Part shown: piece by piece, positions 1-64,000 of the stretch | Layout of the letters: each line of letters opens with the position of its first letter | Numbering within the stretch: position 1 is the stretch's first letter | Source of the DNA: an uncultured delta proteobacterium | GTDB lineage: Bacteria; Desulfobacterota; BSN033; UBA1163 | Direction: 5' to 3' | Length of the DNA: 64,000 bases | Assembly: GCA_963708295.1 (NCBI GenBank) | Contig: CAVPSJ010000007.1 | Location: 128,001 to 192,000 of the forward strand | Notes under the pieces: generated by a model | What the model was told of the DNA's origin: nothing | The model's input: only the letters and a program-made list of their open reading frames with translations | The model's database searches: none | Translations under genes and position numbers: made by a program

Positions 1-1
1 G

Positions 2-406
2 GAATGCAAAATCAAAGTTAAGATTGGAGAAGATTTGGAAGAAATACGACCTGGAGTGGCATACATCGCTCCGGACAACGTTCAAATGAGGGTTGAAGAA
101 GGTGGAAGAATTCGACTTTCCAGCGAACCAGCCTATGGAGGCCACAGGCCCTCGGGTGATGTGTTGTTGGAGTCTGTAGCCAGAATCTACGGAAAAGGAG
201 GTGTGGCCGCACTCCTCACCGGCATGGGCAGAGATGGAGCGATGGGGATGAAGGCTATAAAACAACTCCGCGGTAAAACCATCGCCCAAAACGAAAAAAG
301 TTGTGTCGTTTTTGGCATGCCAAATGCGGCCATAGAAATGAATGCCGCGGATAAAGTATTACCCTTGGAAAGCATCGCAGAAGAGATCGTTGGAATGGTG
401 AGATAA
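2..406 (+). CDS. cheB: Chemotaxis methylesterase CheB, C-terminal part (5' end outside window)
   Basis: Frame is open from base 2. CheB motifs HRPSGD, LLTGMGRDGA and SCVVFGMPNAAI; directly upstream of cheW and cheR. Confidence 0.9.
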   Translation, partial: ECKIKVKIGEDLEEIRPGVAYIAPDNVQMRVEEGGRIRLSSEPAYGGHRPSGDVLLESVARIYGKGGVAALLTGMGRDGAMGMKAIKQLRGKTIAQNEKSCVVFGMPNAAIEMNAADKVLPLESIAEEIVGMVR

Positions 407-408
407 GC

Positions 409-933
409 ATGCGGTCATGCCTCCCAAGAGGACAGGGCGTTGAGGGCGAGATGCGGAAGGGAAGCCCCGAGAAAAAAGAGGAGAAGCAGATACTGATCTT
501 TACCTTGGCGAGCGAGGAATTGGGGCTGGATATTTCTTGTGTGCGTGAAGTACTGAGGCCACAGAAGACTTACCCTCTTCCCCGGACTCCTCTTTTTATT
601 GAGGGAGTCATTGATTTGAGGGGATATATCATTGCGTTAATCGATTTGAGAAATAGACTTATTGGAAAACCGATGGAGAAGGAACCCAACCAAAGGATCA
701 TCGTTTGCAGAATCCACAATTTTATCGTCGGCCTGACGGTCAACAGCTTGAAGGAGATCATCACTTTATCCAAAGACGACATTATGCCTACGCCGGAGGT
801 CGTGGCAATGCAGATGGAGGCAGAGGTCATATCGGGGATCGCAAGGGTTGGCGAAAGAATTGTCCCCATTTTGGATCTGGAGCACATCCTGACAAGAAAA
901 GAAGTCGCCGAGCTGTCGGCTCTTAAACAATGA
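409..933 (+). CDS. cheW: Chemotaxis coupling protein CheW (start may be ATG 451)
   Basis: CheW-like segments LGLDISCVREV, LPRTPLFIEGVIDLRG and IVPILDL; lies between cheB and cheR. Confidence 0.9.
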   Translation: MRSCLPRGQGVEGEMRKGSPEKKEEKQILIFTLASEELGLDISCVREVLRPQKTYPLPRTPLFIEGVIDLRGYIIALIDLRNRLIGKPMEKEPNQRIIVCRIHNFIVGLTVNSLKEIITLSKDDIMPTPEVVAMQMEAEVISGIARVGERIVPILDLEHILTRKEVAELSALKQ

Positions 934-2606
934 AAAATATCTTACCCCTATCCAGCGACGATTTCTGTCTTTTTCAAGAACTGCTCATAGAAATGAGCGG
1001 CCTCTTCTTTGAAGAAAGCAGGAACCAGTCCTTGCATCTAGCCCTTTGGCAGCGCTTACAACGTCGAGGCTATGATTCCTACCGGGAATATTATAACCTT
1101 CTGAAATTCCATCCGGAGGGGCGTCTTGAGATACGAGAACTGCTCGATTTGATCACCATCGGCGAGACTTATTTCTTCAGAAACAAGGCTCAGTTTGACG
1201 TGCTGGCGAAATTTGTTTTGCCTGAAATCATGCAGAGGAAAGTGGATTCAAGGGATAAGTGGTTGCGCGTGTGGTCAGCAGGCTGCTCTGGGGGAGATGA
1301 GACCTATTCAATTGCCATGGCAATGATGGAAGTCGTCCCTTCTCACGAAGACTGGCATATCTCCATTTTGGGCACGGACATAAACAGAAATGTGCTCACT
1401 TCCGCGAAGGAAGCCATGTACAACGAAAAGCACATCGGCCATTTGCCAAAAGAATACGTGGCCAAGTACTTCACGATCCGGGGAACCACCTACGCACTGA
1501 ACTCGAACGTCAGAGAGTTGTCTTGCTTTGAATATCATAACCTGGCCAAGGATCCATTCATCCATGAAAAGATGCAAAATACAGACATTATTTTCTGCAG
1601 AAATGTCATGATATACTTTGATAGCCAGACCACTCAGAGGGTCATTGACAATTTTTACAACTGCCTTGCGCACGACGGCTATCTTTTCCTGGGACATGCA
1701 GAGACTCTGTGGCAGATTACCAACAAGTTCGAGAGAGTTGAGTTTCCTCAGACATTCATCTATAAGAAGCGGTTAGCCCCGTTTGAGGAAGACACGACGA
1801 AGCCCTTTATCGCCGTGCCCGAGATCGCCGTCGGGGACTTTGCCCCTTCGGCAGCGCCAATTCCCGCCTCGTACCAGGTCGATTCAGGGTCTTTATTTGA
1901 AGCCCAAGGAAACCATCGGGGCTCAGGTCCAGCTTGGAGCGAACCTCCGGCCGCAGATTGGGGAGCCGAGGGGGTAAGTTTCATTCAAAAAAATGGCTTA
2001 GCGAAAAGCTCTTTTTGTCAGGAGCAAGGGGTTGGGCTCCAGGAAAAACCCAAGCCCCTCGATCTTCTTCGGAGACCTTGTGACGTTAAAGAAGAAGTTG
2101 ATTCGCCATATCACGGAGCGACCCTCGGTTTGAAAGAAATGAACGGCGAGATTGCCCTCCCCTCTTCCGATCCGTTTGATAAACAGCGAACAAACTATAT
2201 GCGTGCTTATTTGACGAAGGCGACCGTTTTGGCAAATGAGGCTAAATACAAAGAAGCGACGGATATCCTTGGAAAAATCCTAGAGCTCGATAACCTGAGT
2301 GTCGAGGCGTATTATCTTCTGGGTGTTTTATCATACAAAAACAGTAATCTTGCCGAAGCCGAGACACAATTCAGAAAGGTGATTTATGTGGACCCTGATT
2401 CCGTGATTGCTTATTTTAACCTTGGAAACATGTATCTATACCAGAGAAAGTTTAGCGAAGCTGCCAGGGAATTTAGAAACGCCATCCGCCTGTTGGAAAA
2501 GAGGCCGAAAGACGAACAAGTCAGGTTTTGCGAGGACTTCACAGTGGAGTTTCTCCTACGGGCGTGTCGGAAGAGTCTTGTAGAGATCTCCAAGAGAGGT
2601 GAATGA
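930..2606 (+). CDS. cheR: CheR-type methyltransferase with long linker and C-terminal TPR repeats
   Basis: TIGETYFFR, RVWSAGCSGGDE, ILGTDIN, HNL, DIIFCRNVMIYF and GYLFLGHAE motifs. TPR helices AYYLLG and AYFNLGNMY near the C-terminus. Confidence 0.9.
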   Translation: MKNILPLSSDDFCLFQELLIEMSGLFFEESRNQSLHLALWQRLQRRGYDSYREYYNLLKFHPEGRLEIRELLDLITIGETYFFRNKAQFDVLAKFVLPEIMQRKVDSRDKWLRVWSAGCSGGDETYSIAMAMMEVVPSHEDWHISILGTDINRNVLTSAKEAMYNEKHIGHLPKEYVAKYFTIRGTTYALNSNVRELSCFEYHNLAKDPFIHEKMQNTDIIFCRNVMIYFDSQTTQRVIDNFYNCLAHDGYLFLGHAETLWQITNKFERVEFPQTFIYKKRLAPFEEDTTKPFIAVPEIAVGDFAPSAAPIPASYQVDSGSLFEAQGNHRGSGPAWSEPPAADWGAEGVSFIQKNGLAKSSFCQEQGVGLQEKPKPLDLLRRPCDVKEEVDSPYHGATLGLKEMNGEIALPSSDPFDKQRTNYMRAYLTKATVLANEAKYKEATDILGKILELDNLSVEAYYLLGVLSYKNSNLAEAETQFRKVIYVDPDSVIAYFNLGNMYLYQRKFSEAAREFRNAIRLLEKRPKDEQVRFCEDFTVEFLLRACRKSLVEISKRGE

Positions 2607-3585
2607 TATGAACGGACAGGAAAAATTCGAAGCCTATCTTTCGTCTGTCAGGCACGACCTGCGCAGCCAACTCATGGTCGTCCGCGAAGGGGCGAGCATG
2701 ATTTTAGACGGCCTGGGAGACTCCCATTGCGATAAATGCTTCTCCTTTTTGAGACCCGCCTTAGAATCCGCAGACGAATTAAATAAACTGATTGGGGAAC
2801 TCCTGAGCAGCTCTCGGTTCAATGCAATGTTACCATTGCCCACTTCCGCAAAAGAGGACAGACCGAAGAAGGCTAAGGAGGAACCTCCGGAAAATGAGCT
2901 CGAAATCATGAAAGATGAGCTAAGAAATGAGTTGGAGATTATCAAGGATGACCTGATGGGAATGATATCCCATGTCGTTCGCACCCCATTGACCGTCGTT
3001 AAGGAAAGCCTGTCCTTGATGCTGGAGGAAATACCGGGAAAACTGAATGCCAAGCAAAAGGAATTGCTTTCTACGGGAAAAGAGAACGTAGATGAATTGA
3101 TCCAATCGGTCGAGGAGATATTTGAGAAGTCCTGGAACGAAATAGTCCATCCCGCCCAGAACTGTGTCCCTACCAAAAAAGCAACACCCCAGAAAGAAAC
3201 CTTAACGGCGAGAAAAAAGATACTCATCGTAGAAGACCAACCACCTATTGTCAACATGCTCAAGATGAGACTGGAAGCCCATAATTACGAAGTCATCACC
3301 GCAGGCGACGGACAGGAGGGTTTGGAGAGAGCCCAAAAGGAAAACCCAAACTTGATTATCTTAGACGTCATGCTTCCTAAATTGAGCGGTTATAAGATCT
3401 GCCAATTTCTCAAGTCCGATCCGAAGTATAACGCGATTCCCATCATCATTTCCTCTGGAAGAACACCGCAAGAAATCAAAAAGGTGAGCCAGGAAGTGGG
3501 TGCGGACGCATTCGTCTCTAAACCGTTCGAAGCGGAGGTACTGCTCGCAAAAATGAAGGAACTTTTAGAGAAGAAGGGAAAATAG
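2599..3585 (+). CDS. Response regulator with two HisKA-like H-box segments and a C-terminal receiver, no kinase ATPase domain
   Basis: H-box-like SVRHDLRSQL and ISHVVRTPL. Receiver motifs ILIVED, IILDVMLP and SKPF. No N/G1/F/G2 boxes seen. Confidence 0.75.
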   Translation: MNDMNGQEKFEAYLSSVRHDLRSQLMVVREGASMILDGLGDSHCDKCFSFLRPALESADELNKLIGELLSSSRFNAMLPLPTSAKEDRPKKAKEEPPENELEIMKDELRNELEIIKDDLMGMISHVVRTPLTVVKESLSLMLEEIPGKLNAKQKELLSTGKENVDELIQSVEEIFEKSWNEIVHPAQNCVPTKKATPQKETLTARKKILIVEDQPPIVNMLKMRLEAHNYEVITAGDGQEGLERAQKENPNLIILDVMLPKLSGYKICQFLKSDPKYNAIPIIISSGRTPQEIKKVSQEVGADAFVSKPFEAEVLLAKMKELLEKKGK

Positions 3586-3749
3586 CCTTTCCGCGCAGTG
3601 GAGGGTAAAGGAGTTGCATGAGCATACAGGGCGTTGGGATCGGCGAGGTAAGTGATGTTTGTCTCGATCGCCCTCAAGCTGAAAATGCCCGATTCTCATC
3701 CGTGATGAATTAGAGAAGAGGGAGAAACGTGTTTATAACGGCAAAAAAG

Positions 3750-4508
3750 ATGGCGAAAAAAAAGATCCTGGTGATCGACGACATGCCAAATATCGTTACC
3801 ATGGTAAAAGCCCGCCTGGAAGCGAGCGGGTACGAGGTCATTGCTGCCCTGGATGGACAGCAAGGCTTGAACTATGCCTCTTCGGAGAAACCGGATCTGA
3901 TCATACTGGATATCGTCATGCCCGCCGGCGGGGGTTATTCCGTCTATACGAGATTAAAGATGTCTCCCAAAACCCAGTCTGTCCCGGTCATTTTCCTTAC
4001 TGCGAAGGATAGACCGGAGGATGTGGCAAGGGCTTATAATTTAGGTGCGCAATATTATGTTAAGAAACCCTATAAGCCAGAAATGTTACTGGACACGGTC
4101 AAGAAAGTATTAGAATCATCCGCACGGCCGGAACAGGCCAAAGGATTGCAGAAGCGAATACTGGTCGTAGGGAAAGAGCCGGAGATTGCCGAGTTCGTGA
4201 AATTAGTCGACATGGGCTACGAAGTGAGCATCGTATCAAGCATCAGAGAGGGAGCCGAGGAGGCCAAGAAGGAAGAACCCGACGCCATCTTTCTGGATGG
4301 ATCGCTCGTCAAAGCCAATGACTATGACGGCTTTTACCAGCTCAAGCTGGAATTTGCCTCGATTAAAGCACCCATGATTATATCTGTCACCCGGGGAGAA
4401 TTGGAGGAATTTCAAAAGAAGATCGGCAGTTTCAGTAGTTATTGCTTGAAGCCGTTTAATTACATTGATCTATTAGGGCTCATCCGGGTGGCTTTACAAA
4501 AAAAATGA
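3750..4508 (+). CDS. Tandem receiver-domain protein (canonical REC plus degenerate REC)
   Basis: First REC has ILVIDD, ILDIVMP, FLTA and KKPY. Second has ILVVGKE, IFLDG and LKPF. ORF track start is GTG 3729; ATG 3750 is the alternative used here. Confidence 0.8.
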   Translation: MAKKKILVIDDMPNIVTMVKARLEASGYEVIAALDGQQGLNYASSEKPDLIILDIVMPAGGGYSVYTRLKMSPKTQSVPVIFLTAKDRPEDVARAYNLGAQYYVKKPYKPEMLLDTVKKVLESSARPEQAKGLQKRILVVGKEPEIAEFVKLVDMGYEVSIVSSIREGAEEAKKEEPDAIFLDGSLVKANDYDGFYQLKLEFASIKAPMIISVTRGELEEFQKKIGSFSSYCLKPFNYIDLLGLIRVALQKK

Positions 4509-4798
4509 ACGGTTCGGTCCAACTCCCGAGCGGAGAGAGCCATGAACTGGAGTGCACTTCATACCCCAGGGATCGGCGACTCGACTCACTCTTTGCGAGA
4601 AGTTGCGTGACGAAAGAATGCCATCGCGATGGGATGCAGGATCGGGAGAAGCCTTCGAGCAAAGGAACGGAAGAAGCCGATGCAGGGACCGCGTCAAAGG
4701 ACCGAGTGGGCATCGCGTTTTCTTGCCTATCCTGTCGGTTTGCCCACGACTCGGAATCACACGGGTGAGGAAAATAGCATAGGAAGATCAAACGGCTT

Positions 4799-7579
4799 AT
4801 GGACCCATTGAAACACACCCGGCCACCTCTTCAAGGAAAGGCAGACGAATACCTCCAGCTGTCAGACGGTGGAGCGACTTGGTACCGCCTCGACCTTCAT
4901 CTGCACAGCCCCGGCGTCCTGACCTTTATGCCCCCGAAAGGGAGGAAGCGTGAAGACGGAATAGGTCTCTCGGACGTCTATATTGAGCAACTCTCAACTC
5001 AAGGAATTTCCCTGGCTGCCATCACGGACTACAATGGAGTAAACATCGAATGGTTTGAAGTGACGGCAGCGAAGGCGAGTAACCGTGGCATCACACTTTT
5101 GCCCGGGGTGGAGATGACCTTCAGACAATACAAATATGGCCTCCACATATTGGCGATCTTCGCCGGCGATACCGACCTGAATCGCTTGAACACTTATCTT
5201 CGGTCGCTCGATAAAGACCCCACCACCCCTTTGTTTGACAACCTTGGGTCTCATCGGGACATTGATCTGAAAACCAGCTTGACAGAAACCCTGAAAGACT
5301 TGCGGAGCCAGTTCAACTGCCTGTTGATCCTCCCCCATCCTGATCAGACAAATGGCATTTGTAAAAGTCTCACCGCCGAAGTGGCCGCCAAACTTCTGAT
5401 GGAGATAGGACCCGATGCCATCGAATATTGTCCGGAAAAAGAAAAAAGCAAACTTCAGTCGACGGGCATTCTGCCGGCAGACTTCTGGGATCAGGTCGCT
5501 TCCGTGGAATTCTCCAACCCGAAACGGATAGAAGAGATTGGGACACAACACCGAACGAATGGAACCCTTCGGGCGACCTACCTGAAACTCAGCGCAACAA
5601 ACTTGGACGCCCTGCGGCTAGCGCTTCACACTCCGCAGACCCGTTTGTCCGTCGGTGGGATTCCTCCTGCGAATCACCCAAGAATCAGAAGTGTTGCCGT
5701 CTCAGGGTCCGGTTTCCTTGGAAATCTGAATATATCTTGGAACCCGGATCTCAATGTCATTATCGGAGGCAAGGGTGTGGGTAAATCCGCCATTCTCGAA
5801 GCCCTCCGCTATGCGTTTGCCATGCCCCCCTATTCCGATCAATCTTCCCGCAAAGAACTCGTTGGGAGATCTCTCGGAAGTGACGGCAGGGTTGAGGTCA
5901 TCCTGGACAGGCCTATCCGGGAAGGAAAAATCCGTCAGTATCGCATCGTCCGAGCATGGGGCGAAGAACCTCAAACCTTTCAAGTTAACCCTGAAAAACC
6001 ACTCAAGGCAAGCCCTTCTGATCTCCTGACTCCAGATGGCGGGCTAACGGTCTTCGGACAACACGAGATGAATGCCGTTTCTGGAAGCCAAGACCAACGA
6101 CTTGCGTTCCTGGATGAATTGCTGGGTGAGCAGGCTCGCAAATGCGCGGACGCTGTTGATAAGGCCATGGAATCAGTCACCCATAACGCCGCTGCGATCC
6201 AGGATCTCCAGGCACGGCTGACGAGACGGGATGAATATTCCCGACGGCTTAAAGAAATCGACCATGAGATCGAAACCCTTAAAGACCACGGCCCAGAAAG
6301 GCCGGAGGAAGGGGCCGGTTCTCCCTCCATGGCAGGATGCTTGAAGAATGCGACCAATGCCCTCAGAAGTGCTTCATCGGATTGTGATCAATGGCGCCTG
6401 AACCTTCTTGCATTACTGGAAAAGACTCACCGAACCCTATCAGAGGTGGAGGACAAACCGTCACCCATCCTGCAAGAGGCTGCCAAAGTTCTCTCTGTTC
6501 TTGAGGAAAGTTTGAAGGTGGTCCTAGACGATCAAACAACCCTTTTTGAACAAGCGATACAAAGTTTGGCGCGTCTGGATATGCGGCTACAAGAAAAACT
6601 TCGCGCGTCGGGTGCAGGAGCCAACAAAATTGAAAAGAGCGCAAAAACAGAACCTCCAGGTCAAGACCGAATCTTAAAGTTAACGCAGGAAAGAACCTCC
6701 CTGTCATCCCTTTTCGCTGAGTTCAGCGGGATCGAAGATCGCTTGAAAGCCCTGACACAAGAACGGCGAGGGCTTCTTCAGCAGTTCAGGGACTGCAGAT
6801 CCAAGCAGAATGGATTACGGAAAGAGATAACAGATATTATTGCAGAATCCCTGAACGGTCGAGTCCGTCTCCGGGTAGAATTTAAGGGACAAAAGGATGG
6901 TTACAAAGGGGAGTTATCGCGTGTCTTAAAAGGATCAAACATCGCTCAGGGGGTAATCGATCAGCTTGTTCTCCCAGAAGCCACAGACGGTATTACCCTC
7001 GCCGAAGCCGTGCGAGCAGGAAGCAAGGAAGTCCAAACCGTTTTTGCCCTGACCTCTGAGATGGCGGACCGCTTGATCCATTGGCTGACCGCTGGGGAAT
7101 CTCGGCTCCTCCAACTGGAGGCATTCATCCCTCAGGATGCCCTTCGTCTGGAAATGAAGATTGACGGCCAATATCGGTCTCTTGAACATCTGTCCACAAG
7201 CCGGGGGGCCATAGAGATATTGCTTCTTCTGCTCGGCCTAAAGAGTCAGATTCTCGTCGTTGACCAACCGGAGGACTACCTCGACGACCGATCCATCCAT
7301 GAAGAGATTCTACAGATTCTTAGGGAGCAAAAAGGGTTGAATGGCCAAAGCCCGCAGCATCAGATCATCTTTGCAACAAATGACGCCACCATTCCCCTGA
7401 TGGGCGATGCCGAACTCGTAATTCCTTTGGAGGTCAGAAGCGATCGTGCCCATATCATCAGCCAGGCCTCCAACGACGATCGCTCCATGCAGGAGGTCAT
7501 CAGGACCCTCATGAAGGGCGGGAAAGAGGCGCTTCAAAAGCGCGTGAAGAAATACGGCGGATTAACTCCTGGCGCATAA
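4799..7579 (+). CDS. PHP-domain + ABC/SMC-like ATPase (Ppl/TrlF-like), catalytic motifs partly degenerate
   Basis: PHP motifs DLHLHSP, AITDYN, PGVE, LHIL and LPHP. Walker A GGKGVGKS, long coiled-coil region, Walker B/D-loop VVDQPEDYLDD. Confidence 0.8.
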   Translation: MDPLKHTRPPLQGKADEYLQLSDGGATWYRLDLHLHSPGVLTFMPPKGRKREDGIGLSDVYIEQLSTQGISLAAITDYNGVNIEWFEVTAAKASNRGITLLPGVEMTFRQYKYGLHILAIFAGDTDLNRLNTYLRSLDKDPTTPLFDNLGSHRDIDLKTSLTETLKDLRSQFNCLLILPHPDQTNGICKSLTAEVAAKLLMEIGPDAIEYCPEKEKSKLQSTGILPADFWDQVASVEFSNPKRIEEIGTQHRTNGTLRATYLKLSATNLDALRLALHTPQTRLSVGGIPPANHPRIRSVAVSGSGFLGNLNISWNPDLNVIIGGKGVGKSAILEALRYAFAMPPYSDQSSRKELVGRSLGSDGRVEVILDRPIREGKIRQYRIVRAWGEEPQTFQVNPEKPLKASPSDLLTPDGGLTVFGQHEMNAVSGSQDQRLAFLDELLGEQARKCADAVDKAMESVTHNAAAIQDLQARLTRRDEYSRRLKEIDHEIETLKDHGPERPEEGAGSPSMAGCLKNATNALRSASSDCDQWRLNLLALLEKTHRTLSEVEDKPSPILQEAAKVLSVLEESLKVVLDDQTTLFEQAIQSLARLDMRLQEKLRASGAGANKIEKSAKTEPPGQDRILKLTQERTSLSSLFAEFSGIEDRLKALTQERRGLLQQFRDCRSKQNGLRKEITDIIAESLNGRVRLRVEFKGQKDGYKGELSRVLKGSNIAQGVIDQLVLPEATDGITLAEAVRAGSKEVQTVFALTSEMADRLIHWLTAGESRLLQLEAFIPQDALRLEMKIDGQYRSLEHLSTSRGAIEILLLLLGLKSQILVVDQPEDYLDDRSIHEEILQILREQKGLNGQSPQHQIIFATNDATIPLMGDAELVIPLEVRSDRAHIISQASNDDRSMQEVIRTLMKGGKEALQKRVKKYGGLTPGA

Positions 7580-7816
7580 GATCAGATGGCCTCCGACCCA
7601 ATCTTCTTGCTGATCGAGCCGAACAAGCATTTGTGAAATTCCCTACCCTCCCCATTCTGCTGCGGTAAGAGATGGGCGCTCAGATCGATCATGATAGATC
7701 CTTTGCTCAAAGCCAGCTTGATGCCTTTCTAAACACTAATTCAGATTACTGTTCAGCCTCTGGGACCGATGTCCAATGCCGGCCCACGACGTGGGGAGTT
7801 AAGAAATGCGAATGGG

Positions 7817-7923
7817 TGACACAAATTGACCCTTTAATCTTTCTCCGGGCACTTCGATGTTGAGAATAATTAAATTATTTCAAGTAGTTATATCGATTTT
7901 TTTGATTTGGCATCAAAGATGCA
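7817..7923 (+). promoter_or_regulatory. Putative sigma54 promoter with IHF-like site and candidate upstream activator site
   Basis: TTGGCATCAAAGATGCA (7907-7923) has GG-N10-GC spacing. TTTCAAGTAGTTA (7878-7890) is one mismatch from IHF WATCAANNNNTTR. TGACACAAATTGACC lies at 7817-7831. Confidence 0.65.
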
Positions 7924-7964
7924 ATTTCTTCTTATCAAAGAGAATAGGTTAAAGGAGGTTATTT

Positions 7965-8132
7965 ATGGTCCAATATTTAGAGCTTGTTTTGAAGCGCGAT
8001 TTTGCTTCTCGGTTCAGACACGCGGCGGAAAAAGTGAGGCTGCTTCTCGAAAAAACACCCGATGAGGCTCCCAAAAAGAAGACTGAAGAACCGGATTGGA
8101 AAGAGAAGTTTGGAAAGAACTGGTACTATTGA
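7965..8132 (+). CDS. Small hypothetical protein, 55 aa (MVQYLELVLKRDFASRFRHAAEKVRLLLEKTPDEAPKKKTEEPDWKEKFGKNWYY); absent from ORF track
   Basis: Translated by hand. Strong RBS AAAGGAGG just upstream of ATG 7965; clear similarity to the downstream 65-aa ORF. Confidence 0.75.
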   Translation: MVQYLELVLKRDFASRFRHAAEKVRLLLEKTPDEAPKKKTEEPDWKEKFGKNWYY

Positions 8133-8233
8133 ATTCATAGACGTAATCCAATTAACGACGCTTCTTCAATTTGGCGTTAAAGGTGGATTCAGTGCCACCC
8201 GAATGCAGACAGGTTCGATGAAAGGAGGATATT

Positions 8234-8431
8234 ATGGCACAGTATTTAGAGAATGTTTTGAAGTACGATCGTGTCTCCGGACGGAAATCTGGGTTGGAAA
8301 GATTGAGGATGTTCTTTAACGCTGCACCTGGCGTGCGTTCAAAAGAGAAGGCCGACGGGGTGGATTGTGATGAGAAGACGAAGTCGTGGGAAGAAGATAT
8401 GAAAGAGAAGCTTGGGGGATGGTGGTGGTAG
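8234..8431 (+). CDS. Small hypothetical protein, 65 aa, paralog of 7965-8132
   Basis: RBS AAAGGAGG. N-terminus MAQYLENVLKYD matches MVQYLELVLKRD; C-terminus DMKEKLGGWWW matches DWKEKFGKNWYY. Confidence 0.75.
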   Translation: MAQYLENVLKYDRVSGRKSGLERLRMFFNAAPGVRSKEKADGVDCDEKTKSWEEDMKEKLGGWWW

Positions 8432-8531
8432 TAAAGTCTTGACTCCTACACCTTGTTGCGTTTGAAATGTTCTGCAAGGTCCGATGTCCAGCCGTCCGGC
8501 TAGATTGTCATGTGGCCCACCAAAAGGTCTC

Positions 8532-8572
8532 TACGATTCAGGCACCTTTAGTGTCTGAATCGTAAGTTTTTC
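8532..8572 (+). terminator. Intrinsic terminator-like hairpin between the small-protein pair and convergent moaD
   Basis: TACGATTCAGGCAC-CTTTA-GTGTCTGAATCGTA followed by AGTTTTT. Confidence 0.65.
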
Positions 8573-8614
8573 CTGAAAAAATATTGACACCCTGCTTCCA
8601 TCTATATAATCCTC

Positions 8615-8887
8615 TCATCCTCCAGTGAGCATGACCACGAGGTGAATGTCGTCGCCATCTTTAACTGGTTTCAACAGTTCGTCCGGGTAGGCGCTGGCAT
8701 GATTCAGGTAGACTTCAACGTTGTTGAGCAGTTTATCTTTCTTGGCAAACAGCGCTTTCTCCATTCCGGGGAACTGTTTGATGAGATGGCTCAGGCATGC
8801 ACCCACGGTATTCCCCTCTACGGCCACCGACTCCAAGCCGTTGGTGAATTGTCGATGGGTGGTATGAATGTGCACGTTGACGGCCAT
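8615..8887 (-). CDS. MoaD/ThiS-family sulfur carrier protein
   Basis: 90-aa beta-grasp-like sequence ending in TGG (diglycine); immediately downstream of a MoeB/ThiF gene. Confidence 0.85.
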   Translation of the reverse strand: MAVNVHIHTTHRQFTNGLESVAVEGNTVGACLSHLIKQFPGMEKALFAKKDKLLNNVEVYLNHASAYPDELLKPVKDGDDIHLVVMLTGG

Positions 8888-8890
8888 GTC

Positions 8891-9634
8891 TTACTCCTTT
8901 TTCGCTGAAGACCCGCAATGATCACAATTCGGGTTTTTGTCGAGTCTGAATTCGCTGAACGTCACCTTCAACCCATCGTATATCAATAACCGATTGGTCA
9001 GCAGTTTACCAATCCCCACGAAATACTTGATCACCTCCGTCGCCTGAATACTCCCGATGACAGCCGGAGCAACGCCAATCACCGGAAACTTTTCTTGCGG
9101 CACAAGACCTCGATACATACACCTGAGGCAGGCTGTCTTTCCCGGAAGGACGGTCATGACCCTCCCCTCAAACCCATTGACTGCGCCGTGAAAAAATGGA
9201 ATATTCTTCTCAATAGCACAGCGATTCAAGACGTAGCGAGTCGGCAGGTTGTCCATGGCATCCACGATGGCATCGCAGTCACCCACAAGTTCTGAGACAT
9301 TTCCTTCCGTAATGGTCTCTGCGATTGCCTGGATCTCCACCATCGAATTCAGGTTCCTCAATTTCGCTCTGGCAGAGTCCACCTTTTTTCTGCCGACGTC
9401 TTCTTCCCCGTGCAAAACCTGCCTGTTCAAATTGCTGAGTGCCACGCGGTCATGGTCGACGACCCGAATCATTCCTATTCCGGCAGCGGTCAGGTAGAGG
9501 GCAATGGGAGACCCGAGCCCTCCAGCACCCGCAATGACCACCCGTGATCTTTTGAGTTTCCCTTGCCCTTCTTGTCCAAACTCTCGGATCAAGATTTGCC
9601 GATCATACCTCTCTCGCTCGCTCGGCGTCAGCAT
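8891..9634 (-). CDS. moeB: MoeB/ThiF-family adenylyltransferase
   Basis: RYDRQ, GAGGLGS, SNLNRQ, DAMDN and Zn-site CLRC...CDHC. Confidence 0.88.
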   Translation of the reverse strand: MLTPSERERYDRQILIREFGQEGQGKLKRSRVVIAGAGGLGSPIALYLTAAGIGMIRVVDHDRVALSNLNRQVLHGEEDVGRKKVDSARAKLRNLNSMVEIQAIAETITEGNVSELVGDCDAIVDAMDNLPTRYVLNRCAIEKNIPFFHGAVNGFEGRVMTVLPGKTACLRCMYRGLVPQEKFPVIGVAPAVIGSIQATEVIKYFVGIGKLLTNRLLIYDGLKVTFSEFRLDKNPNCDHCGSSAKKE

Positions 9635-9883
9635 TGCATTCCTCCATCTTTAAACTTCCGCTCGCTCATGGCTATCCTTCGGCATCCTCCAAGTTCGGGA
9701 TCACGCCCTGCTGCCGGGGAGGTTAATTCCCGAACAAAACCAAATGATAAAATCAAAGGTTCATCGGGGAAACCATGGCGTTGAGGTAGTTTGATATGAG
9801 GTCCTCAATATTGTTTTGGATTTCGAATTCCGTATTTAGAATTTATGCCAACGCCGGTTTTAAATCAACAGGCGGATAAGCGC

Positions 9884-11068
9884 TCACTTTAATTTCAGCA
9901 GGGTGTGGGCCACTACCATCCTCTGGACTTGATTCGTTCCTTCGAAAATCTGGATGACCTTTGCATCTCTCATCATCCTCTCAACAGGATGGTTTTTGGT
10001 GAGACCTTGCCATTGCAAGATCTGAACGGCCTGGGTCGTCACTTTCATGGCCACATCGGAGGCAAAGTACTTAGACATGGCGGAGAACATCTGCACCGGG
10101 ATACCCTTCGTCTTTTCATCCATCATATTCGCAGATTTATACACCAGCGCTCGAGCCGCCTCAATCTCCATAGCCATATCCGCGAGCATCAATTGGATCC
10201 CCAGATGATCTTGCTTGCCGTGAATCCAGCCTTTTCCCTGAACATATCGGACGACATAGTCTAAAGCGCCTTGAGCTAAACCCACGGCCTGCGCGCCAAT
10301 GGCGGGTCTTGATCGATTGAGCGTCCTCATCATCTGCCACCAACCCACCCCCTCATCTCCGATCCTTTGGACAGCAGGAACCTTCACATCTTCCAGAATG
10401 ACTTCTGTAGTATTGGAGCCTCGAATGCCCATCTTCTCTTCAGTTTTCCCAATCGTGAGGCCAGGGGTTCCCTTTTCCACCACAAAACCTGTTATCCCTT
10501 CAATTCTCTTACCTGGCTGGGTAGTGGCAAAGACCGTATAGAAATCGGCTACTCCACCGTTCGTAATGAAGCATTTCCGCCCGTTGATGACGTAATGGTC
10601 TCCATTCAACACGGCTTTGGTCCGAACGGAAGCCGCGTCTGAACCTGACTCCGGTTCAGTCAAACAAAAACAAATCAGGCCTTTCTCCCGGGCTAATCTC
10701 GGCAGAACCCTTTGCTTCAGTTCATTCGTCCCCCCTAAGACAACAGGCATCGTTCCGACCGCTTGAACGATGACCAGGAGGGCAGAAGAGGCGCAGATAC
10801 CTGCAATCTCTTCGGCGACCAGGCAAAACGAAGTAATGTCTGTGTCCATCCCTCCGTACTCTTTTGGGATGAGGAGACTCAAAAACCCGCACTTAGCGTA
10901 CACCTCGGCAAGGTCCGATGCAAATTCACCCTTGGAATCGATCTCGGCCGCCCGTGGTGCGACAACCGTCTTCGCAATTTCTCTCGCTTTCTCTCTCCAC
11001 CCCTCTCTCACCTTCTCGGTTTCGTCTATCATTTCAAACTCCTTTGAAGCCCAAATGTCAAAACCCAA
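9884..11068 (-). CDS. Acyl-CoA dehydrogenase with atypical FAD-contact motifs
   Basis: CLTEPESGSD, NGRKCFITNG, EEKMGIRGS and RDAKVIQIFEGTNQ. Confidence 0.9.
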   Translation of the reverse strand: MGFDIWASKEFEMIDETEKVREGWREKAREIAKTVVAPRAAEIDSKGEFASDLAEVYAKCGFLSLLIPKEYGGMDTDITSFCLVAEEIAGICASSALLVIVQAVGTMPVVLGGTNELKQRVLPRLAREKGLICFCLTEPESGSDAASVRTKAVLNGDHYVINGRKCFITNGGVADFYTVFATTQPGKRIEGITGFVVEKGTPGLTIGKTEEKMGIRGSNTTEVILEDVKVPAVQRIGDEGVGWWQMMRTLNRSRPAIGAQAVGLAQGALDYVVRYVQGKGWIHGKQDHLGIQLMLADMAMEIEAARALVYKSANMMDEKTKGIPVQMFSAMSKYFASDVAMKVTTQAVQILQWQGLTKNHPVERMMRDAKVIQIFEGTNQVQRMVVAHTLLKLK

Positions 11069-11170
11069 CAGCCCTCCTTAACAAAAAAGACTTATGCGTC
11101 AAAAAGCATTTTAGTCCGATGAATTATATTTGACCTTCGGGCTTTGGCATTTAACATTGATTTTAATGTC

Positions 11171-11911
11171 TTACGTATTCCACCCGCCAGACACCTCGAC
11201 CATGGCTCCGGTTACAAAACTTGCTTCATCCGACACGAGAAAGCTCGCCACATTGGCCACTTCTTCGGGTCGACCGATGCGTCTCAACGGTGTATCCTCG
11301 ATAATCATCTTTTGATATTTTTCAGCCATCTTCGAAATAGTGGGGGTCAGGATCAGGCCCGGTAAAATCACATTAACATTGATCTGATACCGACCCAGCT
11401 CTCTGGCCACACTTTTCGTCAGGCCGATGATCCCTGCCTTGGCAGTACTATAACTGACCTCTGATACCGCTCCAGTTTTTCCCCACACCGAGGACATATT
11501 GACGATCTTTCCGTAACCGTTCTCGATCATATGGGGAGCAACCGCCTGGATGCAGTTCAAGGTCCCCTTCAAGTGAACTCCCAGCACTGCCTCCCAATCT
11601 TCCTCTTTCATTTTCAAGAGATGAGCGGGTCGGTCAAAGCCGGCATTGTTTACCAGAATATCAACTCTTTTCCAAACCCTTATTACCTGATCCACCATGA
11701 CCTGGACTTGTTTTTGATTCGCTACGTCCACAGAAATGGAAAGAGCCTTTCTTCCCAGAATCTCGATTTCTTTGGCCGTTTGAGCTCCAGTGCTAGGGTT
11801 CATCTCCGCAATGGCCACATCTGCGCCTTCTTGAGCCATCTTCAACGCAATGCTTCGACCAATCCCCTGTCCTGCCCCGGTAACAATCGCCTTCTTGTCT
11901 TTCAGTTTCAT
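11171..11911 (-). CDS. SDR oxidoreductase (FabG-like)
   Basis: TGAGQGIG, VNNAG and YSTAKAG (YxxxK). Confidence 0.9.
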   Translation of the reverse strand: MKLKDKKAIVTGAGQGIGRSIALKMAQEGADVAIAEMNPSTGAQTAKEIEILGRKALSISVDVANQKQVQVMVDQVIRVWKRVDILVNNAGFDRPAHLLKMKEEDWEAVLGVHLKGTLNCIQAVAPHMIENGYGKIVNMSSVWGKTGAVSEVSYSTAKAGIIGLTKSVARELGRYQINVNVILPGLILTPTISKMAEKYQKMIIEDTPLRRIGRPEEVANVASFLVSDEASFVTGAMVEVSGGWNT

Positions 11912-12048
11912 TTTCTCAGCATGGGCGGCGAAAATATTTCCAAGAGGTCCGAAATTGCAGAAATTCTAACAGATGGACCCATGGCCGTCAATGAATTTGT
12001 TCGTTTCTGTCACCCACCCCTCATCGACGGGAAAAAGAAAGAATTTCC

Positions 12049-12076
12049 TTGACAAAAGGATATTTCACAGTATGAT
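12049..12076 (+). promoter_or_regulatory. Putative sigma70 promoter of the IclR gene
   Basis: TTGACA-N16-TATGAT ending 24 nt upstream of the ATG. Confidence 0.55.
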
Positions 12077-12100
12077 AGATCATTCCATTGAATAAAATCT

Positions 12101-12907
12101 ATGGACAGATCCAAGAAGGAACCTTTCTATAATCGGTCATTAGAAAGAGCTTTGCAGATCCTGTGCATTTTTAAATTTGACAAGCAGGCGCTCACATTAA
12201 GTCAAATATCAGAATTGTCTCGACTTCATAAGGCCACTGTTTTGAGGCTATGTTCCACACTGATGAAGTATGACTTCCTCAGATACCATCCGGATTCAAG
12301 ACATTATTCTCTCGGTCTAAAACTATTTGAATTAGGGAGCATTCTATTTTCCTCTTTCTCCTTGAGGAGGATCGCCTCTTCCTACTTAGACCAATTGCAG
12401 TCCAAACTTGGTCAAACAGTATTCTTAGGGATCTTAGAGAATGATGAGTTAATCTACATCGATAAGAAAGAAGACCCAAGAATCCCTATCCGGTTCACCT
12501 CTCAAATAGGAACACGGCGCCCGCCTTACTTTGGAATGCTGGGACAAATCCTTATGGCCTTTCTGCCCGATCAAGAAGTCGATCGATTATTAAAAAAGGC
12601 ACCTCTGGCCCCGTTTACAAAAAAATCGCTTGTGCGCGAAAATGAATTTAAGGAGAGACTTCTCAGAATACGCAAACAAGGATTTTTCGTTGATGAAGAG
12701 GAGGCGCTGGATGGAATCAGCGGAATATCTGCGCCGATCCGGGACTACACCGGGGAGGTCATCGCCGGAGTGGGTCTCGGCTTCATCTCATCGTCCGAGG
12801 ACGCTAGGGGGAAAAAAATAATTATCAAAGAAGTATGCGAAGCAGCGAAGGGGATATCAAAACAGATGGGTTACCTTGAGAGGAAAAGATTCGCGGATAA
12901 TTCTTAA
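12101..12907 (+). CDS. IclR-family transcriptional regulator
   Basis: SLERALQIL...LHKATVLRL HTH; IGTRRP; C-terminal ISAPIRD. Confidence 0.92.
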   Translation: MDRSKKEPFYNRSLERALQILCIFKFDKQALTLSQISELSRLHKATVLRLCSTLMKYDFLRYHPDSRHYSLGLKLFELGSILFSSFSLRRIASSYLDQLQSKLGQTVFLGILENDELIYIDKKEDPRIPIRFTSQIGTRRPPYFGMLGQILMAFLPDQEVDRLLKKAPLAPFTKKSLVRENEFKERLLRIRKQGFFVDEEEALDGISGISAPIRDYTGEVIAGVGLGFISSSEDARGKKIIIKEVCEAAKGISKQMGYLERKRFADNS

Positions 12908-12991
12908 AGACCGACGAAACGGGTTGAGCATCCCATCCCTCTCTATCTCCAAGGATCACAGGTCGAAGGCGTTTGTCACGCAGGGGGCCGC

Positions 12992-13771
12992 ATGAGTTCA
13001 GAAGAAGTCATCCTGAGAAAAGAAGGAAGGGTGGTTTATCTTTTCATCAACCGGGAGAAGGCGCTCAATGCGTTGAACCTCAGGGTGATGACGAGGCTCG
13101 ACCAGATATTTTCTGAACTGGAGTCCGATGAGCAGACTCTCGTCATCATTATCACCGGAGTGGGCTTAAAAGCCTTTGTGGCTGGGGCGGATATCCATGA
13201 GGTAAAAGAAGCGGGCGACAAGAGAACGGAACTCATCCGAAAAGGCCAGGAGATCTTTTTCAAGATTCGAAATTCGAGCAAGGTGGTCATTGCCGCAGTC
13301 AATGGATATGCTCTGGGAGGCGGATGTGAATTGGCAATGGCGTGCGATATTCGAATCGCCTCGGAAAATGCGAAATTGGGTTTTCCTGAAACAACACTGG
13401 GACTCATCCCAGGGTACGGAGGAACCCAGCTCCTTCCGAGGCTCATTGGGATGGGATGGGCAAAATACATGATCTTTACCGGAGAAACCCTCACTGCGAT
13501 GGAAGCTTACCGACTCGGGCTCGTCGAGAAGGTCTGCAGCTTTGAAAGCTTAATGGACGAAGTCAATCGGTTAGCGAAGAAAATTGCCTCCAATGGCCCT
13601 TTGGCCGTGAAAGCCTGCAAAAGGGCCATTCACAAGGGGATGGAACTCCCCCTCAAGCAGGGTCTTGGAATAGAGATAGAAGAATATGATCGGGTTTCCC
13701 GCTCCAAGGATGCCGAAGAGGGGTTGACTTCTTTCATGGAGAGAAAACCACCCGTCTTCACGGGAAGATGA
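12992..13771 (+). CDS. Enoyl-CoA hydratase (crotonase family)
   Basis: AFVAGADI, ALGGGCELAMACD and GFPETTLGLIPG, with both catalytic Glu present. Confidence 0.92.
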   Translation: MSSEEVILRKEGRVVYLFINREKALNALNLRVMTRLDQIFSELESDEQTLVIIITGVGLKAFVAGADIHEVKEAGDKRTELIRKGQEIFFKIRNSSKVVIAAVNGYALGGGCELAMACDIRIASENAKLGFPETTLGLIPGYGGTQLLPRLIGMGWAKYMIFTGETLTAMEAYRLGLVEKVCSFESLMDEVNRLAKKIASNGPLAVKACKRAIHKGMELPLKQGLGIEIEEYDRVSRSKDAEEGLTSFMERKPPVFTGR

Positions 13772-13792
13772 CGCAAGCAAGGAGGACATTGC

Positions 13793-14974
13793 GTGAAGTA
13801 TGACAAATTGTTTTCACCCCTCGAGATAAGGGGAGTAACCTTTCGCAACAGGATCCAACGGACATCGATGGTTTCAGGACTTTCGACCGAGGACGGCTGG
13901 GTGACAGACGAACTGAAAAAAAGATACCAGCGGGAGGCAAGAGGGGGAGCCGGATCGATTGTGGTGGAAGCCGCCGTCATCATCCCTTCAAAGAGTTCCT
14001 ACAATCTCAGGATCAGCGACGATGGCTTCGTCCCGGGATTAACCGAGCTGGTCAAGGTCATCCGGGAGGCGAATCGGGAAGTCAAAATCGGCCTTCAGAT
14101 TATGCAGTTTTTGAAGATTTCCAGGACGGGATGGAGGCAAAAGGTTGAAGATTTCAAGACGGAAGACCTGCCCAGTATCGTCAAAGACCATGCCGCAGCA
14201 GCCAAACGCGCTCTTTTGGCCGGGTTCGATTTCATTGAGATTCACATGGCCCATGCTTATGTCCTTTCCTCATTTCTGTCCCGGGCAAATAAAAGAACGG
14301 ACGGCTATGGAGGCAGACTCGATCACAGGATGAAATTACCGATCGAGGTGTATCAGGCCGTCAGAAACCTTGCGGGCGAGACCTTCCCTGTGGGAATCAG
14401 AATCAACGGAGAGGACTTCGTTGTAGACGGGAATACCCTTGCTCAAAGCGCAGTCATCGCCAGGAAATTTGCTCAACTCGGAGCAGATTACATCAGCGTC
14501 TCAGCGGGCAGCCGATTTGAAGATGCATCCCCCCCGCCTGAAGGAAGCCCTCTCGACCCGATGTCTGGCTATAGCGGTCATCGAATGAGCCCCTGGTGGT
14601 GGTGGCCGGACGGAACCCATGTTTATTTAGCAGAGGGAATCAGGAAAGCCATCCGGGAGGAAGGATTGGAGACCCCTGTGATCATCGCCGGAAAGATCAG
14701 AGACCCGAAACATGCTGAAGAAATAGTCGAGCAGGGAAAAGCGGATATGATTGGATTATGCCGTGCTCTTCTGGCCGATCCGGATTGGCCAGTGAAAGCT
14801 CAAGAGGGGAGAGAAAAGGAGATTGTCAGGTGTGTGGCCTGTAATTGGTGTCTCGAAGCGGACTCGAGATATGAACAGGTCAAGTGTTCTCGGTATCCGG
14901 AAGGCCACCTGCATGCACCCGAACCTTTCTCGCCCAAGATGGCCCGACCCGGTATCTTGAAGGAAGAATCCTAA
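13793..14974 (+). CDS. NADH:flavin oxidoreductase (old yellow enzyme family) with C-terminal Cys cluster
   Basis: LFSPLEI...FRNRI, GFDFIEIHMAHAY, NKRTDGYGG, RALLADPDWP and CVACNWC...C. Confidence 0.88.
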   Translation: MKYDKLFSPLEIRGVTFRNRIQRTSMVSGLSTEDGWVTDELKKRYQREARGGAGSIVVEAAVIIPSKSSYNLRISDDGFVPGLTELVKVIREANREVKIGLQIMQFLKISRTGWRQKVEDFKTEDLPSIVKDHAAAAKRALLAGFDFIEIHMAHAYVLSSFLSRANKRTDGYGGRLDHRMKLPIEVYQAVRNLAGETFPVGIRINGEDFVVDGNTLAQSAVIARKFAQLGADYISVSAGSRFEDASPPPEGSPLDPMSGYSGHRMSPWWWWPDGTHVYLAEGIRKAIREEGLETPVIIAGKIRDPKHAEEIVEQGKADMIGLCRALLADPDWPVKAQEGREKEIVRCVACNWCLEADSRYEQVKCSRYPEGHLHAPEPFSPKMARPGILKEES

Positions 14975-14988
14975 GGAGCTTAAGCATC

Positions 14989-16623
14989 ATGATTGATTTC
15001 CCAAAACATAAGGCAAGGGATGTCCGCCGATATACCAGGAATAGATGGTGGCTTGGCCTTACCTTGGGGGATATCCTCGACCGAACAGCCGACGTATTTC
15101 CAAATAAAGAAGCCCTGGTCGATGACCGGGTCCGGCTCACCTATTCCGAACTCCGTCATCGGGTGGACCAGGCAGCCTTGGGATTGATGAACCTTGGGAT
15201 CAAAAAAGGAGACACCGTCCTATTGCAGCTTCCCAATTGGGCTGAGTATGTTTACTCTTATTTTGCCCTTCAGAAAATTGGGTCCATTCCTATCGTCTTA
15301 ATTTCTGGGTACAGGCAGCTCGAGGTAGGCCATCTGGCACTCCTCGCCGAGGCAACGGCTTGGATTGTCCCCGACCGGTATCGAAAGATTGATTATCTCT
15401 CATTTATCGGAGAGGTGAGGCAGAAGAACCCTCAGCTTCGGCAGGTCATCTCCGTGCGTGCGGAAGAAGGACAGGAAGGGTTTACGGCAAGCCTCGAAGA
15501 CCTCATGGAAAGAAGAGCGACCCCGGCAGACCGCCATGAAATGCTCCGGAGAAAACCCAGGGCAACGGATGTGGCCCATATCATCCCTTCAGGAGGTACG
15601 ACAGGTCTGCCGAAAGGAATCCCCAGGACCCACAATGATTACATCTGCAACGTGGAATACCTGCATAAGGCATGGGAAATGAATATCAGGGACGTAAGTC
15701 TTATCGTCGTCCCCGTTGGTCACAACCTTGCTTTGCTCAACGTAGCGGGAGCGGTCTTCATGGGTTACAAGCAGGTGTTATTGGACTCCACGAAGCCCCA
15801 GGATATTTGTAGCACGATCGAGCGCGAGAAGGTTACTTACATGCCGACGGTTCCGAGCGTCGTTCGGAGAATCCTCGAGTCTGAACGACTCCACGACTAC
15901 GACTTAAGTTCATTGAAAAAGATATCGGCCGGAGGAGAACCCAGTGCCCCTGATCTGATCCGGGAAGTGGTTGAGCAATTGAACTGCACTTACATCAATG
16001 AGTTCGGGATGAGTGAGGGATTGCTTTGCCGGACGAGTCTCACCGATAGCATTGAAACGATCTGCAATACCGTCGGGAGGCCATGTTGCCCCTACGAACA
16101 GATCAAAATCCTCGACAGCGTAGGGAAACTTCTCCCTCCCGATCAGGACGGAGAGCTGGTCGCGAAGGGTCCGGGGATATTCGCCGGGTACTTGAAAAAT
16201 CCCGAAGAGAACGAAAAAAGTTTTCTGTGGAGAGGTTTTTTCCGGACAGGGGACCAAGCAAGAATCGATCGCTCACGGAACCTGAAGATTACGGGTAGGA
16301 CGAAGGATATCATTATTCGAGGAGGTGAAAACATCAGCCCTGCTCTCGTGGAGGAGCTTCTCTGCTCGCATCCGGGTATTGCCGATGCAGCCGTCATTGG
16401 GATGCCGGATAGGGAATTGGGGGAGAAGGTATGCGCTTATGTCAGGCTTGTCGAAAGGGTAAAAATAGACCCTGAAGAGATCAAATCGTTTATGGAGAGT
16501 CGGGGAGCTTCAACACTGTTGATCCCTGAACGATTTGAATTTGTGGCTACGTTACCATTGACCGAAGCCGGAAAACACGATAAAAAGGCCTTACGGGAAG
16601 ATATGAAACAAAAGATTGGATAA
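14989..16623 (+). CDS. Aryl/acyl-CoA ligase (AMP-binding, EntE/DhbE-like branch)
   Basis: SGGTTGLPKGIPRTHNDY, FGMSEG, FRTGD, GRTKDIIIRGGENI and TEAGKHDK. RBS AAGGAG before ATG 14989. Confidence 0.88.
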   Translation: MIDFPKHKARDVRRYTRNRWWLGLTLGDILDRTADVFPNKEALVDDRVRLTYSELRHRVDQAALGLMNLGIKKGDTVLLQLPNWAEYVYSYFALQKIGSIPIVLISGYRQLEVGHLALLAEATAWIVPDRYRKIDYLSFIGEVRQKNPQLRQVISVRAEEGQEGFTASLEDLMERRATPADRHEMLRRKPRATDVAHIIPSGGTTGLPKGIPRTHNDYICNVEYLHKAWEMNIRDVSLIVVPVGHNLALLNVAGAVFMGYKQVLLDSTKPQDICSTIEREKVTYMPTVPSVVRRILESERLHDYDLSSLKKISAGGEPSAPDLIREVVEQLNCTYINEFGMSEGLLCRTSLTDSIETICNTVGRPCCPYEQIKILDSVGKLLPPDQDGELVAKGPGIFAGYLKNPEENEKSFLWRGFFRTGDQARIDRSRNLKITGRTKDIIIRGGENISPALVEELLCSHPGIADAAVIGMPDRELGEKVCAYVRLVERVKIDPEEIKSFMESRGASTLLIPERFEFVATLPLTEAGKHDKKALREDMKQKIG

Positions 16624-16663
16624 AGAGCACCATCGTGCCAAACGTCTCACAGGGAGGAAATGC

Positions 16664-17518
16664 ATGGAAATTAAGGCATTGGGAGTATTGGGGTGCGGTC
16701 AAATGGGATCAGGGATTGTGCAAGTGTTTGCCCAATCAGGGTATGAGGTCGTAGCCGTCGACTCAGATGAAAAGATGCTCGAAAAGGGGCTGAAAGGAAT
16801 TGACAAGAGGCTGACGAGTCGTGTAGAAAAGGGGAAATTATCACCTTCTGAAAAGGGCACGATCCTGGCCAGAATTCAAAGAAGCACTCGACCAGAGAAT
16901 CTGAAGGATTGTGATCTGGTGGAAGAAGCGGTTCCTGAGGACTTAGCGTTAAAAAAGAAGATATTTGCCCAGCTGGATGAGATTTGCAAGAAAGAGACGA
17001 TCTTCGGCACCAATACTTCCGGCCTTTCAGTCACCGACATGGCTGCAGCGACAAAAAGGCCGGATAAACTCCTAGGAATGCATTTTCATAACCCTGCCCC
17101 TGTGATGCAGCTCTTGGAATTGGTCAGAACCATTATGACGAGCGAGGAGACGATCGACTCTGTGAAACGCTGGGGAGCGACTCTCGGGAAGACAGTCGTC
17201 GTTGCTCCAGATGTGGGGGGGTTTATTGTCACCCGGCTCTTTACTCCTTTCCTCCTGGGAGCAGTCAGGATGCTCGAAGCCGGGATCGCTTCGAGAGATG
17301 AAATTGATCTCTCGATGAAGTTGGCCGTTAATCATCCTATGGGGCCTTTAGAAGTGGTTGACTTCATCGGGTTGGATACAGAGTTATCTATCGCCGAAAC
17401 CCTGTATGAGGAAACGAAAGATCCGAAGTATGCCCCTCCCCTTCTGCTGAAGAAGATGGTGACGGCGGGGTGGCTTGGGAGGAAAACCGGCAAAGGATTT
17501 TATGAATACAAGATATGA
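16664..17518 (+). CDS. 3-hydroxyacyl-CoA dehydrogenase (3-hydroxybutyryl-CoA dehydrogenase family)
   Basis: GCGQMGSGI, EAVPE, TNTS, GMHFHNP, HPMGP and GRKTGKGFY. RBS GGAGG before ATG 16664. Confidence 0.92.
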   Translation: MEIKALGVLGCGQMGSGIVQVFAQSGYEVVAVDSDEKMLEKGLKGIDKRLTSRVEKGKLSPSEKGTILARIQRSTRPENLKDCDLVEEAVPEDLALKKKIFAQLDEICKKETIFGTNTSGLSVTDMAAATKRPDKLLGMHFHNPAPVMQLLELVRTIMTSEETIDSVKRWGATLGKTVVVAPDVGGFIVTRLFTPFLLGAVRMLEAGIASRDEIDLSMKLAVNHPMGPLEVVDFIGLDTELSIAETLYEETKDPKYAPPLLLKKMVTAGWLGRKTGKGFYEYKI

Positions 17519-17524
17519 ATCGAT

Positions 17525-18295
17525 GTGAGGTGTCGCTTGTTTTCGACCAATCAGGATTCTACTGCCCCCTTCTTAAGGGTTGAAAAAGTCTCTAAATCAT
17601 TTGGCGGATTGATGGTCATTCAGCAACTTTCCTTCTCCCTCCAAAAGGATGAGATCTTAGGGGTGATCGGCCCGAACGGATCCGGGAAAACGACCCTGTA
17701 TAACCTTATCACGGGCTTTCTAAGAACGGACGAGGGCAGAATCGAATATTTTGGAAAAAATATTGCAAACCAGAGACCCTCCACGATCTGTAAGTCCGGG
17801 ATTACAAGGACTTTCCAATTGGTCAAACCTTTTGTCGGATTAACCTCTTTAGAGAACGTCATGGCGGGCCGAGCCTACGGAAGGGAGCCTGCAACGGACA
17901 TCAAGCAGGCGAAAAAAGAAGCAATCGAATTACTTGATTTGACAAATTTGAGCAAGAGACAAGAGGTGGTCGCCTCAAAACTCAGTTTGATCGATCGCAA
18001 GAGACTTGAAATTGCCAGGGCTTTAGCCACCCGACCTAAATTACTATTGCTCGATGAGGTCTTTTCGGGATTAAACCCTTCCGAAACAGAGGAAGCGCTT
18101 CGTTTGATTATGAAGATCAAGGGACTTGGAATCACTCTGATGATCGTAGAACATATTCTCAAGGTGATCCTGGGGGTTTCTCATCGGATCATTGTCCTCA
18201 GTTCAGGCACCAAAATATTCGATGGCCTTCCACAGGAGGCGATTAACGATCAGAAGGTGATTGGGGCTTATTTGGGGGAAGATTTTCATGCTTGA
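17525..18295 (+). CDS. Branched-chain amino acid-type ABC transporter ATPase (LivG-like)
   Basis: Walker A GPNGSGKT, RTFQ, LLLLDE and VEH. Confidence 0.9.
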   Translation: MRCRLFSTNQDSTAPFLRVEKVSKSFGGLMVIQQLSFSLQKDEILGVIGPNGSGKTTLYNLITGFLRTDEGRIEYFGKNIANQRPSTICKSGITRTFQLVKPFVGLTSLENVMAGRAYGREPATDIKQAKKEAIELLDLTNLSKRQEVVASKLSLIDRKRLEIARALATRPKLLLLDEVFSGLNPSETEEALRLIMKIKGLGITLMIVEHILKVILGVSHRIIVLSSGTKIFDGLPQEAINDQKVIGAYLGEDFHA

Positions 18296-18998
18296 AGTAC
18301 ATCAGGTGGACGTTCATTATGGAGACATTCAGGCCTTATGGAATGTCTCGTTTCGAGTGGAAAACGGGGAGATCGTATCCTTAATCGGATCGAATGGATC
18401 TGGGAAAACGACCGTTCTAAAAACGATCTCAGGAATTTTAAGCCTCACCAAGGGAAGCGTGACCATTGATGGGGTCCGATCCGATACCATCAAGGCCTAT
18501 CAAATCGTCGAACAGGGTGTGTCTTTGGTGCCTGAGGGAAGAAGGTTATTTCGGGATATGACCGTGCTTGAGAATCTGGAACTGGGTGGCTATATCGAGA
18601 GGACACGACCACAAAAAGATAAAAACGTGAAATGGATTTTTCAAATGTTCCCTGTCCTCGATCAACGCGTCCATCAATTAGCAGGAACTCTCAGTGGCGG
18701 CGAGCAACAGATGCTGGCCATTGCAAGGGGTCTGATGTCAGAACCCAAATTGCTCCTGGTCGACGAGCTCTCTCTCGGTTTGGCCCCACTCATCGTAAAA
18801 CATATCTATATGACTCTAAAAGAAATTAACCGTTCAAAGAAAATGACTATTTTGGTTGTGGAGCAGAATGTACGGCTGGCCTTAGAAATATCGGATAGAG
18901 GATACATCATTGAAAATGGCCGGATTACGGGTGAAGGGAAAGGGAGTGAACTCCTGAAGAGCGACAAGGTCAGAAGTGCTTATCTCGCAATGGGGTAG
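18288..18998 (+). CDS. Branched-chain amino acid-type ABC transporter ATPase (LivF-like)
   Basis: GSNGSGKT, VPEGRRLF, LSGGEQQM and VEQN. Confidence 0.9.
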   Translation: MLEVHQVDVHYGDIQALWNVSFRVENGEIVSLIGSNGSGKTTVLKTISGILSLTKGSVTIDGVRSDTIKAYQIVEQGVSLVPEGRRLFRDMTVLENLELGGYIERTRPQKDKNVKWIFQMFPVLDQRVHQLAGTLSGGEQQMLAIARGLMSEPKLLLVDELSLGLAPLIVKHIYMTLKEINRSKKMTILVVEQNVRLALEISDRGYIIENGRITGEGKGSELLKSDKVRSAYLAMG

Positions 18999-19004
18999 AA
19001 ATTC

Positions 19005-19877
19005 GTGTTAAGGTTTATACAGATCCTTAGCTATGGGTTCCTCAATGGCGCTCTATACAGCCTGGTGGCGCTAGGATTGTCCCTGGTGTTTGGAGTGATG
19101 AATTACCTGATGGTGGCCCATGGAGGACTGATTATGCTGGCCGCTTATACGACCTTCTGGGCTTTTTTTTACACCCGTATCGATCCCTTCCTGTTCATCC
19201 TGCTCGTAACCCCTCTGTTTTTTGTCATCGGATGGATCCTGTTCAAAATCCTCTTTCAGTCACTTATGAAATTCCCTGAGGGGGAAAAAATAAAGAATTC
19301 CTTACTGATTTCTTTTGGCCTGCTATTGATCTTTTCCAATCTGGCCATCCTGTTCTGGACGGCGGATGAAAGGGCCGTGACGACGGTTTATGCCGGAAAA
19401 GTCCTGGACGTGTTTGGAATCCGTCTACCCTACATCGGCTTGGGAGGAGTGGCCATCGCCATTATCGTCATCATTGCCCTTCATTTGTTCCTTACCCGGA
19501 CTTATTTCGGAAAGGCCATTCGAGCCGTATCAATGGATCACGAGGCCGCGACGTTGATGGGTATCAATGTCAATAAAGTATATCTGGTGGCCTTCTCGAT
19601 TGGGTGTGCCTTGGCTGGAATTCCAGGTGTTTTGACCTCCTTGCACGCTTTAAACCCGGCAATCTCTTTTGATTTAACGAATAAGGCCTTGATCGTCTTA
19701 ATCCTGGCTGGAGTCGGGAGCATTAAGGGGGTATTAATCGGAGGTTTCTTCCTGGGAGCGATTGAGGCGGCCGGAGTTTATCTGGTTGGAACTCCTTACA
19801 GGGAAGTTTTTGGACTCATTCTATTTGTCTTGATCCTGATGTTTCGACCGCAGGGATTGACTGGGAAAAAGGCATGA
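19005..19877 (+). CDS. ABC transporter permease (LivH-like)
   Basis: LVALGLSLVFGV...AHG and GKAIRAV; multiple TM segments. Confidence 0.9.
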   Translation: MLRFIQILSYGFLNGALYSLVALGLSLVFGVMNYLMVAHGGLIMLAAYTTFWAFFYTRIDPFLFILLVTPLFFVIGWILFKILFQSLMKFPEGEKIKNSLLISFGLLLIFSNLAILFWTADERAVTTVYAGKVLDVFGIRLPYIGLGGVAIAIIVIIALHLFLTRTYFGKAIRAVSMDHEAATLMGINVNKVYLVAFSIGCALAGIPGVLTSLHALNPAISFDLTNKALIVLILAGVGSIKGVLIGGFFLGAIEAAGVYLVGTPYREVFGLILFVLILMFRPQGLTGKKA

Positions 19878-20806
19878 AGCATCTCCTTCTCCTTGTTGGA
19901 ATCGTGATCTGTTTGGCTTTGGTGCCAATGGTCATTACCAAAACTTATATACTCAACCTGATCATCCTGATCTGTCTTTATACGATTCTATCCCATAGCT
20001 GGAATATTTTGGGAGGCTATACGGGACAGATCAGCCTAGGACATTCCACCTTTTTCGGAATCGGCGCGCTGATATTCCGACACCTATGGACCCTGGGCAT
20101 CCCTCCCTATCTTGCCTTATGCGGGGCTTCAATTTCTTCACTCGTCCTTGCCTCAATCATAGGATTTCCGGCCTTCAAATTGAAGGGGCATTATTTCGCC
20201 ATCGGAACCCTGGCCCTCTCCATGATTGCCTCCGTTACGGTCCAAAACATCTTCCCTGGAGTGAGCTTTGCTCCTCCGCAACATCTCGCGAATTATAACC
20301 TCGTTCCGATCTATTACATGGCGTTGACCGTGGCTGTCATTACCATTGGCCTCGTCTCATTTTTAAACCGTTCCAAACTGGGTCTGGCATTCGTTTCTAT
20401 TCGCGAGGAGGAGGACGCTGCAGAAGCAATAGGAATCAATACCTTTAAGTATAAGGTGATTTCGATGACCCTCAGTACTCTCATTGCGGGCCTGGGAGGG
20501 GGGCTCTTCTCCTTCTATGTGGCCAGCTATTACTACTATGTCCCCTTTGAGTTGGGATGGTCATTCGATCCAGTACTCATCGCCTCGATCGGAGGCGCAG
20601 GGACAGTGCTAGGGCCTGTGTTAGGCTCTATTGTCTTTGTGATATTGAAAGAATTGTTTGCCATCAGCCTCGGACAAATGAATGTGCTCATTTTCGGCAT
20701 CGTTTTCATCTTCACGGTTCTCTTTCTTCCCAAGGGGCTTGTTGGAATCATCGGGATGGTTCGAGGGGTTAAAAAATCTCAAGTCGGTTTTGCGAAAGAG
20801 AGATGA
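19874..20806 (+). CDS. ABC transporter permease (LivM-like)
   Basis: WNILGGYTGQISLGH, LKGHYFAIGTL and IREEEDAA. Confidence 0.9.
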   Translation: MKHLLLLVGIVICLALVPMVITKTYILNLIILICLYTILSHSWNILGGYTGQISLGHSTFFGIGALIFRHLWTLGIPPYLALCGASISSLVLASIIGFPAFKLKGHYFAIGTLALSMIASVTVQNIFPGVSFAPPQHLANYNLVPIYYMALTVAVITIGLVSFLNRSKLGLAFVSIREEEDAAEAIGINTFKYKVISMTLSTLIAGLGGGLFSFYVASYYYYVPFELGWSFDPVLIASIGGAGTVLGPVLGSIVFVILKELFAISLGQMNVLIFGIVFIFTVLFLPKGLVGIIGMVRGVKKSQVGFAKER

Positions 20807-20864
20807 CCTCTCTTGAAAGAGTGAAAAAATTAGGAACTTTCTAAACGAAAGAAAGGAGGAGAAT

Positions 20865-22097
20865 ATGGAAAAGAGAAAGTTATCGAAAAAGGTGATTAGT
20901 TGGGCATGCGTTTTGGTTTTCACTATGACCCTGGGCGTCACCTCAGCGGCTTTTGCACAGGCTCCAGCGACGATTAAACTTGGAGCGGTGATCGCGCTGA
21001 CCGGTGCGATGGCCTCTGGCGGGAAGGATATCAGAGACGGTTATGAAATTGCTGTAAAACATATCAACGATGCCGGAGGTGTTTTCGTCAAGGAATATAA
21101 TAAGAAGATACCGATTGAGCTGATCATATTAGATGATGAATCAGATTCGGTCAAGACGACGACAAGGCTTGATAAGTTGGATTCGGTGGATAAAGTCGTT
21201 TGTTATCTTGGCGGATTTTCAAGTGACCTGAATGTGGTTGGCATGTCGACCGCGGAGAAAAATAAGGTCCCCTGGATCGGCGTCACCGTTGCGGCAGAGG
21301 CTCCATTCAAAAAGGGATTCAAATACATCTTTGTCCCTTTCTCACTGGCCTCCGATCAGGTGATCACTTTCTTCGATTTTCTCGATTCCATTCCAAAAGA
21401 GCAGAGGCCGACCAAGCTGGGCCACATGGAACTCCAGGTGGACTGGGGGAAGGAATGCGGCGATCACATCCGGGATATGGCCAAAAAACGGGGATACACA
21501 ATTGTGGCTGACCTGAAGTACGCCCCTCCCACGAAAGATTTTTCGTCCATCATCTTGGACTTGAAGTCCGCCGGCGCCGATGTCGTCTTCTCGGTCCCGA
21601 CCCCTCCTCAAAGCATTGTCATCGTTAAGCAGATGAAAGAGCTTAATTACGCACCCAAGGTAACTCTCTTCATTCGAGGACCCGATCTGAGTACTTATTG
21701 GGGCGCGATGGGAAAGGACGCAAACTACATCATCTCCGACGGCAACTGGCACGAAAGCATGCCTTATCCTGGGAATGACAGGGTGGTCAAAGACTATCGT
21801 GCCAAGTATCCGGATGTGTCAAGCATCGGCATCCCCGTCGGCTGCTCCTATGCAGCCGTGCAGATTCTGGCAAAAGCCATCGAGATGGCTGGGACCTTGG
21901 ATCGGGAAAAGCTTCGAAACACCATTGGAAAGGTAGAGATGATGACGGTAAGAGGTCCTATCAAATTCAGGGAGAATGGATCGGCTATTATTAAATACGG
22001 CTTCCGTCAGTGGCAGGATGGGAAAAATGTCCAGATATACCCTAAAGAAGTGGCCATCAGTCAGCTTCGTTTAGCTCCTCCATGGGACAAAAGATAA
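20865..22097 (+). CDS. ABC transporter substrate-binding protein (LivK/PBP1 type)
   Basis: Signal peptide ending AFA-Q; IKLGAVIALTG; INDAGG; DFSSII. Confidence 0.9.
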   Translation: MEKRKLSKKVISWACVLVFTMTLGVTSAAFAQAPATIKLGAVIALTGAMASGGKDIRDGYEIAVKHINDAGGVFVKEYNKKIPIELIILDDESDSVKTTTRLDKLDSVDKVVCYLGGFSSDLNVVGMSTAEKNKVPWIGVTVAAEAPFKKGFKYIFVPFSLASDQVITFFDFLDSIPKEQRPTKLGHMELQVDWGKECGDHIRDMAKKRGYTIVADLKYAPPTKDFSSIILDLKSAGADVVFSVPTPPQSIVIVKQMKELNYAPKVTLFIRGPDLSTYWGAMGKDANYIISDGNWHESMPYPGNDRVVKDYRAKYPDVSSIGIPVGCSYAAVQILAKAIEMAGTLDREKLRNTIGKVEMMTVRGPIKFRENGSAIIKYGFRQWQDGKNVQIYPKEVAISQLRLAPPWDKR

Positions 22098-22133
22098 CAC
22101 CCAAAAAGATTCACTTTGGTTGACGTTGCCTTA

Positions 22134-22174
22134 GATGGAAAAGGGGAGACTCCATGGGTCTCCCCCTTTCCATC
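22134..22174. terminator. Hairpin between convergent binding-protein gene and dch
   Basis: GATGGAAAAGGGGAGAC-TCCATGG-GTCTCCCCCTTTCCATC near-perfect inverted repeat. Confidence 0.6.
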
Positions 22175-22940
22175 AGTTATCTTTCCAAGTGGGTTTGCGT
22201 TTCTCCAAAAAAGCTTTGAGTCCCTCCATGGCGTCATGGGTTTTCATCAATTTGTCGAGATAGATCTTCTCAATGGCTTTGAGCCCTTGATCCATATCAT
22301 CATTGAGGCCGGCGAGCACCGCTTCCTTTGTCAGCTTCAGAACGATCCCGCTCAATTTTGAAAACTTCCCAACGAAAGCCTCTACTTCTTGAGCCAGGGA
22401 AGCTTCAGGGACAACCTTATTCACCAGTCCGAGGCTATAAGCCTCCTGAGCACTGATGGTATCGCCGGCAAGAATGAGTTCCATGGCCTTTTTCCGGCCA
22501 ATCATCCTCGGGAAAACCAAGGCAGCAATCGGAGGGAAAACGCCGACCTGTATCTCGGGTTGTCCGAATTTTGCCTTCTCCGTGGCGAGCACCATGTCAC
22601 AGTACAAAGCCAGTTCGCATCCTCCTCCCAGGGCGGCCCCGTTGACCACAGCCAGAGACGGGACTTTCAAGGCGTCCATGAACCTGAACATCTGATGGAA
22701 GGTTTGGATCATCTTGGTTGCCAGATCCCCAAGGTGGTCTGCCACCTCCACGCCCACCGAGTAGGCCTTGCCTGCAGCCTGGACCACAAGGAGCTTCAAA
22801 CCCTTTTCACTCTTTAAGCTCGAAAGAAAACTGTTGATCTCCTCCATCATTTCGATGTTTAGCCAGTTGAGAGGAGCACGATTGAGCGTCAGGGTAGCGA
22901 CACCCTCCTTCAATTCGGTCTGAATATGTTTGAAAGCCAT
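22173..22940 (-). CDS. dch: Cyclohexa-1,5-diene-1-carbonyl-CoA hydratase
   Basis: Crotonase fold (ALGGGCEL, GQPEIQVGVFPP) with VGVEVADH; co-oriented downstream of had and oah. RBS GGAGGT before ATG 22940. Confidence 0.8.
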   Translation of the reverse strand: MAFKHIQTELKEGVATLTLNRAPLNWLNIEMMEEINSFLSSLKSEKGLKLLVVQAAGKAYSVGVEVADHLGDLATKMIQTFHQMFRFMDALKVPSLAVVNGAALGGGCELALYCDMVLATEKAKFGQPEIQVGVFPPIAALVFPRMIGRKKAMELILAGDTISAQEAYSLGLVNKVVPEASLAQEVEAFVGKFSKLSGIVLKLTKEAVLAGLNDDMDQGLKAIEKIYLDKLMKTHDAMEGLKAFLEKRKPTWKDN

Positions 22941-23029
22941 TTGATTCACCTCCCGTTCTCTTGAGTCGTCAACGTTGATTCGTAATCCGTTATTCGCTAG
23001 AGGTAGATCTTACCGGAGCCTAAACTCCC

Positions 23030-23078
23030 AAAAAGATACCCTTTGGGCTTGAATCTCCCGCCAGCCCAAAGGGTATCT
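23030..23078 (-). terminator. Intrinsic terminator-like hairpin between oah and dch
   Basis: 16-bp arms AGATACCCTTTGGGCT (23034-23049) and AGCCCAAAGGGTATCT (23063-23078), followed by a T-run on the minus strand. Confidence 0.55.
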
Positions 23079-23116
23079 CACTCACTACCGTCTCGTGATC
23101 CCATAAGATACTTCAC

Positions 23117-24265
23117 TTACTTCTTCTGGGGTTTGCCTAACACTTCCTCAAAGAATTTGTCATCCACCAGCTTGCCTTCGGCAATATTCTGGCGATACTT
23201 GATGAAGTCGATCGTGTCAGCGCCCGTAATCTTCTTCGAGTTGAAGGCGCCGAACCCGAGGTAAGCCTCGCCCATCATATTGGCAGCCAGCCAATGTCGG
23301 TTGATGTTCTTTGACTGATCCCAGAAGAATTTCTTCTTGTTCCGGATACCGTCGATGGACATAATCAAGCAGCCGGGGAAGAGATTCGCAAACGTCCAGC
23401 AAATCCTCTCTACCTCTGCGTCCAGGAGTGCAAAATCAAACTCGTTGTTCTTGAGCTTGTTATTGACCAGCTCCCGTGCCTGTTTGAATTCGTCGCCCGC
23501 CTTGTAATCACCGTATACAATTTCACCGTCTTTCACATAGGCATCGGTGATGATCTGCGGGTTGCGCAACCATTTGCCTTTGTCGTCTTTCAATACGGGG
23601 ACAGCCTTCGAGATCAATCCCTTTCGCAACATCTTATAAGCAGACCACATCTCGCAGCTGATACAGTTCCACATGGCATCTTCAATGGTTAGATACCAGG
23701 GAAGAAAGTCAGAGGCGCCTCCCACCGGGGCTGACCCGTGGCGGGGACCCGCCTGGCCGAAAATAGCCAGGTCAGAAGCAACCGTGATGTCGCACGCAGT
23801 TCCGATCTCCTGACCTCCGGCAACCCTCATGCCGTTTACCCTGCAGATCACAGGTTTCTTGCACATCAGAATAGCGTCGACCATGTTATTGAAGAGTTCC
23901 ATGTAAGCCCCGTACTCTTCGGGTCGCATGCTGTAATACTCTGAGTACTCTTTCGTGTTTCCGCCGGTACAGAAAGCAAAAGGCCCGGTGCCCGTAAATA
24001 CAACCGCCACTACGGACCGATCCGTGGAAGCGTTTTCGAAACCGGCGATGACGCCCTTCACCATCTCCGTCGTGTAGGAGTTGTACTGATTGGGGTTATT
24101 GAGTCTGATCCAAGCATTATAGAGACCCTGAACGACATTGCCCTTCGCGTCCTTCACCGGCTTCTTTTCATAAACCGTACACGGGGCCTCGGTTCCCCAG
24201 TGCTCTTTGCCATACCGATCGTGATTCTTCATTTCATGTTCTCTCGGCATCCAACTTACTGTCAT
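23117..24265 (-). CDS. oah: 6-oxocyclohex-1-ene-1-carbonyl-CoA hydrolase (BamA/Oah)
   Basis: Family motifs NNPNQYNSYTTEMVKGVI, AFCTGGNTKEYSEYY, GQAGPRHGSAPVGG and WLAANMMGEA. Confidence 0.95.
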   Translation of the reverse strand: MTVSWMPREHEMKNHDRYGKEHWGTEAPCTVYEKKPVKDAKGNVVQGLYNAWIRLNNPNQYNSYTTEMVKGVIAGFENASTDRSVVAVVFTGTGPFAFCTGGNTKEYSEYYSMRPEEYGAYMELFNNMVDAILMCKKPVICRVNGMRVAGGQEIGTACDITVASDLAIFGQAGPRHGSAPVGGASDFLPWYLTIEDAMWNCISCEMWSAYKMLRKGLISKAVPVLKDDKGKWLRNPQIITDAYVKDGEIVYGDYKAGDEFKQARELVNNKLKNNEFDFALLDAEVERICWTFANLFPGCLIMSIDGIRNKKKFFWDQSKNINRHWLAANMMGEAYLGFGAFNSKKITGADTIDFIKYRQNIAEGKLVDDKFFEEVLGKPQKK

Positions 24266-24344
24266 ACAAATACCCCCTTCCCTATGGATTTAATTTTATT
24301 TCAGCCGTGACTTGGGCGTTCAATTCAAAAGGCGCCGGCTCCTT

Positions 24345-25457
24345 CTAAAAATCCGGCGTCAGAACCATTCTTTTCTCCGGCGACCCCGCCTTATGGACCT
24401 CGTCAAAAACGGATTGGATCTGACTCATCGGCCTGGTCTCGACAAAAGGACCGATATCGATTTTTTTCGAAAGGACCATATCCAGGACGATCGGGTAGTA
24501 TTCTGGCAGACATCCCCACGTCCCAATCATCTCGGCGTCAAAGGCCATCAGCCGTGAGATGCTGTATTCGTTTTTGGCCATCCCAAATCCGACCACGACC
24601 AGCTTCCCGGTGAAGGAGAGAAGTTCCAGAGCAATCTCCTGCCCTGCCTTCGTTCCGGTCACTTCGAAGATCTTCCAATCAAACCCTGCCTCCAGACCGT
24701 TCTTCTTGCAGATCTCCCGGAATTCATTTCGTAGATCCTTGATCGCCTTGTCTTGGGAGCTGATGACAAAGTCTGCTCCGTATTTCAACGCCCTCTGCAG
24801 CTTCTGCGGATTCCTCGCAATGCCGATCACCGCTTTCGCACCCAGGGCTTTTGCCGTTTGAGCCATGTACACGCCCACCCCGCCGGTGACGCCGATGATG
24901 ATGACTTTGTCCCCTGGCTGGAGATCTGCCCTCTTGGACGCTTGATAAGGGGTCGTGGCCGCATCGGCCACAACGGCCAAATGCTCCAAAGGAATATTTC
25001 CCCGGTTTCTCACCTCGCAGAGATCGATCGAGGGTACGGGGATATGGCTCGAAAATCCTCCATAAACACCTAGACTGTTTCCCGGCATCTTCTGAACTAA
25101 GCAGCGATTTCCTCTGCCGGTTTTGCAAAGCATACACTGGCGACAGGGCATCACTGCAGGAACAATCACTTCCTTCCCGACCCATTTTTCATCGCCGGCA
25201 ACGACGGTCCCGCTGATCTCATGTCCTAAGGTCAACGGTGGTTTCTGAACCGTCGGGACGCCATCGTAGAAGTAGCCCAGGTCCGTATGGCAGACGCCGC
25301 ATCCTGCCACCTTAACCAATACCTCACCGGGTTTTAAGGCCGGCACTGGAATAGAAGTCTTAGCCAACTTGCCGGGTGTGACCTCTCCAGTCTCTTTGTT
25401 TTTGGCTGTGGGTTGAACCATTTGCCAAGTCTCAATGTTATCAGGTATTGTTGCCAT
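24345..25457 (-). CDS. had: 6-hydroxycyclohex-1-ene-1-carbonyl-CoA dehydrogenase (Zn-MDR)
   Basis: GCGVCHTDLGYFYDGVPT, LGHEISG, QKMPGN, RLMAFDA and GTWGC; adjacent to oah. Confidence 0.92.
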   Translation of the reverse strand: MATIPDNIETWQMVQPTAKNKETGEVTPGKLAKTSIPVPALKPGEVLVKVAGCGVCHTDLGYFYDGVPTVQKPPLTLGHEISGTVVAGDEKWVGKEVIVPAVMPCRQCMLCKTGRGNRCLVQKMPGNSLGVYGGFSSHIPVPSIDLCEVRNRGNIPLEHLAVVADAATTPYQASKRADLQPGDKVIIIGVTGGVGVYMAQTAKALGAKAVIGIARNPQKLQRALKYGADFVISSQDKAIKDLRNEFREICKKNGLEAGFDWKIFEVTGTKAGQEIALELLSFTGKLVVVGFGMAKNEYSISRLMAFDAEMIGTWGCLPEYYPIVLDMVLSKKIDIGPFVETRPMSQIQSVFDEVHKAGSPEKRMVLTPDF

Positions 25458-25725
25458 TCGTTTCACCCCTTTCTGTTCAAAAATTAAAAGTTCGAATATC
25501 GAAATCCGAGACAATGTCAAAATCCTAATAAATAAATTTCCTAAACGTATTTTTTCTCCCAGTTATGAGTTTTGAATTTCGCCTGCCCGCCGCAGGCAGG
25601 GATTTCCTGCTTCGCATTCTACTTTCATCCCCCCTTTCCCAAATTTGATTTTCAAAGTGTGGATTGTTTGAATGTCACGTAGCCTAAAACTTAAGACACT
25701 TAACTCCGAACTCTAAACTTCAACA

Positions 25726-26481
25726 TCAGGTCATCCCGAGACCCCCGTCGACGCAGATAAGCTGGCCGGTGATATAGTTCGCGTCGTCCGAAGCTAAGAA
25801 GACGAAGGTCTGTGCTACCTCTTCGGGTTCGGCAAATCGAGCCAGCAAAATCCTGCCCGCGTAAATCTCTTTCAGCTTGGGGTCAGTCCGAATCTTCTCG
25901 GTCATCTCAGTACTGACATATCCCGGCTGAACCACGTTCACTGTAATCCCATAGCCAGCCAATTCCCGGGCGGCCGACTTGGTCAGAGCAATGATCCCCC
26001 CTTTTGCTGAACTGTAATTAATTTGTCCCTTTGTCCCCCACAGCCCGGCGGATGACGTCACATTGATGATCTTCCCGCTTTTTCGTTCCATCATATACTT
26101 GGAAGCCGCTTGGGTGCACAGAAAGGGCCCTTTCAACTGGATGTCGATCACCTCATCCCACTGCTCCTCTGTCATCTTGTAAAGCATGTTCGGCTTTGAT
26201 ACGCCTGCGTTGTTTACCAGAATATCGATCTTTCCGTAGTTGTCAATTGCTGTCTGAATGATTTTTTCTGCATCGGCCTTTGCAGCAACATTTCCCTTTA
26301 TTGCAACTGCTTTCTTCCCTATCTTTTTAATCATTTCGACCACTTCTTGTGCGGGCTGATCTTTGCTGGCATAGTTGACAACAACATCAGCCCCTTCCTT
26401 CGCATATGCAAGACAGATCGCTCTTCCAATGCCCCTTCCCCCACCTGTTACGACCGCAGCTTTACCCTCGAGCCTGCCCAT
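25726..26481 (-). CDS. SDR oxidoreductase (FabG-like)
   Basis: TGGGRGIG, VNNAG and NYSSAKGG. Confidence 0.9.
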   Translation of the reverse strand: MGRLEGKAAVVTGGGRGIGRAICLAYAKEGADVVVNYASKDQPAQEVVEMIKKIGKKAVAIKGNVAAKADAEKIIQTAIDNYGKIDILVNNAGVSKPNMLYKMTEEQWDEVIDIQLKGPFLCTQAASKYMMERKSGKIINVTSSAGLWGTKGQINYSSAKGGIIALTKSAARELAGYGITVNVVQPGYVSTEMTEKIRTDPKLKEIYAGRILLARFAEPEEVAQTFVFLASDDANYITGQLICVDGGLGMT

Positions 26482-26524
26482 CATATCCTCCTTCTTTTTC
26501 ACTTTTTTAAAAAGCCGAAATAAT

Positions 26525-26542
26525 TTGTGAATATATTCTCAT
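26525..26542. promoter_or_regulatory. Candidate Rex (NADH-sensing repressor) operator
   Basis: TTGTGAA-TATA-TTCTCAT versus consensus TTGTGAA-N4-TTCACAA (2 mismatches), in the AT-rich leader of SDR-had-oah-dch. Confidence 0.4.
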
Positions 26543-26811
26543 GAATACGCAAAAAAATACTACATTTTCATTCTAAATACAAGAGAATTCTCGATTGAAT
26601 AAAATTCATTTTAATTACGACAAGTTATGGTCAAGTTTTATCTTCTGCAACGTTTTTCTCTATGACCCTTTTAATCCGTTACCTTCTTGACCATCCCGGC
26701 GAAACTCCTCGTAATCTTTCAGAGGCAAAAACGCCTAGAAGAAAATGCGGCTGATCACCGCAGGTTTTTTTAAGTTATCACAAACGGAAGAAGTGCTCAT
26801 GGGCAGGACGG

Positions 26812-27270
26812 CTATTCGATTTTCAATTCCAGGTTGATCATCTCGCCTCCTCTTGTAAATCCCATGGCCCGAAAAAATTTGAGTAGATCCCAATCACTCC
26901 AATTCACTAAGGTGTAGACGATGCTCACACCAACCCCTTTGAGATTCCTGACAAACTCCTCACTCAATTTTCTCGCCACACCCCTGTGTTGATAATCAGG
27001 ATCGACCCCGATCGTACTGATCCACCCCACTGTTTCAGGAACGCCGAATTCCCAGCCGCTCATTTCACCCATGATGAACCCGATCACCTTCCCTTCGAGT
27101 TCTGCGACTAAACCCGAAAAGGGATACCGGGCATTAGGGAGCTCGATCTTTTTTTTCCAAAAATCCTGCCTGGCCTTACCTAAGACCTTCCGATCAATTT
27201 CAACAATCGCATCCAGATCTCCGAAGGTCAGAGGTCTGATGTCCAGTCTCTCCAGGAAATCCTCCTCCAT
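26812..27270 (-). CDS. GNAT-family N-acetyltransferase
   Basis: IRPL...IVEID, LVAELEGKVIGF, IGVDPDYQHRGVA (acetyl-CoA binding) and FFRAMGF. Confidence 0.88.
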   Translation of the reverse strand: MEEDFLERLDIRPLTFGDLDAIVEIDRKVLGKARQDFWKKKIELPNARYPFSGLVAELEGKVIGFIMGEMSGWEFGVPETVGWISTIGVDPDYQHRGVARKLSEEFVRNLKGVGVSIVYTLVNWSDWDLLKFFRAMGFTRGGEMINLELKIE

Positions 27271-27296
27271 CGGCTCCCTTTCCCCCCATCCCATCA

Positions 27297-27513
27297 CTAT
27301 TCAATCATCGCAATGACGGCTTCTGCCTCAACCTCCTGACCCGGCGCCACACGAATCTCTTTTACCGTTCCGGTAACCGGAGCCACGACAGGCATCTCCA
27401 TTTTCATCGCCTCCAAGCACGGCCACCTGATCATCCTCTTTGACCTTATCTCCTACCTTCACTGACACTGAAACAATCTTTCCTACCATTGGTACAGTCA
27501 CTGGTGTCCCCAT
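27297..27513 (-). CDS. Biotin carboxyl carrier protein (single domain), +1 frameshift near 27414
   Basis: Removing one base gives ...VAVL-EAMKMEMPVVAPVTGTVKEIRVAPGQEVEAEAVIAMIE*, restoring the EAMKM biotinylation motif. Confidence 0.85.
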
Positions 27514-27545
27514 GACATTTTCCTCCTTTTACGAAGCAAGTTTTT

Positions 27546-28697
27546 TTATTTAAGTCCCAACGCGTTTCTTGCGATGATCATCTTCTGAATGTTGGATGTT
27601 CCCTCCACAATCTGATAGGATTTGGCATCCCGGTAGAACCGTTCCACGGGATATTCCGTTGAAAAGCCGTAGGATCCGAAGATCTTGACGGCGGTGATTC
27701 GCGGCTCGAACGGCGACCTCCGCCGCATAATATTTTGCGCAGGAAACCTCGATGGTGTTCTCGTTGCCCCTGATCTCTGTTCCAGGCGGCCCGATGGACG
27801 AGCAAGCCGGGCAGCCTCTTCTTCCACATACATCTCTGCAATCTGCTCCTGAATCATCTGGAAATTCGCAATCGGCTGTCCGAATTGCTCACGCTCGTTG
27901 GCATATCGAACGGAATGCTCAAGGCAGGCCCTGGCCACACCCACGGCTCTTGCCGCTGAGGAGAGTCGGGTATTGTCCAGCATGGACATGCAGATTTTGA
28001 ACCCGTCCCCTTTTTGACCGACCAGGCAGTCCTTGGGCAGCTTCACGTCTTCAAAGACGATCTCTCCTGTCGGAGCGCAGAAAAGACCCAGTTTCGAATC
28101 GATGGACTTCTGGGTGACGCCCGGGCGCATGCATGTCCACCATGAACGCCGACATGCCCTTGATGCTTCGCCGCCTTATCCGTGTAGGCATAGACGATCC
28201 CCACATCGGCCACAGGCACCCCGGAGATCCACATCTTCGTCCCGTTCAGAATAAACCCGTCCTCCGTCTCTCTGGCCGTCGACTTCATGGAAGCCACATC
28301 GGATCCGGTGTTGGCTTCGGTGATGGCGAAACAGCCAAGCAGGTCCGCATTGATCAATTTCGGAATCCACCGTTCCCGCTGTTCCTCCGTCCCGAAATTG
28401 AGAAGGACAGACTGGATGGAGTTCATCTGAAGGTTGAAGGGAAGTCCCCACGAAGGAGAGATCCTTCGCGATCTCTTCGGTCATCACGGAGGCTGCAAGA
28501 TAACCACTTTCGTTTCCGCCGTATTTCTCGGGAGCAATACAGCCAAAGAAACCCAATCTCGCCATTTCCTTTACAATTTCTTTCCGGAAACGATGCTCCT
28601 TCTCATCTTCTTCCATGGTGGGAGCAATCTTCTTCTCTGCAAAATTCTTAGCCATTTCACGCATTGCTTCTTGTTCTTCTGTCAACTTAAAATCCAT
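27546..28697 (-). CDS. Glutaryl-CoA dehydrogenase, non-decarboxylating type (several frameshifts)
   Basis: Pieces 28176-28697, 28043-28426, 27546-28130 and 27578-27841 join into one ACAD. Motifs VYAYTDKAA, PTGEI, NTRLSSAA and STEYPVERFYRDA...VEGTSNI (Val before the catalytic Glu). Next to a biotin carrier. Confidence 0.7.
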
Positions 28698-28728
28698 AAA
28701 ATCGCCTCCTCCCGTTTAGATTGTGCAA

Positions 28729-28757
28729 TTTATAACAAAGGACTATTCTTTTGTCAA
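28729..28757 (-). promoter_or_regulatory. Putative sigma70 promoter of the glutaryl-CoA dehydrogenase operon
   Basis: Minus strand TTGACA-N17-TATAAA about 30 nt upstream of the ATG. Confidence 0.55.
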
Positions 28758-28877
28758 GATATTTCTGTTATTACTCGATAGTTTCAACCTATTGTTTTTA
28801 TTTGAGCTTTAAATATGAGTGTTAGCTGACCGAATAGGAACCTTGACAATACTGACTAAATGGGCAATAAGGAGGTG

Positions 28878-29291
28878 ATGAGAATAATGGGTTTAGACGT
28901 CGGGTCCCGCACCATTGGAATAGCGATCAGTGACGAGCTGGGGTTGACAGCTCAGGGCCTCAAAACCCTTAAGAGAAAATCGAAAGAAGACGATCTACGA
29001 GAGATCACCACCATCATTGGCCAATTTGAAATTAGCAAGATTGTCGTTGGACTTCCCAAGAACATGAACGGAACTCTTGGGGGACAGGCAGAGAACGTGC
29101 TCGGGTGGGTTGATGTCCTAAAGGATCAGACCCAACTCCCGGTGGTAACCTGGGATGAACGGCTTTCAACGGTTGGAGCCAATAGGGTTCTATTGGAGGC
29201 AGATCTTTCCAGAAGAAAGAGGAAGAAGGTGATTGACAAGCTGGCAGCCGTCTTTATTCTTCAGGGGTTCCTGGACGGAAACAGATCATGA
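28878..29291 (+). CDS. ruvX: RuvX/YqgF pre-16S rRNA nuclease (Holliday junction resolvase-like)
   Basis: [28 protein letters not shown] and [11 protein letters not shown]. Confidence 0.93.
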
Positions 29292-30322
29292 AATCCTCTC
29301 TCAGGAGCAAGCTCTTCCTCTTCTCGCTGGGAATTGTCTTTCTTATTTCTGCTTCCCTTCTTTCCTGGTTTCTCTTCATCCCCTTCTCCGAGACGGAATC
29401 TACGAAGATCGTCTTCATAAAAAAAGGGACTCCTCTCAGAAGGGTTTCACAGCTCCTCGAAGAAGAGCGAATTATCAGGAATAAACGTCTTTTCGTTTTC
29501 CTCGCTACAATTCTGGGGAAAAAGACGAAGATCAAAGCAGGAGAATACGAATTCCGTACCCCAATCCTTCCTCTCGATGTGTTGTCTGCTCTTGCCAAGG
29601 GACAGGTCAAACGTCATCTGGCGACCATTCCTGAGGGATTCACCGTGACCCAAATCGCTCAATTGTTGGAAAATTTGAATCTCGTGGAGAAGAAGGGGTT
29701 CCTTCAAAAGACCTCCTCTCCGGCTTTCATCGATGCTCTCGGCCTTTCTCAATTAGCGGGACCCACTTTGGAAGGCTACCTCTTCCCTGACACCTACCAC
29801 CTGTTCAGGGAAATGGATCCGGATGAAGTCATTCAAATCATGGTCCATCGATTCAGGAAGATCTTCGGCCCCGAGTTTGCTGGTTGGGCGTCTGAATTGG
29901 GAATCCCCCAAAGGGACGTCGTTATACTAGCCTCCATCATCGAAAAAGAGACGTCCCTCCCCGAAGAGAAGCCTCTGATCTCTGCCGTGTTTCACAATCG
30001 TCTCAGAAAGAAGATCCCTCTCCAAAGTGATCCCACCGTGATCTATGGAATAAGAAATTTTAACGGAAATCTAACCAAACAAGACTTGATGAGACCCACT
30101 CCTTATAACACCTATCTCCTTCCTGGACTTCCCCCCACCCCTATCTGTAATCCTGGGAGAGACTCCCTCTCCGCCGCTGTCCACCCTGCTCCCGTCTCGT
30201 ACCTTTATTTCGTTTCTAAGAACGACGGGTCTCACTATTTTTCTTCTAACATCGAAGAACACAATCGAGCCGTGTGGAAATACCAGAAATATCCCAGAAA
30301 AAATAACTTGACAAAAAAGTGA
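29288..30322 (+). CDS. mltG: Endolytic transglycosylase MltG
   Basis: N-terminal TM; [34 protein letters not shown]...[11 protein letters not shown] and YLYFV. Confidence 0.95.
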
Positions 30323-30434
30323 ACTCTCATTTATCTTTAGCCTTCATTTGTCGTATGAGTGAGGCATTTTCTCATCTTTCCCCTCCTCTTTCCTTGGGAG
30401 AGGAGAGGAAGTAAGGTGAAAAGGGAGGTTTATC

Positions 30435-31616
30435 ATGAAAGACGTGGCGGTGATCGGAGTGGGTCAGAGCAGCTTCGTCAGAGGTTATGAGGGGTCGATC
30501 CGGGAACTGGCCTTCGAGGCCTTCAGGGAAGCCATGCAAGATGCGGGCATCACACACAAAGATGTGGATGCTTCCGTTTTCTGCTCGGCTCCCGAGTATG
30601 ATAAGCAGCGCTCGCCTGCAGGCGTGCTGGCAGAATACCTGGGCCTGATTCCACAGCCGACGTTTTACGTCGAGACCGTTTGTTCTTCGAGCAGCACCGG
30701 CGTCAAAGTAGCCTACAGCATGATTAAGTCCGGCCTCCACGACGTTGTCGTTGTCCTCGGGTTCCAGAAGATGTCTGAGATCACATCTGCGGAATCCCAG
30801 GAGAGAATGGGCAGGGGCGCCGACATCCAGTGGGAGGCACCCTTCGGAACCATGATGCCCGCGTATTACGCTCTTTATGCACAGGCCTATATGGCGAGGC
30901 ATGGTCTGACCCACGATGACTTGATGGGTGTCAGGCTCAAATCATCTACCTATGGCGTGATCAATGAGAGAGCGGTCTACAGAAAGCCCGTTAAGCCCGG
31001 AGATTTTAAACAGGGTGACCCGGAAGCGAAACTGGCAGGCCCCGTCGCTTGGCCGCTTCGGGTGGGTGACTGCTGCGCGAACGCAGATGGAAGCTCCTGT
31101 ATCATCCTTGCAAATGCCCAAAAAGCGAAGGCCCTGTCGAAGAAACCGATCTGGATCGTCGGCATCGGTGCGGCCTCGGAGGCAGTCAACATGGCCGCGA
31201 GACCCGATTTTGCCAAAGGCTTAAGCGTCGGCTATGCGGCCGCCGCCCAAGCGTATAAGATGGCCGGAATCACCGCGAAAGACGTCAAGGTGGCCGAAGT
31301 GCACGACTGCTTTACCATCGCAGAAATCATGGCGTATGAGGGGCTTGGATTCGCCCCGATGGGTGAGGGAAAACAACTTATCCGTGAAAAGGCGACGTAC
31401 AAGGAAGGGAGAATTCCCGTCAACGCCGATGGCGGGCTACTTTCGAAAGGCCATCCTATCGGTGCAACGGGCGGGTCCCAGATCCGCACCATCGTTCTGC
31501 AACTTCGCGGTGAGGCGGGCCCCATGCAGGTTGCCGGCACGCCGGACATCGGCCTTGTCCACAATATCGGCGGCGTCGGACTTTACGGTAATGTGACCAT
31601 CTTTCGCAGAGATTGA
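30435..31616 (+). CDS. SCP2-type thiolase / acetyl-CoA acetyltransferase
   Basis: ETVCSSSS, EVHDCFTIAE, KGHPIGATG and HNIGG; followed by a DUF35 partner. Confidence 0.88.
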   Translation: MKDVAVIGVGQSSFVRGYEGSIRELAFEAFREAMQDAGITHKDVDASVFCSAPEYDKQRSPAGVLAEYLGLIPQPTFYVETVCSSSSTGVKVAYSMIKSGLHDVVVVLGFQKMSEITSAESQERMGRGADIQWEAPFGTMMPAYYALYAQAYMARHGLTHDDLMGVRLKSSTYGVINERAVYRKPVKPGDFKQGDPEAKLAGPVAWPLRVGDCCANADGSSCIILANAQKAKALSKKPIWIVGIGAASEAVNMAARPDFAKGLSVGYAAAAQAYKMAGITAKDVKVAEVHDCFTIAEIMAYEGLGFAPMGEGKQLIREKATYKEGRIPVNADGGLLSKGHPIGATGGSQIRTIVLQLRGEAGPMQVAGTPDIGLVHNIGGVGLYGNVTIFRRD

Positions 31617-31778
31617 GAAAATCAATGCACAATGATCACTTGGCAATTATCAATGATCAGTGAAATACAAAGACCTCGGAAGGAAGAGCGTGGGGAGTTC
31701 CCCGGCTTCTTTTATTGATGATGGCTCATGGGTCATTGCCCATGGGTCATTGACCATTGCCTATTTTGCATTGATCAC
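31617..31778. repeat. Inverted array of degenerate heptamer repeats
   Basis: Left units ATCAATG/CACAATG/GGCAATT/ATCAATG; right units CATTGAC/CATTGCC/CATTGAT are their reverse complements. Confidence 0.6.
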
Positions 31779-31795
31779 TTCATAGGAGGTGAAGC

Positions 31796-32209
31796 ATGGG
31801 TTTCGAGAAATTCGGGAGAAAGAGCTTTACGGCAGTGACAAAGACGGCGAAATTTGTTGACTTTCTGGCGGAAGGGAAGGTCGAAGGGACGGTTTGTAAG
31901 GATTGCGGAGTAAAGTTTTTTCCTCCGAGAGCCGATTGCGCAAAATGTTTCTCAAAGAACCTCGACTGGTTTGAAATGCCCAAGAAAGGCAAGCTTGAGA
32001 CCTTCACCACCGCCCATTATGCACCGTTTGGGTTCGAGGCGGACCCTCCCTATGCAATGGGCGTTGTGGACTTTGGCGGTGGCCTGAAGCTGTTCGCCCG
32101 GATGGCAAAGGATATGAAGCCTGAGGATCTAAAGGTGGGCGTGGACGTAACCGTCAGGCCTCTCAAATACGATGACGGTCAAATTTCCTTCGAGATTACA
32201 AAAGCCTGA
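31796..32209 (+). CDS. Zn-ribbon/OB-fold protein (DUF35), thiolase partner
   Basis: CKDC...FPPRADCAKC, GKLETFT and PPYAMGVV. Confidence 0.9.
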   Translation: MGFEKFGRKSFTAVTKTAKFVDFLAEGKVEGTVCKDCGVKFFPPRADCAKCFSKNLDWFEMPKKGKLETFTTAHYAPFGFEADPPYAMGVVDFGGGLKLFARMAKDMKPEDLKVGVDVTVRPLKYDDGQISFEITKA

Positions 32210-32226
32210 TCCGTGAAATCCGTAAG

Positions 32227-32262
32227 GAGACACTCCTGACACCCGGGTGTCAGGAGTGTCTC
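32227..32262. terminator. Perfect 36-bp palindrome between convergent genes, probable terminator
   Basis: GAGACACTCCTGACACCC|GGGTGTCAGGAGTGTCTC followed by TTTCATTTT. Confidence 0.65.
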
Positions 32263-32292
32263 TTTCATTTTCTCACTCCGTTGCAGGTCCGA

Positions 32293-33093
32293 TTACCGAT
32301 ACATCTCCTTAGCAGCCAGATTCTCTGGAACGGCCTCGTCCGTTGATAAATCAACAATCCATGTCCTGATTAAGGGAGGACCTCCTCCTTCACTTCCATA
32401 TTGTGTCACTCGGTATTTATTCCTTCCAATTCCCTTTGCTTCATATCTCCATTTCAGATTTGGGAAAGCTCGCTCCTTTTCTTCTACCATCCTCATCTCG
32501 ACAGACCTTTTTCTACCTGTCGCCGAATCAGGCAGGGTGGGATGGTTCTTCACCAATTCTACAGCCTGAGAAGCGAGCGCCTTCGACCGACTCACACTTC
32601 TTTTGGAGGGGCTTGTTTTTCCAGCAAGGGATAGGAGACTCCCTTTCTTAATCTCTATTTCCAAATTATTTCCATCTGCCCCTAAATAGCCGGTTTCCCC
32701 TGAATCAAATTTTACCCGGTAGAAATTCATCGTCCCTGAACGATTTTGTACTATATCTTGAATGACCAAGACCTCTTTCTCTCTCTTGATGCCTAATTTT
32801 CTCTCTGAATCATCCGGAGACTCATAGAACGTTGGAGGATTGAGGGTGGGTACGGTCAAGAATCGCCTGCCGATGTTCCGTTTCAATTTTGCAAGTTTCT
32901 CTCTTTCATACTCCTCAATGGCCGGAATCGGGCCGCGATTTGAATCTTCCATATTGGAAGGCGGTTCCTCATTTTTCGCCAGCAGAGGCCGAGAATCGTC
33001 AAAAAAATGGCGACCGAGGCACGGGTCAGTTTGAACGAAGGAGAAATAAGACAATACAGAAAATACGACTGAAATAAGAAGGCGGACTTTCAT
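32293..33093 (-). CDS. Hypothetical exported protein
   Basis: Long ORF with RBS GGAGG and hydrophobic N-terminus MKVRLLISVVFSVLSYFSF; no recognised family motif. Confidence 0.65.
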   Translation of the reverse strand: MKVRLLISVVFSVLSYFSFVQTDPCLGRHFFDDSRPLLAKNEEPPSNMEDSNRGPIPAIEEYEREKLAKLKRNIGRRFLTVPTLNPPTFYESPDDSERKLGIKREKEVLVIQDIVQNRSGTMNFYRVKFDSGETGYLGADGNNLEIEIKKGSLLSLAGKTSPSKRSVSRSKALASQAVELVKNHPTLPDSATGRKRSVEMRMVEEKERAFPNLKWRYEAKGIGRNKYRVTQYGSEGGGPPLIRTWIVDLSTDEAVPENLAAKEMYR

Positions 33094-33121
33094 GGGGCAA
33101 TCCTCCTGTTTAATCCTCGCA

Positions 33122-33233
33122 TGCAATTACGATGCCCCCCTCTGAAACCCATAACTCATTGAAATTCCTAAATCCGTCAGCGAGTATATTTGAGGAGTCT
33201 GATCGGAAACATACCTTTTGTCCAATTTTGTCA
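33122..33233 (-). promoter_or_regulatory. Putative sigma54 promoter with IHF-like site and candidate activator site
   Basis: Minus strand GGGCATCGTAATTGCA (GG-N10-GC, 33137-33122), TTTCAATGAGTTA (33164-33152) and TGACAAAATTGGACA (33233-33219). Confidence 0.55.
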
Positions 33234-33372
33234 AAATCATAATCTATTGCGGGCAACACACAAAACCCGATCGAATAAAGAAAAGAATATTTATGAAAGC
33301 AAATTATTTCTTCCATCCACAAACGGTTACTTGCGACTCTGTTCAAGAATTGATAATTATGAAGATCGACCC

Positions 33373-35043
33373 CTATCTTGAGCGGTCGGAGTCCTTTATG
33401 GAGGGATTCTTGCGGGGGATCATCGCCTGCCAATGATGGGTATTTACTACACATTCCCAAGACGGGTCCGAAAAATTACCGGATGTGATCAATACCCCAT
33501 TTGCCTGTTGAGCCCAATTTAAAGCATGGCCTTTATCGTAAAAAACCTGATACGGTTGATCTAAGTAAAAGATGATCTTCGCTTCCTCAATATTTAGAAA
33601 GGCATATGGCCTCCCCAAGGTACTGACTTCGGCAGCCTGTGTTTTCAGATTCGGTCCTTCTTGGATCAAAGGCACTAGACCTACCACGTAAATGAGCCAG
33701 ACTGCGAACACAGCTCCGACCATCCCCCAAACGTACTTCCTGATAGTGCTTGCAATCATGACCGCACCAAGCAGTCCGAGCAACACAGACACATACCCAA
33801 GAATTCCTGTCCCTACTGTAAGAGTCCGGGGGAATAAAAGGGTGACGCCAAAGAGACCGATCATCGCAAGCCCCAGCAAAACCCCGACCACTTTCACCGC
33901 GCTCTGAATACCCCACGCCATCTCACCAGCGGCAAATCCTCTGAGCATATTTGCCACCAAAATGGCGGCGAAAGGCTGGATGGGCAGCAAATAATAAGGG
34001 CGCCTTGATCCTGAGAGAGTAAAAAAGATAAATATGGCACCGAAAAGAATGAGGGCCTCTGGAATTTGAGATACAGGGCGACGGACCCCTCGCCAGGAGT
34101 GACCGATGGCAAACGGCAATAGGAATGACCAGGGTGCGGCTAAATAGAATATTTTGACAAAGTATGTATAGAAGGGACTTCTATGATCGTATTGCCCGAA
34201 GAACCTCAATACATTCTCGCGCCAAACCATTTGTAAAGGCTCCCATGTGGCCCCATGAATACTGGCTATGGTCGGCACAGCAAGGAATACGGCGAAGGAA
34301 AGCAAACCGGCTGCAGCCAAAACTTTGATAGGGGGCACCCATGACCCGTCCCATTTTATGACGGATAGAAGCAGAATGGAGAAAATGGGCACGGCGTAGA
34401 GGGTCAGCCCTTTCATATTGGCGCCCAGCGCCATGATGATTCCTAAGATATAAACCCATGTGTGCCTATTGTCGGATTTGTGCTTGATAAAATACCATAG
34501 ACAGAGCAGAATCATGGCGGCATTGGTCATTTCCACCTGGGCATTGCGCCCCCAAAATACAAAACTATAAGATGTGGCTAACGTCCCAACAGACATGAGA
34601 GCTGTTTGTTCGTCATACCATCTTTTGGCCAGGTTATGGGTAAGAAGAAGCATGACCACTGACCAGATAACGGATGGAAATCTGGTCGCGAACTCGCTGA
34701 CCCCCCCGTTGATATAGGCGAATGGCAAGATCTGCCAGTAGGATAACAAAGGTTTGTCCCAGTAGGAATGAATGCCCAACGTCGGGAGGAAAAGATCACC
34801 CGATCGTAGCATGGATCGAGCTACGACGGCCCATCTTCCCTCTGAACCCCATAGTGATGGTAAACCTAAATTCGCGGATAGGATGAACAGAGAGAATCCC
34901 AAAAGAAGACAGAGAAAGAATTTCGTGCTCATGAATCCCCGAAGAACAGCTATCCCCTTCGACTGCCATTTGAAATATTTCTCATCTTGTTCTTTGAGCT
35001 GGGCCATCTCAGCGTAGCTTGGGATGCGGTGATGGATCTCCAT
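33373..35043 (-). CDS. ArnT-family (GT-C) glycosyltransferase
   Basis: LWGSEGRWAVVARSM, YWDKPLLSYW, RFPS and KG; many TM helices; next to the arn genes. Confidence 0.85.
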   Translation of the reverse strand: MEIHHRIPSYAEMAQLKEQDEKYFKWQSKGIAVLRGFMSTKFFLCLLLGFSLFILSANLGLPSLWGSEGRWAVVARSMLRSGDLFLPTLGIHSYWDKPLLSYWQILPFAYINGGVSEFATRFPSVIWSVVMLLLTHNLAKRWYDEQTALMSVGTLATSYSFVFWGRNAQVEMTNAAMILLCLWYFIKHKSDNRHTWVYILGIIMALGANMKGLTLYAVPIFSILLLSVIKWDGSWVPPIKVLAAAGLLSFAVFLAVPTIASIHGATWEPLQMVWRENVLRFFGQYDHRSPFYTYFVKIFYLAAPWSFLLPFAIGHSWRGVRRPVSQIPEALILFGAIFIFFTLSGSRRPYYLLPIQPFAAILVANMLRGFAAGEMAWGIQSAVKVVGVLLGLAMIGLFGVTLLFPRTLTVGTGILGYVSVLLGLLGAVMIASTIRKYVWGMVGAVFAVWLIYVVGLVPLIQEGPNLKTQAAEVSTLGRPYAFLNIEEAKIIFYLDQPYQVFYDKGHALNWAQQANGVLITSGNFSDPSWECVVNTHHWQAMIPRKNPSIKDSDRSR

Positions 35044-35201
35044 TCACAGAGGTTTTGCTGAGAAGACTTCAATCCCAATTTGGTCTTCCCTGGTGTGCAT
35101 TGCACTTTTTAAATTATAACTTTAGGGGAAGATGGGGTGTTTGTCAATAAGAGAGGCCATCTCCCAACTGAGAATTAAGTATCTGAAATTTCAAAAAGGT
35201 C

Positions 35202-35564
35202 CTAGGCTAAGGAAGAAAACAAAAATCCGAGGCAGATCAGGGCAAGTCCGAAATATCGTATCGTGGGGATGGGTTCAAGGAAGAAAAATCGGGCCGAGAG
35301 CATGACCAGAATAAATATAAGGGCAGTAAAGGGGTAGACAAAACTCAAGCTCGTCTTCGACAGGGCAATGAGCCAAAGAATGGTACTGAGGACGTACAGA
35401 ACCAGTCCTGATAAAACGAAGGGATTCAATATCAGTTTAAGCAGTTCACCGATCAGAGACCCTCTTAAAGTTATCTCTCCGGTCAAAAAAACGCCTTTCT
35501 TAAAGAATATTTGGCCTAAAGTGGCAGAGCAGACGGATATGAGAAGCAACCATGCCGGTTTCAT
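35202..35564 (-). CDS. SMR/EamA-type small membrane protein (ArnE/ArnF-like flippase)
   Basis: 120 aa, 4 TM; GQIFFKKG, LWLIALSKTSLSFVYP and FFLEP. Confidence 0.8.
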   Translation of the reverse strand: MKPAWLLLISVCSATLGQIFFKKGVFLTGEITLRGSLIGELLKLILNPFVLSGLVLYVLSTILWLIALSKTSLSFVYPFTALIFILVMLSARFFFLEPIPTIRYFGLALICLGFLFSSLA

Positions 35565-35694
35565 TGATTTCTCCTTTTCTTGAACCGCTGACGACAGCTC
35601 GTGGAGCCGATTCTCGACCTGATTATTAACTCACTTCCCCCTGGATCGTCAAGCACATCGCCACCTGCCGAAGGGGAAATTTAGACGGCTGCAT

Positions 35695-35723
35695 TTGACA
35701 TGCGATCCCTCATATTCTATACT
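35695..35723 (+). promoter_or_regulatory. Putative sigma70 promoter of the arn operon
   Basis: TTGACA-N17-TATACT. Confidence 0.6.
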
Positions 35724-35853
35724 CTTTCGAAAAGAAAGGGAAATTTTAGTTTTCTCGGAGAGTTATTTGTTTGGGAGGGGCAATTTCCGCAAGTATTGAA
35801 CAATCTATTCTCCATACAACAGCAATGCATCCGATAATGGAGGATTTCCCACT

Positions 35854-37006
35854 GTGAAGGTAAGAAAAGAGTTTTTGCCTCTGAGTCGGCCATCGATCGG
35901 CGAAAAGGAAATAGAAGGGGTCGTATCCTGTTTGAAGTCCGGGTGGATCACGACAGGACCCCTCTGCAAGTCCTTTGAAGAGAAGTTCTGTGAACTCACG
36001 GGTGCTTCGCATGCGCTTTCCCTCTCATCCGGCACGGCAGGCATGCATCTCATGATGCTGGCCCTGGGCATTAAACCAGGGGATGAAATTATTACTCCGT
36101 CGATGACCTTTGCTTCTACGTTGAATATGATCTCCCTTGCCGGGGCAAAACCTGTTTTTGTCGACATTCATTATGATACCTTGAATATGAACGCCGATCT
36201 TGTTGAGGAGAAAATTACTAAGAATACAAAAGGAATCATCCCCGTCCATTTCGCAGGAGCCCCGGCCGACATGGATAGGATACTGGGCATTGCGAAGAAG
36301 CATCATCTCTTCGTGATCGAAGATGCGGCCCATAGCCTTGGCAGTTATTATAAAGGCATTCATGTGGGAGGGTGGGGTCAGGTGGCAATCTTTTCCTTCC
36401 ATCCGATTAAAAACATCACCACCGGCGAAGGCGGCATGATTACCCATAGTGACGACCGGCTCGAAAGTCGATTAAGGCTTCTCAGATTTCACGGAATTGA
36501 AAGAGATGCTTGGAAGAGGTACGGCAAGGGAGGGAATCCGGACTATGACATTAAGGAACCCGGGTTCAAATACAACCTGACGGATATCCAGGCCGCACTG
36601 GGTCTGGCTCAGCTGTCCAGGCTGGAGGAGCTTAATCAGCCGCAGGAGGATACTGGCTCATCTTTACACGGAAGGATTAGACGGGGTCGAAGGGCTTGGA
36701 TCTCCCGGGTGTCCCCGCCTATCCGCACATTCATGCGTGGCACCTCTTTGTCATCAAAGTGATTTCTATGGATCGAGAACGATTTATGCAGAGATTATCC
36801 GATTACCAGATCGGATATGGAATCCATTTCCCAGCCGGGCATCGTTTAGGGTATATTCGGGAACGGTATGAGATCAAAAAGGGGAGTTGAAAGAGACGGA
36901 ACGGGCCAATGCCAATCTGTTGTCCTTGCCGTTGTTTCCTGATATGAAGGATGAGGATGTTTCATATGTGTGCGAGGCCATTCGGGAGATCTTAAAGAAT
37001 GGATAA
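35854..37006 (+). CDS. arnB: UDP-4-amino-4-deoxy-L-arabinose aminotransferase (DegT family), 2 frameshifts
   Basis: SGWITTGP, IEDAAH, FSFHPIKNITTGEGG and GFKYNLTD. Continues in other frames via HAWHLFVI and LSLPLFP to TAA 37006. Confidence 0.85.
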
Positions 37007-37935
37007 AGCAACGATGATTTCTCTGGTCATTCCGGTATACAACGAGGAAGCCAGCCTTCCCCGGCTGATGGAACGACTCAGGCCGGTGATGCAACAGATG
37101 GGGAAGAGGCACGAAATTATTTTTGTGGACGACGGGAGCCGGGATCACACTCTTCCGATCCTGAAGAGCTTCTTGAATCTACCCCGAGGTCAGGGTGGTC
37201 GAATTGACGAGGAACTACGGACAGCATGCAGCCATCTTCTCCGGGTTCTCTATCGTCCGAGGCGACATCGTCATCACCCTGGATGCCGATCTCCAGAACC
37301 CGCCCGAAGAGATTCCGAATCTGGTGAGGGTGATGGAGGAAGGAGATTACGATGTCGTGGGCACGATCCGAAAAGAACGAAAGGACTCCCTCTTCAGAAC
37401 CCTGCCCTCCCGTCTGATCAACGTGGTCGCGCGGAAGATCACGAAGGTGACCATGTCAGACTGGGGCTGTATGCTTCGAGCCTACCGGAAAAATATTGTT
37501 GACCGGATGGTGACCTGTCACGAACATTCCACCTTCATTCCGGCGCTGGCGACTTACTTTTCCAAAAAAGTGACCGAGATTGAGGTGGTTCATGAAGCCA
37601 GGCACGCCGGAGATTCCCATTACTCTATGCGGAAGCTCATCAACCTCCAGTTCGACCTGGTCTCTTCCTTCTCCGATTTTCCATTGAAGTTTATCATGTA
37701 CGCCGGTATCGGAATGGCGTTTTTCGGGGTTTCCTTTGGCGTGGTGCTAGGCATTGCCCGGGTTCTCTATGGTGCGCAATGGGCTGCCGAAGGGGTCTTC
37801 ACCCTCTTTGCAATCCTTTTTACTTTCATCGGTTTTCAGTTCTTTGCACTCGGGGTGATGGGCGAGTATATCGGCCGGATATACAGGGAAGTCAGAAAAA
37901 GGCCGGAGTACATGATTGAAAGGGTTTATCCCTAG
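36999..37935 (+). CDS. arnC: Undecaprenyl-phosphate L-Ara4FN transferase (GT2), 1 frameshift near 37176
   Basis: SLVIPVYNEE and VDDGSRD, then RNYGQHAAI, LDADLQNPPEEIP, HSTFIPALA and GEYIGRIY. Confidence 0.85.
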
Positions 37936-37936
37936 G

Positions 37937-38862
37937 ATGAAAGCGGTCGTTTTTGCCTATCATAATATAGGCATCGTTGGCCTGGAGGCCTTGGCGCGGG
38001 AAAAATTCGATATTCGGGCCATTTTCTCCCATCTCGATGACCCTGAGGAGAACATCTGGTTTGGCTCGGTGGCGGAGTGGGGAAAGAAGAACCAAATCCC
38101 GGTGTTCTGTCCTAAGAATGTCAACACTCCCGAATGGATCGACAGGATCCGCAAGATATCGCCTGAAGTTATTTTTTCATTCTACTATCGGAATCTTCTG
38201 GGCAGTGATATCTTAATGATTCCCATCCGCGGGCGCGTTTAACCTTCACGGTTCTTTGCTCCCGGCCTACCGGGGGCGGTCCCCGGTCAACTGGGTTCTT
38301 GTCAACGGAGAGCAGCGAACGGGTGTGACGTTACATTACATGCTCAAAGCGCCCGACGCAGGAGATATCGTCGGGCAGAAAGAGGTGGGCATCGAATTTG
38401 AAGATACGGCCTATACCCTTTACCAGAAGCTTTGTGGAAGAGCAAGAGACCTCCTTGAGGAAGCGCTCCCGCTGATCAAGAAAGGAAATGCCCCGCGCGT
38501 CGCACAGAACTTGAGTCAAGGGAGTTACTATGGAGGGCGGAGGCCTGAGGACGGAAAGATAGACTGGAGCTGGCCGGTCATGAGAGTTTACAATCTGATC
38601 AGGGCGGTGACAGAACCCTTCCCGGGAGCTTTCACTTACCTGCCCGGAGGTGAAAAGCTGTTCATCTGGTGGGGTCTTCCTGAAACAAGACAGCGTTTCG
38701 ATGGGCCCCGTCGGAGCTTTAGGATTTGAAAAGGATCATGTCTACGCCCGGGCGTCTGACGGAAGGCTGAGATTGTTGGATATCGGGGTGAGAAAGCAAC
38801 GGATGAAGGATCATCAAATTCTTGATTTTTTCAAAAACCAACAGGGAGTCATCTTAAAATGA
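37937..38862 (+). CDS. Stand-alone formyltransferase equivalent to the ArnA N-terminal domain, 2 frameshifts
   Basis: [18 protein letters not shown], (NLHGS)[19 protein letters not shown] and [14 protein letters not shown]. Confidence 0.82.
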
Positions 38863-39897
38863 AGATACTGATACTGGGCGTCAATGGTTTTATCGGGCAT
38901 CATTTGACCCAGCGGATCCTTGATGCCACGGATTGGAGCGTTTTCGGAATGGACCTTGCCGCCGACAGGCTGGAGAAGGTGATCCATCATCCCCGATTTC
39001 ACTTCCTCGAAGGAGATATCTCGATCAACCGGGAGTGGATCGAGTATCACGTCAAGAAATGTGATGTCATCATCCCGCTCGTTGCGATTGCCACGCCGAA
39101 GCTCTACATGACCAATCCCCTGGGTGTCTTCGAATTGGATTTCGAGATGAACCTGAACATCGTCAAACAATGCGTAAAATACGAGAAAAGGATCGTCTTT
39201 CCTTCCACCTCGGAAGTGTACGGGGCTTCCCCGGACCCTGAATTCAAAGAGGATGAAAGTTTCCTCGTCCTTGGACCCATCCATAAAGAACGGTGGATTT
39301 ATTCCTGCTGCAAGCAACTTCTCGACCGGGTGATTTACGCGTACGGCACCCGAGGTTACTTGGAGTTCACCCTGTTCAGGCCCTTCAACTGGATCGGGCC
39401 GAGGCTCGATTCTCTGGATGTTGCCAAGGAGGGAAGTTCCAGGGTGGTCACCCAGTTCATCGCGGAACTCTTAATGAAAAGACCCCTCTCCCTGGTGGAC
39501 GGCGGCGATCAAAAAAGATGCTTTACCCACGTGGACGACGGAATCGGCGCGCTGATGAAAATCCTGGAGAACAAGGATGGCTGCTGCAAAAACGAAATCA
39601 TCAACATCGGCAACCCCGAACAACGAATGTTCGATCAAAGAACTTGCCCATATCCTAAAACGGATCTTCATGGCCCATCCGAAACATAGAGACGACAAGG
39701 CTTTCTCCGAGATCGTTGAAACACCCTCGGACACCTATTACGGGAAAGGCTACCAGGACATTTACGCCCGGAAACCCAGCATCGAAAAAGCCAAGAAGCT
39801 CCTCGGATGGACTCCCAAGATCGGGCTTGAGGAATCCCTCAGAAGTACGCTCTATGCTTTCCTAGAAGAAAATGAAAAACTTGTCGGGGCCGATTAA
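38859..39897 (+). CDS. arnA: UDP-glucuronate decarboxylase equivalent to the ArnA C-terminal domain, 1 frameshift near 39615
   Basis: [53 protein letters not shown] and YYGKGYQD. Confidence 0.88.
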
Positions 39898-40759
39898 TAG
39901 AAGAAACATTTTGGGCCTTAAAATCGACGTCGACACCTATGTGGGCATGAAGCAAGGTGTCCCGCGCCTTCTCTCCATTCTCTCCCGCTTTGACATTCAA
40001 GCCACTTTTTATCTCAGCATGGGACCGGATGCCTCGGGGAGGGCCATCCTTCAATTGATAAAAAACCCACGTTTTCTCAAGAAGATGTTGAGGACGAATG
40101 CGGGGCGCCTCTATGGATGGAAGACCGCCTTGTACGGCACGTTGCTCCCCTCACCCATGATTGCGCTTTCATTCCCGGAACTCGTCGAGCAAATTATTTC
40201 AGCGGGGCACGAGGTGGAATTTCACGCATGGGACCACAGGCGATGGCAAGATGAACTTTATAAACGATCCAACGAATGGATCGAGGATTGGTTTGAGAAG
40301 GGCATCCAGGCCTATCGGAGACTGGTTAAGAAGGAACCGTCCTCTTTCGGGGCCCCTTCCTGGTTGATTGACGACAGGGTGTTGGAAATTGCACAAAAAT
40401 ATCCCTTTCAATACCTGAGTTGTACCCGGGCGAAAGAACCTTTTATTCATGAAATATCAGGGCTGATGGAGATCCCTTCGAATCTCCCCTGTTTCGAAGA
40501 GATTGGCGTCACTCGAGGTGTCTCAAAGATTCTTCAAATTCTGAAAGATGGGGGAATGTACATCCTCCCGGTCCATGCCGAGGCAGAAGGCGGGATATGG
40601 GATAAGTATTTCATCGAGTTATGCGAGGGGGTGCGAGGTACCGATTTCGAAATCCTTCCCCTTTCCAAAATCCACGCCCTTCTAAAATCCGAACCCTTAC
40701 CTGTCCGAAAGTACCGCATGGAGCTATTACCCGGGCGATCGACTCCGTGTGCGGTCTAG
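39872..40759 (+). CDS. arnD: 4-deoxy-4-formamido-L-arabinose-phosphoundecaprenol deformylase
   Basis: LKIDVDT...GVPRL, MGPDASGR, LYGTLLP, HAWDH and HAEAEG. Confidence 0.88.
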   Translation: MKNLSGPINRRNILGLKIDVDTYVGMKQGVPRLLSILSRFDIQATFYLSMGPDASGRAILQLIKNPRFLKKMLRTNAGRLYGWKTALYGTLLPSPMIALSFPELVEQIISAGHEVEFHAWDHRRWQDELYKRSNEWIEDWFEKGIQAYRRLVKKEPSSFGAPSWLIDDRVLEIAQKYPFQYLSCTRAKEPFIHEISGLMEIPSNLPCFEEIGVTRGVSKILQILKDGGMYILPVHAEAEGGIWDKYFIELCEGVRGTDFEILPLSKIHALLKSEPLPVRKYRMELLPGRSTPCAV

Positions 40760-40813
40760 GCCGGCATCAATCAACCTCACAGTCGAATGACAGCATTTCG
40801 AAAAAGACAAATC

Positions 40814-41746
40814 TCAACCAATCTCATAATAAATTGAATCACCGAAAACCCGGGCGTGTATTTTTCCTTCAGTAACCAACGGCTGGATATACTTTTCTAT
40901 CTCATTTTCTTGAATTCCCATTCCTTTGGAGAGGTCAGCAATAGAAAGAGGTCTTCTTCTCAGAATTCTTAATATTTCTTCTTTGATATCTCTCTCCGTG
41001 ACTTCCGGTGGGTGACGGTCAAACTCTGAGATGATCGAAGCCTTCTCCCCGAAGAAGGTTCTCATCTCTTCCATTTCCTTTTGATTCAGAGGGACGGCCC
41101 ATTTTTCAAAAGGAGGTCGAACGACCGTATTGAGATGGATGAGATCGGGTTGGATCTGATCGATTGCCTTCTTCATTAAGAGGAGTTCGCTCCGCCTGTC
41201 ATTGACTCCTTTGCAGAAAAGAATCTCCAACCAGATTTGCCTTTTGTAGACCCTTCTAAACTCGACCAATCCGCCAATCACTTTATCGATCGAAATCCCC
41301 GAACGAGGGCGGTTGATCTTCTCAAAGACTTCTGCCGAGACTGCGTCCAAAGACGGAAGAACGACATCGGCTTGAAGGAGGCTCTCCCTCACGTTTTCCT
41401 CATAGAGTAAAGAACCGTTTGTGATCACTGCAACGGGAATGGAAGTGATCGCTTTAATCCCTCGGATGATCGAATCAATCTTTGAATGGAGCGTGGGTTC
41501 CCCGGATCCGGTAAGGGAGAGATGATCGACGGAAGAAGTTTCTTCTTTAAGGAATCTCTTTACTTCTTCCAGAATTTCGTTAACGGGGATATATTCTTTT
41601 CTGATGAGCGTTTTTTCAGAGGTCTTCCCGATCTGGCAATAGATACAGTCGTAGGTGCAGATTTTGTGAGGAACGAGGTCGACTCCGAGTGATCTTCCAA
41701 GCCTCCTGGAAGGCACAGGACCATACAGATGACGATAATTCTTCAT
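40814..41746 (-). CDS. Radical SAM protein (uncharacterised YGPVPSRRLG family)
   Basis: YGPVPSRRLGRSLG, CTYDCIYC, GSGEPTL and ITNGSLL. Confidence 0.88.
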   Translation of the reverse strand: MKNYRHLYGPVPSRRLGRSLGVDLVPHKICTYDCIYCQIGKTSEKTLIRKEYIPVNEILEEVKRFLKEETSSVDHLSLTGSGEPTLHSKIDSIIRGIKAITSIPVAVITNGSLLYEENVRESLLQADVVLPSLDAVSAEVFEKINRPRSGISIDKVIGGLVEFRRVYKRQIWLEILFCKGVNDRRSELLLMKKAIDQIQPDLIHLNTVVRPPFEKWAVPLNQKEMEEMRTFFGEKASIISEFDRHPPEVTERDIKEEILRILRRRPLSIADLSKGMGIQENEIEKYIQPLVTEGKIHARVFGDSIYYEIG

Positions 41747-41885
41747 TATCGGTTCGAGACCCTGCTTGACGGGGTTAGTGAGTCAGATTCGATTTAGTTA
41801 GATGCCAATAGCCAAATTCCAGAATCCCTAATAAATTTCGCATGACAGGTTCGTCACCCACGAACGATGAAAATTACCCAGGATT

Positions 41886-41976
41886 ATCCTCCCCCTTGAC
41901 GGGGGAGGATCGAGGTGGGGGTGCACATATTATATGTCCCCCTCACCCCCACCCTCTCCCACCAGGGGAGAGGGGG
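41886..41976. repeat. REP/BoxC-like palindromic elements
   Basis: CCTCCCCCTTGACGGGGGAGG and CCCCTCACCCCCACCCTCTCCCACCAGGGGAGAGGGG. Related motifs near 30380, 49104 and 60060. Confidence 0.6.
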
Positions 41977-42107
41977 ATAAGCGAGTTATTTCCAGCGTAA
42001 TACAAATTACCCGATGTCCAAATAGCAAACCTGCCTCTTGTCTTTTGTTTGAGTTTCGGTCATTGGGATTTGGTGATTATTTGACTATTGGTGCTTGGAA
42101 TTCAGAC

Positions 42108-42458
42108 CTACGCCCCGAATTTTTTTAATTTGAGCCCGTTGGCCAGCATCAAGGGAAGAAGATGAACCGCCGGAAACCTGCCCAGCTGGCCTTTTTGGCA
42201 GTACCTCTCCGTGAAGCGCCGGATACCGTCAGGCCGGAGGTACTTCGAATGGAGAAGTATCGGATTGGGATGCCAGCTATGGCCCTTTAGAAGGCTCGGG
42301 GTAGAGTGATCTCCCGTAACCACCAAGACATCCGGTTTCAACTTAAGGATGGATGGAATGACCCGGTCAATCTCTTCCAGGGCCTTCACCTTCATCTTAA
42401 AATTGCCGTCCTCCCCCGCTGAATCGGTTTTCTTAAAATGATCATCAGGGAGTATCAT
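42108..42458 (-). pseudogene. apgM: Truncated 2,3-BPG-independent phosphoglycerate mutase (ApgM type), C-terminal ~110 aa only
   Basis: [28 protein letters not shown] and LKKFGA are the C-terminal metal-binding part; the N-terminal majority is missing. Confidence 0.7.
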
Positions 42459-43037
42459 GCTTGCCGATCCTCCTGGCCTTTCTTGCCGTAGTGGTCAGAA
42501 TAGACAAACTCTGAAATGTCTTTCCTCTTCGGAGCGCTTCCCTCGGTGGCTGGATGTCCGAGAGGGGTCATCGCCACGACCTCGACGGTCTGGGGAACCC
42601 CGAGGACCTCCGCAACCTTTCTATGGTCGAACGTTGCCAACAACCACCGTGCCCAAGCCCAGACGCATGCGCAGCTAAACAAAGATTCTGCATCGCAAGA
42701 CCCGTATCAAACATGAGCCAATCCCCCTTCTCTGTCTGTTTGGCTCTCCTTTATAATAACCGGATATCCCTTTCTTCCCGCATAGGACAAGGACGAGGGG
42801 TGCATCGGTCATTGCGGAAGAAGCTGGATTCCCCTTTGAAAGAGCAGGTTGCCAACTCAGACTTGACCTTTGGGATCTTTTACAGACAATCACTTCCCAG
42901 CATTGGGTATTGGCCCAGGAAGGAGACCATCTCACGGCCTCCATCAAGGTGCGGAGTGCTTCTTCAGGAACAGGATCGGGTTTGTATTTACGAATGCTCC
43001 GTCTTCCCTTGATCGCTTCCATCAGATCCATATTCAT
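42455..43037 (-). CDS. Nitroreductase family protein (frameshifted)
   Basis: [23 protein letters not shown] and APLVLVLC; C-terminal [10 protein letters not shown]...PKRK in another frame. Confidence 0.82.
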
Positions 43038-43055
43038 TTTCTCCTTCTCCTCAAT

Positions 43056-43214
43056 TTAGTCCGCCTCAAACACATCTTTCCCTGCGCCACAAACGGGGCA
43101 GACCCAGTCTTCCGGAATTTCCTCAAAGGCTGTTCCGGGCTTAACCCCGTTATCAGGATCTCCTTTTGATGGATCATAAACATAGCCGCAAATTGAGCAT
43201 TTCCACTTTTTCAT
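43056..43214 (-). CDS. Rubredoxin
   Basis: [15 protein letters not shown]...WVCPVCGA, 52 aa, with its own RBS GAGGAGGGG; in frame with the upstream MoaD-like ORF. Confidence 0.92.
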
Positions 43215-43529
43215 TTTCCCCTCCTCGATCATCTCATCGCTCTGTCCTTGACTAAGAATAGATCCCTTCCAATCAGCGAAAACCGGATATTCTGCCGGAA
43301 AGAGGGAAACCCTGTCTCCCTCTCTGAGCGACTGATCCAAAAAGGCCCCCGTGTGATTAACAAAGATCAGCTTGACTCTTTCCTTTGGTATCCCCAGCAC
43401 CTGGATAGCTTCCTGGACCGTGGCTCCAGCCTTGATGGTAATTTCCATGAGTTCTCGTTGTTGTGGAGAACCATGAGGGAGAAGACTCCCCATCAACTTC
43501 ACATAAACCGTTACCAATTCCCCGCACAC
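43215..43529 (-). CDS. MoaD/ThiS-like beta-grasp protein lacking C-terminal GG (reads in frame into rubredoxin)
   Basis: VTVYVKL...[14 protein letters not shown]...IFVN...[21 protein letters not shown]. Confidence 0.7.
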
Positions 43530-43826
43530 TCAAGTTTTTTCCTGATGATTTAAATCTCTCCGGAAGGAGATGGCGACATACATATTAAACGCCATCTCCG
43601 GTGGAAAAAGGGCAACCCGGTCGCCGTTGGATAAAATGCTCTCAGAATCAGCACCCCTCCCGTTGAGCAAAATCATCCTCACCTTTTCAGGAGGAATTCC
43701 CAGTTCCCGTATGACTTCACGAACGGTTGCTTTTTCCGATGTCTCCAGTGGAAAGAGGCCGTCCTTGGAATCGCTCCTTCCATACGGTCTGAGGGAGGCA
43801 TGTAATTTGACAGTAATCTGCATCAA
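43530..43826 (-). CDS. MoaD/ThiS-like beta-grasp protein lacking C-terminal GG
   Basis: ITVKLHASLR...ATVREVIRELGIP...ILLNG...LSNGDRVALFPP followed by an EMAFNMY... extension. Confidence 0.75.
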   Translation of the reverse strand: MMQITVKLHASLRPYGRSDSKDGLFPLETSEKATVREVIRELGIPPEKVRMILLNGRGADSESILSNGDRVALFPPEMAFNMYVAISFRRDLNHQEKT

Positions 43827-43850
43827 TTCCTTTTCTTAAAGGACGAAACA

Positions 43851-43876
43851 GGGGCGGGACTCAACTCTCCCGCCCC
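43851..43876 (-). terminator. GC-rich hairpin downstream of aor
   Basis: GGGGCGGGA-N8-TCCCGCCCC with a short T-run after it on the minus strand. Confidence 0.4.
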
Positions 43877-43893
43877 CGCGCGACTGCGAAGCG

Positions 43894-45625
43894 TTAAAAC
43901 TTAAAGACCTTGTCCAGATCAACATCGGGAACCAAAAAGGTTAGATTATGGGGAGGGAGTTTCTCCTCTTTAAAAAACTCCGGCAGCCGGTCGTCCACAT
44001 TGGAAAACCCTGCTCGCTCATTAAAATCTCTCTCCACCTTAAGGATCTTCTTTCCGAGGGCAGCCACATCATCAGCCGTCAGATTCCATCCGTACCGACC
44101 ATTGAGCATTCCAATGACTCCCTCAAAGCATTCGGGGATATCCAGGGCTGGAAATGCAATAAACAGGCAGAGGCCTGCTGAATCAACGGCGGCTGTTGTG
44201 ATCTGGAGATTCTGGGACAATGCCACCTGGCCATCCGGTTTCAACGGATCGACATATCCCCCGACTTTCATAATATTTGTCGCTGTAGCATATCCAGCCG
44301 TATGGTCGGCGCCCATGGTCGAGGTTGCATAGGTCACGCCGATCCCCTGAATGGCCCGGGGCTCATAGGCCGGCATCCCCTGGTTTTTCACCACTGGAAC
44401 CCGGGTCACACCAAAAGCCTTTCCTGTAAAACCAGCGCCGTTCCCAATAATTCTTCCCAGAGGCGTCCCCTTTCCTGCTTCGTGGATCAACTCGATCGCC
44501 CCTTCGGCATCTCCAAACTCCTTGACCCCCGCTTCCATGGCTACCCCTATCGTGCATCCCATCTCAATCGTATCAAATCCATAATCGTCGCAGAGGCGGT
44601 CGATGCGGGCAATTGCATCCAGGTCGTCGATCCCGCAGTTGGCCCCATTGGCCCAGATGGTCTCATATTCAAGGCCTGAGGTGATGTATTTGCCTTTTTC
44701 ATCCACGTACTCGTTCGAACACTGAATGATACAGGTGGTACATCCGGAATGGGTCGTCTTTCCTCCTCTCTTCGAAATAACTGTCATGCATCGTTTCTCC
44801 GCTGATCTTGTCCGTCCCCTCAAATCGTCCCGAGGAGAAATTCCGGGTCGGATATCCCCCAGCCTCATTGATGATCGCTGCCAGAACATTGGTGCCGTAC
44901 TTCGGGAGTCCCTCGCTGGTCACGGGATGTTCCCGCAATGCCTTCACAAACTTTTGGGAAGCCTCCTTAAAAAGGTCCGGGTTTTTTATGGCGACCTTTT
45001 CAGCCCCTGTGTCATCCACGACAATCGCCTTCAAGCCTTTTGATCCCATCACCGCACCCATGCCTCCCCTTCCTGCATGACGGGAAGGGTATCCGTTGGT
45101 GCTGGTGACAGCGATACTGGCCATTGCCATCTTCATCTCCCCGGCAGGCCCGATGGAGATAATGCCCGCTTTCTTGTCATATTTGGCCTGGAGTTTCTCT
45201 ACCAATTCGTAGTTACCCAGTCCTTTCAAGTCATCCGCTGGAAAGAGCTTTGCCCCGTCCTTGCTGACGGCTAAGCCGTAAAGTTTTCCCTTCTCCGGTT
45301 TCCCTTCGATAATGATAGCGGCAATGCCCAGTCGCGCCAATTTGGTTGCCGCTGTGCCCCCCACATTGCTCTCCTTGATCCCTCCTGTCAAAGGACTCTT
45401 GGCGCCGATGGAAAGCCTTCCCGAATTCGCAGCGGTCGTTCCCGTCAAAAGCCCGGGGGTGATGACCAGTTTGTTATGTTGGCCGATCGGATGGCATAGA
45501 GGCGGGACTTCTTTGCTCACCACCATGGATGTCAGCCCACGACCTCCCAGGCCGCTATAATCCCCGCTGACTTTCTCTTCGGAAACCTTGAGATTGCTCA
45601 TGTTTACTCTGAAGATTCTGTCCAT
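43894..45625 (-). CDS. aor: Aldehyde:ferredoxin oxidoreductase (W/Mo-pterin), 1 frameshift near 44782
   Basis: LGGRGL, KSPLTGGIKESN, IGPAGE, AGRGGMGAVMGSKGLKAI, CTTCIIQC, EYET, CDDYGFDTIE and GADHT. Confidence 0.9.
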
Positions 45626-46003
45626 ATCACTCCTCCTTTCTTTTCGATTCCGCACCGGATCATAGGATCCGAGTGAAAAAAGGGTTTTAAGAAAGACTGA
45701 AAGCCAGGATTTTCCTTAATTATTATAAATACTATCAAGAATCGAAATGCAACGCAATAGAAAGTAAGGACCCCACCAGAAGAAAGAAGGGGGTGAGGAA
45801 TTATGTGCTCTTTAGCTTCAGTGCAGAAACTCTCTTCCCCATCACTCACCGCGTAAGAGTGAGTTTTGCAGCAGACTGTTCTCCCGTTACGGTCCATAAT
45901 AATTCAAAGGATTCTTCTATCAAAGGAAAATTAATCTCCCATCTTGACATGCTTTGTAGAATTGTTGAAAAATGAGTGTAATGCAACGTCTAGGGAAAAT
46001 CGA

Positions 46004-47176
46004 ATGAAAGATCTTCTCCACCTCTTTCGCTGGCAAGACGCGCTAGATATCCTCATCCTGACCTATATTTTCTACCGCCTTTACCTCTGGTTGAGAAAGA
46101 AAAAAGCCCTGCGGATGATCCTTGCTATTCTGGCTCTGCCCCTTTTCTATATTGTTGCCAGGTGGGTTGACCTCCCTCTTTCGGTCTGGGGACTCCAGAA
46201 TCTTTGGCCGGTAATCCTCATCGTTCTCGTCGTCATTTTTCAGGAAGAGATCCGCGAAGTCCTCGGAAACGTCAGCCTTCCCAGTTTTTTCTTTGGCAGA
46301 TCCGAGAAACTCACTTCAGAAGCCATCGATAACATCGTTGAGACCGCCTTTCAGATGGCGGACAGAAAGATCGGGGGATTGATCGTTTTGCAAAAAGGAG
46401 ACGACCTTGACGAACTCATCCATGAAAAAACGGACCTGGATGCAGAGATCAACGAAGACCTGGTGATCAGCATTTTCAGCCCCCAATCTCCTTTGCATGA
46501 CGGTGCGGTGATCATTCAAGGGGATCGAATTCGGCATGCGGCTGCCCTTCTCCCTTTGTGCAAATTGACCTCCCTCCCCAAAGAATGGGGAACCCGACAT
46601 CGGGCGGGTGTTGGCATCACCGAAATCTCAGATGCGGAATGTCTGATCATTTCCGAGGAGAGAGGGGAGGTGCTACTGGCATCTAAAGGAGCGTTACAAA
46701 AAAGAGAAACGAGAGAAGATCTAAGACGGGGCCTGGCTCACGATGCTCCTGTTCAAGAGAAAAAAAATAGGGAAAAGGTTTGGGCCAAGAAGTTCTTTGG
46801 AGATCTTCCGAGAAAAGCTCTTTTTCTCTTCCTGGTATGCCTTCTCTGGGTGTTTGTCATCGGCGTCCGTCAAGGAGAGGTCGGTTTTAACATTCCGATC
46901 GAGTATTACTCTATCCCTCAAAACCTGGTCATTACGGGTGAACCGCCGAAAGAAGTAAATGTCCGGCTCAAGGCTTCACAAAGACTTCTCTTTTCTCTAA
47001 AACGGGACCAAATCAGGGTCCGGGTCGACCTGTCCGGTGCGCACAAGGGCAGCAACCAGATTTCTCTGTCTGAAACAAATATCGATGTCGGCCCTGGAAT
47101 TTCAGTTGGCAATTTCTACCCCCGAAACATCAGACTGCAACTCTCTCCGGTCTTCCCTATGGATAGAATTCAATAA
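46004..47176 (+). CDS. cdaA: Diadenylate cyclase CdaA fused to a C-terminal TM + YbbR-like domain
   Basis: Three N-terminal TMs, VIFQEEIR, SPLHDGA, GTRHRA and ISEE. Then a TM and a YbbR-like region (PIEY...PKEVNVRL...VRVDLS). Confidence 0.88.
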   Translation: MKDLLHLFRWQDALDILILTYIFYRLYLWLRKKKALRMILAILALPLFYIVARWVDLPLSVWGLQNLWPVILIVLVVIFQEEIREVLGNVSLPSFFFGRSEKLTSEAIDNIVETAFQMADRKIGGLIVLQKGDDLDELIHEKTDLDAEINEDLVISIFSPQSPLHDGAVIIQGDRIRHAAALLPLCKLTSLPKEWGTRHRAGVGITEISDAECLIISEERGEVLLASKGALQKRETREDLRRGLAHDAPVQEKKNREKVWAKKFFGDLPRKALFLFLVCLLWVFVIGVRQGEVGFNIPIEYYSIPQNLVITGEPPKEVNVRLKASQRLLFSLKRDQIRVRVDLSGAHKGSNQISLSETNIDVGPGISVGNFYPRNIRLQLSPVFPMDRIQ

Positions 47177-47215
47177 TCTTGACCGTCGCACAAGGAAAAT
47201 GGCTCGAAACACATC

Positions 47216-48247
47216 ATGGACATCCTTTCTCCCTTTTTGATAACATCCCCACGAATGAAGAGGCACCATTCCATTACAGATGTTCCAGGAATTAGAGTAG
47301 GCCACGCAAGTGACTTCAAGGCATTGACCGGTTGCACCGTGATTCTCTGCGAAGAAGGGGCGATCGGAGCGGTTGACCTCCGGGGATCAGCAGCCGGCAC
47401 GAGACAGATCGATCCTCTCACCCACCTCCATCTGGTGGATAAAATTCAAGCCCTTCTCCTGGCGGGCGGAAGTGCCTTCGGGTTGGATGCCGCGGGGGGA
47501 GTGATGGCCTACCTGGAGGAAAGGAAAAAAGGATTCGATGTGGTCAAGACCAAAATCCCTCATGTCCCCAGCGCGGTGATTTTCGACCTCGGCATTGGCG
47601 ATTTTCGTGTGAGGCCGGACCGTGAGATGGGATATCAGGCTTGTCTCCAGGCGTCCCCAAGAGTGGCGGAAGGAAGTGTTGGGGCTGGAACCGGAGCCAC
47701 CGTGGGAAAACTCTTTGGGATGGATCGGGCGATGAAGGGCGGGGTAGGCACATCAAGTATTCGAGGACCGAAGGGAATCATCGTAGGGGCCCTCGTCGTT
47801 GTGAATGCCTTTGGCGATGTGCTTGATCCTCTGTCCAATCAAATTCTGGCAGGCGCGAGGATATCTAAAAAAAGTTCCCGGTTGGCCAATTCATCGAAGT
47901 GGATGAAACGAGGGGTGGCATGGAAAAAATTTGGAGCGATCACTCCCTCAAATTCCCATAGCTTAAATACCACCCTGGGAGTAGTTGCAACGAACGCCCA
48001 TTTTACAAAAAAAGAGCTGCAGCAGCTTGCCCAGATCGCTCACTCCGGTTTGACAAAAGTCATCTCACCCCTTCATACGACTTTCGACGGCGATCTCGTC
48101 TTCACGATTTCCTATGGAGACAAGAAAGCCGATGTGAATACCGTCGGACTTCTCGGAGAAGCGGTATTAATGGAGTCCGTCAAAAGGGCGATCACAAAAG
48201 CAAAGGGGTTTGGAATCCTCCCGGCATATCAAGACATTGTGGCATGA
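47216..48247 (+). CDS. Peptidase family S58 (DmpA/P1-like)
   Basis: ITDVPGIRVGH, TGCTV, GGSAFGL, GSVGAGTGA, VVVNAFGD, NTTLGVVATN and FDGD. Confidence 0.88.
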   Translation: MDILSPFLITSPRMKRHHSITDVPGIRVGHASDFKALTGCTVILCEEGAIGAVDLRGSAAGTRQIDPLTHLHLVDKIQALLLAGGSAFGLDAAGGVMAYLEERKKGFDVVKTKIPHVPSAVIFDLGIGDFRVRPDREMGYQACLQASPRVAEGSVGAGTGATVGKLFGMDRAMKGGVGTSSIRGPKGIIVGALVVVNAFGDVLDPLSNQILAGARISKKSSRLANSSKWMKRGVAWKKFGAITPSNSHSLNTTLGVVATNAHFTKKELQQLAQIAHSGLTKVISPLHTTFDGDLVFTISYGDKKADVNTVGLLGEAVLMESVKRAITKAKGFGILPAYQDIVA

Positions 48248-48346
48248 AGATGATTCAAGTGATGAGTTCCGAGGTCAGAGTTCGGAGGCCGGGATCAGAT
48301 ACTTCTCACTCCGAACAAATTACCCCGAACTTACGAGGAACGAGAA

Positions 48347-49102
48347 ATGGATGACAAACTGGTCCAGAGGGCAGCAAAGGACATTCTCAATTCGAAGAAG
48401 ACCATCGCTTTTACGGGGGCAGGAATTTCGGTCGAGAGCGGGATTCCTGATTTTAGGGGAGCCGAAGGCCTGTGGCAAAAATATGATCCCGAGGATTATG
48501 CTCATATCCAGGCCTTCACTTCGGACCCCGATCGGGTCTGGTTGATGCTGAAAGAGATGTTCGCCCTCATCATGGGAGCCAAACCCAACCCTGCCCATGA
48601 AGGACTGGCTGAACTGGAGCGAATGGGTTACCTCTCTTCGGTGATTACTCAGAATGTGGACGGCCTTCACCAGGCGGCAGGAAGCCGGAATGTCATCGAA
48701 TTCCATGGAACTCACAGGACGCTCTCCTGTTTGAAGTGTTCCTCCACGGTCGATGGGGCTTCACTCAAAATAGCGGATCTCCCTCCGCGATGTCCCCGAT
48801 GTTCATCGCTTTTGAAACCCGACGTCGTCTTTTTTGGAGAACCCATTCCGTGGGAGGCTCAGGCATTATCATTTAAAGAATCCACATCATGCGAACTGGT
48901 CCTTTCCATCGGCACTTCGGCGGTGGTCTATCCGGCGGCCTCTATCCCTATGACCGCTAAACAAAAGGGGGCCATCGTCGTGGAAATCAACAGGGAACCC
49001 ACCCCTTTGACAGATGAGATATCCGATTATCTGATTTGCGGATCTGCCGGAGAAATCATTCCCGCCATTGTTGAAACGGTAAAACGATCAGCCCCCCATT
49101 AA
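48347..49102 (+). CDS. cobB: NAD-dependent protein deacylase (sirtuin)
   Basis: TGAGISVESGIPDFRG, TQNVDGLH, HG, two CxxC, KPDVVFFGE and GTSAVVYPAA. Confidence 0.92.
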   Translation: MDDKLVQRAAKDILNSKKTIAFTGAGISVESGIPDFRGAEGLWQKYDPEDYAHIQAFTSDPDRVWLMLKEMFALIMGAKPNPAHEGLAELERMGYLSSVITQNVDGLHQAAGSRNVIEFHGTHRTLSCLKCSSTVDGASLKIADLPPRCPRCSSLLKPDVVFFGEPIPWEAQALSFKESTSCELVLSIGTSAVVYPAASIPMTAKQKGAIVVEINREPTPLTDEISDYLICGSAGEIIPAIVETVKRSAPH

Positions 49103-49117
49103 TCCCTCTCCTCCTGG

Positions 49118-49417
49118 GAGACCGTGTCGTAATATGAAAATACGGCTTTTTGGAAAAGGGGCGAGAAGGCCGGGGAAGTTGAGCGGCTTGCCGGGAAGCG
49201 TCCTGTCAAAGGATAAACAAGACGCTTTCCAAAGATTTAGACCTGCCTGCCCGAAGGCAGAGCGGCAACCTTTAACCGTTTCAATTCAAGGTCGCCAACC
49301 CTATGAATACATTCGGTTTTAAGCCAACGATGGTTTCCCACGCTTAAGAGATCCGCGTTCTAAAACTTTGCAACCCGACTGCCTCTTTCCTCAGACGTTT
49401 CATTGAGACACAGTCTC
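49118..49417. mobile_element. 300-bp non-autonomous MITE-like element
   Basis: Terminal inverted repeats GAGACCGTGTCGTAAT (49118-49133) and GAGACTGTGTCTCAAT (reverse complement of 49402-49417), 13/16 identical. 4-bp direct repeat CTGG on both sides; no transposase inside. Confidence 0.7.
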
Positions 49418-49539
49418 CTGGGAGAGAGGGCATGTATTGCAATCCGGGGTTTAAGGTGATATGATGCGTTTATGTCAGATAGCCTTTCTCGCCGACCCTG
49501 TCTTACGGCTCTGGACGGCAAAGTCGGCCGGGACAGGTT

Positions 49540-50577
49540 TTGCACGATGAAGGTTCATTTTTGAAAGAACAGCAAGTCGAAGACTCGACGCTACGAGGCG
49601 AGGCCGCCGAAAAGGTCATCTTTGATGATCTCCAGTTGGCCAATACTCTTTTCGGCCCCCACAGCGAAAATCTAAGACGCATTGCCAGGACGATCGGAGT
49701 GAAGATCAATGCCAAAGGCAATGCTCTCACCATCCGTGGAGAGGATCTGGATGTCGACCTGTCCATCCGCGTTCTGAACGACCTTTATGCCCTCCTGAAG
49801 AAGGGGTACCCTCTTTACCCAACCGATATTGATTACGCCGTTCGAATGATCTCCGACGATCGGACTGTTAGCCTTGAGGATATCTTCCTCGATACGGTCT
49901 ATATCTCGTCGAGAAAAAGGGCGATCACACCCAAGAGCTTGGCTCAGAAACGCTACATTGACGCCATTCGAAAATACGATCTGGTGATTGGGATTGGTCC
50001 TGCGGGAACGGGAAAGACCTATCTGGCCATGGCCATGGCCGTCGCTCATCTCATGAAGCAGGAGGTGGAGAGGATCGTGTTGACCCGCCCTGCGGTCGAA
50101 GCCGGCGAGAAATTAGGATTTCTTCCCGGAGACATTGCTGAAAAGGTCAACCCCTATCTACGCCCCCTCTACGATGCTTTACATGATATGATGGATTTCG
50201 ACCGGGTTTCTAAACTTGTGGAGAGGGGCGTGATCGAAGTGGCTCCCCTGGCCTTCATGAGGGGGAGAACCCTTAATGATTCCTTCGTCATCCTCGACGA
50301 GGCGCAAAATACAGGACCGGAACAGATGAAGATGTTTTTAACACGATTGGGCTACAGCTCCAAGGCCGTGATCACGGGTGATATTACACAGGTGGACCTT
50401 CCGGAAAATAAGACGTCGGGCCTGGTGGAAATCCAGGGCATCCTGAAGGGGATCGAAGGGATTGAATTCGTTTATTTCTCAGACAAGGATGTCGTCAGAC
50501 ACCCTTTGGTTCAGGAGATTATCAAGGCCTATGAAAGAATGGAGGAAAAGCGACGCCGGCCAAAGGACACTCTTTGA
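49540..50577 (+). CDS. phoH: PhoH-family ATPase (KH + PhoH; start codon uncertain)
   Basis: [53 protein letters not shown] and VVRHPLV. Confidence 0.93.
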
Positions 50578-50583
50578 CAATCT

Positions 50584-52978
50584 ATGATAAAAACATCCCT
50601 AAAGAAATTTATCCTTGATCTTCCTTTCCTCAGAACCACCAACGACCTGAGGGACCGTTCATGGCTGGAAAGGATCAAAACCCCTTCTTATCAGAAATGG
50701 TTTATCGGCATCGGAATCGCCAGCCTTCTCGCCCTTCTTCTCTCACCCAGCCTGACCCTCCACGTTAAAGAATACAAGGTAGGCGACATTGCGACCAAAG
50801 AAGTCAGATCCGCCCAGGACCTTTTGATCGAGGATGAGAAGTCGACTCAAGAGAAACGTGCCGAAGCCGAGAGATCCGTCCTGTCCATCTATGACTTTGA
50901 CCCTGCGGTTCTCACGGATTGCGAAAATCGAGTCCGGTCCGCCTTCGAATCATTGGCCGCCTCCTTCCAAAAAAGAGAAAAGGGAGTGGATCAAAGCATC
51001 CTCAGGAAAAAGGAATGGGAGTCTACATTACGCCTTTCCCTCACTCAAAAGGAATGGCAGGTTCTAGAAAGGGAGCGCTTCAATCCCGCCATTGGAGAGG
51101 CCGCCCTGAAGATCATTGCCCCCGTCCTGAATAAGGGGATCGTCAACGACAAAGAACTTCTTGATCCCGATGCGGAAAAAGGGGTCCTCCTCCGGAATAT
51201 CCAGACCCGAGGGCTGAGAAGGAGCTTTCCACCTTTTAGCTTCTTGGATCTTAAGGAGGCAAGAGCCATCCTTCGGGCTCAGGCGGGGGTTCTGTCCCCT
51301 CCCTTGGGGAAGGAGGCTTCCGCCATCGCGTTTAAGATCGCCGAACACTTTCTAAGGCTCAATCTCACCTTTAATAAGAATGAAACCGAAGGGAAAAAGA
51401 CAGATGCAAAAGAAAGAGTGAACCCCGTCTATTTTCAAATCAAACGAGGAGAGGTGATCCTGCGGGCAGGGGACCGAGTTCAGGAAGAAGATCTTGCAAA
51501 AATCAAGGTCCTCAAGAAGGCACAGGAAAGAACCCACCTCCTGACCGTCCTGATCGGCATGGGCCTCCTGATTTTCCTCGTCCTCGCCAGCCTTTACCAA
51601 TTCTCCACACAAAACATCCGAAAGGTCGCCCTTTCCCAGAAAGATCTCCTCTTCTGCTCCACCGCGCTGCTCGGAACCCTGGCCTTCCTCAAACTTTTCC
51701 AGTTGAGCGCGGATGTTCTGGGGGAGAATTTTTCTCCATCCCCTCGTCTTCCTACCTGTATCTTTTCCCTGTCGCCACCGGCGCCATGCTCGTTCGAATC
51801 GTTCTCAACTCAGAGGTCGCCATTTTCTTCTCACTCCTGACGAGTTATTTTTCAGCGGCCTTGATGGGAAACCAGCTTTTCTACTTTATATTCACTCTCG
51901 TGGGAAGTGTGGTCGGTGCTCATAAGGTCGCACGCTGCGAACAGAGGAGCATCCTCCTCAGAGCCGGTATCACGGTGGGAGGAATCAACGTCCTCATGAT
52001 ATTCTCTTACAGCCTCATTTCCCAAAATTTTCTTAAAATGACCTTCCTCTCAGACTTATTGATGGGTTTTCTGGGAGGCGCTCTCGCTTCGGTCCTCGTC
52101 TTAGGAATTGTCTCCATCATTGAAACCCTGTTCGGCTATACCACGGATATCAAACTGCTTGAACTGGCCAACATGGACCATCCCATTCTGAAAGACCTCA
52201 TTCTTCAGGCTCCCGGCACCTATCACCACAGCATCATTGTCGGCAGCCTCGTGGAAGCCGCTGCCAAATCGATCGGGGCCAATCCTCTCTTGGCGAGAGT
52301 CAGCGCTTACTATCATGACGTGGGAAAATTGAAAAAGCCTCTCTACTTCATCGAAAATGCAGGAGGGGGGAGAATAAACACGAGCATCTCACTCCCACGA
52401 TGTCGAGCCTCATCCTCATTTCCCATGTCAAGGATGGAGTGGAGTTGGCTCGTGAAAACCGCCTGGGAGAACGAATCGGCCACATTATTCTGCAGCATCA
52501 CGGGACGAGCCTGATCTCCTACTTTTATCAGAAAGCCAAGGAAAAAGCGAATCCCGAGATGGGATCGATCAATGAGGACGATTTCCGATATCCCGGCCCG
52601 AAACCCCAGACCAAGGAAGCGGGAATCGTCATGCTGGCCGACTCGGTAGAAGCCGCCTCTCGGGCCCTCACCGATCCCACACCTTCCCGGATCAAGAGCC
52701 TCGTTCAACGGGTGACGAACAGCATTTTCTTGGATGGACAGATGGAAGAGTGTGAACTGACCCTGAAGGACCTTCAAAAAATTCAGGAGAGTTTTAACCG
52801 AATCTTAACCGCTATCTTTCACCAGAGAGTGGATTACCCCGCATCAACGAGCACGGAATCACCGCTAAGAAGGAACGATGAAGATCTGGATTCGAAACCA
52901 GCAAAAACATATCCCCTTAGACTTAAGAAAAATAAGAAGGGCGGCCCAAAGGATATTGACCGAATTGGGGTTTCTTGA
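50584..52978 (+). CDS. 7TM-HD phosphohydrolase (PgpH-like c-di-AMP phosphodiesterase), 2 frameshifts
   Basis: Extracellular domain and TM region, then APGTYHHS, YYHDVGK, YFIEN, SHVKDG, QHHGT, FRYPGPKPQTKE and MLAD. Both indels sit in G-runs near 51722 and 52367. phoH-HD-ybeY synteny. Confidence 0.85.
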
Positions 52979-53333
52979 TGCCGAGCTCAGCCTCCTGCTG
53001 GTCGATGATACCCGGATTCGAGAATTGAATCGGAAGCATCTCGGACGGGATAGGCCCACGAATGTGCTCGCTTTCTCCATGAGGGAGGGCGAATTCTTGA
53101 CCCTCCATCCTCACCTCCTCGGAGACCTGGTGATTTCGGTCGAAACAGCCAAGCGCCAATCGAACCGCTTCGGCCTCGACGCAATGGGGATGGTCATCCT
53201 TTTATTGGTCCACGGTGTGCTTCACTTGGTTGGCTATGAACATGAGGGATCGAAAAAAGGCGCCCGGGAGATGACCCTCAAACAGAAAGAACTCCTTCAC
53301 ATCATAACCGGAGTGAAGAGTGCGCCAGTGTAA
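52878..53333 (+). CDS. ybeY: rRNA maturation endoribonuclease YbeY
   Basis: IRELN, PTNVLAF, LGDLVIS and HGVLHLVGYEH. Confidence 0.93.
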   Translation: MKIWIRNQQKHIPLDLRKIRRAAQRILTELGFLDAELSLLLVDDTRIRELNRKHLGRDRPTNVLAFSMREGEFLTLHPHLLGDLVISVETAKRQSNRFGLDAMGMVILLLVHGVLHLVGYEHEGSKKGAREMTLKQKELLHIITGVKSAPV

Positions 53334-53465
53334 AATGCAAAATTAATCCCGCCGAGGCGGGACAAAATGAGCATGGGATAATGCCACTCTCCAACGTCCA
53401 ATTTTCCCATTCTCCCCATTGCTGAATTTGTACTGCTCATTTATTGATTTGCAATGATTCCCTTC

Positions 53466-54092
53466 TTAGTTGAAGATCCAGAGTTTTCGGAGACGCTCAA
53501 AGCGCTTCAGGAAATCAAGCTCATCAGGAGTCAACAAAGCAGGAGCGATTCTTTTCTTCAATTTCAATAATCCCCCATAATCCACCCACCGAAGGAGGGG
53601 GAAAAGGTAACGTCGGAGCAATCCCTTTTCTTTAAAGGCAAAACTGCTATTGAAGTCGATGAGGAAAGGCTCTCCTTTCTCGGAGACCAGAATGTTTCCC
53701 TTATGCCTCAAATCCATGTGGACCACTCCCCTTTCATGAATATCTCCAAGGACTCTTTCTAATTCCTGAAAAAAAGAAGGCGGAAGGGGCTCCCCTCTCA
53801 GGATGGATCTTCCTGGAATGAACTCCATGGCAAAAGCAAAACGGTCAATACGCTCCACGGGCTGTGGGATGCCTTTCATCCCTGCGAGCCGGGAATAGAT
53901 CCTCCACTCTTTGTGAATCAACCAGAGTCCCAATGTCCATCTTAAGAAAACATTCCTATTTCGGACATCCTTTATCATCAAAGGTCGGCCTTCGACATCC
54001 ACCCGATTCAAGTCGGGCTTCCCGGCCCTCCCTTTGACAAGGGAAATAGAACGTTCAATATCTTCTCGCTTCACTGACTCTCTCTCTGCCAA
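53466..54092 (-). CDS. RIO/LPS-kinase-like protein kinase fold protein
   Basis: MIKD, MEFIPG, VVHMDLRHKGNIL and LIDF. Confidence 0.7.
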   Translation of the reverse strand: MAERESVKREDIERSISLVKGRAGKPDLNRVDVEGRPLMIKDVRNRNVFLRWTLGLWLIHKEWRIYSRLAGMKGIPQPVERIDRFAFAMEFIPGRSILRGEPLPPSFFQELERVLGDIHERGVVHMDLRHKGNILVSEKGEPFLIDFNSSFAFKEKGLLRRYLFPLLRWVDYGGLLKLKKRIAPALLTPDELDFLKRFERLRKLWIFN

Positions 54093-54116
54093 CGTGGGGA
54101 AAAGGGAGGCGAAACA

Positions 54117-54674
54117 TTAAAAGACAAGGCCCCAGTAGGGACGACTGAGGATCAGGACGATTCCGGCGAGGACAATGACAAATATCCCCTCTTCGCTGTT
54201 TTCAACAAAGCATCTGAATTGCCAAGAGGCTTTTCTGTCCGAATAGGGAGTCCATCGGGGAAGGTATTCCGGCACCTTCTCATCGTATTCTTCGTATTGG
54301 TCTCCAAAACGGTTCTTTAATCGGTCTCCCTCCATCTTCTTCTTATACGGGATGTAATGGAAACAAAACATGAAGAAGGCTGCCGCCAGAAGATAAATAT
54401 TATCCGCCATGATACAAAATCCTGTCGTTATGAAAATAGATCCGATGTAAAGCGGATTTTTGACATAAGCATAAGGGCCCGTAACGGTCAGAACCTCGTT
54501 CTTCTGGAGATGGCCTGCTGCCCAGATGCGAGTGGCTTCCCCCAAAAAGATCAAAAACATTCCAATCCAGATTGCGGGTAACTGGGGTTTCGCGAAAATC
54601 AACAATAAAGCGGCTCCGATAAAAAGCGGAACTCTTCGAACCTTTCTTTGCCATGTCTTCCTCGTCTCGTCCAT
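54117..54674 (-). CDS. Isoprenylcysteine carboxyl/phospholipid methyltransferase family membrane protein
   Basis: RIWAAGHL, LTVTGPYAYVKNPLYIG and FGDQYEEY...VP. Confidence 0.8.
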   Translation of the reverse strand: MDETRKTWQRKVRRVPLFIGAALLLIFAKPQLPAIWIGMFLIFLGEATRIWAAGHLQKNEVLTVTGPYAYVKNPLYIGSIFITTGFCIMADNIYLLAAAFFMFCFHYIPYKKKMEGDRLKNRFGDQYEEYDEKVPEYLPRWTPYSDRKASWQFRCFVENSEEGIFVIVLAGIVLILSRPYWGLVF

Positions 54675-54697
54675 ACCCCCCTCTCTTTCCTCCCGTC

Positions 54698-55453
54698 TCA
54701 AATCCTTTCCTCGATCTCGTACCGGATGGCGCGGTGCTTCATCCATCTCACGGCCAGCAAATCAACGAAGGATCGCATCATGCGATTTCGAATGTTGTAT
54801 TTTGACTTCCCAAACTTCCTCGGATGGTGAGAAACGGGGACTTCGATAATCCGACATCCTTCCCTCTTAACTAGGGTGGAAAGGAAACGGTGCATCCCGT
54901 TAAACACTGGAATCCCCTGAACGCATTCTCTTTTGAACGCCCGGAGGGTACAGGCGCTGTCCTGGATGGTCTCTCCGGTCAATCGATTCCGAACGCCGTT
55001 CCCAATGGCAGAGGAGATTCTTTTCAGCCATGAATCTTCTCTTTTCTGCCGCCACCCTGTGGCCATATCATAGCGATCCAAGTATTCCAACAGCTTCGGG
55101 ATGTCGGCAGGATCATTCTGAAGGTCAGAATCCAGGGTGACAATTTTTTCTCCCCGGGCTTCTCTCATTCCTGCCACGAGGGCCGTGCTCAACCCACGAT
55201 TCTCTCTGAGGCGGAGGACCCGGAGAGAAGGGGCCTGAGAGGCCATGTCTCTCAAAATCTTCGGGCTCCCGTCGAAACTTCCGTCATCCACGAAGATCAT
55301 TTCCCAGGAGCATCCAAGGCCTTGCAAAACCTTCTGCAGTTTTGAGATTAATAAAGGCAGGTTTCCTTCCTCATTGTAGACGGGCACCACAACCGAAATC
55401 TCAATCTTTTCATTTTGTTCGGCAGACGGCTTCATCGATCCATTTAATTTCAA
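54698..55453 (-). CDS. GT2 glycosyltransferase (polyprenyl-phosphate glycosyltransferase-like; start uncertain)
   Basis: SVVVPVYNEE, VDDGS, LDSDLQNDPADIP, GMHRFL and HHPRKFGKSKY. Confidence 0.88.
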   Translation of the reverse strand: MKLNGSMKPSAEQNEKIEISVVVPVYNEEGNLPLLISKLQKVLQGLGCSWEMIFVDDGSFDGSPKILRDMASQAPSLRVLRLRENRGLSTALVAGMREARGEKIVTLDSDLQNDPADIPKLLEYLDRYDMATGWRQKREDSWLKRISSAIGNGVRNRLTGETIQDSACTLRAFKRECVQGIPVFNGMHRFLSTLVKREGCRIIEVPVSHHPRKFGKSKYNIRNRMMRSFVDLLAVRWMKHRAIRYEIEERI

Positions 55454-55509
55454 AGGTCCAAACCTCCCGCTCAGGGCTTCACCTGTGTCATTGGCTTCAT
55501 CGATTCATA

Positions 55510-57162
55510 CTACCGGTTTGAAATCAGGACAAATTCCTTTCCCCCGACCCGACGTCGAAGAATCAATTGAAACTCTGTACGATTTCCTGCCATCTGAACT
55601 TTTAAAAAATCTCTGGACCGAAGGAGACAGAAAACTCTCTCCTGAGAGCTTAAGAAATCGGAGAGGGCTTTTTCCTCTTCTAACACCGTTATCGGAATGA
55701 TTCCAGTATAAAAATTATAGGGGGTCGGTTCAAAATCTCCGTAGAGGGCGAGCTTGTCACCGGATTGCATCCGTGAAGTGATCTCCTGACAGACAAAGCG
55801 GGCCGATTTGTGAGGGTTCACAAGGGGAAACACAACTCTTAACGTATAGAAGAACCCGACCGTCATCACTCCAACGATGATGAGAAAAACGGCTCCGTAA
55901 TGCTTGGATCGGTTGAACAGGAAGAGGAGGATGCTGACCCCGACCAGGAAGAAGGCGACGGGAATGCTGTATGAAAGGTAAAAAGGCAGTTTTGCCCAAA
56001 TCACCCAAGGCAGCGACACTCCGGCCGCAAAAATCACTCCCGTCAAACCATAGAGGGGGATCATGATCCATTCATGCTGAAGAGGTCTCAAGGAAAAAGA
56101 GATGAGGTCCTCCCAAAGCTTTCCAATCATGAGTGACGCCACCGGGAAAAGGGGCAAGAAATAGAGTCCCCTCTTTCCCTTCGACAGGGTGAAGAAGAGG
56201 AAGATAAAAGCGAACCAGACCCCCAGAAAAAGAAATTCCTTTCTCTTGGTCGCCATGGCCCCGGAAAATCCGTACACCATCGCGGCAGGAAGAAAGATGA
56301 TCCAGGGCAAGAAGTCCGCTGGAAAGTTGTAAAAATAATAATAGATGGGCCGAATATGCGATGAGCCTATGGCAAAGCGGTCAAACGAATGGTGCAGCAG
56401 GGTCTGATTCAGGTAGTACATTCCGCCTTTTAAGATGGCCGGGAAATACCAGGCTAAAGCGACGGCGCAAAAGAGCGCCATCCCGGGAAGGAGTCTCATC
56501 CCTCTGATCTTCTTCCATTCTTTTTGGACCAATAGAAAAACGAGCGTGATTCCTAAAGGGAGGATAAAGCCAACCGGTCCCTTGGCCAGGGTAGCCAGGG
56601 CCATCCCGATGTAGTATCCGAAAAAAGAGAGGCCCCCTATCCTTTCCGGGGGATCTGCTCCTTCCTGGCACCGCTGATACCACTGGAGAAAGCAGAGGAT
56701 CGAAGCCGTGATAAAGAACGTCAGGGTCGTATCCATATTTCCCCGCGTAGAAAGATACGCGAATTGGACACTGGTTGCCAGAATAAGACCCGCGAGGAAC
56801 CCTGCCCGTGAGGAATATAGCCTCTTTCCAATGAAAAAAGTGAGCAGCACGGTCAGGGTCCCGAAGAGAGCAGAGGGAAATCTGATTGAAAAAGGACTCA
56901 TCCCTCCGAAGAGGAAGGAGGAAAGACCAATGGCCCAGAAAAAAAGAGGAGGCTTATCGGTGTAAAGGTTCCCGTTACGGTGCATCAAAATCCAGTCTCC
57001 CCGATTCACCATCTCTCTCGAAACTTGAGCGTAACGGGGCTCGTCAGGATTCCAGAGGTCCCATTGGCCCAGGTTGACAAAATAAAGGAGGAAGCAGACT
57101 CCCAGGAGAAGAGCAAGCTGGGCCCACGGCTGAGGGGTCATTTTCGAAAATCGTTGATTCAT
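55510..57162 (-). CDS. ArnT-family (GT-C) glycosyltransferase
   Basis: LWNPDEPRYAQVSREM, DKPPLFFW, RFPSA and AKGPVG. Confidence 0.88.
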   Translation of the reverse strand: MNQRFSKMTPQPWAQLALLLGVCFLLYFVNLGQWDLWNPDEPRYAQVSREMVNRGDWILMHRNGNLYTDKPPLFFWAIGLSSFLFGGMSPFSIRFPSALFGTLTVLLTFFIGKRLYSSRAGFLAGLILATSVQFAYLSTRGNMDTTLTFFITASILCFLQWYQRCQEGADPPERIGGLSFFGYYIGMALATLAKGPVGFILPLGITLVFLLVQKEWKKIRGMRLLPGMALFCAVALAWYFPAILKGGMYYLNQTLLHHSFDRFAIGSSHIRPIYYYFYNFPADFLPWIIFLPAAMVYGFSGAMATKRKEFLFLGVWFAFIFLFFTLSKGKRGLYFLPLFPVASLMIGKLWEDLISFSLRPLQHEWIMIPLYGLTGVIFAAGVSLPWVIWAKLPFYLSYSIPVAFFLVGVSILLFLFNRSKHYGAVFLIIVGVMTVGFFYTLRVVFPLVNPHKSARFVCQEITSRMQSGDKLALYGDFEPTPYNFYTGIIPITVLEEEKALSDFLSSQERVFCLLRSRDFLKVQMAGNRTEFQLILRRRVGGKEFVLISNR

Positions 57163-57166
57163 CTGC

Positions 57167-58864
57167 TCATTCCATGGTCTCAGTCACCGTACCTCGCGGT
57201 GAAACGTAGACCAATCCCCTCTGGCGGCTTTTATGGATCAACCCACGGAGAAAAGCCTTTGGGTTCTTGACAACGGGATTGAGACGCAGGTACTCCCTGA
57301 GAAACCTGTAGCGGTCGACTTTCGTCATGGTCCGAGGAGTGGAAGTGTTGAGCTGGAGAAAATTTCTGAACAATGTTTTCCGGTTCACTTTCACATCCAT
57401 CAGAATATCCTCGAAATCCAAAAGATGAAAATTCCAGGTGTCTCCCGCTTCTGATACAAGGATATTACAGGTCTTCATATCCTTATGGAGGAGACGCATT
57501 TTGTGAAGGCCGGCAAGCCAATGGGCAACGGTTCTGATAAAAAGCCTTTTCTTCTTCAAATCTTCAAACCCGCTAAAAATATACCGATCCATTTCCTGGT
57601 CGTCACCCCGGGCCTCCATCAGCAGAAAACTTTCCCTCAAACCGAACCAGTCTTTTCTCTCCACGAAGGCAAGGGGTCTAAGAGACGGAAGGCCTCTTGC
57701 TCGAATGCCATTGGCCCCTTTCCAAGACTTAAACCCTTTCGAACGGCGGAAATGTTCTTTCATCCGCCCCCAGAAGGAAGGGTAGCGAAATTGCTTCAAA
57801 CAGACCCCTTCCCCTTCGTCTTCCAATATGGAGACGATCACCTCCGGGGAATATTTGACGAGGGTAGAGGGCCTTTCTCTCACGAGTTTTTGGTGCTCCG
57901 CCATCACCCTTTTCAGACGCCCCAGGGGGAAATCCCTTCGATGAAAATAACAAATCCCCTTTTCCCTTTGCACCGTAAACTCAGTGCTTTCTTTCAAACA
58001 TCGCTTCGTTCTACTCTGCCACTGCTTCACTTGAAGGTCGTCCATGATGGGACGAATCTTTTGATGTAAAATCTCTCTTTCCTGAGAACGGTCGAGCGTC
58101 CCCTCAAAGTATCGATCCAAGAATCGAAGCTGGTCCTCTTCGCCCCACATCGATCTTAAGGAATGAAAGAGATGTGACAAATTCCATAACCTCCGGCGTA
58201 AGGACACCGACTTTAGGATTTTGGCACGGTGTAAATCGGTAATAAAAAGGGACTCTCCCTGCCACAAAAAGTTCCCTCCGTGAAGATCCCGATGAAATAA
58301 CCCTGCTTCTTGATATTTCTTCACGGCCGTCGCTAATTCAGCAATCGAACGAGGTTCTTTCGATTTTGCCACTTCCTCAATGAATGAAACCCCTGTCCCA
58401 ATCGCCTCGGAGAGGTAATAACTCTCTTTGACCCACCCCTTCCGAACCCGTTCTATCCAGCCCAAGGGTTTCGGGACGGGGAGACCTCTCATTTCCAATT
58501 GGGATGCGATGAGGAATTCTTTCTGCCCCCTGGAAGGAAGAAAAAGATACTTCAACCCCTCCATCCAGTCTTTCGTTTTATCCCTTTTGAAAAAAACCCT
58601 TCCTCCATCCGAGAAGCTTAGAAGAGCTGCCCACCTCCACTTCGATCTTTTGAGGATCTTTCCTCCCACCTCCTCGATACAAGAGAGAGGATCCTCAAAA
58701 AAATCGGAGGGGAGACCGTCCCACACCTCCCCTCTCACCCACCCCCTCAACTCACCTTTCAATACTCTTCTGAGAGTTGAATTCCCCATCTGCCCCGTTA
58801 GGAAAACACTACAATTGGATTGAGCTGTCATGGGTCTTAAAATGCCTTCCCAATAAAGCAGCAT
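57167..58864 (-). CDS. Tandem-domain LPS kinase (WaaP/KdkA/InaA-like; start uncertain)
   Basis: Two kinase catalytic loops: FHRDLHGGN...ITDL and LHKDMKTCNIL...LLDFE. Confidence 0.78.
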   Translation of the reverse strand: MLLYWEGILRPMTAQSNCSVFLTGQMGNSTLRRVLKGELRGWVRGEVWDGLPSDFFEDPLSCIEEVGGKILKRSKWRWAALLSFSDGGRVFFKRDKTKDWMEGLKYLFLPSRGQKEFLIASQLEMRGLPVPKPLGWIERVRKGWVKESYYLSEAIGTGVSFIEEVAKSKEPRSIAELATAVKKYQEAGLFHRDLHGGNFLWQGESLFITDLHRAKILKSVSLRRRLWNLSHLFHSLRSMWGEEDQLRFLDRYFEGTLDRSQEREILHQKIRPIMDDLQVKQWQSRTKRCLKESTEFTVQREKGICYFHRRDFPLGRLKRVMAEHQKLVRERPSTLVKYSPEVIVSILEDEGEGVCLKQFRYPSFWGRMKEHFRRSKGFKSWKGANGIRARGLPSLRPLAFVERKDWFGLRESFLLMEARGDDQEMDRYIFSGFEDLKKKRLFIRTVAHWLAGLHKMRLLHKDMKTCNILVSEAGDTWNFHLLDFEDILMDVKVNRKTLFRNFLQLNTSTPRTMTKVDRYRFLREYLRLNPVVKNPKAFLRGLIHKSRQRGLVYVSPRGTVTETME

Positions 58865-58882
58865 CCAAGAACGCCCCCGTTT

Positions 58883-60043
58883 CTAACGGGGTCCGAGCTC
58901 GATCATCTGTTGATAAAAACCTTCAACGGCTTCCACCTGTTGATCCAATTGGAAATCCTGGTGCGCCTTCTGATAGGCTGCCCTTCCCAAGGCTTCTCGC
59001 AATCCCGGATCGTGAAGCAAACGAAGGGCCGCATGGGCTAATTCATCGGCGGTGTCGTTCACAACTAAGCCTGAAATGCCATCCTCCACCAACTCGGGAA
59101 GCATCCCCCGATTGGCCACGATGACCGGTTTGCCCATGGCCATGGCTTCTCTTAGAGCTCTGGCGGTTCCATCCGATCCGGCCATTAAGAAAACAAAGAT
59201 GTCCATGCAGGCTAAAGTAGCGAGATAATCCTTCGTTTGATATCCTCCCAGAACAACCCACTTTTCAACGCCGAGTTGTTTCATGGGTTGGATGACACTC
59301 TGTTCTATCTGACCCGACCGGCCAACCAAAAGAATCTTCACGTTTTCAAATTCTTTCGCAATCCTTTTGACCGCCTCTAGAAAGACGGCTGTCCTTCTGT
59401 ACTTTTGAAATCGGGCGATCATTCCGATAACGACCTCCTTGGGTTCGATCCCGAAAAAGGTCCTCATATCCTTAAATTTCCCACGGGGATCGTACCGGTT
59501 TAAATCCAGCGCTGGCGAGATCTTCCTGACCCTCTCCAGAGAAAGCCCGAAATGCTCTGCGTCTTCTCTCCGCGCTCTTTCAGAAAAGGTGATCATGCCG
59601 TCCGTGAACCGAGAGATGAGAAAGCGATTTCCCAAGCTGGGTTTCAAAGGATCTCGCTTGTGGTCGGACCGAATGACGATCATAGGATGGCCTGACCTCC
59701 GCGCAGCGATTCCCCCCAAGAGATGACCATGGGTATGGTGCACGTTGAGAATATCGAACTTACCCTCACGAAGATAGCGGGTCAGGTCCATCATGTCACG
59801 GAAATGAGTGGGCAGAAAGGAGGGGTGATAAAACTTCACGGAATGATCCAGGTGAAACCGATCCGTCGCCTTCACTCCTGATTGGAGGACCCTTCTTTCA
59901 ATACTATCCTCTATGGGGAAAGGAGGTTTGCGATAGGCAAAGGTGACGTCATGGCCTCGTTTCTCCAATTCTTTACAGAGGGTCAACGTCGGATCAGCAG
60001 GACCGGTCCACTTCCAGTTGCTGAAAAGATGAAGGATCTTCAT
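58883..60043 (-). CDS. GT4 glycosyltransferase
   Basis: MKILHL, VIGMIAR, DIFVF, REAMAMGKPVI and ELVEDGISG. Confidence 0.88.
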   Translation of the reverse strand: MKILHLFSNWKWTGPADPTLTLCKELEKRGHDVTFAYRKPPFPIEDSIERRVLQSGVKATDRFHLDHSVKFYHPSFLPTHFRDMMDLTRYLREGKFDILNVHHTHGHLLGGIAARRSGHPMIVIRSDHKRDPLKPSLGNRFLISRFTDGMITFSERARREDAEHFGLSLERVRKISPALDLNRYDPRGKFKDMRTFFGIEPKEVVIGMIARFQKYRRTAVFLEAVKRIAKEFENVKILLVGRSGQIEQSVIQPMKQLGVEKWVVLGGYQTKDYLATLACMDIFVFLMAGSDGTARALREAMAMGKPVIVANRGMLPELVEDGISGLVVNDTADELAHAALRLLHDPGLREALGRAAYQKAHQDFQLDQQVEAVEGFYQQMIELGPR

Positions 60044-60118
60044 TCTGTTTAAAACCCTCGCCCCTCATCTATCCCCTCTCCCCGGGAAAGAAGGCGGGAC
60101 AAAGGGGATAGCCGTGGA

Positions 60119-61336
60119 CTATAAGAAAAAATTATCATTTTCGATTCCTTCAAGCTTCCCGACGTCTGCCCCGGAATGGATGAACTCTTCCAACCACCAG
60201 TTGGAACGATTGTAGAAGCAGCCAACCTCTTTGCACTCTCCCTCGGCATCGAAGGTCAGGATAGATTTCGCTGTCCTGAGGAGACGCTCCTTGAATTCGG
60301 ATTCCGATTGATATCCTCCCGCCTCTCCGATTCGAGCCACTTCCACCCCTCGAAACGCCGGGCAGTGAAAGATTCCAAAAGGCGTCACCACGCTTCTGAA
60401 AAATTGCAAGTGGCATCTCTTGGGCTGTCTCTTGATCTGGTCGGTCTCCTGATTCAACATGGCTTTCAGGTTGGAGCTTTCAAGAATCTTGACTCGATCC
60501 CCGGCGAGATGCTTTGCCTCTTGAAGACGCATCTTAATCTGATCGATGATTTCTCTCTCTTTCGTTTTTTCGACGTTTCTCAGCAACGTCTCCCTCTGGG
60601 ACTCCTTGAATCGGACCAGGCAGGGCTTAAAGGAAATATAATCAAAGGAAAACTCCTTTGCGAGGTCCACCGATCTTGCCATTTCATCCATGTTGGGATG
60701 GAGTTTCCTCCCGTTAATCTCCACGCCTTCCCAGACGATCACGAACGAATACCCCAAGGATACTGCGGAATTCCTTTCTTTCACTTTTCTCGCCTTTTCC
60801 AGAATCCCCTTCAGAGTCACTCGGGTTTTGGGTCGGTGTAAATCTTGAAAGACATTTTCCCCGGCGGCATCGATGGAAATTCTGACCCAGTCCTTTTCTT
60901 TGAGCACTTCTGCGACCGCTTCGATTTTTTCAAGTCTTGAACCATTGGTCACAATGCCAACCTGTAAGTTCTTGCTTTTGATATACCGGACAATTTCTCC
61001 AAAATCTCCGTGAAGCGTCGGTTCCCCCCCTCCGATCAAGATGACGGAAAGCAGGCCGTGGGAATGGAGGGTATCGACCGTCTTCTTGGCTTCCGCAAGC
61101 GTCAAGCTTTTGCCGGCATTGATCAACTTCGAATCAACACAAAAAGAGCATGAGAAATTGCAGGCAGAGGTCAGATCTAAATTGATGGAAATCGGGCTGA
61201 AAACCGGCAGCCCCCGTTCCGGAGCGTCGACGCCGCACCTTCTCTGCCATTGGATATACTCCTTCAACCTTGGAAGGGTAGCATCCTGCCTGAGTTTAGC
61301 GCTGAAGTCGTGCTCTTTTTCTCTCAACTTTTCCAT
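60119..61336 (-). CDS. Radical SAM protein with C-terminal Cys-rich (twitch/SPASM-like) region
   Basis: CNFSCSFC, GGGEPTLH, VTNGS, WVRISIDA; C-terminal RC...FHCP...CKEVGC. Confidence 0.85.
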   Translation of the reverse strand: MEKLREKEHDFSAKLRQDATLPRLKEYIQWQRRCGVDAPERGLPVFSPISINLDLTSACNFSCSFCVDSKLINAGKSLTLAEAKKTVDTLHSHGLLSVILIGGGEPTLHGDFGEIVRYIKSKNLQVGIVTNGSRLEKIEAVAEVLKEKDWVRISIDAAGENVFQDLHRPKTRVTLKGILEKARKVKERNSAVSLGYSFVIVWEGVEINGRKLHPNMDEMARSVDLAKEFSFDYISFKPCLVRFKESQRETLLRNVEKTKEREIIDQIKMRLQEAKHLAGDRVKILESSNLKAMLNQETDQIKRQPKRCHLQFFRSVVTPFGIFHCPAFRGVEVARIGEAGGYQSESEFKERLLRTAKSILTFDAEGECKEVGCFYNRSNWWLEEFIHSGADVGKLEGIENDNFFL

Positions 61337-62274
61337 ACGTTTCTCTTTTCGAACTCACCAAAGCTGTCATCAATCTCCTTCAACAGCGACGTGTTATGAA
61401 GAATATGCGGATATCCGATGAGGGGTTCGGTTTTCTTTTCAACAGCCTCCATGACATTTATAACGGAGAGTTCAAGGGGATCCATAATCTTCAATTTCTT
61501 ATCCCCATAATTAAAAAAGATCCCATAATCGTGTAAGTCCAGGCTTCGAACAATAACCTTTCCATTAAATCCGAAAGAAAAATCACGGGGCGGGGTCTTC
61601 TGGTGTATCAATTTTATTAACACATCGCATGCCCGGGTTTCAAACAAATAGCTAAATCGGACGTTCAGCTCCCCTTCGCCCTTCCATTCAAAATTCAATG
61701 TTTCTATCTTTCCGGCACCCAGCCGGCAATAAAGGAGGCTTAAGGGATGGGGGACGGATTCGGGGATCATGATTCTTCCCGGAGAAAAAGGCGACAGACA
61801 TACGAAAAAATCATTCTTTTTCTCAATCCTAATCTTCCCGCAGATTTTCTCATAAGCGTCGAGGGAAAACGGCCATTGAGAATTCATGGCAATGGTTAAT
61901 CTCTTTTCTCGCGCCCTCTCGAAGACGTCCTCAATCCTTTTTCGAATATCCTCATGATCGCCCCAGATAAAAGGCTTTTCGCAGAAAATATGGAGTCCCC
62001 GGTCCAGACACTTTAACAGATAGTCATAATGGGTTGAGCCGGGGGAGGCGATGACTGCGAGATCGGGCTTTTCAGCGTTGACCATCGCATCAAAGTCTGT
62101 ATAGGGACGGGCTTCGATCCCGTATTTCCGCAGAGCAGAAGAGGCCTGGCGGCTTGTCTCTTCAGTCGTCCCCAGCACAGAGATTACGTTTACTCCGTGT
62201 CGATGGAGATATTTTCCGATATACTCGCCGATGCCATTTCTCGTTCTACCCGCCCCGATGATGGAGGCTTTCAT
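61324..62274 (-). CDS. Gfo/Idh/MocA-family oxidoreductase
   Basis: IIGAG, DLAVIASP...HY and HIFCEKP. Confidence 0.8.
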   Translation of the reverse strand: MKASIIGAGRTRNGIGEYIGKYLHRHGVNVISVLGTTEETSRQASSALRKYGIEARPYTDFDAMVNAEKPDLAVIASPGSTHYDYLLKCLDRGLHIFCEKPFIWGDHEDIRKRIEDVFERAREKRLTIAMNSQWPFSLDAYEKICGKIRIEKKNDFFVCLSPFSPGRIMIPESVPHPLSLLYCRLGAGKIETLNFEWKGEGELNVRFSYLFETRACDVLIKLIHQKTPPRDFSFGFNGKVIVRSLDLHDYGIFFNYGDKKLKIMDPLELSVINVMEAVEKKTEPLIGYPHILHNTSLLKEIDDSFGEFEKRNVWKS

Positions 62275-62368
62275 GCAATTCAACCCTCCACAATTCTGTA
62301 ACCGCTCAAAATCTATTGATATTTTAACACAATTCACAGAGTGGTCAACATATCACCCGATCTGATGA

Positions 62369-63967
62369 TCACTTATTTGAAAACAGCACCAGGTCATAGG
62401 GGCCTGCTCTTACCTGTTCAACAGATACCCGTTCCAAGTTCAACTTTCCTTTTATCACATCGAAGTATTTTAGTGGAATCACCACCCTAACTCGTTGAGG
62501 TGAATGAAGAACTTGAGAAAACCGATCCGTGCTCTTGATCTCTTCAATATAAGGCTTTTGAGTATAGTAAAGCAGTCCATTGAACTCAGAAAAAGCCATT
62601 TTGAGTTCATCTTCGGGTCCTATCCTTGCAAGGATTCTTTCCGATAATACCTTCATTGACCTCTCGGAATTGAATTTTGGCAGAATCAAACTGAGATGGA
62701 GATAGAAAAGACCAAACGCAACTACGAGCGTCATGAATGACGCCCTTTTCTTTCGTTTAAGAAACAGGAGAACCGAGACCAAAGATCCCAGCGGCAAATA
62801 AAAGAGGGTCCAGAGTTCTACGGATTGATAGGCTCTCAGGTGGGGATACAATTTTTCTGGAATTCCCATGACAAACAGAAGAAACCCGATAAAGAAAAGG
62901 AAAGTAAGAACAACAAGTCCGGAAAGAGTCCCCCAGCCTCCTTTCGAAGAACGAAGCTCAGAATCCCACAAAACACCGATGAGCATCGCTGCAGCCGGGT
63001 GCAGGGGAAGAAGATAATTATCTTTCTTCCCCTTCGAAAGGGTGAAAAAAAAGAAGATGAATAGAAACCAAATGATGAGAAATAAGAATTCCTTCCGAAC
63101 ATTTTCTTTATTCCGAAATCCTAAAATGAGGGCAGAGGGCAAGAGAACGATCCAGGGGAAAAAATCCAAAGGGAAACGGATAAGATAAAAGAAAATGGGT
63201 TCGCGATGGAAATACTTCTCGCTGCCCATCAATCTCCCAACGGTCTGCCCGAACAGAATTCTTTCCGTATACTCTTCTCCGCCAACCCAACAGGCGGGCA
63301 GGAGCCAGAGAAAGACGACAAGGAGAGAAAGAAGAGTTCCCCACAGCAGATGAGTGTTCCAAAACGCTTTGACGTTCCTTTGAGACAGACCGAAGATGAT
63401 AAAGATGGGAACGGGGAGATAGGCAACGGGCCCTTTCGTTAAGACCGCCAGCCCCATAAAGAGTCCCGCAAAAAGATAATACCTTCGGCGTCTCGCCTCA
63501 TTCTCAAAACCCTGGAAGAAGTAAAAAATGGTAAAAAGGAAAAGGAGCGTGAACAGAGAATCTAACATCATCCAACGCGATATTTGGAGAAATAAAATAC
63601 TTGTTGCCAGAACCATCGCGGAGAGGAATCCAACTCTTGGATGGAAGAGTCTTTCTCCAAGAAGAAACGTGACGAAAAGGGTAATCAACCCCGCCAGCGC
63701 AGATGGAAGACGGTTCGCTAATTCGGAATTCGCCCCCCCCAAAAAAGTGGAAAGATTGACCAGCCAGAAAAAGAGAGGAGGCTTTTCTGCGTAGATGTCT
63801 CCGTTGAGATGAGGTAAAATCCAATTCCCACGTTGCACCATTTCGCGGGCGACCACCGCATATCGGGTTTCATCGGGCTCCCAGAGATCCCTTCCTCCCA
63901 GATTGAAAAGGAAGAGGAGCGTTCCAACGGCGAGAATGATAAACAGATATCTGGTCCTGACTTCCAT
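62369..63967 (-). CDS. ArnT-family (GT-C) glycosyltransferase
   Basis: LWEPDETRYAVVAREM, EKPPLFFW, RLPSA and TKGPVA. Confidence 0.88.
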   Translation of the reverse strand: MEVRTRYLFIILAVGTLLFLFNLGGRDLWEPDETRYAVVAREMVQRGNWILPHLNGDIYAEKPPLFFWLVNLSTFLGGANSELANRLPSALAGLITLFVTFLLGERLFHPRVGFLSAMVLATSILFLQISRWMMLDSLFTLLFLFTIFYFFQGFENEARRRRYYLFAGLFMGLAVLTKGPVAYLPVPIFIIFGLSQRNVKAFWNTHLLWGTLLSLLVVFLWLLPACWVGGEEYTERILFGQTVGRLMGSEKYFHREPIFFYLIRFPLDFFPWIVLLPSALILGFRNKENVRKEFLFLIIWFLFIFFFFTLSKGKKDNYLLPLHPAAAMLIGVLWDSELRSSKGGWGTLSGLVVLTFLFFIGFLLFVMGIPEKLYPHLRAYQSVELWTLFYLPLGSLVSVLLFLKRKKRASFMTLVVAFGLFYLHLSLILPKFNSERSMKVLSERILARIGPEDELKMAFSEFNGLLYYTQKPYIEEIKSTDRFSQVLHSPQRVRVVIPLKYFDVIKGKLNLERVSVEQVRAGPYDLVLFSNK

Positions 63968-64000
63968 GAATCCGAGGCCTCTCTCGAATTTTTACTTAAA

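Follow-up and report, generated by a model that had tools for sequence, protein, structure and literature searches.

A putative sigma-54-type unit encoding paralogous microproteins with sequence homology to the C-terminal tail of CheY-like response regulators in an uncultured delta proteobacterium

Small proteins that tune the pathway of a larger regulator by binding or competition are known in eukaryotes as microProteins (LITTLE ZIPPER, Id), and MgrB, SafA, PmrD, and Sda are bacterial modulators of two-component systems. To our knowledge, none of these four is a truncated paralog of a response-regulator tail. The microproteins described here, which are known from sequence, would share with all of these the concept of a small protein acting on a larger regulator's pathway. 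Aromatic C-termini are a second point of comparison: HbYX denotes the hydrophobic-Tyr-X C-terminus of proteasome activators, and the Pseudomonas aeruginosa microprotein DimA, to which MucE is a similar case, is induced by AlgB, a regulator that belongs to the sigma-54 activator class. DimA is a 92-aa periplasmic protein that depends on a Sec signal peptide, and activation of AlgW, a PDZ protease, requires the W and F at the C-terminus of DimA (PMC12780092). The locus analyzed here, which lies in a 64-kb stretch of DNA (the window), resembles DimA in encoding microproteins with a low-confidence predicted fold and a terminal W-x-aromatic motif (essential in DimA) and in carrying a conserved upstream box where DimA has a conserved upstream site for direct induction by the two-component regulator AlgB; DimA is secreted via Sec and activates AlgW (PMC12780092), whereas the microproteins here have no signal peptide as judged by hydropathy.

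The features of the unit are collected in Table 1. The two genes are paralogs, aligning end to end in BLASTP with 23/65 identical residues (E 3e-9), and the two frames with their ribosome-binding sites and their WYY and WWW ends were found just where the sequence-only reading had placed them, as was the terminator-like hairpin that it had noticed behind them (6 G-C pairs in the stem, a 5-nt loop, then AGTTTTTCCT). Between the genes, the spacer (8130-8240) shows no significant folding (z -0.48), and there is no second sigma-54 motif in the 35- to 222-nt spacer of any of the loci with a WYY gene followed by a WWW gene; the simplest interpretation is therefore that both genes are read from one transcript. 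The region is best explained as a self-contained two-gene operon, apparently made up of the box, an A/T-rich bend region, a sigma-54 -24/-12 promoter, a leader of about 30 nt, the WYY gene, the WWW gene, and the terminator, with transcription predicted to start near 7934.

Table 1. Positions of the features of the microprotein unit within the window
Feature	Position	Strand	Detail
Conserved upstream box, candidate enhancer-binding activator site, 28 nt	7805-7832	+	recurs at the paralog and at 45/46 promoters
IHF-like site TTTCAAGTAGTTA, weak	7878-7890	+	one mismatch to WATCAANNNNTTR
Sigma-54-type -24/-12 element TGGCATCAAAGATGCA (TGGCAT-N6-TGCA)	7908-7923	+	GG-N10-GC spacing
ORF1 ribosome-binding site AAAGGAGG	7951-7958	+	6 nt to ATG
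ORF1, WYY-type microprotein, 55 aa	7965-8132	+	ends DWKEKFGKNWYY (C-terminal NWYY); family HMM E 5e-25
ORF2 ribosome-binding site AAAGGAGG	8221-8228	+	5 nt to ATG
ORF2, WWW-type microprotein, 65 aa	8234-8431	+	ends DMKEKLGGWWW; family HMM E 5e-38
Intrinsic-terminator-like hairpin and T run, end of unit	8532-8564 (with T run to 8574)	+	14-pair stem

Sigma-54 promoters (TGGCAC-N5-TTGCW class) are marked by a GG and a GC doublet with a spacing of 10 nt, and the element found here is the sole match to TGGCAY-N6-TGCA in the window (0.11 expected; at least one match in 10 of 100 shuffles). Among the loci with at least 130 nt of upstream sequence (n = 53), the motif lies 5' of the first microprotein gene in 50, and the remaining 3 have one-mismatch variants. 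The candidate activator site proposed from the sequence likewise proved to be a conserved element, with a consensus near AATTGCGAATGGGTGACACAAATTGACTT, located 91 to 95 nt 5' of the -24 element in all but one of 46 distinct promoter regions. We observe that its 24-nt core is identical 5' of a third paralog on another contig (C14) of the same genome, and that a 21-nt core of the box has just two sites in the 4.9-Mb genome with up to 3 mismatches allowed, both of them at microprotein promoters (0 sites for a control pattern). The third copy encodes 48 aa, is 67% identical to ORF1, ends in NWYY, and has the same promoter; the whole unit, box included, has thus been duplicated within the genome. 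The proposed IHF site fared less well: a one-mismatch variant is present, but the strict IHF consensus WATCAANNNNTTR occurs at the corresponding position in merely 10/46 promoters.

The genome has one rpoN match (Sigma54_DBD) and 27 PF00158 (Sigma54_activat) matches, 22 of them at E<=1e-56. The box lies within the range of about 80 to 150 nt upstream in which activator sites of such promoters are expected. No PF00158 gene was seen on contig C7, which holds the window, nor in the vicinity of the C14 copy or of the regulator array described below. In five loci (L067, L079, L080, L085, and L075), the sigma-54 motif is located 163 to 178 nt (versus 56 to 79 nt) 5' of the first recognised microprotein gene, and the leader holds an extra stretch of about 100 nt.

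With respect to the proteins themselves, Pfam and NCBIfam scans of both peptides and an Rfam scan of 7400-8800 gave zero matches, the best PDB sequence match had an E of 0.67, and the ESM Atlas gave no usable match. A profile of five microproteins recovered 165 short relatives at E<=0.01 among 188 candidates in public protein collections, all of them nameless or "hypothetical," and when 1.84 billion representatives were searched exhaustively by HMM, 26 matched at E<=0.001, of which 25 are relatives of 43 to 116 aa; the 26th, a 923-aa repeat protein, was judged a false hit. Longer fused forms were not seen at E<=0.01 among 7999 candidates, which is a weak test. We examined 56 loci, of which one is that of the window, four come from genomes, and 51 come from metagenome contigs. 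A WYY gene followed by a WWW gene is found in 26 of them, two WWW-like genes in 1, a WYY gene alone in 21 (with at least 300 nt visible downstream), and a WWW-type gene alone in 5; the remaining 3 are too short to classify. Among the 77 complete genes of these loci, 44 end in WYY and 22 in WWW, and most of the other 11 end in near variants. The frame is kept across the 56 loci.

Selection was a check suggested for the family. Among the 35 distinct 165-nt genes of the WYY type, 582 pairs have a median dN/dS (Nei-Gojobori) of 0.25, with 99.7% of pairs below 1; among the 22 distinct 195-nt genes of the WWW type, the median over 227 pairs is 0.36, with 98.2% of pairs below 1, the pairs, like the loci, coming from related organisms and hence not being independent. 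Furthermore, the idea of two functional termini around a divergent middle agrees with the pN/pS values of the WWW type, which are 0.31 at the N-terminus, 0.84 (nearly free) in the middle, and 0.26 at the C-terminus. Both peptides are strongly hydrophilic (GRAVY about -1.0), with a maximum 19-aa hydropathy of -0.22 and -0.27 and no membrane segment, which speaks against the membrane-interface peptide considered in the sequence-only reading. At the level of sequence, both genes thus emerge as real microproteins, soluble and cytosolic by prediction, that are under purifying selection and belong to a lineage-restricted family. The combination of frames, both termini, ribosome-binding sites, promoter, and box kept across 56 loci is far beyond chance, and the view of the locus as a conserved, unannotated sigma-54-type unit, self-contained with its promoter, its own upstream site, and its terminator, and duplicated as such, holds.

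We observe that the microproteins nevertheless have relatives among larger proteins. When related genomes were searched with the peptide profile, matches fell on the C-terminal 40 to 50 residues of proteins of 163 to 228 aa, often in tandem, with E values per genome of 1e-5 to 1e-3. These proteins consist of a single receiver domain (PF00072 covers residues 11-109 only) and a tail that no Pfam or NCBIfam model matched, and they occur in arrays of two to four adjoining a histidine kinase. In hhalign, the microproteins align with the full regulators at 96.7% (E 4.1e-10), residues 1-33 corresponding to regulator residues 114-146. In a run with 9 type-A and 91 type-B tails, from which 24 tails of neither pattern were left out, the WYY type aligns with the type-A tail end to end (columns 1-53, 97.8%, E 6.7e-13), including DW....G.NW, and the WWW type matches the type-A tail at 97.3% (E 2.7e-11); the values against the type-B tail are 94.8% and 95.0% for the two microprotein types. 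Tails and microproteins have collinear motifs in common, namely, ..(Y/F)LE.VLK.(D/E)...GW(K/R)...EK....FF.., then DW....G.NW. These profile alignments support homology between the microproteins and the last three predicted helices (the end of alpha5, alpha6, and alpha7) of a family of CheY-like response regulators, a relationship newly recognised here. The claim of an unrecognised family thus stands as far as Pfam, NCBIfam, PDB, and Rfam are concerned and fails in that relatives exist, in the tails of CheY-like regulators.

The likeness to these regulators lies in the collinear homologous tail sequence and in their occurrence in the same bacterial family. The CheY-like regulators carry a receiver domain, while the microproteins have no PF00072 match, align solely from the alpha5 end onward, and hence have no phospho-acceptor site; they also differ in an inserted charged linker, a free aromatic triplet end, and their own sigma-54-type promoter, and the regulators, unlike the microproteins, are found in arrays beside a histidine kinase. 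The tail-bearing regulators, of about 165 to 190 aa, make up at least 330 clusters with generic names such as "CheY-like chemotaxis protein" or "NtrC family response regulator." On contig C4 of the present genome (G000; 1082397-1085660, corresponding to L063 8392-11659), three tail-bearing CheY-like regulators (170, 164, and 172 aa) lie in one array with a 449-aa kinase-receiver-tail fusion, flanked by a divergent 1133-aa AAA-TPR-BTAD protein, and tail types A and B coexist within this array.

Since the microprotein genes correspond to no more than the 3' portion of the longer regulator genes, they could also be functionless, decaying remnants of response-regulator genes, and some copies are visibly decayed: the WWW gene of L090 is frameshifted, L109 is truncated, and the tail is lost in L087 and L088. 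Against this stand the purifying selection, the start codon and a Shine-Dalgarno-like site 3 to 16 nt before it in 46/46 distinct loci, the dedicated conserved promoter with its box, and the duplication as a unit, and we find this explanation hardly credible.

In structural terms, the AlphaFold2 model of a regulator is of good quality (pLDDT 88.9, pTM 0.85) and places helices at 114-123 (alpha5), 126-145, and 154-169 in the tail stretch. Foldseek and VIA-align searches with this model matched ordinary receiver domains only, none of which covers alpha7; DesR-type chains reach residue 146-148 of the model (Z 17.0, rmsd 1.9, 128 aligned). Modeled alone, ORF2 has a pLDDT of 60.3 and a pTM of 0.22, with a helix at 3-34, disorder at 35-46, and a helix at 47-62, and this low-confidence fold of the free microprotein fits a module that needs a partner. 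A complex prediction for a 171-aa regulator (alignment A5) with a WWW-type microprotein (A4) scored 0.00 twice, was run without controls, and counts neither way.

Taking these observations together, we tentatively favor, at somewhat less than even confidence, a reading of the microproteins as tail modules without a receiver domain that are made on a signal and mimic or compete with the regulator tail. An enhancer-binding activator encoded elsewhere in the genome would switch the unit on upon a signal, and the free, receiver-less tail copies would engage the surface or partner that is normally met by the regulator tail, the outcome being either imitation of the regulator's output or competition with it. 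If free copies do engage the partner of the tail, the same module would be under the control of phosphorylation when fused to a receiver and of transcription when free. The conserved Trp/Tyr C-terminus would then form part of an alpha7-like contact face and not a separate tag. A more specific version, in which these are bacterial "microProteins" in the strict sense, that is, sigma-54-activated truncated paralogs of a regulator output tail by which one pathway titrates or impersonates the output of another, with phosphorylation control over the fused form and transcription control over the free one, is possible but in our view doubtful.

An alternative is that the molecules act as C-terminal docking peptides, the aromatic triplet plugging into a protease, chaperone, or PDZ-like pocket or acting as a degron, with the rest as a spacer. 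The triplet is indeed strongly conserved, WYY or WWW ends being found in 66 of the 77 complete genes, as would suit a C-terminal W-x-aromatic motif of the DimA/MucE type, and the final 14 codons have low pooled pN/pS values (0.30 for WYY, 0.26 for WWW). DimA, with its required terminal W and F, provides a precedent in Pseudomonas aeruginosa, but that protein is periplasmic and has a Sec signal peptide (PMC12780092), whereas the N-terminus of the microproteins is charged, not hydrophobic, and is homologous to a cytosolic helix, so that by hydropathy it does not look like a Sec signal. Moreover, the N-terminal 29 codons are constrained like the tail (pooled pN/pS of 0.28 and 0.31 for the two types), indicating that the body of the microprotein is not a mere spacer, and the regulators share the aromatic cluster, which in them is an internal part of alpha7 and not a free C-terminus. 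In the specific case of proteasome docking, which the hydrophobic-Tyr-X fit noted for WYY could suggest, the WYY type formally fits HbYX and the WWW type does not; PF00227 matches the 91%-complete genome just once, at a 191-aa frame likely to encode HslV, and hence no 20S alpha/beta pair was found, leaving this form of docking without an apparent target there. Overall, we consider the docking explanation unlikely.

The preferred reading, a tail module that mimics or competes with the regulators, also has to be weighed against the distribution of the two protein families. Of the 55 genomes of the order, all of which belong to one family, 4 were found to carry microprotein genes in full length, and these carriers are spread over four genera (three genes in G000, two each in G044 and G023, and one in G050). 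Within the class, 4/68 genomes have them, and when 401 genomes were sampled from the phylum as a whole, G000 and G023 were the only carriers. Tail-bearing regulators are present in two of the four carriers (G000 and G044, 4 each), whereas the search found none in the other two, G023 and G050, whose genomes are 95% and 64% complete, respectively; this weakens any claim of obligate pairing. Among the 51 genomes of the order without microproteins, 19 show regulator-tail matches at E<=1e-4, as read from frame lengths. The two are not adjacent in G000, where contig C4 bears the regulators and contigs C7 and C14 bear the microproteins.

This distribution leaves room for an independent role, in which WYY and WWW proteins form a hetero-oligomer, for example, a stress-induced helical protein, unrelated to two-component signaling, the likeness to the tail reflecting ancestry. 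The order WYY-WWW is kept in the 26 two-type loci over a spacer without a second sigma-54 motif, neither peptide is confidently folded alone, and G023 has microproteins where no tail-bearing regulator was found. However, the 21 loci with WYY alone, which have their own promoter, and the 5 with a WWW-type gene alone indicate that the pair is not obligatory, and we assign this account a low probability.

The genomic surroundings of the unit fall into four contexts: a TrlF-like PHP/AAA ATPase upstream with ThiS/ThiF downstream (the window, G023, and many contigs); a GIY-YIG protein upstream; a nitroreductase upstream with a CoxM-like gene downstream; and a PAS kinase nearby. The TrlF-like ATPase is the upstream neighbor in 18 loci and ThiF the downstream neighbor in 12. 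A functional link to the ATPase was considered and rejected, as 10 of the 14 genomes of the order (n = 55) that have an ortholog are without microproteins. Seven stretches downstream of TrlF-like orthologs in genomes without microproteins showed no sigma-54 motif, box, or microprotein-like ORF. Because the orthologs mostly lack microproteins or the promoter downstream, the adjacency points to shared ancestry of the locus, and because the contexts differ and TrlF-like orthologs occur without the unit, the latter appears to be an accessory, portable module.

The same neighborhoods bear on whether the peptides could be RiPP-like precursors, as had been suggested, with Trp/Tyr-rich ends modified by an enzyme encoded elsewhere. 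Small size and aromatic C-termini would suit such precursors, and 4 loci have an opposite-strand gene of about 420 aa some 450 nt downstream, but no recurring modifying enzyme, protease, or exporter was seen among 101 neighboring ORFs of the 56 loci in the four contexts; in addition, the same motifs occur inside cytosolic response regulators, and constraint extends over the whole length instead of a core alone. A RiPP-like role is therefore very improbable. A ubiquitin-like reading, based on the LGG before WWW and the adjacent ThiS/ThiF, was also set aside, as the GG is missing in the WYY type and in the G023 proteins and ThiS/ThiF lie on the opposite strand.

Upstream of the unit, the window has a cluster on the + strand (930-7579) that includes a CheR methyltransferase fused to TPR repeats (930-2606), a HisKA and receiver protein in which no HATPase domain was found (2599-3585), and a receiver protein whose C-terminal part of about 135 aa has no domain match (3729-4508). 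It is closed by the 926-aa PHP and AAA ATPase, whose nearest family is TrlF (NF045780, E 1.9e-89, below the cut-off) and which is related to the anti-phage protein Ppl, a defence-like ATPase in a chemosensory-type cluster being an unusual arrangement. The order of this cluster is conserved in G023, where it follows ORFs of 345 and 175 aa that are CheB-like and CheW-like by eye; in G050 (contig C45, 6193-8641), four successive frames together make up the TrlF-like ortholog, which may reflect a pseudogene or assembly errors. Downstream, a ThiS-like protein (90 aa, ending in GG) and a ThiF-family E1-like protein (247 aa) are encoded on the - strand (8615-9634), convergent on the microprotein unit. 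Six other loci (L075, at 4422-5099, L076, L079, L080, L084, and L090) have a same-strand gene 227 to 312 nt after the WWW-type gene, of 202 to 226 aa in five of them and a 113-aa ORF in L090; the window has none. The L075 gene matches the sigma-54 activator MobR over just positions 10-190 of 544 (E 3.3e-33), the N-terminal V4R sensor region, and is in this sense another stand-alone piece of a larger regulator.

Public data place the stretch in 20 DNA sequencing runs from 8 studies, with no RNA run among those listed. A search of main texts found no literature on this microprotein family. Among the 10 literature matches listed of 20, none contained KNWYY, QYLELVLK, or PFLEDVLKY; all 10 had GGWWW alone, which was a DNA motif wherever title or abstract allowed a judgment.

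Small proteins are routinely missed by annotation, and the sequence clusters of the present family, at least 165 in number, are labeled "hypothetical" or not at all. Together, the promoter and the box make up a portable sigma-54 module of unusual clarity that could serve to identify its activator. If the reading as free tail modules is right, the family would be a clear bacterial case of a regulator domain that has been copied, stripped of its sensor part, and separately transcribed, and it would hint at what the tail does in the CheY-like regulators, of which there are at least 330 clusters. Such tail-copy microproteins would suggest a new way to wire small proteins into two-component signaling.
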